Origin: Piromyces finnis finn
Taxonomy: Eukaryota; Fungi; Neocallimastigomycota
Length of the DNA stretch: 64,000 bases
Direction of reading: 5' to 3'
Assembly: GCA_002104945.1 (NCBI GenBank)
Contig: MCFH01000013.1
Location: 372,001 to 436,000, forward strand
Each line of letters starts with the position of its first letter. Position 1 is the stretch's first letter. The notes under the pieces were generated by a model. It saw only the letters and a list, made by a program, of their open reading frames with translations. It ran no database searches and was not told the DNA's origin. This document shows, piece after piece, positions 1 through 64,000 of the stretch. Position numbers and translations under genes: made by a program.

Positions 1-1742
1 TTTTTTTTTTGGAAAATATACATTATTCAATTATTTTAAAATAATATGGTATTCAATATTTCTATGAACTTTAACGTTTTTACATTAACACTTTAGAAAA
101 AAAAAAAAAAAAAACACTTTTTTTTATATAAAACTATAAAATGTACCTATTTTTTTTTATATTTTTTTAAAAAAAAATTTATTTAAATAAAAAAATTTAA
201 CAAAATGCAAAAGATATTTTCTTTAACCATGAATATGTGTATGTGTAAAAAAAAAAAAAAAAGTTATATATTCATGGTTTAAATGCTTTTATTTTATAAA
301 AGATTTTTATATATTTTTGTATATTTTTATATGTTTTTAAATACAAAAGAAATAAAACTAAAAATAATTATCTATTGATAAATATTTTTATTTTTATTTT
401 TTTTTTAAAAAAAAATATTTTGTATATTTATGTTTATATATTTCTTTATATTTATTTTTGCTTTTCGTTTGTTTTTGGTTTTATTTCGTTGTTGTTTTTA
501 ATTTTACTTTTTTGCTTTTATTTACCAATTTTTATTCTGTTTTATAAATTTGTTATTTATGATTATTGGTTTTTATGCTTTTTTAAATGTTTTTTTTTTT
601 ATGTAATATAGTTTTGTGTTATTTAACAAAACTTTTTTTTTTTTTTTTTGTAAAATAAATGTTATTTTTATTTGTTTTTATTTTTTAAACTAAAATAAAA
701 ATGTATTGAATATTGAATAGGTTTTACGTTTTGGTTATTATTATTTTTAGTTCTTTGTATTTATGTTTTGCTTTTTGAATAAAGGAAAAACGAATTTAAA
801 AAAAAAAAAACACAAATATATTTATATTTATAATAAACAAAATTGTTTATTATATATAAAATATATTTTTTTTCCTTTTTTTTTTTTTTTTTGGCTTTAA
901 TCTTTAGATTTTTATAAAAAAAATATTTATGCATTATGTTGAAAATATATATAAAAATAATATAATAAAATTATATTAAATTCATATATTTATGGGAATT
1001 TGGATTGAATAATAATTTTATATGAATTTTAAAATTTATAATTTTTTTATTATGATGATTTGGTATCATAACGTATTCTTTTATTAAAATCACATAGGAT
1101 TTTAATTTTAATTATAATTTTAAAAGATTACATTATTCAATTTCTTCTCTTCATGTAATGATGGAATTAAATAAATAAATGTTAAAATAATATATATTTA
1201 ATGATTTGTTGTTCTTTTTCTCCTGCATCTTTTACTCCCTTTTCCTTTTCCTTTTTTTTTTTTTTTTTTTTTTTTGAAGCGTTATTGTTAATAAACAGTT
1301 TCCGAAAGAATGGTTGGGGAAAAAATAAATCAGTTATATATTATTCATTAGTTTAATGTAATGATAATTACAAATCATAATTACTGGAAATTATACTAAT
1401 TAAAAAACTTCAAAATAATGGAATTAAATATTAAATTAATTCTATGACATTAAAATTGGATAGAAAGAAAAGACGTCTTAGCTTTTCATCCTGAAATATA
1501 AAAAAGGAAAAAATTAACAAAATTTTCTCATTTTCTCCAAATGATATATATATTCTTTTTTTCTTTTCCTCTTTCATTTATATAAATAAATAAATTAGAT
1601 GAATTGAATGCCGAAAAAAAAAAGTATTATTTTCATTTTACTTTCTTATTTAAACATCTTTTGTTATACTGGAAATGGTCGTTCTAATGTTATAATAATA
1701 AAAAAAGGATAAATAAAATAAATATTAAACATACTATTTAAT

Positions 1743-3501
1743 TTATGCTGAAGTTGAAGTTGTGGTGGAATTAATTATGGTTTGTTGTTGGCGTTGTAAA
1801 GCAAGAACTTGTTGTACGAGCATTTGTTGTTGTTGTTGAGCTAAAGCGGCAACGGTTGCAGCAGAAACTGCTGGATTGGAGTGTATATTACGATTTGCGA
1901 TAGATGCATTTGCAGCAGCGGAATTAAATTGTTGAATAGTAGAATGATCTACACACCAGTGGCGGTGACCAGTAATCCATGCTGCTTTTTGACACTCACG
2001 TGAACAGTAAGCATTAACTTGACAACGACCACATTTGTAGAATTCTCTTGGATAAGATTCCATCTTTAAGCAATTAAGATTGGAACACATTCTCAAGTTT
2101 TGACTATTCTTCTTAAAGGCATTACGCATAATAATGGTAGCCCAGTAACGGATTTCAGGTGGATGAGAAGAGGTAGTAAAGAATTCTATAAGTTGATAAA
2201 TATCATGCTCCATATGACTTTGATTACTCATAATATTACGAAGATCACTATATTTACAGGTACAAGCAATCATTTTAAGTGCCAAAATAAAATCATCAAC
2301 TGAAAACTTTAACTTTTTGAAGATACTTGGATAAATTTCTGAAAGATTTAATATCTTATAAACATTACCATTTATTCCTTGACTACCATTGGTAGTGTTT
2401 ATAGAATTAGAATCATCTAGAGGACTAGTAGCTTCAGTATTATTTTCAGAAATACGTTGGGTTTGTGGAATTGAATTAATAGTAAAATCAATATTATTAG
2501 TACTTTGTTGAATATCTATTGATTCACCAGTTTCTTCTTCTCTAATATTATCTAAAACATTTGCTACTCTGTTGGTCATATTGTTAGAAGAAGAAGTTTG
2601 ACCTTGCTTCTTAACATGATGCCACATGTATTTAACAATATTTTGTTTATAGCAATAAAAGGAAAGTAATTCTTGTTGAGATTTTCCTTGTGTTGGACTA
2701 CCAAATAAACTATAACTACTACTACCACTACTACGGCGGCGGCGAAGAGCATTAATCATTAATGGTGTTAAAGAGGTAGCTGCATTTATATTATCACTAT
2801 TACCATTTGTTGGAAAGACAATTTCATTATATATATAATTCTGATATTTTGGTGAAGAAGAATAGAGAAATGGAGCATTACCATCTTCGTTAATATATGA
2901 CGCATTAGATGTATTATCATTAACAGAAGTATCAGAATGTTCATTTCCTGAAATGAGCTGAGGTGATTCTGTTTGATAACTTAGATACATTTCTATTTGT
3001 TCTTTCTGAATTTGTTCAACAACTTTATGGAAATTTAATAAAAGTCGTTCAACAATTATTGGAATAGTACCTATTTCAATGTTAGAAAAAAAAATTTAAA
3101 AATATTATTAATAATGTTTAAACAATTTCTAGAAATATTATAGAATGAAATCTATCACTATATATATTATACTCACCTGAATAAATAATTTTTCTTCTTA
3201 TTTTTCCATTACCACGAATAGTCATTATAGCTAAGCAACGGAAAGCCAATGACCATATTTTATTCTGCATGTTTTTATATTTCTTATTTCTTAATATACT
3301 GACAAGTTGTTCTACAGCACCATCCTTAGCAAGTTGTTCTCTTATTTTCTTTGAAGTATTACAAAGAGTTAATAAATTAGATAAACTAATACTTAATGGA
3401 AGGTATGAGGTACTATCAAGAGCTCTACGATCATAACTATTACTTGTAATGACAATAGCAGCTCTATTTAAAGCGAAATTGGAAAAGTTTGATTCTCTCA
3501 T
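1743..3501 (-). CDS. samB: MYND-type zinc finger protein, samB/MUB1 family (2 exons; intron 3071-3176)
   Basis: N-terminus MRESNFSNFALNRAAIVITSNSYDRRALDSTSYLPL resembles the samB/Mub1 start. The GT-AG intron joins ...IIYSG to TIPIIVERLL in frame. C-terminal MYND finger CSNLNC...CGRC...YCSRECQKAAW..GHRHWC. Confidence 0.85.
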
Positions 3502-6500
3502 ATTTTTATTATGTTTTCTTTCCAAAAAAAAGAATTACTTTTTTTTTTGCTGTTCCTGAGCTTATTACTCTTTTTTTTTTTTAATTTATTCTTTGTTCTT
3601 TATAATTAATTGTTTATTTTTTGAAAAATAATTAATTTCTTTATTAAATTATATTACTTTTCTTTTTATTACTATTGTAATTTTTTTGATTTGTTTTTTT
3701 TATATTACTATTTGTTTTATTATAATTCTTTCTTTTTATTATTTTTTATTTTACATGTATATATATATATAATTTTAATTTTTTGAAATTTTTTTAATAT
3801 ACTAATATATATACAATTGATGGAATAATAATAAATTCGTCTTAATAATATATAGATTTTAAAATTTCATACAAGTATTTCACAATTAATTTTGATTTGA
3901 TGAAATAATAAAGTGATATAAACCTATATAATATATAGTAAAAAAAAAAGGAAGCTCGCTCTTTATTATAAAATTAAAATATATATAAAGAAAAGAAAAA
4001 AAATTTTACAAGAAAAAATAAAACTATTTATAAGAAAAAGAAAAAAGAAGAAAAAAGTAAAAAAAAAAATAAAATATATTTAATACTTATATATTGTATA
4101 TACTATTACAAGTTATTATTCAATGTAATAACATGTATTATTTGACTTCTAATTCCTTTTATCTTGATATTATTCGAATATTTTTGTTTTATTCTCTATT
4201 ATTTTTTTTTTGTCTTTTTATATATATTTAATTTATTATTATTCTTTTATTTTGTTATTATTCTTTAATTTAGTTTCTTTTTTGTTTATTAATAAGTTTT
4301 GAATACATAAATAGTTTGATAGTATTTATTTTTATACCTTTGCTTTTCTTTTTATCCTTCTACTATCAATTATATTTTATGTATAATTAATTTGAAAAAT
4401 TTGTTTTAATTATTATTAATATTGATTTATTTTGTTATAATTTTTCTTTTATTTCTTTTGTTTTTTTTTTCCTTTAACTTCTTTGAATGTTATAGGAATA
4501 AGAAAAATCCTAAAAATAGAAGTTATTTTCTAATTTTTCTTTATTTTTTAAAAAATATTTTAGTTTTTTTTTTTTAGATTTAATGTATAAGATTACAATT
4601 ATATTTTTATTTTAGTTTTTTTTATTTAAAAAAAAAAATATTAGGGTCATTTATATTTATATATAAACGTTTTTTTGTTTTTAAAGAAAAATAACATCAA
4701 ATTTTTGTAATACCATTCATATAATTCATTAATATATTAGTTTATATTAATGTAACATATTATATAGTATATAAATATGAATAGTATTGCATTTAATTCA
4801 ATATATTATATTATTATATAATATAAATATATTATAATATATATTATGAAAGTGAATAATAATAAAATTTAAATTAAAAAAAATGAATAAAATAAAAATT
4901 TTTACCTTACCAATAATAGTAATAGTAATTATAATAATGAAAAAACAATAAGCCATACGTTCTTAAAACTATCTTCCGTTGTTTATAGGTATGTCTATTT
5001 TATATAAACTAGTTGTATTAGGGTTAAATTACCATACCATTGCTTTATTTATTTTACTTTAATACCATTATTTTTTCTATCCCAAATTAATACTATTAAT
5101 TATAAAATGCTCTTGTGTTTTACAACTTTCTATAAAATGTATACAAATAATACATAATACATTAAATCCTAATTTTTCATCACATTTTTTTAAATAATAT
5201 TAGTTTTTTAATTCATGACAATTTCCTTTTTTGTTCTGAATTCTAAACACAATTAATATATGAACAAATGTATTGTATAATATATTAAATTTAATTAGAA
5301 TTTTTTTAAAAATTATCCTCTTTTTAATAAAAAAATAAATAAATAAAAAGTATGATGAATTACATAAATAATTGCTATTAATGGTAATCAATTAAAATTA
5401 AAAATTAATTAAATGAATATATAAAATAGATTTAAATAAATATATTAATAAAAGTAAATAAATAATTAGAAATCAAAAGAAAATTAAAAGCCTTTTTGTA
5501 CAATGTTGCTTTTTTTAAAAAAAAAAAAAGTAATTCTTAGGGTAATACAAAAGATTATAACATTATAACAAGAAAGGTAAAAAAAAAAAAAGAGAGGGAA
5601 AGTGGGAAAAAATGAAAATTAATAATAATAAAAAAATATGACTTTATATAATTAAAAGCATTAATTGAATAGTTATTCAAATGATTACTCTATTGAGATT
5701 ATATAGTAATGAATAATTATGTTTTATAATTATTATTTTATATAAATAAATCTATAATAAATTGGTTAATAATGCAGAAATATTAATTTTTAAACTCTTT
5801 AAAGTTTGATAAATAGATGCATTCAATTTATTTAATAAAAAAAAACAAAAAGCCAAAAAAGAAGGATTTTGCATATAACGATAATATAGAAATAAAAGAA
5901 AATAAGAAATAAAAGAAAATTATACTATATATAATAATTCACTACATAAATAAATATTTATTTATTATTTAAATTATTATTGATCTGAAGAACATGGTTT
6001 CTTTCTTCTTTAGGTGCGTATTATTATAATTACATCTTATAATGATTCTCTTGATTATAATTTTAATGCTGGTTTAAAAAAGGTACATTAAAAATTTCTA
6101 AATAAAAAAAGCCTTTTTTAAAAATTAAAAATAAAATATTACCAAATATGGAAAGTATAAATGAGCATTGAACAGAAAGGAGTTTAAAAAAAAATAGTAT
6201 ATTAATGAATCAACCGTTTTAAAGTATTGACCATAGAGATAGGTTTATTTTTTATCCATAGATTATAAATATATATAAAAGGTAATATTTTTAAATATTG
6301 GTATGGGTATAGCATTGATTTTAAATATAAAGATTCTTTATTTTTTTTATCTACACTAGTATTACTACATGTATTAAATCATTTTATTAATAATGATTTT
6401 TATTGTATTATTTTACATTAATAGCATAATTTGTATACATTACATTTCTTAAAAATGTTTTAAGATTATTTATTATATTAAATTTTTTTTAATTTTAATC

Positions 6501-7380
6501 CACTCATTCATTTATTCTATTAACAATATAAAATTATATATTGAAATTCTATTGATTTATAGATTTTTATTGATATTCTATATATTAGAGTACAATCAAT
6601 TAAATTAAAATACTATATAAATTTTTGATATTTTAAATATTAAAAGATATGAATAATTGAAAAAGTTTATAATTTATTATTTCGTTATATATTAAACTTT
6701 ATTTAATATCAAAATAAATTACTGTTACAAAAAACCATCTGTGTAACCTATTATAAACAACAAAATATTCTTTTTTATTATGATAGGTTATTTATCTTTT
6801 ATATATATGTCATTTGACTAGAAATAATTTTATGTAAAGACATAGATTTATGTGAATTTAAGAAATGATTTTATACATTCAAAATTTCCATAAAAAGAAA
6901 TATACTATTGTATGACTTAAATTCTAGAATATAAAGCAATATATAGTGTCAATAGATTATTATATCAAAGAAATATTAAATATGCTAAATAGATCACCAT
7001 TTTTAAAAAAAGCATAATTATTAATATTTCCTTTTTTATCGTTACATCAAAGTTGTAATGTTGAACATCAGTATGCATGACTGCTTGACTCATTTATTAT
7101 TACAAATTTGCATATCAATATATTACATTTTAAGTAATAATAATTATATAATAATTATCACCATGAACTAAAATAAGGATTAAGAAATAGTTAAAATATT
7201 TATAAAAAGTGTAGTTATACTAATTTGTTTAGGTAATATATAATAGATTTATTTTTAATGACAGCAAATATTTTAAAAAACCTTTATGGAATTAAAATTA
7301 TAATATATATTTATAAATTATAAATAAATTTAAAAAAAAAAAGTAATTTTAACGCAATGAATGATACATTTTAAAAATGT

Positions 7381-7956
7381 AAAAAGGTCACTATCATACT
7401 AAAATATAATAATTGCACCTGATACTCAATAATAAAAATCCAGCGTCAAAGGTTAAATTATGATTATGATCGCCATTGGTTGTGTTGGTCCTTCTGACCT
7501 GTCTTACTGTTTCTTCAATATCGACGCTCTTGACTGTTACTTTAAACCTTTCGGACATTGACAATTGTTGGTCAATAACAAAAGATTAAAAGATTTTGAA
7601 ATGACCATCAAAAATCAAAAATGAATATCTTTCGTAAGTGTCTTGTTTAATTTGACATTTACAATGTTTTTTCCATTCTTTGATTTATTGTAAAGTTAAA
7701 GCTTTCCCCCCTCCAAAAAAAAAAAAAAAATAAAAAATAAGATATTTAAATATTTTTATGAATACGCTAAGATATTTTTATTCATTAATATTTTCTGGAT
7801 TATTAGAATTATCATTAACTAAATTATTATTTAAAGTATGAGTATTTTTCATACTTAAAAATTAGAATTATCATTTTCACATTATTACTATTAATAGGAT
7901 CATTATTAACGGCATCAAATATTTTTAAACTTTATCATTAAGCTAATTAAAATTAT

Positions 7957-7989
<33 letters not shown>

Positions 7990-8037
7990 GGCATCAAATA
8001 TTTTAAACTTTATTATTAATTTAATTAAAATTATAAT
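7381..8037 (-). mobile_element. Degenerate 3' fragment of the same LINE family as 8110-11654
   Basis: 7381-7620 aligns by eye to the 3' end/UTR of the neighbouring element (gccattggttgtgttggtcc..gtcttactgtttcttca vs tccattggttgcgctggccc..gtcttactgtttcttca; ctatcatactaaaatataataattg vs ctattatactaaagtataataattg). It carries many substitutions and indels. Confidence 0.8.
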
Positions 8038-8109
8038 ACATGTAATATAAAAATTAAAATAAAATATGTTTAAATAAACACAAATGAATAAAAATAGGGT
8101 ATAATGTAT

Positions 8110-11100
8110 TCTAGTAATTTTAATTAAAGTAAGAAAGCCACTATTATACTAAAGTATAATAATTGTATTTGACTTCCAATGGGACACCGAGCCAAAGACC
8201 AAAATTTTATCATGGGACAAAATTATGATCTCCATTGGTTGCGCTGGCCCTCCTGGCCTGTCTTACTGTTTCTTCAGCATTGACGCTCTTGGATGTTGCT
8301 TCAAACCTTTTGAACATTGACCATTGCTGGCCAATAGCAAAAGGCATGATTTTGGTTAGAAGTTCCGCGGTTACCGTCAAGAATGGTGTTCCTTCATTAG
8401 TACCAGATTGAATCTGACGCTTACAAAGTTCTTTCCATTCCCTTGAATTGTAATTAATATTGTTAAAACTTCTTCCCCCAAGAAGGAATTTAAATATTTT
8501 ACTGCACACACTAGAATAATCATACACATTAATATTCACCGGATTATTAGAACTATTACTATCATTAACTAAATTACTATCTAAATTAGAATTATTATCT
8601 TCACTATTGCTATCATTACTAATATTATTATTTCTATTACTACTATTGTAATTATTACTATTGTTATTATTACTATTGTTACTATTACTATTACTGTTAT
8701 TGCTATCTCTACTGATATTAACATTTTCATTATTATTGATAGGACTATTGGAATTACGTTGACTGAAAAAATTTAATAGCTGGACTATGGAATCATAATG
8801 TTTAATACGGATATCTCTAAATGTTGGACAATCTAATAACCAATGTTTAATACTTTGATCTCCACACTTGCAACATGGACAGTAGTTAGGACAAACTGGA
8901 TCAACAAATTTAGCAGCTTTGGCAACTCTAGCATCCAACTTATATCCGCTTCTTGCTTTCAATAGCCAGTAGAAGCCATAGGCAAACTCTGGGTACTCAT
9001 AACATAATTTAATAAAATCTTTAGTTTCAATAAATTTATTATCATCATAATATTGCGCTTTGATTGAATTCCCTTTGAGATCTTTCCAATAAAAGTTTTT
9101 AACTGCTTTAACATCTCCATGCTTCTTTAGTTTTTTATCAAGTGTCCTACTTGATTTGCACCACGTGGATTTTCTAAATTTAGGAATGTAATTGACAAGG
9201 TGTGAGATAATACAATTTGAGTTTTTCCATTTGTTAAAACATCTAACCTGAGCTAACGCACATTTGGCTGACAATGGAGGAATATTCAAATCTTTTGAAA
9301 TAGAGTATAAAGATATAAACGATACAGCTTTATGAACTCCGGCAACCCATCGTATTCCTTTGTTAACATGCTTCTGAGCAATCCTAGACCTAGCTTTGTT
9401 GGATCCAAGTAATGGTGCAAAGTATGAAACTCTGCTAATCACTTGAGAGTTAAGTACTAGTTTTTTGAAAGGAATAGGAATATTAGGATTTCTTAAGAAT
9501 TTACTGACTGAGAAAAGTCCTTTCAAAACCTTGTTATTAAGAACTTTAATTACTGGTTTAAGGGACAAATTACAAATTCTTATCAAATGGAACACCAAGA
9601 TAAGTATAACAATCAGTAGTTGGAATGGGTTGTCCTGCTAAGTAAAATGTTGGATCTCTCTTGTTCTGATTTTCTATTGATTCAGGACGAATCACCATCG
9701 TTGAACATTTCTGGATACCAAATTCCATTTCATTATACAATGCCCATTCATTAACTCTTCTTAGCATCTTTTTTAAGCATCCTCTTGTTGGAGCACAAAT
9801 AACTATATCATCTGCAAAAAGTCCACCACAGCATCGAGTGTCACCTAAACTGACTCCGAGATCTTCGCACTCTCTAAATATATCATTAATAAAGAGATTA
9901 AAGAGAATAGGAGAAAGAGGGCATCCTTGACGGACTCCTTTCTTCACATCAAAAGATTTCGAGAATTGTCCATCTAATTTGACATTAGCCTTAGATGTTA
10001 AATATAAATTTTTGATGAATTGTAAACTCTTACCTCGGATTCCTAAACAATCTAATTTATGGAGAATATTACCGATTGGGACTGAATCGTATGCTTTCCT
10101 GAGATCTAAAAAGGCCAAATATGTCTCTTTATTATCTAATTGACGTCTACGGCATATTTCTTGGATTGAAATGAAAAGACTGATACTTTCTTCCTTTTTT
10201 CGAAAACCAAATTGTTCAGGTCTAATGAAATTATTCTTTAGACCATATTCTGAAATTCTAGTGGTGACAATTTTGGAAATCAACTTAATACCATTATTGA
10301 TAAGTGATATACCTCGATAGTTATCACAATCTGTCAAATCTCCCTTCTTAGGAATAGAAACAATACTGGATTCATTCCAAGAGCTGGGGAAATCTCCATC
10401 CCAAATACGGTTGAATAATTTAAGAATAAAATTTAACCCATAAGCATCATTATCTGAAGTGGTATTACCGGAAGAATTATTATCTGTAGCATTATTAGAA
10501 TCATTACTTGATGGAATTAATGCTTTGTAAAATTCAATTGGAATACCATCTGGACCTGATGCTTTATAATTTGGAGTAGAGAGGATAGCTGACTTGACTT
10601 CATCAATACTAATATCTTGGTTGATATCCCATTCATCAAGCATAGGAAGTGAAAAACGTTTATTCATTGGTTCTTCATACCAATGCTCCAAATCAAGACT
10701 TACACCACTCGGATCTGATGCAAGCTTTTCGAAATGATCATGCCACACTTCAAGTTGTTCTTCCGTAGCAACAACTAATTCTCCATTTTTATTTTTAATT
10801 GGTTGAGCAATAAAGAAAGAATCTTTTCCAATTTTTGCAGTTTTCTTGATCCATTTCCAGGCCTTCTTAGGATTATGACTCTTCATATACTCACATCCTG
10901 TTTTAATCCAATGAAGATATTCTTGTTTCCTAAATTCATTACATCTTTTGTGGATGTAATCAATGAGCTTACGGTAGATTTTAATTCTTTTAATAAATTC
11001 ATCTATATCATAAATTCTTTCTTTTTTAAATCTCTTATACAACTTCATTTTGATTTTTTGGAGATTAAAAATTTGTTGTGAAATATGAAATGAAGACTTA

Positions 11101-11654
11101 ATAACATTATTTGCTGAGGTAATACTGAACTCGTCTGCAATTGAAAAAGCAGTTGAAGTAAACTCTTTGGAAAGTTCATCTGTAGAAACATTAGGATCGT
11201 TGAATTTTGCTAAAAGTATTTGGAATTTATTATAACTGAGAATAGATTCCTTTTCCTCAATACATTTTACTCTATTCCATTTCAGAATTTTCTTAGGAAC
11301 ATTAAAGTCATTAGAAAAATCTTCCATAGGAATAATTTTACCATTAATAAGAAGTGGCTTATGGTCTGATACAGGATAAAAATTATTTATAAATGATCCT
11401 GAGTGAATAAGATCTTTCATCTTCGAATTGATAAGAGCATGGTCAATGTCGGAAGATTGATCACCTCGAGTCCAAGAGATAGTCGACCCTCTAAGCGGAA
11501 GAATTTCCCAATCTCCTAATCCATTAGTTGATAACCAGTTGGATAATTTTACTTTAGACATATTAAAATCACCAACAAGAAAGCCAATACCATCACTTTC
11601 ATGTGTTACAATATTGAATGATATATTATTGTTATCATCATCATTTAATGTTTC
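8110..11654 (-). mobile_element. Non-LTR retrotransposon (LINE): partial APE endonuclease, reverse transcriptase and C-terminal CCHC zinc-binding region; 5'-incomplete, frameshifted
   Basis: The frame is open to 11654 and holds APE motifs GDFN, IDHAL and SDHKPL. RT motifs: NYRGISL, QFGFR, FLDLRKAYDSV, GVRQGCPLSPILFNLFI, FADD, YLG. C-terminal CPCCKCGDQSIKHWLLDC. GC is higher than the flanks. The outer boundaries are approximate. Confidence 0.93.
8210..11561 (-). pseudogene. LINE ORF2 split into two frames (9570-11561 and 8210-9598) by a 7-bp duplication
   Basis: ACAAATT-ACAAATT at 9565-9578. Removing one copy restores ...YLGVPFDKNLSLKPVIKVL... and one 1,114-aa ORF counted from the Met at 11561. 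Confidence 0.88.
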
Positions 11655-12302
11655 TTACAGGAAGGTGTTTTAGCGCAATGAATTGATATAGCTTTAAATA
11701 ATTTATTTCTACTATCACTTACAACTATTATTTGTTATTTTTGTAACTATTATTATCATTAATAGAACCATTTGAATGAGTTTTTTAAAGATAGTTAAAT
11801 ATTTGGATTAGACAATTGTAATATTTAATACAAATATCATTAAATTTTATGTTAATAAAATTATTTTATTTAAAGCATTAGTTCTATGCTGTGATTATTT
11901 ATATTAAATTTTTATTAATTTGATATGATTTATATTATTTCCTTTTTATTCAAACACATTATTATAATTTTTATATAAATACCCTTTATATATCTTTTTT
12001 AAAAATATTTTATTATTTTTATATTAATTAATATTATAATATAATAAATATAATATATGATAAGTAGTAGATTATGTAGCTTTATAATTTATGTAGATTA
12101 ATCCATGAATATTTTTATTATTTAAAAAAAAATAAAGTTTAGAATAGGTGAATAATTATGACGATTTAAATAATAATGAATAGGCAATATAATTATGAAA
12201 TAAATTTTGGAAATAAAATAGAAAAAGAATTTTTTAAAATAAAAGTATATTGACAGAGATGTAAAATAGGTAATATAAATATGATAAAATTTATGAATTT
12301 TT

Positions 12303-12948
12303 TTATATTGCAATATGATTTTCTTTCTTGATTTTTTTATCCTTTGAATTCTTTCTTTTACCAAAACAACAACAGCAACAAAGGGTGACAATGCTTACCA
12401 AAATTAATATAAGTAGTGTTGCTATTACTGTAGTATTTTCTTTAATAAATAGTTTTGATCTTTCATTTTTACACACATTATTATTACAATAATTAGAAAG
12501 ACATTCCTTATCTTTATTACATGAGGAGTAAAGTGGCAAACCACAGTTATTTTTGTCTCCTATGAAATTACAATTTATAAGTTGACCAACACATATTTTT
12601 TTTTCACAAGAATTACTTAAACAATCTTGATTGGCGGTACAAGAAGCATTGGTTAAATATTTTTTGTTGGTATGGTTCTCGACACATCTGGTTTTATTTT
12701 GGACACAAGAAATGGAAAAAATACATTTTTTATTTAAACAATATTCATTATAAGGACAATCTTTATCTTCGATACATTCTGTTATTTCAATTCTAAAATA
12801 ATAAAAAAAATATATGTATATTTTTTTTAAAAATTAGATATATTTCAATTTATTCATTCTATTATACTTCTTTTTATTTACTATATATAATTTACTTCTG
12901 ATGAAGTTTTAATGCATCTTCATATGAAAAAATTGTTTCATTACTCAT
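12303..12948 (-). CDS. Cys-rich single-pass membrane protein, ~180 aa (2 exons; intron 12793-12895)
   Basis: Exon 1 MSNETIFSYEDALKLHQ splices in frame to IEITECIEDKDCPYNEYCLNKKC...CTANQDCLSNSCEKKIC...CNKDKECLSNYCNNNVC, then a hydrophobic helix, CCCCC and a basic tail. Confidence 0.75.
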
Positions 12949-14482
12949 TTTTCATTAAAGGTTTGTATGTGTGTTTGGGTGTTTTTCTCTTTAATAATTC
13001 TATTTATTAATTTATAACGGGCATAAACCTATACATTTATTGTTGTTGTTTTACAATATTAAATAGTTTCTTTAATTTTTAAATGATTTATACTTTGAAT
13101 TTTAAAATTGGAAATTCCTTTCCTATTTATATTTTTTCATTCTTAGTTTTTCTTTGTTTAATTTTCTTCCAATAATATTATATACAATAATAAATAAATA
13201 TTGATAAAAAATGTACAAATTAGATCTTTATTTTTTTTTACAAAGAAATGTAACATCTCTTTCAATTAAAGTTTGATTAATTAAATTTAATTAATTTTTT
13301 AAATAAGAATTAACGATTATTGGTTGGTTAAATAGAATTTGGGTTAGGATTAATTTTTATAGTGGCATGTAAATATATATATTTATTGGCAATTCATCCC
13401 CTTTTTTTGAAAATTACCTGTAACACTTTATTTAAACGATGTGACGTATAAACAGTGTGATGATAATAGTATGTAATATAATAACTATAGAACTATAATA
13501 TTAAATAAAATACTAATGACCCTGTTGAATAGAACTGATGATACTAATATAAATATAGCTTAATGCAATAATTATATTTTTTTAACTATTTTTTTCCTAA
13601 TGAATATTATCAAAGAAAAGTCTTAGTAAGATTTTACTAGAATTAAAGAAAAAAAAAAAGTTATATTTGATCTTAGAACAATTTTATGCTTTATTATAAA
13701 AATAATAATCAAATAGGAAAAAAAAAATTCACTTTATATGGTATATACTATTAATAAATATATAAATGTATATATTAAAAAAAAAAGAAAAGGATTTAAT
13801 ATTTAAAAGAAAGAAAAAAGGAAAACCTTTAATATTAAATAGTTAGTAGATAAAGGTTAAAATATATATATATTAAAAACTTTTAATACTAGTGCATGAT
13901 ACTTTCAATTTTTTAATAATTTTGTGATATTTATATAATGCTTAATAATTGAAATTGTTGTTTTTTATTAATATGTCATATAACTATTAAATCTGCATTA
14001 ATTTTGATTCTTCTTTCTATGTGAATAATAATACATTAACAATATTCAGATTCAGATAATGTTTTTTATATTTAGAGATATTTAAAATATTATTTTATAG
14101 TATAAATAAATATTAAATGTAAAAAAGTATGATAAAGCTATTACTAATTGTAGTTCAATTATATATGAAATACAAAAATAATGTCAAGTCTAATTTATAT
14201 ATGATAAATATTTTAAAAAAAGTTTATTAACAATATAATTTTTTTAATGGTAGTACAAGCATTGAAGTATTAAAAATTATAATTTATTAATGTAATAAAT
14301 TTTATTTATAAAAACAAAACAGAATAAAACAAAAAAACTGTTATTAAAATTTAATATATTAAGAAAATAGAAATTGATTTAATATTTATTAGAATTATTT
14401 TATTGTTTTAGGGTAATAAGATACCAAAACAAATATAATAGATTTAATACAATTATAAAACAATTTTTTTTTTTTTTATGAA

Positions 14483-15879
14483 TTATACAGCTTCATATAA
14501 ATATCTTGATATATCAAAGTGAACGCTTTTTGATAAATATTGAATAAATTCATAATTAACATTACATTTACATTTCATTTGATTTAAAACATCTGTATTT
14601 CCAACTTTAATTAATAATTTTAGTGTTTTGAGGGATGCAATCTATAATTAATTTTTAATATTAATTTTCAAGGTTAATAAATTTATTTTATTTTTTTTTA
14701 TAATTATTTAATTACTATTATATATTTATATAAAGCTATAGTTACTTGACGATTAATATCAATTGTTCCTTCAATGGGATCATCTATAATACTGTAAAAA
14801 ATTGCCAACATTCTTTCCATGGGAAAGACTTTTGGTCCATAAAGTTGTTGACTTTTCTAATAAATGATAAAAAAAAAAAAAGATTATTATTATTATTATT
14901 ATTGGCAAAATTTGTAAATATTAATGTTTTAAATTAGGAACTAACCTTACTACCGGAAACATCTTCTTGTTTTCTACTTTTTCTTCTTTTATTCTCAGAT
15001 GATTTTGAAAAGAATCTTAAATCATATCTTGGAGGATTATAAGAAGCTAGATAAGAGGCAATTAACAAAAATTTTGTATAATATGGGAGTTCAAATCTTA
15101 TATCTGTTAAAAAATTATGTAATTAAAAAAAAGGAAAATATGTTATTTAAATTAGTATTTTCCCTCTCCCCTATATAACTATTAATTTAAAAATTAAAAT
15201 AAGGAATGGATGACATTACCTGAGTTTACGGTGGGTTCGACGTATTCTTCAAAAGATTTATTTTTCCATTCAGAAGATGAAATATTTCTTAAATATAATT
15301 TATCTAAAGCTTGCTTGAAATATATTTCAATATGCTTAAATAATTTTACAGTATCATTTCTTGTGGCTAATGTTATATAATATATATAGTAAAAGTGAAA
15401 ATAAGTTATAATTTTATTCGTGGATAATATTAATTTTTGGCAACAATATAAAATATGTGAATTACAGTGTTTTATTATAATCTACCTTTTCCTTCTTGAA
15501 TTGGCTCTATATACTTAGGATAAAGTAACATTGCCATATGGCGAAGCTCATTTAAGTTGCGACAAGGTTTATTAAATACATCATATAAAAGTTCTATAAA
15601 AATATAATAAAAATTTTTATTTTCATCCTTAGGACAATCTCTTATCATTATATTCAATATTTCACGTAATCGTCATAAATAAAAAAGGCAATAATTATGT
15701 TAAGGTTATTAAAAATATAATTAAATATAAAATATTTGATTTATTAACAATAATAATAAAGGATATTTTTTGAATAGCTTGGAAATTGAAGTAAGATAGG
15801 TTCTAACATTCCTGTTTGGGATCTAAATTTTTCCCATACAATATTACTTATCAATATAATAGTTATATTTAAGTTTGTC

Positions 15880-15932
<53 letters not shown>

Positions 15933-16909
15933 TTATTTTAAATTTAAAATAAAATATTATATTAACAAATATTGTAATTATAATTATTATTTTATAAATA
16001 TTTATATATTTATGAAAAATGATTAAAGGTTTATTACGATTTCTGGAACTCGTAAAAGTGCTGATAATAATAATGGATTTGTTTCTCTTAAACGTTCGGC
16101 ATTGTCGAATATCTTTTTTTTTTTTTTTTTTTTTTTATTATTATGAAATATTAATATATAAAATATATAAAATATAAGAATTTAATAATTGATTTAAAAA
16201 TGATTAAACTTACAAGATATCTTCCTGTTAATTCTTCATCCTCGTTTTTATTTTTATCACAAATTTCTGTTAAAAAATGAATAAATTCTGATATTGTTTC
16301 GCAATGAGCATAATTTGAATATAAATTATCTGGATTAGGAATGTATCCTGATAGTTTATTTAAACAGTGTTCAAATAAAAGTCTAGGGGTATAACAATCA
16401 ATGCAATTAATAAATGAAGCATTTTCTTTGTATTTTGAAAAGATGGAACGAACAATGGAAGTTTTTCCTGTTGCAGAATCACCAAAAATAAATATTGAAG
16501 GAGGAACGACTTGATGTATCTATTAATATATTGCATTTAGCATTTATTAAAATATAAATAATTTTTAAAAAAGGATTTTTTTAAATATACTATAAATTGC
16601 TATATAAAAAATGAATGTTGTTTATATAATTAAGAAAATTAAATAGCAAATAAATAATAACAATAATAAAAACAATAATAATAAAAAGTATCAAATAATA
16701 AAAACTCTTTATATAACAAATAATAAATAAATTTATTGAAATTTGATTTTCGTATTTTTTTTTCTTATTCTCATTAATTACACATTTTATATTTTATAAT
16801 TTCTTACATCACCAATTAAATCCTGTAAACGAGTTATCTGTAATTCTCTTCCTGGATAATTTTTCCTTAAAATTTCAAATTGTTCATCTATTTCATTTTG
16901 AATTTCCAT
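14483..16909 (-). CDS. ORC5: Origin recognition complex subunit 5 (multi-exon)
   Basis: Exons read MEIQNE...[31 protein letters not shown] (Walker A), [74 protein letters not shown] and [11 protein letters not shown]. All are characteristic ORC5 segments. Confidence 0.92.
15879..15935. repeat. (TTA)n microsatellite in an ORC5 intron
   Basis: Seen directly. Confidence 0.9.
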
Positions 16910-17721
16910 ATTATATATATATTTTGTAAAGAATAAATTCAATTATTTTTTTTCTTTCCTTATTTCCAAAAATATAATATCTATTTTTTTTTATTATTAT
17001 TTTATCGGTAATTTCAAATTATAACAGTTGCTTCTCGTCAAATATATTTCCAATAATTTTAATTAAAATAAATTTCTTTAGGTATTCTATAGAATTGAAT
17101 AATGTATATTCAATTTAATTAGACTTTAATGACTATAAATATAATAACTTTTTTTTTTTTAAAAAAAATTAATATTAATACTTTTTTAATATTTTAATAT
17201 GTTTTTTTTTTCTTAACTTTTTTTCTTAAATAAATATTATAAACTTATAAGAGAAATTTAAATAATTTCAAAATTTCTATTTGAAATTTCTTCTATTTCA
17301 TAAAAAAAAAATTAAATAAAATTATTAAAACTATTTTATATATATATTATTAAGATTAATTAATTAGAATAAAAATTTTTGAATAAATTTACATTTGAAA
17401 TATTTTTTTATATAAAATAAAACCTACTTTTATCTATAAAAAAAGATAAAAGAAAAAATAAAATAAAATAAAAAATAATAAAATAAATAATAAAATTTAA
17501 AAATAAGTAGCAATAAAAATCATAATAAAATATAGACATTTATATAAAGTTTAAAAACAAAACAAATTTATTTTAAGAATAAAAACGAAAACAAAACACA
17601 ATTCATTATTCTATTATATGTTCCATTCAATATTATTATTTTATTTACAAACATTAAAATTTCAATAATCTTAATAATTGTACTATTTAATTTGTTAAGA
17701 ATATAATAATAAAAGAGAAAA
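16910..17721. promoter_or_regulatory. Probable bidirectional promoter region between ORC5 and GRH1
   Basis: The start codons are head-to-head ~810 bp apart with only AT-rich non-coding sequence between them. No specific site was identified. Confidence 0.45.
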
Positions 17722-20700
17722 ATGTAATTAATAATATATTGCTCGATAAAATATAACATCTTAATTATAATTGAAATAATACAATAAAAATAAAAAAATA
17801 ATTAACTAAAAATTAAAAAACATTTATCTAGGGGACAAAATGCTTCTTCTGAGCAAAAACAAGGTTACCATGTATTAAAGGTAATGATTAACAAAGAATT
17901 TTGGCTTTACTTAATGAAGAAAAGATTTTTTTTTTTTTATTTAAATAGTTTCACTATTTTATTTTATGCATAACAATAAATTATATGCTACAATTTAAAT
18001 AAATCATAAAATTAAAATGTATAATATATATAAAAGGTTGTACCAGGAAGTCCAGCTGCAAGAGCCGGTTTGATTCCATTTTTTGATTATATTGTTGCTG
18101 TTAATAAAACATTATTGGTAAAACAAATTTAAAAATATTAATTTATATATTTATATTAATTCACTAGTAATAACAACAACAATAATTTTTAATCATTTCG
18201 TGCTTATATATTTGATTATTTTCTTTTCAAAATACATAGGATGAAGAAGCCAATTCATTAATTAAAGTTATCAGTGATAATGTCAATAATAAACTTTCTT
18301 TTTATGTTTATAGTAGTAAAACAAATACTTATAGAAATGTGAAATTTGAATATCCTATAGAAAAATGGACCAATGCAGGTGAAGATGGATGGCTAGGTAT
18401 GTAAAAAGAAATATTGCAAATTTTTTATTAATTATTTATTATATTATTAAAGTTTATTCAATCATAAAGGTTTTTCTGTAAGATATTGTTCATATGACGG
18501 TGCGGCTGACCATTTCTGGCATGTTCTTGTAAATACATTTTAAAATAATTTAAAATAAACAAAATTGAAAATAATTACAATTTTTAATAAAAAAAATATT
18601 AATAATATTCATCATGCTTAAACATTTTAAATAAAGGCTGTTGTTAAAGATTATCCAGCATTTATGGCAGGAATTCAACCAAAAACTGATTATATTATTG
18701 GTTCACCAAATCATGTTTTGAAGACGCAATCTGATTTATATGATTTATTTGATAAATATGTTAATAAACCTCTTCATCTCTATGTTTATAGTACTCTTAC
18801 AAATAAGTGTAGAGAGGTAAAGAATATATATGTTATGATATATATATATTTTTACAATCAACTATTATGTGTTGGTTAAACATTTTATTAAATACTTTTT
18901 CTATTAAAATTTCTTAATAGATATTTGTTGTACCAACCACAAAGAATGGAGAAGGATGGTTTGTATCATATTATAATTGTATTATATATATAAATTCGTA
19001 AATATTAATATATTTTATTATTATTGTTTAATATAAAGTATTGGATGTACTTTTAGTTATGGGTAACTATTTAATTAGATCCTAGTAACATATATAAATA
19101 TAGAGTATAAAATAAAAGTTGGATTATAGCATTTTGCATATTAATTTAATATAATAATAAAATATAGAGATAGAATTTCAGTAAAGGATATTTTAATGAA
19201 TAAAGAACAACAAGAAAAATCCCAAATAGATCAACAAGATCAACAAAATTTAATATCAACAAGTAACTCAAATAACGTAATGGATCAAGATAGTATAAAT
19301 GCACCATCACCACAAAATGAACCAATAGATTTTGATTTTTCAAATTTTGCTGATATTTCTATAGATGAAGTTAAAAATACTGCCAATAAAGTACAAGAAA
19401 ATAAAAAAATAGAAACAGAAACACTAGATCATAAAGAAAACGATGAATTAAAGTCAACTCTTGACATAGAATCAAAAAATGATATAAAAATCACCCTTAA
19501 TAATAATAATTATATGAATACTATGCCTTCTCCATATATTCAATCTCTTGATAGTTCAATTCAAACTCTCTTCCCAAAAAAAACTGTTAGTAATAATAAT
19601 AATAATAATAATGATAATAACATTAATAGAATACCTGAATCTCCAGAAGAGCAAATAAACTATGACATTGATTTAAATGAGCTAAGTCGAATAAGTCATG
19701 ATGATGCCAATTTATCAGCATTAGATAAATTAAGTGAGTTTGAAGCAGCTGCAAAAGATAATAGTTTCAGTTTAAGACCATCTTCTTCAAAATTAAACTT
19801 ACCAAATCATAAAAATGAAGAAAAAAAGAAATCCTCACCTTTACAAGCATCTTTAATAAATGAAAATAAGGAAGAAGGTATAATAAAATCATGATTTATA
19901 GAAAAATTTTATTCAATAAATATAAGTTGTTAATTCCACTTTTTTTTTTTTCTTTTCATAAAAATTTTATAATATATATATTGTTTTATATAATTTAAAT
20001 ATAAATAAGAAGATAATAAAAAAGAATCAAAATTAGAATCAAATGATAATATAGATGATTATATTAAAACCCCAGAACAATTTTTAAATGAACTTTTTAT
20101 AAAAGAATTTAATTCAACTCCATCTCAAAATAATATTGATATGAGTTTCTTCTCAAATAATAATGAAAATAGTGAAATTAATATAACTGGTAATGAATTA
20201 AACTTTGAATTTAATTCAAATGAAAGAAATGACGAATTTGATCATATCTTAAATTCTGAGCCAAATTTAAATAATACTATTGATTTAGATACAAAAAACA
20301 ATAAGAGACAACAAACTATAGAATTAGAAAATACCACAGTTGATCCATTTTTTGAAAAGGGTTCAACTATGAATATACCATCAAATAATACTGATATTCC
20401 AGTGAACTCTAAAATTCCTTTAGATAATATAGATAATGGAATAGATAATAATGTTATTCAATCTATTTCAGTGATAGATGATAATAATAAAAGCACAATT
20501 TCATTAGATGAGAACGAACAAAATACATTAAATTCATTTCCAGTTAGTGTTGAAGTTCAAAATGTAGTTGACCCATTCCCAATCAATACCGCAAATCAAG
20601 ATGTAGTTGATCCATTCCCAGTAAATACCGAAGCTCAAAATGTAGTTGATCCATTCCCAGTAAATACTGAAGGTCAAAGCACTATAGATCCATTCCCAAT

Positions 20701-23041
20701 AAACACTGAAAATCAAAATGTAATTGACCCATTTCCAGTAAACACTGAAAATCAAAATGTAATTGACCCATTTCCAGTAAACACTGAAAATCAAAATGTA
20801 ATGGATCCATTCCCAGTAAACATTGAAACTCAAAACGTAGCTGATCCATTCTCAATAAACACCGAAACTCAAAATGTAGTTGACCCATTTCCAATCAATA
20901 CCGCAAATCAAGATGTAGTTGATCCATTCCCAGTAAACACTGAAAATCAAAATGTAGTTGACTCATTCCCAGCCAATACCGCAAATCAAGATGTAGTTGA
21001 TCCATTCCCAATAAACACCGAAACTCAAAATGTAGTTGATCCATTCCCAATCAACTCCGAAACTCAAAAAGTAGTTGACCTATTCCCAGTAAATACTGAA
21101 GATCAAAGCACTATAGATCCATTCCCAGTCAATACCGCAAATCAAAATGTAGTTGACCTATTCCCAGTAAATACTGAAGATCAAAGCATTATAGATCCAT
21201 TCCCAGTAAATACCGAAACTCAAAATGTAGCTGACTCATTCCCAGTCAATACCGCAAATCAAAATGTAGTTGATCCATTCTCAATCAATTCCGAAGCTCA
21301 AAATGTAATTGACCCATTTCCAATCAATTCCGAAGTTCAAAAAGCAGTTGACCCATTCCCAGTAAACACTGAAAATCAAAATGTAGTTGATCCATTCCCA
21401 ATAAACACCGAAACTCAAAACGTAGCTGGTCCATTCCCAATTAACACTGAAAATCAAAATATAGTTGACTCATTCCCAGTCAATACCGCAAATCAAGATG
21501 TAGTTGATCCATTCCCAATTAACACTGAAAGTCAAAATGTAGTTGACTCATTCCCAGTCAATACCGCAAATCAAGATGTAGTTGATCCATTCCCAATTAA
21601 CACTGAAAATCAAAATGTAGTTGACTCATTCCAAGTCAATACCGCAAATCAAGATGTAGTTGATCCATTCCCAATAAACACTGAAAATCAAAATGTAGTT
21701 AATCCATTCCCAGTCAATTCTGAAAATCAAAATGTAATGGACCCATTTCCAATAAATAATAATATAAATAATTTAAATCATTTTCCAATTAACAATGAAT
21801 TAAATAATAATGCAATTAATCAACAAATACTGTTAGATTCAAAGCAACAATTAAATGAAAATATTACCAAAAATGAAGAAAATATAAAAGAAAAAGCTGA
21901 TGAGTCAAATGAAACAGAAAATAAGAAAACAAGTAATAGAATAAGTTTTATCCATGATGATTTATTTAAAACTTCAAATAATAAAAACGAATTAAATTTC
22001 TTTGATCAAATGAGTAATAATAGCTGGGATTTTAATGAATCATTTACAAATAATAATTCAGGATGGGACTTTAATCCAGCTGATATGCCAACTATTAATA
22101 ATAGTATTCAAGGCACACCTATTTCATCTCCATCAAAAAACAATAAGAATAATATTTCCTCTATAGATATGATCCAACAATCTTCACAATCAACACCATT
22201 AAAGAAAGAACAAAATGGTTGGAATTTTGATATGAGTAATCAATCTACTCCAATGTCAGTTAATTCTTCATCAAGTAAAAATGAGCAAAGTGGATGGAAT
22301 TTCAATATACCTTCCATTAATAACTCAAACGCATCACCATCAATATCTAATAATTTAAATCAGAATGAATGGAATTTCAATAATATCAATAATCAAAATG
22401 AATTTTCGAATTCAAGTCCATCACAAAATAACGAACAAAGTGGTTGGAACTTTAATATACCATCTGTATCTACTCTAAATTCCACACTCCCTCAAAAACA
22501 AGAATCAGTGGCAACTGTTAATCAAAATGATTGGAACTTTACTGAAGATGTAGTTCCAAATAAACAAATGTCTCCAAAACCTATATCACCAAAAATAAAT
22601 TTACCTGATTCATCATTCATACAATCTAACTCAGAAGTAGAAAGCAAAGAAGAAAAAAATACAACTTTTGTAGGAACTCAAAATAAAAATAATTGGGATT
22701 TTGGTAATTCTATTTCATTTGATACTAATGATCAAAATACCCAAGATTTCAGTAATGTAATAAGTCATTCAAACCCATCCAATCAAAATCAAAATGATAG
22801 AAGCGCAAGTAACTCGTTATTTGGCTCACAAAAAAATCAAGGTGAATTTAATCCTATTGCTTCATCTATTCAATATTCTTCAAATGATTTTAATCAAAAT
22901 GGATGGAATATAACTACTACAACCACTAATAATGAACCTGAAGGTTGGATATTTTCTGATACTACAAATCAAGGAGGTTGGGATTTCACTAAAGAAATCA
23001 ATAATAATACAAACAATAGTCAAGGTGGATGGAATTTTTAA
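17722..23041 (+). CDS. GRH1: GRASP55/65 (Grh1) Golgi protein with a very long acidic repeat-rich tail; 10 exons, ~1,443 aa
   Basis: Exons: 17722-17723, 17832-17880, 18037-18117, 18240-18396, 18470-18528, 18637-18816, 18921-18958, 19039-19062, 19168-19877, 20010-23041. All GT-AG, phases consistent. MGQNASSEQKQGYHVLKVVPGSPAARAGLIPFFDYIV...WHVL...AGIQPKTDYIIGS...LYVYS...GEGCIGCTFSYG is the GRASP double-PDZ domain. Confidence is high for the GRASP domain and moderate for the in-frame join to the tail. Confidence 0.85.
20531..21760 (+). repeat. Coding tandem repeat, 39 bp / 13 aa, ~32 units (consensus DPFPVNTENQNVV)
   Basis: Seen directly in DNA and protein. Unit 0 starts at 20531 and unit 31 at 21740 (31x39). 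Late units alternate as a 78-bp higher-order repeat. Confidence 0.97.
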
Positions 23042-25712
23042 AATCTATACTGATAGAAAAAAAAATACTGGATATGATATTTTATTAGACAAATAGAATT
23101 GAACATAACAAAATAAAATCATATATTTAAATTTTTTTAATAAAGTATAAATTATAATAATAATGTAATAAAAATAAATAAATAAAATAAATAAATAATG
23201 AATGAAAATTAATAATTTACATTATTTTTAAAATTATATTAATATTGATATTTTATGTCGATTTTTGATGATAAGCGATTCCTAGTTTTTATAGTATTAG
23301 TATTAATAATCATTTATGATAGACATATTTTTATATTAAATAAAGTTTTAACTAAAATTAACTATATTTTTTTTCGCTTTTTAATGAGATATTTATTTAA
23401 ACGTTGATTTAGTTTTGTCTGACCTAACAAACGATATTTTTATTGATCCTCTTATACTTTTATAATGTTGACAATTACAAGCAATAATTTAGAATTAATC
23501 ATTCAAATATTATTATATTTTTTTAAATAAGAATAATTATTATAATAAAAAGAAATTGCTTACCATTCTATTTTATTTGGTTCACACATATATATTGGTA
23601 TATATATTGGTATAATTTACTAATAGTATTAATTAAAATATTATTAATATTACTATAAATTATATCTAAATTATTGTTGGATAAGAGAAAATTACTTTTT
23701 AGAGTTTTTTTTCATAAGTATTGGAATAATTAATTATAAAAATAAAAATTAAAAACTTTAATTATTTTTAAAGAAAGATGATAGAAATAAAGTAATTAAT
23801 AAACAATAGTATTCAAAAATATAGAATGATTTAAGAAATAATTCTTTTAATATTCTATCATTTAATTGTTTAAAATCCGACTATAGTAAATTACAATATT
23901 GCTTTTAAAAGGGTTATTTTAAGCTATAAAAATATTAAAATTTTCATTAAATTTTTTTAAGATAGTACTTTGAAAATGTTAATTTCAAAGCATAAAATGG
24001 TAAAATTACAGATGGGTAAATATATCCCTAGTAAATCTATAGTATTGTTAATATCAAAGATGTTACTTTTTAAGAAACTTAATATACATAAACATAATTT
24101 CTTTTGCTTTTTTAAGATAAATTCCTAATGAATGATAATTCAGTAAAAATATTATCTCTAGAAGACCAAAAATACTAATTACCAGTAATGAAATTTTATG
24201 AATTAAATATTTGTGTTCTTTTTTTTCATTAATGAAAATAACATTTTTTATGCTATTAAAGTTATTTATAAGAAATTTTGTATTAATTGGAGAAGGAATA
24301 TTATTTCATTTATTTTTCAATTAGAATAAAAGAACTTATAAATAATAAAATAGTTATTTATTTTGCTTATTATTTAAATATTATTAACTTTGTTGATAAT
24401 GAATGGGTAATGGTGTTATTCTTCATTTTTTTTTTTTTTTTGTATTTATTAAATATTATTTTTAAGTTATATCTTATCATTATTGTTTTGGATTAATCCA
24501 ATGCTATGATATATTATTTAAAACTAAAAAGTTTTAATATTAATATGTTATTCACTAAGTAAATATAATTTACTTTTAGAATAATAATTCAAATTTCAAA
24601 ACATATAATATAAATAACCTGATTAAAACCACGTGCAAGCATGTGTAAATGTCGATATATATATTTTCTCTATTAATATGATATTAATATGAGATAATAT
24701 ATAAATTCAATTTAAATATAATAAATTTTAATAATTATTATTTTTAAAATAATATTAAAGTTTTAGATATAAAAATTTTATCAGAAAGTACTAAAAGACT
24801 AAAAGTTCTACAGGTAAATATTTAATATTAAAATAATAATAATAATAAAAAAAAAAAAAAATACAAAAAGAAGAAATTACAAGAGACAAAAGTAATAAGA
24901 AAACTATATACTTTATTATTATTATTTTTTAAAAAATATTAATTTCTTACTAATTACTTTTTATAAAATTTCATTAAATTACACATTATAATACTAAAAA
25001 AAGAAATAATAACAAAAGTATAAAGAGAGAGAGAGAAAAAAAAAAAAGGTAAATAATAATTAATTAAAAGTATATATATTTTTTGTTTTAAATTTCAAAA
25101 TTAAAATTATATATCCACTTTTGTTTATATAATTAATAATAATAATAATTAAAAATTAAAGAATATATCATATTTGTATTTATACAATAATTGTTTATAA
25201 TTATTTTTTTTAATTGAAATCTGATTTTTTAATAAATATTAATATATAAATTTCTCATTAATTTAAACGAAATTGTAGATATATTTGATAACATAATAAT
25301 GAATTGCTAATTAAAAATACAATTGATTTTTAATTATTTCTAAAGAAATTTCATGTAATACAATCAATAAATACAAGAAAATTAATTTAATTGAAATTCA
25401 ATTTTTAAATGGAAAAAGTTGATAATTAGATTTCTTTTCTTTTTTTTTTTTTTTTTTCCTTTTTTTTTTATTCTCCAAAATAATTTTAAGAAGAAAAGGA
25501 ATTTATACAAATACTATATATTTTAAAGAATAAAATTATAATAATAACAACAATAACGATAATAATATTAATAATAGTAAAATAAAGTGAAATTTGTTAG
25601 TAAATCAAACTTAGATAATAAATCTTTTTCAAAAGAATAATTATTTTTACAAAAGTTTATATTAAAACCATTATAATACATAAAAGAAAATTTGTATATT
25701 TATAAAATAAAA

Positions 25713-27217
25713 ATGACAGAGCAACCAATACAACATATAGAAGTTAAAAATAAGAGAAGAAGAAGAAAATTAAATAGAAATCGTAAAGAAAATTCTAATG
25801 AGGATTCAGTACAATTATTAGTTAAAGATGAAACACTTGATATACCTTCAATTGAAGGTAATAACTCGCTTTCAAATTTTGATTTAAACCCATTGGTAAA
25901 TATTTATATTCCTAAATTAAAGAGTAAAAGAAATAATAAATTATTAATTTTAGTGATTTATTAATAATATTGTTATTATTTAAATTTCTTAATATATAAT
26001 AATTTATACATTTGCTAAAATAACACAATTAACTTATTTTTAATAGAAAAAAGAAAAAGAATTTATGTTAAAAGTATTTTTTAATCTTTGGACAGTGCTA
26101 TTAGGAGCGATTTTTATTGCAACTTTTGTTATTAGTACATATCATGATAGTAAAATAGATCCATCTAATGTAAAAACTACACTTATTTTATTTTCAATAG
26201 ATGGTTTTAGAAGAGAATATTTGGATCGTAAAAAAACACCAACCTTGGCTACTATTGCCGAGTATGGTGTTTCTGCAGAATATATGATTTCTCAGTTTCC
26301 AACTGAAACATTCCCTAATCATTATTCCATTATTACAGGACTTTTTCCAGAATCCCATGGCATTGTATCTAATGTTTTTTATGATCCGAAATTGAATGCT
26401 ACCTTTGATTATACTGATCCTAATTGTGCTAAGGATCCTGATGGTAAATGGTTCAAAGGAGAACCAGTATGTAGAAATATTTCTAAATTTTAAATATACA
26501 TATAAATACAATAAAGTATTAAGTATTAAATTTATTTTCATAAATTGTTTAATGTTAATTTTTATTAGTTATGGGTAACCGCAAATAAAAATGGCCATAA
26601 AACTGCTAGTCTTATGTGGTAAATTACATAAAATTAAAAAATTAAAATTTAAAATAATTAAAAATTATAATATAATTAATATTTATAAATGTTATATGTC
26701 ATATATTTTTAAAGGGTTGGATCCGAAACTATGATTAATGGTGAAAAACCAAATTATGTTGTACCATTTGGTGAAATGGATTTAGATGAAAAGGTGGATG
26801 CAATTTTTGAATGGCTTCAATTACCAGCTAAAGATAGACCCTCATTTATTTCTGTTTATATTCCAGATTTAGATACTGTAGGTCATGAAAAAGGGCCTTC
26901 ATCTAATGATATCACCAGAAAATTGGTTGAAATTGATCAAATGTTTGCAAAATTTATATCTAAATTGGAAGATAGTGAATTAATAAATTTCATTGATATT
27001 ATGGTGGTTTGTATTCTTTATCCTTTACTATTATTATTTTTATAATATAATATATATAATAAAATTTTTATCGAAATTATCATATTATCATATTAAATTT
27101 TTTTTTTTTTTTAGGTTAGCGATCATGGTATGTCTGATACTGAACCATCAAAAGCATTATTTATTGATGATTATCTTGATATGAAAAAAGTGGATGTTTT
27201 TGATACTTATCCAAGTA

Positions 27218-27260
<43 letters not shown>

Positions 27261-27960
27261 GTAATACAAAAACAATTAAAATATATTTTTTTATTTACAT
27301 TTTTTTATATAAAATTTAGTGGCAACTATACAACCAAAGAATATATCAGGTAAAAGAAAATTTAATAGATTAACATTTAAATATTAAAATTTATTTATTA
27401 GATATATTATTAACATTTTATTTTTCAAATATATATTAAGATATTAATCTTGTTTATGATAAACTATTAAATGCTAGTAGAGTTGGTAATGAAACTCTCT
27501 ACAAAGTATGGATTACTAATGAAAATGAAGGCAAAAGCGATTATTTAATTCCAGAACGTTATCATTATTCTAGTTTAATTAATGAACGAATTTCACCAAT
27601 TGTTACAGTTCCAAAACCTGTAAGTACTAAAATAATAATATTAGAATAATTAATAATTAACTAAAAATCATATGTTTTTTTTTCATTTTTCGTTAGCCAT
27701 ACACCTGGGTTACTAAAAAGGACTTTAATAAAGAAACCTTCCCGAGAGGTGTTCATGGTTATGAAAATACAATAGATGATATGAAAGCAATTTTTTTAGC
27801 CAGAGGACCATCCTTTCAAAAGAAAGTAAATTTTACTATGGAACCATTTGCTAATACTGAACTTTATGAAGTCATGTGTAGAATCTTAAGAATAAAATCG
27901 GCACCAAACAATTCAACTGAAAGTGGAAGAGCACTTTTTGATAAAGTTTTGAATATATAA
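25713..27960 (+). CDS. NPP1: Type II membrane ectonucleotide pyrophosphatase/phosphodiesterase (NPP1/ENPP family), multi-exon
   Basis: Basic N-terminus, then a TM helix. Motifs LILFSIDGFRREYL, FPTETFPNHYSIITGLFPESHGIVSN (catalytic Thr), YIPDLDTVGHEKGP, DHGM, RGVHGY, FLARGPSF. Confidence 0.9.
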
Positions 27961-29698
27961 AAGTGAATTACTTCTTAAATCAAGATATAATTAATCAAAT
28001 ATTAAGTAAAAATACCAAAGATATAAAAAAAAAATATTTTAAATAAATTAAACAGATAATTAAATATAAATGAAATTAAAAAAAAAAAAAAAAAATTCAA
28101 CATATATATTTTGATAGTCGCATAAGCTATTAAGTTATCACACACACACATACACATATATATATTATTTTTTCAGAATTTAATGTTTATATATTCAATA
28201 ATAATAATAAAAAATTAATCATTTAAAATATATATATATATATATAAATTCATAGATTTAATAGATTTCTTTAAATTTTATTTCATCTTTTTATCATATT
28301 ATTAATATTCTTTATAGAGTAAATAGTAAAATAAAATAAAACATTTAATTAAAGATATATCAGCTTTAATAATAATTGTTGTATCATTTTTTTATATAAT
28401 CATATAAAATAAACTTTTTTGTAAAAATTATATCCATTCTAAAAATATGTCTTTTAACCATCTCCCACAATAATCTTAAAAAGTTTATTTTTATATTTAA
28501 TTTAAAATAATTTTATTATTACAAAGAGGCTCAAATTATTTTTTTCAGTATAATATTGTAGAAATGAATATAAAATATATTTTTGAATCATTAAATTATT
28601 CGTTTTTATTATTTTATAAAGTAATCTCGAAGTAGTTAATATTCAAAAGTATTTTTTAAAGATTCTATGTTCGAAGTAATTTTTATTAAAGTATCCATTT
28701 AAATAATTAAGCTTTTGGCTTTTTTTGTGCAATTAATAAACTTAAATTAATCTCTATATATATTTTTTTGATTCTTTGTGATACTAAAAATAAAAATCTA
28801 ATTATTATTGATTAACTTTTAAAGTTCGAAAATATATATATATATATTATTATTATTATTATTAATTACTACGGATCATTTAAAATTATAGTAAAATATA
28901 GGTTGAGCCATAATAGAAATAACAATAATATTCTATACAATTAATAACGAAGTTATTAAAATTAATAATAGAGTTAATATAATGAAAATTTCCTTTGTTA
29001 TATAATTTTTTATTAATAAATCTTTTCATATTTATTCATCTAATATTAAAAAAGAAAATATATATGTTCTTTCTTTTTTTCTTTTTTTTTTTTTTTTTTA
29101 AATAGATAAAAATTATTTATAGTTATTCAATGAAAAGTTATTTTCAATAGTTATATAATTAAAAAAAAAAAAAAATAGAAAATGTATTATACAATATTAA
29201 TAATAATACTATGATCAACATTACCATTCATTAAATATATATGTTCAATAAAGGTTTTAATATTATAGTTTTTTTTTCTATTATAAACATATTATTCAAT
29301 TTAAGTATTTACAACATTCAATTTCAAATCATTTATATAATTATATAAATCAATCATCAATAAGCAGTACAATATATTTTAATTATATACAACCTATTCA
29401 ACACAATATATATCCATTTTTACAATTTTATTTTTTTTCTTCTTAATTGTTTACAACTTTTTACCATATATTTCAAATATTTAGTTTTTCAACTATATTT
29501 TTTCAATCATCAAGAATTATATTACAATTTTTATTATACATATGTTTTTCTTTCTTTTTTTTTATTCATATTATTATATTGAATTATAGTAACAACAATT
29601 ATTTAATACATATTAAATATTATTAATATTTAAAAAACAGTATTATTTAAACTTTTAAATTTAAGACATAAAAGTATACTACAAGAATATAGAATAAA

Positions 29699-32600
29699 AT
29701 GTTATCATCTAAAAAAAACAGTTTTGAAAAATTAAAAAATGATCCTGATACAATAATGAATATTTATAACCCAACCAATGAATCTAATATACCTTCGTCT
29801 GTTAGTTTTAATAATAAAACAAATATACCATTACCACCTATAAAATCAAAAATTATTATTGAAAGTGAAAAAGAAAATACTACAAAAATAATTGATGCGA
29901 GTACTTTTAAGAATGAACGAAAAAAAAAAGAGGAGGAAAGAAAAAAAGTTATGGAAATATATAAGCAAATATTTGAACAGAGAAATAATAAAAATAAAAA
30001 TAAAAATAATGACTCATTAGAATTGATTGGATTTGAAAAAGACATAGATAGTGATAAGTATAAAACAATACAACATTTTTTTAATGGATCTATTTGTAAA
30101 CATTGTATTAAACATTTAGAAGAATCATATAAACATTGTATAGGAAAGGTTAAGTTTGTCTTTCCATCATTTAATGAAATTAATGAAGAAGAAGATGGAG
30201 AATCAATTGCTGGTACACCAGATGTATATATATATGATGAAGTAAAAAAAACTTCATTATATCGTCCTGATATTCTTAAAAGTAAACAACAGAAAATCAA
30301 AGCAGATCAACAAATTGTTTATGATAAAAAAAACCAACAAATAAAAGAAGGTGGTCAAAGTTTTAGTATAGCAGGAAGATTTCATTTAGATATTACAAGA
30401 AAAGGTGTAGAAGAACCTTTTCCGGGAATACTTTTTCATGATTATGAAAATCAAAAAGATAAAGAAATAGAAAAGTTAAATCGTGTAATAATTAATTTAA
30501 AAGATCGTCTTAAAGATGAAATGGAATATACAAAACAATGTAATAATACTTTAGAAAAAATGAAAAAATCTTGTCTTTTTGTAGATACCTGGAAGAATTT
30601 AGAAGAAGCACGGTTAAAAGATGATGTTCGACAAATCAGAACACAATTAACAGGGTTTATTTCTTATACCTTTAGTCAAGAAAGAGAAAAACATGATGTA
30701 TGTAGAAAATGAAAGAGAAATAATAATATTGTATTAACATAAAATAATACTATATATGTTTTGCAATAAATAATTAAAATAATATATAATATTATAATAT
30801 ATTATATGAAATATAATATGATTTTTAATAAAATATATATACATTATCCGTTATTTTTATTTATTATATATTATATTAATATTATATAATTTTTTATATA
30901 ATTTAAATTATTCGGTAGTTGAGAGCAAAGAATGAAAAATTAAAGTATGAAATGGATTCCAAAGAAAAAGAAATTATTAGAGTAAATGAGAATTACGATA
31001 AAGCACAAAGCCGGTATAATGAATTAACACAAAAATATGTTGAATTATGTAGTTCTGTAAAGGAATTGAAAGTTCAAGCTAAAAAAGGAAGTCAGGAAGT
31101 TCAAGCTCAAAATGAAGTGTTAAATGATTCATTGAAAAAACTATCTACAGAATGTAAAGTAGCACAGGCTCAATTAGCAGAAGAAATAAGGAAATCAAAA
31201 AGTTTAGATTTTGAATTATTAACAATTACCACCCAATATAATAATCAAAATAAAGAAGTAATTCGATTAAAAAATGTTATTCAGGATTATATTAAAAAAA
31301 ATAAAGATATTAATATAAATTATCAAAATTCTTTAAATGAAATTGCACTTTTAAAAAATACAATTGTACAATTAAATACAAAAATTGAACAAACGGAAAC
31401 TCAAATGCTCCAGGAAAGAAAAAAGGCTACAATAGCAGCCTCTGATTTATCAAAGCTTTATGAGGATTGTAAAAAGGAAAAAGAAATTATTCAATTGAGA
31501 ATGGAGGAGTACCTATCTTCACTGGAAAAAGTAACACTAGATTATGGTAAAATAATGACTGATAAATGTCGATTAGAGGACGAAATTACCTATCTAAAAA
31601 CTAAGCATAAAAACATATTATCTTCAAAAATAAAAATAATTGAGGATTTAGAAAAGAAAGAAAGTAATTTACGTGCTAAATTGAATGATTACACAAAAGA
31701 AAATACACATTTAAAAGAAGTAGAAAATGAACTTCGCTATCAATTGGATAAAGGAAATTTATCTATTAATGTATTAAAGTTTGATTTAAATCAGGCTCAA
31801 TCCACTCTAGAAGATATAAAAACAAAATTAAGTGATAAAATATCTAAATTAGTAAACACCAATAATGAATTACAAGAAAATAATAGGATTTTAAATTCCA
31901 AGGTATTAAATATGAGAAAAAAAATTGAGGATGATGAAAAATATATGGAGATTTTAAAGAAGAAAGTGACAGAATTTGAAGAAAAGAACGAAATTAAAAA
32001 TGCAATTTATAACACGCATAAAATAGAAACATATATAGAAGAAAAGATTGCCGAAACAGAAGTGGCAAATATAATGTGTAGCAAAAAAATTGAAAATCTT
32101 AATGAAACAATAGAAGAAAAAGAACAGTGTATACAAAAATCAGAAAAGCATATAATAAAATTAGAGGAAGAATGCCAAAAATTAAAAGAAAAAATAATAG
32201 AAATTAAAGAGACACCTGTTATCACTACTGAGATAAAGAAAGAAATGGAAGAAAAAATTGAGAAACGTGATGATGAAATTCAAATTTTGAAAACTGAAAT
32301 TGAAGAGAAAAATGAAAAGACTAACACTCTTAATATTCAATTTAATAACTATAAGGTGAATATGGAACACGAGGTTGAATTCCAAAAGAATGAAAATGCC
32401 AGACTTCAAAATCGTATTAATGATCTAAATAATGAAGTAGAAGAATCTCATAAAATTCTTGATAAAGTTTATGAGAGTTATGAAAACTCAAAGACGACGA
32501 TGGAGCATCTACTCTTAAATAATGAATTATTAAAAGAAGAATTAATTAACAAACAAAAACAACTATTTAATAAAAATAATGAATTTGAAGCATTTAATAA

Positions 32601-32769
32601 TTCAAACAAATTATTAGAACGTAACTATTATAACTTAATAAAACTTAATAAAAAAGGTCATAAAACTATTTATAATGATTTATTAGCGATAAAAACTCAA
32701 TTAAAACAAGAAGCTAATAGAATTGATAATGTTATTAATAGTTACTCTGTATGTACACCAACAGCATAA
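29699..32769 (+). CDS. Uncharacterised long coiled-coil protein, ~949 aa (2 exons; intron 30698-30918)
   Basis: Two long ORFs joined by a phase-0 GT-AG intron. The second exon is continuous E/K/L-rich heptad-like sequence. No family recognised. Confidence 0.8.
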
Positions 32770-34380
32770 TAAAATATATATCATTATGAAAATAGTTGAA
32801 TATTGAAGAAAATTAAATTAAATATTTTAAAGATTAGAATTTTTTTAAATAATTCATGTTTTCATTAATAATACTATCTATATATTAAAAAATATTATAA
32901 TAAATATTATATGCTTTCTATCATCTTTAATTATAACAGTTTTTTTTTAATATTTTTATAAACTATATAATGATTAACTGTCAATCTTTTATTGCTATTT
33001 AATATAAGCAGATATATATCAAATATTATTCTTTATATCCTGGAAATAGTTTTATAATATTTAAATAAGATATTTAAAGTTTAATTAATTTTTTCTTTTT
33101 TTTATATTTAATTTATAGTATTTAGAAATGAAAAAGGTTAAGAAATATTATTTATTATATCAAATAAACTTTTAAATAATGTCTTTTTATTCATTTTTTT
33201 ATATTGTTGAGACATATCATAATTTGCTTAATGTTTCATAATTAACATTATTAATTATTATTATTAATTAATTAATAATTATAGATAATACATTTTAAAA
33301 AGTTATTTCTTCAAGTATATTATAACTATCTATTATTATATACAAAAAATGTTTTTTTATATAAAAAAACTAGAGAATTTATATATGTATTAAAATACAG
33401 GAAATTGAAGCAAATTAATATGAATAAAAGATGTAAATCTATATGTATAAATATATAGATATAATTTCGTTAATAATTACTTTTTATATATTCATATATA
33501 TCTTTGAGATTCTACAAAATGCATTTATTCATGTTTTATTTTTAGAAAAAAAGCAATATTCACATTTATTCATTTTTAATGATTATATAATTATTAAAAT
33601 GTTCGGTAAATTTAATATTAAATAAAGTTTTAAACTTTTTCTTATTTAAATTAGGTCTATAAATTGTAATACATTTCTTCATATATTATTATAATTAAAT
33701 TAATTAAACATTTATTATTAAATTTTGAGGGTATTTTTTTAAATATTTTTTATAATAAATTTTCCATTTTAAATAAATTTGATTTAATAGTAAATGATGA
33801 ATAAATTAATAAATTAATATAATTAAATAATTATTATACAAATATACAATTATAACTTTAAGGAAATTACTATTTTTTTTTTTTTTTTAAGAAAATAAGA
33901 ATGATTTGATTTTAATTATGGATATATTAATATAGACCTTCATATCACACTTTCATTTACATATCATTTTTTACATTATTCACAATTTATTTATATATAA
34001 CGAATAATTAGAAATTGTCTGGTAAAATTAGTTAATTTAAATATAGATTACAAGTATTTATTCTATTTCTCATATAACAATTTAAATTTTAAATTTTTCG
34101 AGTCATTACTAATTTTTGAATTAAGTTATAATAACAACAGTATTATTAATAAAGATATTACATTTAAAAGTATTTTTTTTAAATTATATCATAATAACAA
34201 GAAAAATTAAATATTAAAATTGATTTTACAATTCATATAAAATAAATTAAAAAATAATTTTTGGATATAGTAACAATTACAAAATAAAATTGAATAAAAT
34301 AAAATAAAATAAAATAAAATAAAATTCTTGGAGTATAGAATATAAAAATTCTAATTAAATAAAAAAAAAAAATTCGAGAA

Positions 34381-37058
34381 ATGTCTATTCAACCAAAAGG
34401 AAGTTTAAAAAAATTTATTATCAACACTAAACAATTAATTGAAATTGTTAAAAATGAAAATAAATTTGGTTATTATGAAGGAATGTTAAATACATTTGAA
34501 TCAACTTTAATGAGAGAATTACATGAAAATGAAGACTATAAAGAAAATTTGGATTCCACTGTAATTAATATTATTGAAATTGTTGATTCTAATATAGGAA
34601 AATTAAAAGGATTTATTAATGGAGAAAAATGTCATTGTACTTCAATTACTCTTTCTCTATTGGAAGATGGTATTGAAATTTTATTCAATGAAGAATTTAA
34701 TAATAACATTGAGATACAAACTCCTGATATATCAGATTCACAAACTTCTATTATTACCATTGAAAAATCAGATGAAGAAGGTTTACGATATTACTAAATT
34801 TAATATATTATAATTACATTAATATTGTGACATATAATGTATTAACTACATTAAATTCAAAATTTTTTATATATTAATAAATTATTAAATCTTTTTATAT
34901 CATTAATGGTAATTATTATTAAACTTGAAAACTTTATAGAATTATATAATTTTTGTAAAATTATTTATAAAATATGAATATATAAGATATTAAGCAATTA
35001 ATAATATTATAAATAGTATTAAAAATACATATTTAAGTTGATAGTGTACCAGCATTAAGAAAGTCAAGCAGTGTATCTTCAATAGGCGGTAAATATAAAA
35101 TTAAAAATAAAAAAAAAGTGTTATTTATGATTAAAAAATAGTATAAAATAACATATATTTGATATATAAATTGTATAAAATCATAATATAGATGTTATGA
35201 ACTCACATCAAAGCAATAAGGTAACTCTTATAAAAAGTCAATAATATTATAAATATTCATAAATAATGCTTTAACATTTTACTATTATAAGAGTGTTATT
35301 ATAAAGGATCTTATTTCACATAATAACTTATTAGAACGTTTTCCTCCATCAGGTAAATCTATAGTTTTATTATTAATAATATCAAAATAATTATTTTTGT
35401 AAATATTAATCGATTATTATTCTAAATAAAAAGGCTCTAAATTAGATGATTATGAGATTATTGAGCCATTAGGTCAGGGTTCATTTGGTTTTGTTAGAAG
35501 AGCTAAAAAAAAGGCCAGTGATGAAGAAGTAAATATTATTAAATTTATACTATCATTTAATATTTAACTAAATAGTAAAAAAATCAATTATTATAATTTT
35601 ATATTTTATATTAAATAAATAATATGGTCCATTTTAATATATATTTATAAATACACATTATATCTAATAAATAATCACCTTTTTTTTTTTTATAAAAAAT
35701 ATCTATATTTGCATTTATATTAATTTGTATTTAAAAGGTTATTATAAAATTTATTGTTAGATCTAACATTTTAAGAAGTAGTTGGATTAGGGATAATAAT
35801 ACTTTAATACCACATGAAATTCATATTTTATTATATTTGTCAAAAATATATCCTTTCGAAGGTATTCAAAATATTCTTGATTATTGGCAAGATGAATTCT
35901 ATTACTATTTTGTTTTAGAGTCAGACCATGACATTGATTTATTTGAATATATCGAAACCTTTGAAATTGATATTCCAACAGCAAGAGAAATATTTTTACA
36001 AGTTGTAAAGATTGTCCATCATCTTCACACTCATGGTATTGTTCATATGGATATTAAAGTAAAAATCAAGTTTTAGAAATGATTATGTTAAAGTTTTATT
36101 TATAAATATGAATTCAAATTAAATAATATTATTAATATTATTATTGCTATTATTAAAAAAAAAAAAAAAAAAAACTATATTTTGGAATAAATAGGATGAG
36201 AATATTATTATTAATAAAGAATCTAGAAAAGTAAAACTAATTGATTTTGGTTCAAGCTCATATTACAATGATGGTACTATCTTTAAACATTTTGTATCTA
36301 GTGGGGACTATTCTGTAAGTCGTTGAATTGAATATTATAAATATTATATAATATTTAAAAATTTTTAATTATGTTAATACATAAAATATATTTTATACCC
36401 TACATTGAATATTAATAAAATAGGCTCCCGAAAGTAAGTTCATAACAGATTACCATATATAGATACCTTTCTTTTTTTTTTTCTAATAATATTAAGAATC
36501 TTAGTCAAATAAATTAATGTATATTTAATGCTTTATATTAAAAAAAGCTTTTACTAACAAATATGAAGGTCCACCACAAGATATTTGGTCATTAGGTGTT
36601 TTATTGTATACTATAATATTTAAACGTGTTCCCTTTGAAGTTAAACCAACTACATTATTACCAAGTAGCATTAGTGCTCCAAAACTTGGTGATGTATATA
36701 AAAATTCAAGTAATAGTATTCAATCTAATACTAAAAAAATAATGATGAATTACAATGAAATTAAATTCCCAGATGACTTTAAAAAAGGTAATAAGTTAAT
36801 TCATAAACACATTATATTTAATGATATAATATTCATTATGATTTTTATATTTTTTGAAAAAAAAATTAATTTATCTAATTATATCTAATTGTAATGTGTT
36901 ATAATATATCTTGTTGTTTTAATATTTGGAACGCAAAAGAAAATCCTAAATTATATGAATTACTTAAATTAATGTTAAATAAAGACTACAAGAAGAGGCC
37001 GAATATCAAGAGTGTTTTAGAACATCCATGGTTAAATCCAAAAGTTGATGATAAATAA
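34381..37058 (+). CDS. PAS-kinase-like Ser/Thr protein kinase (multi-exon; no PAS domain seen)
   Basis: YEIIEPLGQGSFGFV, VIIKFIVRSNIL..SWIRD, IDLFEYIE, GIVHMDIKDENIII, KLIDFGSS, APE, YEGPPQDIWSLGVLLYTIIFKRVPF, VLEHPWL. The IKDEN and KFI..W.D features are typical of PASK/Psk kinases. Exon phases are consistent from the ATG at 34381. Confidence 0.82.
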
Positions 37059-38444
37059 ATATATTTAATAGAAATAAATTTAATTTTTTATAACATCATA
37101 AATATTATTAAAAATATAGTATGTATATTCTTATTTATTATAATAATTCAATCATAAAATTTCTTCTTTTGAATATTATTAAATTTTCATACCAAAAATT
37201 AATGAAAATTTATAATATTATACCTCTATTATCTTTTTTTATTTAACATAATTTTTTTGAGAATTAATTTTATAATTTTATAAACAATAATAAAGCATGA
37301 AAAGTAATTATAAATCTATTTAACAAGAAAAAAAAAGAAATAAAAATATAAAGAATATTAAAATATTTCATAATAATGGAATTTACATTTGTGGGGAAAT
37401 ATAAAATTTAATATTTTTTCTTTTTTTTTTTAACTGTTATTTATTATTATAATTGTATTCAATGGAATGGATTTTTTATTTATTTAATTTATTTAATTTT
37501 AATTTTTATTGTCATTTATTTAGATTAAAATTTGTTATTTTTTTTTTAATCTCTAATACTTCCTTTTATTGTATGTTATTAAAATAAAGTTTATATTTAA
37601 ATATGTTATATAATTAAAAAGTAAAATATTATAAAATTGAAATTAAAGTTTAAAATAAATTAAATCTTTACATTTGTTACTTTAATGTAAACTTTTTTTT
37701 TTTATTAAAATTATTCATTTTTTAAATAAAATGTTTGTTATTCTTTATTAAAATATTTTTTTTTATTTATATATATTTACCACAAAATAAAATGTTAACA
37801 ATAAAGTTGGAATATTATAACTTATTTAATTGAATTTTTTTAAACTTTTTTAATAATTAATAAAAAGCTTTAAAAAGTTTAAAAAAATGGTTTTTAAAAT
37901 TTTTAATATCTTTCATTTTTCTTAATTTTTATTTTTTAAATTTTTATACACCTTTTACTTTTTTATATTTAACATATAAAATAATACATCTATATCATTA
38001 TTCAACTAGCTCATTGTGTGTACATATATATTATAATTAATTTTACCAAATAAAAAAAAAAACGATAAGACAGAGTTAGACTATGGATTATTTAATATTA
38101 TGTATTGTTCCTCTTTAACTTTATTTATTGAGAAATTAAATATATTATAATACTTTTTCATTGTAAGAACTATGCTTTCACAACAATAACAATAACAACA
38201 ACAATAAATAAAACAAATATATAGTTTTTATATTAAAACTAATAGTATCATATTAATGGTTTTTATTTGTAAAGAATAACTGCAAGCACTAAATATATTA
38301 TAAAAATATTAAAAAAATATTGATAATAATAAGACAATTGAATTTTTATAATACAGCCTAGTATTAAATATAATAATATAATAAGCAACGACATTTATTA
38401 TTTATATATATCATAGTTTTTTTTTCAATTTAAAGTAACTTCAA

Positions 38445-43360
<4,916 letters not shown>

Positions 43361-43815
43361 ATATATATATATGTTTTTATTAATCTCCTATATATAACAT
43401 TTTAGAAAAAAAATATTAATAATACTATATTAATATAATTATTTTTCTTTTATATATATTTTATTTTTTGTAATAATTTTTGAAAATTAACCATAATTAA
43501 AAAAAAAAATAATAATAATAATAAATGAATTTATATATAAAAATAATTTTACGAATAAATATTTAAAAAATAATAATTCAAAAAAAAAAAAAAAGTAAAA
43601 ATATAATTCTATAATTCAATATTAACTTTTTTTTTTATTTTAAGCAATCATGAATAAGAAATTTCTTTAATCATTGAACAATATTTAAAAAAGTATTATA
43701 TCAAAAAATATTATTAGTTTTTAAATTGAGATATACTCTTCTATTCTTTTTAAAATTTCTATAATTAATTTCTAACAAAAAAATATATATAGATATAGAT
43801 ATATAAATATATAAA

Positions 43816-45049
43816 ATGAATTTCATAAGAAATGTGAATTTCAAATCACAATTAATAAAAAATAGTAGTTTTAAAACAATTCTATATAACAAAACAAACT
43901 CTTTAATAAATAATAAAATTTCTATAAATAGAGAGAATATAAATTTCAATCTAAGTACAGTATCTAGGAATTATTTTCATAATTTTTTTTTAAAATCTAG
44001 AAATTTTAATAATTCAATAGAGAACAAACTTAATTTATTAAATTTTCGAATAAACTTTGAACAGAATAGATATTTCTCACAACGTCCACTCTATGAAAAT
44101 AATAACAATAATGAACAACAACAATATAAAAATGAAAATGAAGAAGAATATTATAACAATGCTAAATATGCAATTATTGAACTGATTATACACTATATAA
44201 AGTCTTTAATTTTTATATACTTTATTCATGATTGTATATTTGAAATTTCATCTGTATGTAAATTATTTTATCCCATTTAATATATAATGTATTATTTTCT
44301 ATTAAATACTATAAAATATTTACATTTTTAATTTTAAAAAATTGAAATCCCTTAAATAATAATGGCATAAAAAAAATAAAATTTTAAATGTTTTCATTGT
44401 TAACATTAATAATGTATTATTTTTAAAACAATATCTTTTTTTTTTAAGAGTGAAGGACCTTCAATGTTACCAACATTATCAACTTTAGGTGATTATATTT
44501 TTATAGATAAACTGTCTTCAGAAAAAAGCTATCGCAAAGGAAGAGTAGTTATTGCAAAACCTCAAAAACTTTTTTTTCCAAATTATGAGAAAAAAAGAAA
44601 CTATAAAGTATGTAAAAGAATTGTTGGAGAACCTAATGAAATAATTAATGTTCCATTTATTATTGATGATATTATGGATGGACAATTTGTTTCATATATT
44701 CAATACTATAAAGTTCAAGTAACCTATTATTTTTAATAATAAATTTTAATCTACTTAAAAATATTAGAAAATTATTTCTTAATTTTATTTTTTAAATACT
44801 AATAAGGTGCCCGAAGGCCATGTATGGTTACAAGGGGATAATATTTATGATTCTGTTGATTCAAGAGATTACGGACCTGTACCAATAAAAGATATTTGTG
44901 GGATTGTTCGATTAAAGGTATTTAAAAATATATATTTATATAATTTTATATTTAATATTAATTTATTTTCTCATTCATTAATTAATAATTTTTTAAAATA
45001 ATTATTTTTAATTTTTGTAAAGTTATGGCCAAAAATAAAATTTTTATAA
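43816..45049 (+). CDS. IMP1: Inner-membrane signal peptidase, IMP1-like (S26), with long N-terminal extension; 4 exons
   Basis: EGPSMLPT (catalytic Ser), VCKRIVG (catalytic Lys), VPEGHVWLQGDN..DSVDSRDYGPVP, KLWP. Confidence 0.85.
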
Positions 45050-45557
45050 TTCCTTTTAAAAAGCAAAAAACCGACATATTAGTATATGCACAGTACAATT
45101 AAACAACATATTTATACATAAAACTGAATGAAATGGAAAATAAATTTTTATTTTTTTAAAAAAAAAAAATACTTTCCTCATCTTAATATTATTATCTTTT
45201 TAATATGTTTGTTTTTATTATTGTTAATGATACTATTTATTTATTTATTTAAATATATTATTAATACACATATTACTAGTAAAAATAATATTTGATTTGT
45301 TTGTTTTATTTTGTTTCGTTTTTTAGTTATTATTTTAAAATATTAATGATAAAAAATGAAATAGGTTTATTGATAATTTTGTAAATATATTGTTATTGTA
45401 AATATATCTTTTTTTTTTTTTAATTTATACATTATATGATTTTATTAAAAATACAATTTATTATTTGATACATTTTTCTTCTTTTAAAATATAATTAATA
45501 AATAGAATTATTGTTAAGGAAATAAGCTATGTTTACTATATTATTTATGTTAAGAAT

Positions 45558-47572
45558 TTATGGGTCGATAAAGGTCCAGCGAGATTCTATGTTAATATAA
45601 TTATTAATTTTATATAAATATTATTTATTTTAATTAATTATGCATGAAACTTTAATACTATTTAAAATTTTAAATTCTAAGTTTTCTTACCTTTTAAACC
45701 TTCAGCGGTATCTTCTAACAAGATTTCTCTTCTATGTTTAACATAAATACTTTTATCTACTACTTTTTGTTTTAATTCGGCTATTTTATTTGGTTTAATT
45801 TCTTCTTCTAATAATTCAGATAATTGTTCAACAGCCATTTCAAGATCACGTTGATTGTCTTCAAATAAAGTGGTTTGATTATCTTTTTGGAGGTAGAAAG
45901 CAAAACTGTAAGCTATAGAAATAATATTATCAAAAATTAATACGGAATTCATTCGAAAATTATTCTTCTTTTATAAATTATAATAATATTATATCTTTTA
46001 AACTTTAAGAGTTTAAATGAATATAACAATGATTCTTACTCCATTTTAATGTATTACGACATTGTACAACGGTTTCAACAGCTTCTTTTAAGAATTGAAC
46101 TTCAATCCATGATAATTCTGATGATTTTTGCATTTTTTCCATTTTTCTTTCAGTTTTTTCAAATAACTCTGTATCTAATTTAGCACTTTGTTCATGGTTT
46201 GCATATCTATTATAGTAATGAAGATATCTATTATATATATTTAAATAAAAAAATTTCAATTAACTTTCAATTTTCCAATAAATAATAATGATAAATTAAG
46301 AATATAAACATTTTTTTTTTTTACCTTTCTAATTTAGCTCTTGATTTTGATTGAGAATCACGAGCATCAACAGACGTTTTTTCTTCAAATCTATTACAAG
46401 TATACCATTGATTACCATGTTCTGACCATGGACCCATACAAACCCAACAAAATTCATTTTTACACTTTTTACATGTCATATGATTACAACCACCATTCTT
46501 TTCAATTGAAGCTTTACATTTTGGACATTCTTTAGTATTTACAGAAATCCAGTTAGCAGTTTCAGAATCATCTCTACATTTATTTAACCATTTGGTAACC
46601 AAACTACAGATACATGGTTGATGATCTGGTAATCCACAACCAAAACAAAAAGTGTGACTACATTTACATTTAACAGTTGGAACCATTCTATTTAAATCAG
46701 AATCATGAATTCTACATTCGACTGCATATTCACAATTTGGAGCTGGACACCAATGAAGGAAAATATTATCATCAACATAAGTTCTAATTAATAAAGAGGT
46801 ATATCTAATAATTTTAAATATAAATTTATTTATAAAAATAATAGCAACAAAATTATATAATGTTAGTTTTTTATAATAAATATTAATGAATCATCGTTAT
46901 TTTTTTTTTTTTTAAAAAAAAAAAAAAAACTGCTATAATATTCATTCTTATAAATTAATAAATTAATATCATTTTTACTATTATTTACCTATTATAAGTA
47001 TCCTCTGGAACTAATAATTTTATGGTATTTTCGTCAACAATAATATTACAGCAATCACTTGGACATTGAATATTTCTACATTCACCTTCAATCTTAATTT
47101 TTTGAGTAAGGTATTGAGTATAACAATCTTTACAAAAGCGGTGATTACATGAAAGAGCTATTGATTCAACATCTTCACCTGAGTCACAACAAATATCACA
47201 ACAAAAATCATGCAATTTAATTAATTTTGGTAATTTTTGAGCGTCAACAATAACTCCAGCTTCTTTTGTTACTTCTTCTGTTTTATCCATATATAATTCA
47301 ATTAAACGTTCTTTATTCCATTTGAAATGACGTAAAAGAGTAGCGGCATGCTCTTTAAGACATCCAATGATGTTTGCTACATGTTCAATTTCTTTATTTT
47401 GGAAATCTTCAATTTCTTGTATGGAATAAACTTTATATTCAACTTCATATTTTTTCTTTTCTTGTTTTTCTTGGATAATTTCAGTGAAATCAAGTTCATC
47501 ATCATCTATGAAATCATCTTCATCATCATATAAGAAATCATCATCATCATCATCAAAATCTATATCAGACAT
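45558..47572 (-). CDS. ARI1: Ariadne-type RBR E3 ubiquitin ligase (multi-exon)
   Basis: Acidic N-terminus, LLRHFKWNKERLIE, RING1 CDICC..CNHRFCKDC, IBR WCPAPNC..CKCSHTFCFGC, RING2 CPKC..IEKNGGCNHMTC..C..EFCWVCMG, Ariadne domain NQRDLEMAVEQLS. Confidence 0.95.
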
Positions 47573-49003
47573 TTTTTATTAATTTTTTGTTTATTATTTT
47601 TTTAATAATAGCGAAGAAAAATGCTAAATAATATTATTTAAAAAAATAATAATAAAAGAAATAAATATTGTTAATTATGTAGAATTCTTAAAGATTTATT
47701 AAATTAGTTTAATATACTATCAAAATATTTGAAAAGCTTAAATATAATATATTTTATAATTGTTGTTGTTGCTATTATTTTGCCATTCTTTTATTATTAA
47801 ATATATATATATATTGTTTATAAATTTATTTTGATATATAAATATTTAATATTTATTCTATTTTCTTATATACAATAATAACTAGTATAAAAGGCATTGT
47901 CATTTTATTCTTCAACAATAATTTCTGATTTTCTTCTATTCATTTTAATATTTTTTTATTACTTATTCCTTATTTCAAACTTGAAATACATAACAAAATA
48001 TTTAATATTTTTTTTTCCCATAAACCACTTTCTCTTCATCTCAATAGAAATCACTTTGTATATTTTTGATTCCATATATACATAAATACATATAAATATA
48101 TAACAATTGTTTTATATATTTTGTATTTTTATATATAAAAACTACTAGTATTAATAATTATTATTACCTTTAAAAATTTAATTTTTTTTTTTTTTTTTTT
48201 TTAATTATAAATTATTATAAAATATGAATATATAAAATGTTGAATGTATTTTATTATGTTATTGGTATTATTTTTCTTATTTTATTAATTAGGATATAAA
48301 TATTTAAAAAAAGAACTTTAAAGTTTTATATCAAATAGTTTGATAATACTTTTATTTTTTTTTTAAATAAAAAGTTTTAATAAAAAAGAAAAGTTGATAA
48401 GGAAAAAAAAAAAAAAAAAAAAAAATTTAAAAATAAATAAATAATTTATAATTTATTATTTAATTTAATAATTAATATTTTTTTTATTTAATAAAATAAA
48501 ATAAATTGGATATTCAATAAATTTATATATAAAAATTTATTAATGTAAAAAAAAAAAAAAAAAAAAGGCCATGCTATCATCGATATAATAATTATAAGTC
48601 TTTATATAATTTGTTTAATTATCAAATTGTAGATGATTATAAAAAAACCATTTATTAACTATAAAAATATAATGGTTTTTACTACTAATGATTAATTAAT
48701 AATTTAAAAAAAAAATATTTAAATATTTAGACTTAAATGTTTTGTCCAGTTTTGAATTAATTAATTTCTTATTCACAGTAAGGATTATTGTTTCAAAACT
48801 ATAATATAATTATTATTAAAAAAGAGGTATTTTACTTTTACAAGTTTGAATAGAAAAAAATATTATTTATTAATCTTTATTTGTGATTTAATTATTTAAT
48901 AAAAAAAAATTATTGTTTTACTATAATTGAGATTTATGGCCAAGTAGAAAAAAATTTTTTTTGTTGCTGTCCATTTCTGTTAAAATAAAATTCTAAATTA
49001 AAG

Positions 49004-49034
<31 letters not shown>

Positions 49035-49368
49035 GAAAAAGTACCAGTATTACTGTAAAAAAAAAAAAAAAAAAAAAGCCAAAAATTAAAAGCATATTTA
49101 AATTATTTGGTTTAATTTATTTATATTTTAGGGCTTTAAATTATATCTACATTTAAACTTTAAATGATACAATTAAATCTTTAAATATTAATAAAGGTAT
49201 GAATATAAGAAATAATTTTAAAATATTTTACTAAATTGATATATATAGATAATTAATTTTAAAACACAAACAAACAAAAATAAAAAAAAAAAAAGATTAA
49301 ATTAAATAAATATCACTACATTTTTTTATATTTTTAAATTTATGTATATATAATAAATATGAAATTCA

Positions 49369-49401
<33 letters not shown>

Positions 49402-49421
49402 GAAAATTTGTAGTAAAATGT

Positions 49422-52400
49422 CTAAGAACTCTTTTTGTTATTAAAGTATTGATCAGGATGAATTAATGCACCTAATGCCATTTTCTGTTCTTTTGAGAGA
49501 TAAGTAATACCAACCTATTAAAAAAAAACGAATAATTAATTAATGAATTAATTAACAATAATAATAATAAGGGTTTATCTGATGATTGAAAATAATAAAT
49601 CTTTAAATTTTTGAATTTATATATATATACCTCAAAACTGGCATTCATCCATCCGAAACCTTCTCTTGAAAGACATTTAAAATCTACACCTACATTACCA
49701 TATTCAACCTTACATTTATGGTCCAAAGATACAACATTAAACTTTTCCGGTACAACACCATTATAATGAACAAAACTATTTAATATTACATATAACCAAC
49801 GATAAGCTAATCTTCCAGAATCAACTGAATGGCCATAATTCTTTAAAGCTTGCCATGTCATTATTTGATGTGGAGCCCATCCGTATGGATAATCCCACTG
49901 TCTATTTGGACGAAGTAAACTTGTTGGACCACGACTTTCTTCAGTACAACCTACAATACCACCAGAAACTTCAAATAGTTTTAATGAGGTTTTAATTAAT
50001 TCTTCAGCTTGATTTGATGAAGGTTGTATAAGTTCCTTAACTTCTGAAGTGAATTTTTTTTCAACATATTCAGGGAATTTGAATACACCACTACCTTCTG
50101 CACAACCACACCAAAGTGGCCACATTGAAGTTGGTGAATCGTATTCGTTTTGACTTTGTTGATTCCAATCCCAATCGTAAAATGTTTTCTTTTCATCATT
50201 CCAGCAGTATTTATTCATTGCATTTTTACGTAATCTAGCTAAGTAATAAAAGAGATCAGATTTTAAACTAACAAAGAAATATTTTGTTTCATCCTTTGGA
50301 ATGAAAAATTCAGAACCTATAGATACTGAGTTGGTTTGATTTTTTAATGTTTCCTTAAATTGATTGTAGTTCTTTATGTATATTTCATTATCATTTTGAT
50401 TATCTGTGTTTCTTGTAGCGATAATTCCTCTTGACCAATTAGAATTCCATTTACTGTTATTTCCTATCATGTGGGTATAACCAACTTTATTTATATATGA
50501 TTTCCATTCTTTATAATTTTCAAGATATTCATCATTATCACCTTTCTTAACCTGAACGATAATCCTTTTTAATTATATTTAAATATATAAATAATTTTAA
50601 TTATATATTTCAATTAAATTATATAGTATAGTTTATTCATAATTTTTTTTAACAGAATTCTACTAATCAATATAAAATTTTAAAATAAAAAATTTGACTT
50701 ACTCATCATCACAGAATTTATGAACATACTCAGCAATATCTACTTCATACTTAAATATTAAACTATTTAAGTCAACACAAGCTAAATGAGCACATTTCTT
50801 TTCTAAACGATATGTAGTATCATGTCCACTTTCTCTTACAGCACGATCATGAACAAAATATTCATCAACTACAGGATCTTTAATTTCTTCATTCATATAA
50901 GCTTCTTTAAAAGTTTTCCAATCCATATTATATTTTTTACCAAATTTAGTTAAAATGGCAGCAAAGTGTTCTGCTTCTGTTTCTGGAGGAACACCAAAAC
51001 CTTCTGTATGATAACAGGATAAACCTGATTGACGTTCAATTCTTGGATCATTTAACCATACACTTAATAATTCTTTTATGGCAGCTGTAAAGGAAACATA
51101 TTGCCATTGTGCTAATGATTCTTTAGTTAATGTTTTAGGGCATGTTTTTAAATATCCAGATTTTATTGAGGAACTACTGCTCTTCTTTTGATTTGGAACA
51201 ATTGATTTAACAGTATTTTTTTTATTTAATTTTGGTAATAAACCATTATAATAGATTTTATTAATCATATCAGTTAAAAATGGTGGTTGAGAACGAGTCA
51301 AATAATAACTACGATTAGCATTTAAAATTTTTCCATAATGTTCAATTTGATAGACAAAATTATCAACCATTGATTTACCAAGTAATGGACGTTCATCAAC
51401 TAAAAGACCCAATGTTTCAAAATAGGAATCCCATCCATACATTTCATTAAATCTACCGCCTGGAACGACAAAAGGAACACCACGAAGAATAGTTTTTGAT
51501 GACTTTTTATTATCAGAATCTTCTTCTATTTTATCTTCTTCTCTCAAGGCTAAAGCTAAAATTCCAGGATAATTATCAATTGACTTTACATATTGCTGAG
51601 TAATTTTTTCTGGTAAACGAATAACTTCTAATTTTAATTCTTTACGGCGTTTTGCAATATCATTATAGTAATTTAATGCTCTTGTATCATCATATGGAAC
51701 ATAAATACGATTACTGTGATCAGCGTCTTTATTCTTTGAATCACATAAAATAAGTTCCAAACCTACCATAAAATAAAATATATATACACAGTTTATGAAT
51801 TAATTAACTTATTTATTTAAATATATAATAATAAATATCATTTTTACCTTGTTCATCAATACGACGAGTTAAAGCATCCCAAAAGTGATATTTAATAACA
51901 CGATTGAGACGATTTATTGGTTGTTCATTTAATCTATTTTCATCAAGAACAATATAATCTCTACCATAACTTTTTGCTAGTGCAAGCTCTTGAAGAAGGT
52001 TAGATAAAGCATATGTTCCACGAATATCTTTCTTACGATAACTATAATATATAATAAAAGATATTATTAGTATAAATAAAACTATATTATCAGTTGTGTA
52101 TCATTGATAATTATATCTTATCTTCACAATAATAAATTACCCATCAGAATTTAAAGTTCCTAAATTAAATGTTTTTGGACCTTTATCATCAATTGTAATT
52201 TGAAAATCGCCATTGGTATCTTCTTGTTCTAAAATTTTAGCTTTGATAACAAATTGTATAAATTATTTTATTAAATTAATATATTTTCAACTAAACCAAT
52301 AATAATACGATTATTACTTATTTATTTCATTTTATTATCTTAGTTTAATTATTTAAAAAGGAGGATTTTATATACTCACATTGAGTTTCATCGACATCAA

Positions 52401-53216
52401 TAATAAATTGCTCCGCTTTTATGGTACTATCTATAAATATTATTTTTTAAAAAAAAAATTAATATGAATTGCATAAACTTTATTTTTTGTGATACAATAC
52501 TAATTATTATTATTAATTATAATTTTAATGATTTTTTTTAAAATTATAATTAATATTAAAAAACAAATAAATATTTATTATTAATATGCTATCAATATTT
52601 CTCCCATAATTCATTGTTAATATTTATATATTTATATTTTAAAATTATATTTTGATAGTTTTATATTTGAAATATATAATATCCATAATATACAATATAT
52701 ATATATATAAATAATTCACGATTATGTAATTATATGATATTTATTTTTATATATTTTACCTAATGATCCTCTTCTACGATGATTTGGTTTAAATTTTTTT
52801 TTGCTTTGACTTTCCCCTACTTGAACTGACATTTTTCTTTTACGTTGAAATATATGACTTTCTCCATGAGCAAATCGATGGTCTTTGTCAGTATTTACTA
52901 AATCATCTACCTCATGAATAGCATTTTGTTGATCAATTAACGCTAATGCTCTGGTTTTATGTAATCCATGTACAATATCATTTACTTCTGGAAGTATTTT
53001 ATTCTTTTTTATTGTTTTTTCATTTGGAATAATACCAGAAAGGAATGATTTTATACTTTCACGATTTATTTCCTTTTCTTCCCCAAAATTTGATGAAATA
53101 TTTACTTCTTTATTATTATTAGTATTTATTTTTTCCTTTTTACTTTGTGCATAATTGTTTAATTTATTGTTCTTTGATAAATTCATTACTTGATTTGAAC
53201 TAACTTGGTCTATCAT
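49422..53216 (-). CDS. NTH1: Neutral trehalase (GH37, Nth1 type), multi-exon
   Basis: N-terminal RRRGS (PKA-type site), Ca-binding-like [78 protein letters not shown]. Confidence 0.95.
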
Positions 53217-55316
53217 TTTGTTTATTCAATAATTATACAATATATACTTTATTTTAATTTAAAATTAAAAAAAAAATATATATATATATTAAATAGATTT
53301 ATTAGTATTACTAAGTATTATTAATATTGTAATATATATATTCATTATTTATATCTCCATTCAATTAATTTATTTTATTAAAAATATGAAATATATCAAA
53401 AATGGTTGTTGTTGTCGTTGTTATTGTTTTTAAAATCCAATTTTTTTTTTATTATTTAGTAGTTACAGCAATTATATTTATTTCTTATTTAGTAAACTAT
53501 TCCATAAATAAAAGACTGCATATAAAAATATGCATCATCAAAAATTAATATAACTTTATATATAAAATTTAATATATATATATGAAAAGATATGAAAAAC
53601 TTTTTTTTTAAAAAAAAAAAAAAAAAGAAATATAATTATAAAATAAATAAATTACTTATAAACTTTTATGAGTAGTATATTTATTATAACATTGCATTAT
53701 TATATAAATCACAATAATACAGTAACAACCAATGTTATTTAAATTTATTATTTTATTGACTCAATTGATTTTTAACATTTTAGATTAATAGATTATTTTT
53801 TTATATAAATCCTATTTGTTCGTTTCATTTCTCGGTATTAATTCAATAATTTTTTATATGGCAAAACACTTGTAAAATAAAATATATTATTTACCTTCTA
53901 ATATTAATTCTTTATGAAATAATGTTTTAATTTTGTGTTGGTAATCACTCAAAATTTACAAAAATGAATTTAATAAAAATTTAAATTTAAAATTTAATTA
54001 CAAAAAGTATTATAGTTTTACTACAGATATTTTATGTATTAGTGTTTTCTTCTTGTATGAGAAATATTCAAAGTGTTTATTTTAATTACTCTTTTTACAC
54101 ATTCAGCTAATATATAAAAAGAATATATAGTCGAAAAAAATAAAATGAAAAAAAAAAAAAAATAAAATAAATAGTATTTATATATATTAATTAATGTTTT
54201 TATTTATTATTATTATTAATATTATACATTTTTTAAAATTATTTATAATTATGATAATAAAATAATTTCAATTATGATATATTATTTAATTAAATATTTT
54301 TATTTTTATATTTAAATGATTAAAAAATATAATTAATAAAATTTAAGATTATCTTTAATTATTAAGAATATTTATTATCTAACATACCAAGTAATAATAT
54401 TATTATTATAAAAATAAATGTATTATCACTTTTAGTACAGAAATTAAAATGTGTCTTACTAATATTATAGTAATAATAATACTAATTATAAAATTATTTA
54501 TAATTAAAACAATTCCTATTTAATAAAAAAAATAATAAAAAGGATACAATTAACAAAGCCTAAAAAAAAAAAAAAAAAAAAAAAAAACATCCTTAGAAAT
54601 ACAACTACATTATTGTATTTTGTATTTTAATAAATGTACACAATTGATGTGGATTAATTTATTGTATCAAAGTTTTTTTTTTATTATTTCAATATATTTT
54701 ATTAAATTGTAATATAATTATTTTAAATTAAATTTCATTTAAATATTAAATAAAAACTTTAATTAATATAATCTATTTTTTACAGAAAAGTTTAAATTGA
54801 GATTATCATTTTATATTATTAATTTAAATTCATAATTAAAATGAAATTATTTAAACAGAAAATTTATAGCCAAAAATTTAATTTACAATTTCTGTATAAA
54901 ATAACTTATTTATTTAAAAAAAGTGTTTTTCTATTTATATTCTTTAAATTCTTTTATAAATAAACAAACTTTTCAACTTTCATCACTTAATAATAGTATT
55001 TATTATATTCAATATGATTTTGTTTTATGGAAATTCTTTTCCAAGATAAATAATTATATATTTTTAATTTCAATTTGACATTCATATTAAAATTAATGTT
55101 TAGGACGAAATTATACTATGTTTAAAAAAGCAAATTAAAAATACATTTTTTAAATATAGGTAATAAAAAATAGATAAATAAATAATAATAAAGAATAATA
55201 ATATATATTGAAGATGAATTTTTCAATATTATTCTTTCATTACAAAATAACTTACGTCAGAATTTAAATTATTGCTATTTCCATTATACCCTGATTTTCG
55301 ATTTTTAAAAAAATTC

Positions 55317-55341
55317 TATTATTCTCAGTATTATTATTCTC

Positions 55342-55440
<99 letters not shown>

Positions 55441-55460
55441 TATTATTATTATTATTATTA

Positions 55461-55511
<51 letters not shown>
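55317..55511. repeat. Long compound (TTA)n microsatellite preceded by two TATTATTCTCAG units
   Basis: About 190 bp of near-pure TTA, seen directly. It produces the spurious poly-N and poly-Y ORFs in the track. Confidence 0.95.
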
Positions 55512-57312
55512 AAATTGGCAAAATAAAGTTTAGCCAAGCATGAAAAAAAGGTTTATATTTGTAATAATGAAAAAATAATTTTTAATATTAACATAAAATC
55601 TAGATTTTTATAATTATTTTACTTTATTAATTATATAAATTGCATAACATAAATATAAACGTAATATAATTAATCAAGAATGAAAATAAATTAAAAACTA
55701 ATTTAATATTTTAGTAATAGCAGCAAGTATAGAAATAAAAATAGAATGCAGAAAAAAAGTGAATATAAAATAATAATATATATAATGAAATTACTATATA
55801 ATAACTACAATAATAACTGTATTTTATATAATTAGTAAAAAGTAAGAAAATATTTAATAGTAATTAAATATATGAAAAGAAATCTCTTTAACTCCTTTTA
55901 TTTAAAATTTAAAGCATATTTGAATAATTATTATAAATAACTTTAGATAATTTTTAAAGAAGAAAAAAAAAAAAAAAGAAAAAAATGCTGTAACTTTTGA
56001 CTTTATTTTTATGTTCTATATAGAGTTAAAATAAAAAAAGTAAGAAAAAATTTTAAATGAAGGATTTTGTATCATAAAATGGATTCTAAGTGTTGAGTTG
56101 AAAGCATTAAAGATATATTATTGTCATGATATGGAATTGAAAATTGAATATTAGAAGATGGTATTTATAATAAGTGATATATGTTATAAAATGTTATAAA
56201 GTATAAAAGATCCAAATAAGATGATATGAGAATATATTTTTAATTACAATTGAAAATACTAATGAAATATATTGTTCAATTATCCGTAGAAGTTATTGAG
56301 GTTTGAGTTTGGCAAATAAAACATTTTATGTTAATATTAAAAATACATTGGTTAATTAATTTTAATAATTAATGGTAAATTTAAAAAAAAAAAATAATAG
56401 GGAAGGGTAATAATTGATAAATTATTAGGATTTTTAAGAAAAGTAAAGTAAAAGAATTTTTATTTTTTTTTACTTAAATTAATTGCTATATCTAAGAAAA
56501 GGATCGTGAGAAAATAGTAAATGCTTTACGTAATTGTAGTTATTAATAAAATGAGTAAAATGAAATTGAAAGAGTTTAATGTTTGAAGGGTAATATTATA
56601 TAAAAAATAGACAAAATATAATATATTGTATATTATTTATTTATAAAACTAATAAATAAAAAAAATATTAAAAAACAAAACAATTATTAATAAAATAATA
56701 TAGTTTTGAAAATAAATATATTTACGCATTATATCTGACAGAAGGTCACTATTAAATAAATCGAAATAGATAATAATGATAATTAAAATAATTAATTTGT
56801 AATTATAAATAAAGTCATATTTATTTAATCGTTTAAAAGTTATTCATATTATTGAAATATAAAATAAACACCTAAAATAGGATATTAAAGTTTATAAAAT
56901 ACTTATTTATATTCCAAAACTTATTAATATGACTATAAAATAATACATTTAATGAAACCTACATAGTGTAAAAATATAATAATTTATTTTTTATTTTTTT
57001 GTTTAAATAAGTTATTTATTTAAAATGATTCATTTGTAAAAATTGTTGTAATAATTAATACATTATAAATTATTTTAATTTCTATAAAAGTTCTAAGTAT
57101 ATAATGACAATATTATTTAATATAGTTCATTAAAAAAAAAAAAAAAAAAAAAAAGATGTTACTTTAAAATTCTTGAAAAAAGAAAATTTGACATTGGATT
57201 GTTCTTATTTTTTAAATTTATATATAATTATATAATAAAAATATATTACATTATATATATCAAATAGATAATGTAAATTTTGTGATGATGATAAAATTTC
57301 TAGAAAATGACC

Positions 57313-58606
57313 TTAAGCTGGTGGGGAAACATCACGTTGAATTAAAAGTTTTGAGTCATAACCAAATTTTTCTAAATCACAACGAGTTTCGGATGGATCT
57401 TCCAAAGTTTGCTTGAGGTAAAAAGCCAAAAAGGCTTCAAGAGTAAGTTTATCAGCATCACCATTACCATCAGCACCGGTTATTGAATTAGCTACCATAC
57501 TATTAAACATACCAATCATTTGTTGAATAAATGAACGATCTGGATATTGTCCATTTGTAGCATTAATAAGTTCAGCAACTTCATCGAAATTTAAAAGGCC
57601 GTCTTGATCTTTATCAAATTTATTAAATATTTGGCATAATACATTACGTAATCCATCTGAAAGATTATTGTTTTCAATTAATGGCTCTTGGTCTATATAT
57701 ATTATATAATCATTATTTAATATTTAATTTTTCTTTTATTTTTTTTAAAAAATATATTTTCTTTTATTAAACATTATTTCATTATTTATAATTTATGTAT
57801 TTACCTTCAGTTCCCTCCAATTGAGTCAAAATCATGTTTATTTCTTCAATTAATTCGTTCAATGGTTCATAGGATTCATCGATGCATTGACCCATTTCAG
57901 CAATTTCTAATGCTATTAATTTAAAAAATATTTTATAAGTACATTTATTAATATCATAATAGCTCACTATTCAATTTTAGCAATTACCAGTATTAAATTG
58001 ATTCATAATTAAACTTATAAAGGCTAAAAGATGATATACTGCAACATTATCTGGATAAACATCTATAATAATAATATAAAATTAATACAAAATTTCTTTT
58101 ACTAATATTCAAAAAAATTATTTAATTAAAATGATGAAAAATACTAACATAAAGCTTTAAATAATAAAGATGAAGCTCTTGAAAGTGTACTTATAGAAGG
58201 TTCAGTTTGAACACTAAATAATAATATTTAGAAAAGCATAAATATTTATTATAATATTATTATCATTATTATTATTTTTTTAATCAAAGTTATTATAATA
58301 AATTTAAATATTTATTTTTTGAATAAAATAATAAAATTATAAATACCCATTAATTAAATTTCTAGCATCTTCAACATAACTTAAAGTAACTTTTTCAAAA
58401 TCAACATCATCTAAAGTTTTGAAAAGAGATTCATCATCTAATACTTTAACCATCATTCCAACAAGTTCTGAAATATGAATTCTTGAAGCTAATTTTTGGT
58501 CAGTTTCACAAATAGCTTGAATTTCATTTTGAGTAATTTCTTTTTGTTTTTCATATAAATCTTTTAAAGATAACTTTTCTAATTGTTCAACAGTATGTAT
58601 TTGCAT
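57313..58606 (-). CDS. Uncharacterised protein with a TPR-like repeat and an EF-hand (5 exons)
   Basis: Phase-consistent exons. PDNVAVYHLLAFISLIMNQFNTALEIAEMGQCIDESY is TPR-like. IFNKFDKDQDGLLNFDE is a canonical EF-hand loop. C-terminal FLAFYLKQTLEDPSETRCDLEKFGYD. Confidence 0.75.
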
Positions 58607-61600
58607 TTTAAATGGTTTTATATGCTTTTTGAAAATTGATAATTAATATTATTAAAATTTATTATTGAGATTAAGTTTCAAAAATTAATTAGCGATAGTA
58701 AAAAAAAAAAAAAAAACTGATTAATTTGTTAAAAATAAAATATTGAATCTTGTTTTAAATATTATTATATCTCTCATTCATATATATATATATATTTATA
58801 TATAATTTTATTCTATTTTATTTTTTTTAATTGTAGATAATAAAAAAAAAAAAAAAAGTATGTATATTGGAGAAATAACTTCCTTATATAATAAATTTAA
58901 ATTCATTTTAATAATAATATTTAAATTTGATGATTCCTATTATTCTCTAATAAATTAATAATTTAATCATTACATATTACTATTTAATATAATAAATTAT
59001 TGATACTAGTTTGAAATAAAAAGGTTATTTTATATAAAAAAATATAAACATATAAATATTTTTTTTTATAATATTATTAATTTATTGTTTATTCCAGAAT
59101 TGTTTTTTTTTTTTTATTAATATTATTAAAATAACCATTTTATTTAAATATATTATTATTTGAAGTTACAATATAATCTTTTTAATAAAATCATTTCTAA
59201 TTATATATCTAAGTTCTATTCAATAATTCTGTAATTGATTTAATAGCCTATATTGCTAATAAATGCTATTTCTTCTAAAAAATTCTATATATGTAGAGAA
59301 GAAAATATTATTCAATATATCTTTTAATCAAAGTCAATAGTTAACTATAATATAATTGAACATATTTTCATATATATTAATAATTGTAATTATGTTAATA
59401 AATACTATTTATATGAAATTCAACTATTTAGCAGATTTTTTTAAATATATAATAATAATAATAATAATAATCATATTTTATTAAAAAGTATAATAAATTA
59501 AATTTTGTTAAATTATTAAATGCCCATTAAAGTTTTGAATCGAATAAAATAGGCATCATTATTAATAAATCATTGTAGCTGTTAATAATAAAATTTAAAG
59601 CTTCATTTTCATTTTTTTTTAAATTATTCTACATATTATTATTATTTATTAGGCATGAGATTATTAAGCATGTTATTAAATTATTAAATAATATTTATCT
59701 ATAATGTTTATACAGTGTATTATATCTTGTTAAATATTTCTATTTGACAAAGGTTAACCAAGCTGTACCATCTAATAAATTTTTATTCTTATTGAAAGAA
59801 ATAGTATAATAAATGATTTATTATTAATATTCATTAATAGCACAACTTTGTAATAATATCTCTATAAAACCTTAATTTATAAATAATACTATTTTGATGA
59901 TTAAAAAAAAAAAAATATATATATATATTTTAAAATCTTATATATTTTTTTTCTCTTATTTTTTAGAAATTAAAGTTTTTATACTTTTTGTATTTCATAA
60001 TATATTAATTTAACATTTTAAACTTTAAATAATATATTAGAATAAAAAATAAAATTTTTAATTTTTAACCAAGGTATACAAAAAAATATATCCACAATTT
60101 CATATAACAAAATAAAGGTAGTACATGTTTTTTAGGCTTTATAAAAACTAAAAAATATACTTTTTTTTTAACATCTAATAGAAAAATAAAGTATAATAAA
60201 TATATATTATGCTTTAAGTATTTAATTATTAATATCAATTATAATAAAATGTTTATATGTTAAAACATTTTTATTCTTTTTTAAAATTAGACAACACTTT
60301 TTTTTCAAATATAAAAAATTGTAAAATATCTTTATAGAATTAGAAAAAACAAAATGTATAAAAGAAGATTTATAATTTATTACTTTATATAACACATTTT
60401 ACTTGAATGCTTTACTATATATATTATAAAAAAAAAAGGCTTTGTAATAAAAATAAAATGTTTTTAATTTAAAATACATATAAAATCATTTAAATATATA
60501 TATATAATGTATTGGATTTTAAATGTAAATTAATTTAATATGATAAATGAATACAAGAAAAAAAAATTGTTAACCCTTTAAAATTTTATTAGACAAAAAT
60601 TAATTATGATTAATTAATAGAAAGTTGAAAGATAAAATAAGAGTTCATTTTATTTAATAATAAATCTAATTATCCATAGAAACATTAAGCAAACAATAAC
60701 AAATTAAATATATATATATATTTATTATAAAGAATATAATATATATGAGTGATAATAAATCTTTTTTTAAAATTTTATTCTTACTAAAAAAATCAAATCA
60801 AATAAAATTAATTTGAAATGTGTAATATTGTATATTGATTATTTATTTATAAAACAGTATATAAAAGAAATTATTTAAAGATTTAAAAAATTAATTACCT
60901 TAATCTTACATACTATCATAAAATGTAAGTTATATTAAAAAAGAAACATACATATATTTTTTTGTATATCTTATTAATTAAATTTTATTCTAATATTTAA
61001 TCAATTTAGCAGAATTTTGAATTTTTATTAGAAATTCAATTTCAATCCCATTTATTCTAATTTACAAATTATATAAAATTTCAGATAAAATATCAATAAT
61101 AGAATTTATAATATTCATAATTCTGTTAATTAAAAAGCAAATTATAATTTAATTAAATATTAAGTTTTTTTATAAAGAAATATTTAAAATTAGGTAAAGT
61201 AATAATATATAATTTTTATGTAATTACTAATGATAATGCTTTTTTTTTTTATATATAAATTTCATTAGTAATTCTTATTTATAAATAAATTGATAAATTT
61301 CATTTATGTTAAAAAATATCATATATTTTATAGATTTTCAAATATTTAATTATAATTGAATAAAAATTCTATAGCACATTTCAAAATTTCTAATTCATCA
61401 ATTATTTTTATTTTTTTCCTTTTTCTTTTTTTTTATGCAATTTGATAATTTGATGTATTCATTTATATAGAAATCAACTATACCAAAATAATTAGATATA
61501 TTAATTTATTAATTAAAATCTTAAAAATATAATTTATTTAAATTCAAAAATCCATTTAAATGCACAGTTTTAAGATATAGAATAAATTATTTTAAAATAA

Positions 61601-61620
61601 TTAATTATTATTTATATAAA

Positions 61621-64000
61621 ATGCCAAAAAATCCGAGTTTAGTTTCTGGGAAAAGAAGATATAGCAAATATTATAATTCCTCAGTATATAATTCTTCATA
61701 CAGTTCAGATGAAAGTAATTCTTCATATAGTAGTTCTGATTTCTCAAATAATTCAAGTTATTCTTCAAATAATTCATATTCATCATCTGAATCAAATTCA
61801 TCAAATTCTTCAGATGAAGGAATAATTGATGCTGATGGAATTTCAGATGATAATTCTATTGTTTCTTCTGAATATTTATCTGGTTTTACTTCAAATAATG
61901 ACTCAGATGATAATCGTAATAATTTTATGAATGCTCGAATAGCGGCTTCAAAAGGTGGAAAATATAGTGCAGCATTTGGCAAAGGACCATATAGAGCAAA
62001 ATCATTACCACGAAAATCAATTCAAAATCTATATAATAAAAAAAAACATCATCATCATCATCATCACCATCATCATCATCACCACCACCATCATAAAAAC
62101 AAGGTTAGTGACGAAGCAGGAGAGAATATTAATAGTAATAAAGATATTACAAATAATGAAAATAAAATGTTAGAAGAGGATAATATTTTAATATCAAAAG
62201 ATGGTAATTCATTAACTGAGAATAAAAGTTATAATAGTTCCGAACAGTTATCATTGAATACAGAAAATGGAGATTCTGGTGAAATGTCATTAAAGCGTAG
62301 ATATAGTGCAGTAAAAAAGACATTTAGTAGAAAATCAAGGAAAAATATTCAACAATATAGATCAAAAACTGTTGTGCGAGGAAAATTTATTCGTCCATCT
62401 GATTATCGTAACTCCTTTTCATCCTCATCTTCATCATCATCTTCTGATTCAGAGAACCCTTACTCGTCTAATTATGAAGCAGATAATAACAATAGTAATA
62501 AAGGACTTTTAATAAATGAAAATAAACTAAATTCAAATGAAAATGAAATAACTTATAATAATGTAAATAATAATTCATCTAAACCTGAAAATATATATTG
62601 TATATGTAAACAACATATTGAAAATCAAAATAATAATATTATTAAATGTGGATTTTGTTCAGGTACTATTTTATATGAAAATTAAATATTTATTATAGTT
62701 TAGTATGATATGAATTAATATATATTGACATTGCTATATATAAATATACTGTAATTCTAATTTAAATTTATGTCCTATTTTGAAGATTTATTTCATATAA
62801 GTTGCTTAAGAAAAGAGTTTCAGAAGGTTAATGATATTATTTGTCCTACTTGTAATAAGGGTAAATTACCACAAATAAGCAATAGACCTATTAAGTATTC
62901 TAAAAAACCAATAAAGGGAAGAGGATCAAAAACATACAAATCAAAATCGCAGAAAAAAATTGCATTGAATGGTAAAATATTTATAATTATAATGATGGAA
63001 TAATTTTAGATTATAAATAATAATAAAACTAATATAAATTATTTTAGATGATATTGACGAAAAAAAAAATAATGTAGAATTTGAAGAGTTAAATCACATT
63101 GAAATAAATGGAATGAATGATCTCGATTTAGATTTTGAAGAAGAGGATGAAGAAATTGATATTGATATTGACATATGTCCTGTATGTGTGGGAGAATGCA
63201 CATGTGATCAAAAGGGTTTTTTAAATAACATATTACCATCTCCAAAATATCCAATTGAAATTGAAGAAGAGGAGGAAAAAGAAAATATAGTTGCAACGAA
63301 AGAAGATTCAATAACACCAATACAACAAATTAAGTCAAAAGAGTTTTTATCAAAAAAGAATGTATTAGTACCAGAAGAAAATCCATTTATGAAAGAGGAA
63401 TCAAATGAAAAGGCAATGAATCATAAAAGCAAGTCTAAGATAACGAAAGATAAAGAGGAGGAGAAATGTGAAAATCAAACAGTTGAACCAAAACAAATAA
63501 AAATCCCTCATAACAAGATTTCACAAAAAAATAAAGGACTTAAAAAGAAAGCTTCAAAAAAAAGTAAAACAACAAAAAAAGTAGAACCCCAAGTGATAAG
63601 TAAGAAAAAATAACAATTTTCAATTTTTATTTTATATAAAATATCAAATAATTTAAATGTTAAATTAATTATATTTTCATTTTAATTATTAAAATTATTC
63701 CTTTAATAGAAAAAGTAGAAGAAGAAGAGGAAGATATAGAGATATTTGATGATATGTATGATTTTGAACCACAAGAATCATCAGATGTAAATATAATTTA
63801 CAAGGAAATACAAGAGGAAGAAAATAATAAAAATATAAATATAAAAGATGATAAATTATCTTCAACATTAAGTGAATTATTTGGAGATGATTCCGATGAA
63901 GATGAAGAAATTTTTTCAAGTAGTACAATTAATGAAACAATAAAAATAGAGCAAAATGAAAAAGAGGATATAATAGATTTAGATTTATCAGATGGATTAT
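61621..64000 (+). CDS. Ser/His/acidic-rich protein with a PHD finger; continues beyond the window
   Basis: Splicing joins IYCICKQH...CGFCS to DLFHISCL...ICPTC, giving a C4HC3 PHD pattern. Also His16, Ser-rich tracts and a later CPVCVGECTC motif. No stop codon before 64000. Confidence 0.75.

Follow-up and report, generated by a model that had tools for sequence, protein, structure and literature searches.

The ten-exon gene at positions 17722-23041 on the + strand of the window (the whole 64,000-nucleotide stretch of Piromyces finnis DNA that was analysed) joins a GRASP domain to a tail of ~1,230 residues, and both belong to one gene, which is expressed, in an anaerobic gut fungus of the Neocallimastigomycota type. 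Its exons (17722-17723, 17832-17880, 18037-18117, 18240-18396, 18470-18528, 18637-18816, 18921-18958, 19039-19062, 19168-19877, and 20010-23041), separated by nine introns that are all GT..AG, form one open frame of 1,443 codons as built from the sequence; the protein has 1,442 or 1,443 residues, depending on the last acceptor used. It starts with MGQNAS, continues through a GRASP double-PDZ region (residues ~11-197), and ends in the acidic, Asn/Ser-rich tail; relative to the folded domain the tail is four to five times as large, and the protein is about four times the usual GRASP length. Exon 1 is the dinucleotide AT (17722-17723), with intron 1 (17724-17831) splitting the start codon (AT|G) ahead of exon 2 (17832-17880). 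The double-PDZ region (residues ~18-197) is encoded by exons 3-8 (18037-19062), exon 9 (19168-19877) supplies the end of the domain (G|DRISVKDIL), a predicted helix, and the proximal acidic tail, and exon 10 (20010-23041) encodes the remaining tail up to the stop codon at 23039-23041, its frame staying open for more than 1,000 codons in mostly A+T DNA.

Splicing of this gene is evident in contigs from public RNA runs X1, X2, and X3, which come from two studies, X2 being from the second. The contigs span 17578 to 20556, with the X1 contig running ~50 nt beyond, and the array and the W zone described below lie downstream of this span. A 2,040-nt X1 contig (17578 to 20556) splices out all nine introns with 0 mismatches, a 1,366-nt X3 contig likewise splices out all nine, and an 883-nt X2 contig has the last intron removed. 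Thus the initial annotation's proposal that a myristoylatable GRASP domain splices in frame into the tail at 19062/19168 is borne out, with that junction carried by single X1 and X3 contigs without a mismatch and the whole unit by an uninterrupted open reading frame (ORF) in a related contig, L002; all joints within exons 3-8 are confirmed as well, and the 17723/17832 joint is present in both X1 and X3. The second proposed junction, 19877/20010, is spliced in all three runs, but not with 20010 as its major acceptor. The acceptor is a NAGNAG pair, both members of which are in frame and one Glu apart; 20012/20013 is the major form (a 135-nt skip in X1, X2, and X3), and 20009/20010 is minor (a 132-nt skip seen once, in X3). 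The 5' untranslated region extends at least from 17578, where the X1 contig starts, to 17721 and contains one 16-codon upstream ORF; the ATG is closely preceded by in-frame stops in this mRNA, and in-frame stops precede it in L002 too.

Three related loci (L001, L002, and L003) share the architecture of a GRASP domain with a long tail. L002 is an intronless cDNA-type contig with a 1,702-residue ORF running from MGQNAS to GWNF-stop, and its GRASP domain is ~93% identical to that of the P. finnis protein. Judged by sequence, the product is a GRASP-family protein with a normal double-PDZ domain. Tandem GRASP-type PDZ-like domains score above the Pfam gathering threshold (GRASP55_65, PF04495), with exon 6 alone giving 53.9 bits and exons 3 and 4 giving 22-23 bits each, and L002 scoring 156 bits in two stretches (cut-off, 27.7). 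The orthologue matches GRASP55 in the PDB with an E value of 6.5e-47 over residues 11-198 (1e-38 to 1e-47 across the GRASP55 and GRASP65 entries), and AlphaFold2 (AF2) pLDDT values exceed 90 across most of residues 11-200. The family's membrane anchor is a myristoylated Gly2 in GRASP65/55 and an acetylated amphipathic helix in yeast Grh1; here the N-terminus, MGQNASSEQKQGYHVLK, matches the myristoylation pattern G-{EDRKHPFYW}-x(2)-[STAGCN]-{P}, making MGQNAS a predicted myristoylation site, and L002 has an unbroken coding sequence for the same N-terminus. The family is further marked by binding of a golgin partner (GM130, golgin-45, or Bug1) and by Golgi localisation. A short Ser/Pro-rich C-terminal region is replaced by the ~1,230-residue tail. 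We note that the C-terminal region varies across the GRASP family and is not decisive for membership.

The initial annotation knew of no description of this architecture, and we found none among GRASP relatives in protein collections or in the literature searched. The full-length protein was found neither among 1.84 billion cluster representatives nor in a 5.8-billion word-indexed set, and in that search of 1.84 billion proteins the 150 best GRASP cluster representatives, mostly 200-700 residues long, all lack the motif arrays. The longer representatives (785-1,057 residues) were rejected as true long-tailed GRASPs. Two of them, from Trichuris and Trichinella, arise from gene models that run GRASP together with the SMU1 WD40 gene next to it; another is an unnamed firefly protein, and none carries the motifs. 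Word-indexed searches with a 1,009-residue tail returned a single relative, P0001, a piece of an orthologue that corresponds to exon 10; when the 1,702-residue orthologue's GRASP region was used (candidates of ~940-2,980 residues) they returned none, no other long GRASP sharing words with it, and with the W zone alone (candidates of 233-740 residues) also none. An ESM Atlas feature search with the W zone gave sub-threshold bacterial hypotheticals only, which were discounted. We conclude that the long-tailed GRASP is a real, expressed, lineage-specific GRASP variant, and that such genes can be absent from public protein sets.

The tail is 19% Asn, 10% Ser, and 7% Pro, with a net charge of about -120; its three zones carry net charges of -42, -57, and -22 and 18-22% Asn each, with Lys and Arg almost absent from the array. 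Pfam searches of the tail exons gave no matches. The tail had been described as apparently disordered, and this is predicted for the part that was modelled, the orthologue's proximal tail (residues 201-560), where AF2 places a helix at residues 202-220 (the exon 9 region) and pLDDT is around 50 or lower between residues ~230 and 560, bar one short helix. Tails are ~40% identical between relatives, with short motifs kept and the intervening sequence diverged. Five short, non-repetitive blocks are also conserved, keeping their positions while spacers diverge; these include NTMPSPYIQSLDSSIQTLFPKK (19517-19582) and NLSALDKLSEFEAAAKDNSFSLRPSSSKLNLP (19709-19804), both from a three-way alignment, and SNRISFIHDDLFK...ELNFFDQM (21932-22012, by alignment), which lies between the array and the W zone. 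The block YIKTPEQFLNELFIKEFNSTPSQNNIDMSFF (20060-20152) is nearly identical in L001, L002, and L003 and corresponds to the short, predicted amphipathic helix, at orthologue residues 444-457 (pLDDT ~70, within low-confidence tail). The DFDFSNF-type motif to which attention had been drawn is present in the P. finnis protein (IDFDFSNF, residues 250-257, exon 9, 19325-19348), but it is not conserved, being absent from L001 and L002, which align there.

The central part of the tail is an array at 20558-21766, defined by Tandem Repeats Finder, a unit table, and column statistics, with the consensus QNVVDPFPVNTEN. At the protein level it has 31 units, each exactly 13 residues without indels, of which 23 contain DPF, one NPF, and the rest DSF, DLF, or GPF; columns D5, F7, P8, N10, and T11 are under constraint. 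The array of ~32 DPF units reported initially is therefore present, but the DPF sequence itself is not conserved. Orthologous arrays read LNPFPVNTE, and L001, L002, and L003 all retain the PFP[VI]NT core and a period of 13 residues; L002 has one DPF and 16 NPF, and the L001 and L003 arrays are of the NPF, NQF, or NSF type. Because all three relatives carry NPF-type units, a reading as DPF ligands of the AP-2 ear or FCHo type is weakened, and the DP[FW] core expected of AP-2 alpha/beta2 appendage ligands is not shared among orthologues. Conversely, the class I EH ligand pattern (NPF) is present in all three relatives, but the P. finnis array has one NPF versus 23 DPF. Neither the AP-2 ear nor the EH domain reading holds for every member, and recognition may depend on PFP[VI]N as an undescribed core motif. 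An individual NPF-EH contact is weak, with multiplicity adding strength (PMC8927860). EHD1 is reported to contact NPF, DPF, and GPF peptides.

Downstream, the W zone (22025-23038) contains 12 tryptophans, with the consensus [EQ]-x-[SGN]-G-W-[ND]-F. W-x-F accounts for 11 of the 12 (10 of them W[ND]F), versus an expected 0.7 and a maximum of 4 in 5,000 shuffles, and L002 has W-x-F in 15 of 20 tryptophans with about one expected, plus one W-x-W. The repeated W-x-F motifs are as initially described, continuing to the very last residue (GGWNF-stop), and alignment shows them holding position in L001 and L002 amid diverging spacers; relatives also share the terminal GWNF. Of the two motif types, it is thus W-x-F that orthologues conserve, and not DPF, which they replace with NPF within PFP[VI]NT. 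Tryptophan motifs set among acidic residues attach tethering and ArfGAP factors to delta-COP's mu-homology domain, or MHD (ELM LIG_deltaCOP1_diTrp_1; PMC7145657). This pattern, a Trp with a Trp or Phe a few residues after it, occurs 11 times in P. finnis and 15 times in L002, with partial acidic surroundings. Suckling et al. in 2015 reportedly gave the delta-COP motif a range of W-x(1-6)-[WF], and W-x-F, with its one-residue gap, is at the short end of that range. Readings as AP-1/GGA gamma-ear motifs (aromatic-G-[PDE]-aromatic) or LIR motifs (W-x-x-[LIV], with a count of 0 for W..[LIV] in the tail) were rejected because residue order and spacing misfit.

Because related fungi keep the short repeated motifs of the tail, it probably grips trafficking machinery at many points, and we infer from its motif content that it acts as a multivalent tether or scaffold. 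We favour, as reasonably probable, a model in which a GRASP-anchored disordered tail with motif arrays captures coated vesicles or coat and accessory proteins. The N-terminal Gly would be myristoylated and the GRASP domain would hold the protein on early-Golgi or ER-exit membranes, as with other GRASPs, from which the tail, a polyanionic thread, would extend into the cytosol over tens of nanometres. The ~31 [DN]PFP[VI]NT and ~12 GW[ND]F units could then act as ligands, of low affinity but high avidity, that folded domains in the trafficking machinery would bind; the [DN]PF units would suit EH-domain or appendage-type pockets, and the W-x-F units, the C-terminal one included, the Trp-based class bound by the delta-COP MHD. 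Coated vesicles, or else coat proteins and accessory proteins, would thereby be captured or become concentrated at the protein's own membrane. Yeast Grh1 binds Sec23/24 and aids COPII vesicle tethering (PMC2063951).

A plausible though unlikely alternative is that the tail is a self-associating region of stickers and spacers, forming a condensate or matrix around Golgi or unconventional-secretion compartments rather than binding partners. Phe recurs every 13 residues, followed by W/F pairs, within polar low-complexity spacers rich in Asn, Ser, and Thr, and three sources link Grh1 to condensation and amyloid-like behaviour (10.1101/2023.12.19.572348, PMC13427742, and 10.1101/254144). However, strong acidity with few basic residues (a net charge of about -120, and an array almost without them) disfavours self-coacervation, and conservation extends past the aromatics to P8, N10, T11, and G-W-[ND]-F, which is more typical of docking motifs.

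We consider it less likely still that the tail arose mostly neutrally, the normally short GRASP C-terminus having expanded into low-complexity sequence by replication slippage and unequal crossing-over in a mostly A+T genome, and that it lacks motif-specific function. Anaerobic-fungal proteins are generally rich in Asn-rich low-complexity expansions. The array is a tandem one at the DNA level (39-bp unit, 30.8 copies, 20557-21758, 79% matches), array length and secondary repeats vary between relatives, and the D-to-N switch is spread across whole arrays, which suggests concerted evolution. L002, for example, has its own repeats, a 28-residue GWNF-containing unit in four copies and a ~20-residue unit ending in NTPIFN in five to six copies; a match of the latter to the Spt5 CTD (E value 0.016) fell below the cut-off and was disregarded. 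Against neutral expansion, the frame stays open for more than 1,200 codons in four organisms, and motif columns have a synonymous excess: D5, F7, and N10 show 14, 5, and 14 synonymous versus 2, 0, and 0 non-synonymous differences between units, and columns 2, 4, 9, 12, and 13 show 9-15 non-synonymous differences each, although these counts are not independent events because units copy one another. Moreover, the W-x-F motifs and the five non-repetitive blocks hold their positions as spacers diverge, and the C-terminal GWNF is conserved.

The Gly that precedes Trp in 8 of the 12 P. finnis positions (0.2 expected from shuffles) and in 15 of 20 in L002, within a disordered Ser/Asn/Gly-rich context, raises the question as to whether the W zone binds Argonaute as an Ago hook, like those of GW182, Tas3, or NRPE1, and so anchors RNA-silencing complexes on the Golgi or endomembranes. 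Ago hooks consist of several GW/WG dipeptides placed in disordered sequence, their other residues not being fixed; the near-invariant Phe at +2 and the [ND] at +1 of Trp are not known as Ago-hook features, and the [ND]-F that always follows GW points to a different pocket geometry. Nothing else at the locus suggests RNA silencing, and this reading is highly improbable. Finally, that GRASP and tail are two genes or transcripts wrongly joined is effectively refuted: retention of intron 8 would place a TAA (19064-19066) directly after the GRASP domain, and a minor mRNA of this kind, whose translation would stop there, may be compatible with the contigs, and prokaryote-style gene callers break orthologous loci into separate ORFs, but the 19062/19168 splice lies within single contigs, L002 is one ORF, L001 keeps the exon phases and junction residues (SYG|DRISVKDIL), and L003 has the same exon 9-10 layout.

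Returning to the coat-capture model, a more specific version, which we regard as rather doubtful, is that the gut-fungal GRASP is a new long-reach coat-capturing tether in which W-x-F docks many delta-COP MHDs and [DN]PFP[VI]NT recruits EH or appendage factors. If true, the W-x-F array would play the role of the yeast Dsl1 lasso, and COPI machinery, perhaps along with that of COPII or clathrin accessories, would be brought together by a single myristoylated Golgi protein in support of the very high secretory load of cellulolytic gut fungi. According to a review, the lasso is missing from the Dsl1 homologues of aquatic fungi (PMC4868844).

The roles of GRASPs are debated: they have been put forward as stackers of the Golgi, as tethers, and as proteins that organise unconventional secretion, and the C-terminal region is usually regarded as a short appendage with a regulatory role. 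Here the tail is almost wholly two kinds of conserved short linear motifs resembling coat- and adaptor-binding motifs, providing a concrete, testable case for GRASP action through multivalent capture of trafficking machinery, with PFP[VI]NT and GW[ND]F as two candidate motifs for which receptors can be looked for.

Like GRASP65/GRASP55 (GORASP1/2) and fungal Grh1, the protein has an N-terminal membrane anchor at the sequence level (of the MGxxxS myristoylation type, as in GRASP65/55) and two tandem GRASP-type PDZ domains followed by a non-globular C-terminal region. It differs in that the tail is ~1,230 residues, where the nearest annotated fungal GRASPs total 310-341, in that it is strongly acidic and rich in Asn, Ser, and Asp rather than a short Ser/Pro-rich regulatory region, and in its two long motif arrays, which none of the 150 best GRASP representatives has. 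Eps15, epsin, and other endocytic accessory proteins similarly carry many [DN]PF copies in long disordered acidic regions, but these are soluble endocytic scaffolds with EH, ENTH, or UIM domains and are not GRASP-anchored, whereas in the gut-fungal proteins the D/N position varies by species, the core extends to PFP[VI]NT, and the 13-residue spacing is strict. The W zone resembles the Dsl1 lasso and the Trp motifs of Gcs1/ArfGAP1 in that a two-aromatic Trp motif lies in sequence that is disordered and mildly acidic, within a trafficking factor associated with membranes, and, as in Gcs1, one copy is at the extreme C-terminus. Compared by sequence with these, the gut-fungal motif has Asn/Ser/Gly-rich flanks with only scattered acidic residues; there are 11-15 copies against 1-3, and the protein bearing them is a GRASP, not a tethering complex or an ArfGAP.

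The GRASP gene of this window (17722-23041, forward strand) and its long tail are one gene with one mRNA. A ten-exon model on the forward strand was built from the sequence, with short GT..AG introns in surroundings that are mostly A+T (exons 17722-17723, 17832-17880, 18037-18117, 18240-18396, 18470-18528, 18637-18816, 18921-18958, 19039-19062, 19168-19877, and 20010-23041), and it reads as one open frame, 1,443 codons long. The 108-nt intron 1 falls inside the start codon (AT/gtaatt...ag/G, 17722-17832), so that exon 1 has only two coding bases; spliced contigs confirm the split, and there are stops in frame immediately 5' of the ATG. The protein begins with MGQNASSEQKQGYHVLK, which fits the N-myristoylation pattern as judged from its residues, and exons 3, 4, and 6 match Pfam PF04495 (GRASP55_65). 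At intron 8 the junction residues are ...GCTFSYG/DRISVKDIL, which align with the conserved stretch that closes the GRASP domain (consensus ...GYGYLHRIP). We note that the 5' UTR carries a 16-codon upstream open reading frame (MFHSILLFYLQTLKFQ) at 17618-17668.

About 55% of sampled words from 17600-20556 were found in each of three public sequencing runs (X1, X2, and X3, from two studies), near the value expected of exon-only RNA. Run contigs were aligned over 17500-20556, with RNA coverage reaching ∼50 nt into the array of 13-residue units in the tail. The X1 contig (2,040 nt) extends from 17578 to the end of that stretch with nine of nine introns removed and no mismatches, the X3 contig (1,366 nt) covers 17657-19877 with its introns likewise removed and no mismatches, and the X2 contig (883 nt), which belongs to the second study, joins exons 9 and 10 across the last intron. 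Every contig joint shifts to a GT..AG boundary as modeled, except at the last acceptor, which was refined; in the three runs the last intron commonly ends at 20012, with exon 10 starting at 20013, and the 20010 acceptor was seen once, in X3. The site is a NAGNAG tandem acceptor (aagAAGAAGat, 20007-20013), with products of 1,442 and 1,443 aa differing by one Glu. The runs were taken for RNA by guess only, and we read them as mRNA because intron-free contigs with canonical boundaries are hardly explicable otherwise. The single transcript across 19062/19168 proposed in the initial annotation is thus borne out by mismatch-free spliced contigs; its last splice also holds, with the common acceptor moved from 20010 to 20013. 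Retention of intron 8 would give a stop (TAA, 19064-19066) just past the GRASP domain, and a minor form retaining it alongside the spliced mRNA is compatible with the contigs.

Other features of the window were read by eye or by resemblance. On the reverse strand, two long open reading frames at 8210-11561 resemble a retrotransposon of the non-LTR (LINE) type; the one of 663 aa reads like a reverse transcriptase plus endonuclease, and the one of 462 aa has a Cys-rich C-terminal part. On the forward strand are an exon resembling ectonucleotide pyrophosphatase/phosphodiesterase (...FSIDGFRREYL...TFPNHYSIITG..., 26065-26493) and two long Lys/Glu-rich open reading frames with a coiled-coil look (29699-32769).

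Related loci carry the same architecture. A word-indexed protein search with the tail as query returned a single protein (P0001, 757 aa, 38% identity), located on a 3.9-kb metagenome contig (L001) whose exon layout and phases are those of the window, with GRASP exon 6 85% identical and the SYG/DRISVKDIL junction kept. A tail-independent scan of JGI metagenome contigs with a GRASP exon gave one locus (L002), a 5.7-kb intronless contig with a single 1,702-aa open reading frame from MGQNAS, seven codons 3' of an in-frame stop, to ...NQNGWNF-stop; being intronless and a single frame, it is a cDNA-type orthologue contig with the whole fusion unbroken. Its GRASP domain is ∼93% identical to that of the window, and the tails are ∼40% identical. 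A third locus (L003, from a Logan assembly) spans exon 9 and runs into exon 10. Within the Trp-rich zone of L001 there is an in-frame TAA (3672-3674), with GWNF, GWDF, and the terminal GWNF kept downstream in the same frame; the stop may reflect faulty assembly, polymorphism among strains, or a truncation that happened very recently. L002 has secondary repeats of its own (residues 1215-1312 and ∼1530-1635), the first made of four copies of a 28-residue unit (EPSGWNFNQPAQSPSMNNQNVTASSLTK), and the second of five to six copies of an ∼20-residue unit that ends in NTPIFN and is absent from the window.

The tail begins with an acidic zone (residues ∼201-616, net charge -42) containing four blocks that are near-identical among all relatives: NTMPSPYIQSLDSSIQTLFPKK, NLSALDKLSEFEAAAKDNSFSLRPSSSKLNLP, YIKTPEQFLNELFIKEFNSTPSQNNIDM, and RNDEFDHIL; a fifth block, SNRISFIHDDLFK...ELNFFDQM, follows the array. 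The DFDFSNF-type motif initially listed first among the successive zones of the tail lies outside these blocks, and the IDFDFSNF site reads IKFEQSNM in L002 and IDLEIMNA in L001, so it is not a conserved element. The array (residues 617-1019; 20558-21766, forward strand) comprises 31 units of exactly 13 residues, with consensus QNVVDPFPVNTEN, a net charge of -57, and two basic residues only. Columns Q1, F7, and N10 show no variation; at D5, F7, and N10 there are 14, 5, and 14 synonymous and 2, 0, and 0 non-synonymous differences, and columns 2, 4, 9, 12, and 13 have 9-15 non-synonymous differences apiece, a pattern such as constraint on a motif would give, with counts that are non-independent in that the units copy one another. 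At 21455-21700 the units alternate pairwise (...DSFPVNTAN / QDVVDPFPINTEN) with a 78-bp higher-order period, which points to recent duplication of double units. The L002 array has 28 units with the same 13-residue period (consensus NNTLNPFPVNTET), and units in L001 and L003 contain LNPFP, NQFP, and NSFP. Ahead of the Pro the window has Asp (23 DPF, one NPF), whereas the relatives have Asn (L002: 16 NPF, one DPF), and what is conserved is thus not the DPF of the initial reading but the period and a core, PFP[VI]NT(E).

The Trp-rich zone (22025-23038, forward strand) has 12 Trp residues, 11 of them in W-x-F (10 as W[ND]F) and eight preceded by Gly, with the consensus [EQ]-x-[SGN]-G-W-[ND]-F; shuffled sequences gave 0.7 W-x-F motifs on average and a maximum of 4-5. 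In the L002 tail, 15 of 20 Trp residues are in W[ND]F and there is one W-D-W, and L001 has W-x-F motifs as in the window. Between species the motifs align but not the spacers. Each of the three proteins has GWNF at or nearly at the C-terminus, in agreement with the W-x-F series to the last residue described at the outset. Two motif arrays and five blocks are conserved, as judged by alignment, in at least four organisms, and the tail is still growing through lineage-specific duplications.

Within an established family, this GRASP is a novel form restricted to its lineage. A full HMMER search with L002 residues 1-560 against 1.84 billion cluster representatives gave 1,311 relatives; among the best 150 of these, leaving out exon-fragment matches from its own lineage, no sequence exceeds two [DN]PF or one W-x-F, none shares any of the tail blocks, and the top GRASP-domain matches are just 43-45% identical. 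The best named matches, in early-diverging fungi, are Acaulospora (310 aa), Phascolomyces (315 aa), the chytrid Clydaea (341 aa), and Nowakowskiella (677 aa). The longest representatives, of 785-1,057 aa, include an unnamed firefly protein and two candidate long-tailed GRASPs that were rejected as nematode gene-model fusions with the neighboring SMU1 gene. Protein searches limited to long GRASPs and to the Trp-rich zone found nothing, and the literature searched had nothing pairing GRASP or Grh1 with NPF motifs and mentioned GRASP together with Neocallimastigomycota only incidentally, in one paper. Neither protein collection searched has a full-length copy of the window protein, so it seems absent from or split in both, perhaps because an AT/G-split start is easily missed by gene finders.

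AlphaFold2 was run on L002 residues 1-560 with a 60-sequence alignment. The pLDDT is 86-97 across most of the GRASP domain and 75-81 in a helix at residues 202-220, beyond which it is ∼50 or lower to residue 560, except in a short helix (444-457) formed by the PEQFLNELFLKEF block. These values fit a proximal tail that is predicted to be disordered, as first suggested, with a few short recognition elements; from composition, the array and Trp-rich zone are also unlikely to fold.

The initial structural reading is right with small corrections: by its residues, a normal GRASP module with a myristoylation-type start carries a long acidic tail. We consider it probable, with some reservation, that the protein serves trafficking machinery as a multivalent docking scaffold or tether, and a tether function would be reasonable. 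The N-terminus and PDZ module would set it on early-Golgi or ER-exit membranes, as in other GRASPs, and the 1,230-residue polyanionic chain could reach tens of nanometers by a polymer-scaling estimate, presenting ∼43 weak candidate docking sites. It is doubtful that the tail is instead a self-associating sticker-and-spacer region, given its strongly negative net charge, and a mostly neutral low-complexity expansion is quite improbable when frame, motifs, and blocks are conserved. An Argonaute hook in the Trp-rich zone is a very distant prospect, and a mis-joined gene pair is effectively ruled out by the splice evidence.

This GRASP variant turns the GRASP-as-tether idea, vague so far, into specific testable motifs. 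Yeast Grh1, located at the cis-Golgi, binds Sec23/24 and contributes to the consumption of COPII vesicles (PMC2063951), and NPF-EH and similar contacts gain strength by multiplicity (PMC8927860). The [DN]PF units of the window array and its relatives resemble ligands of EH domains or appendages. Because the Asp/Asn choice differs between species, neither of these classical interpretations is secure, and the receptor may recognize PFP[VI]N instead. The Dsl1 tether and ArfGAPs dock onto the delta-COP mu-homology domain through tryptophan-based motifs (PMC7145657; PMC5166505). COPI/delta-COP as the specific partner within the docking-scaffold reading is unlikely, if suggestive; the W-x-F motifs of the window protein do resemble those delta-COP-docking motifs, a likeness raised by the copy at the extreme C-terminus.
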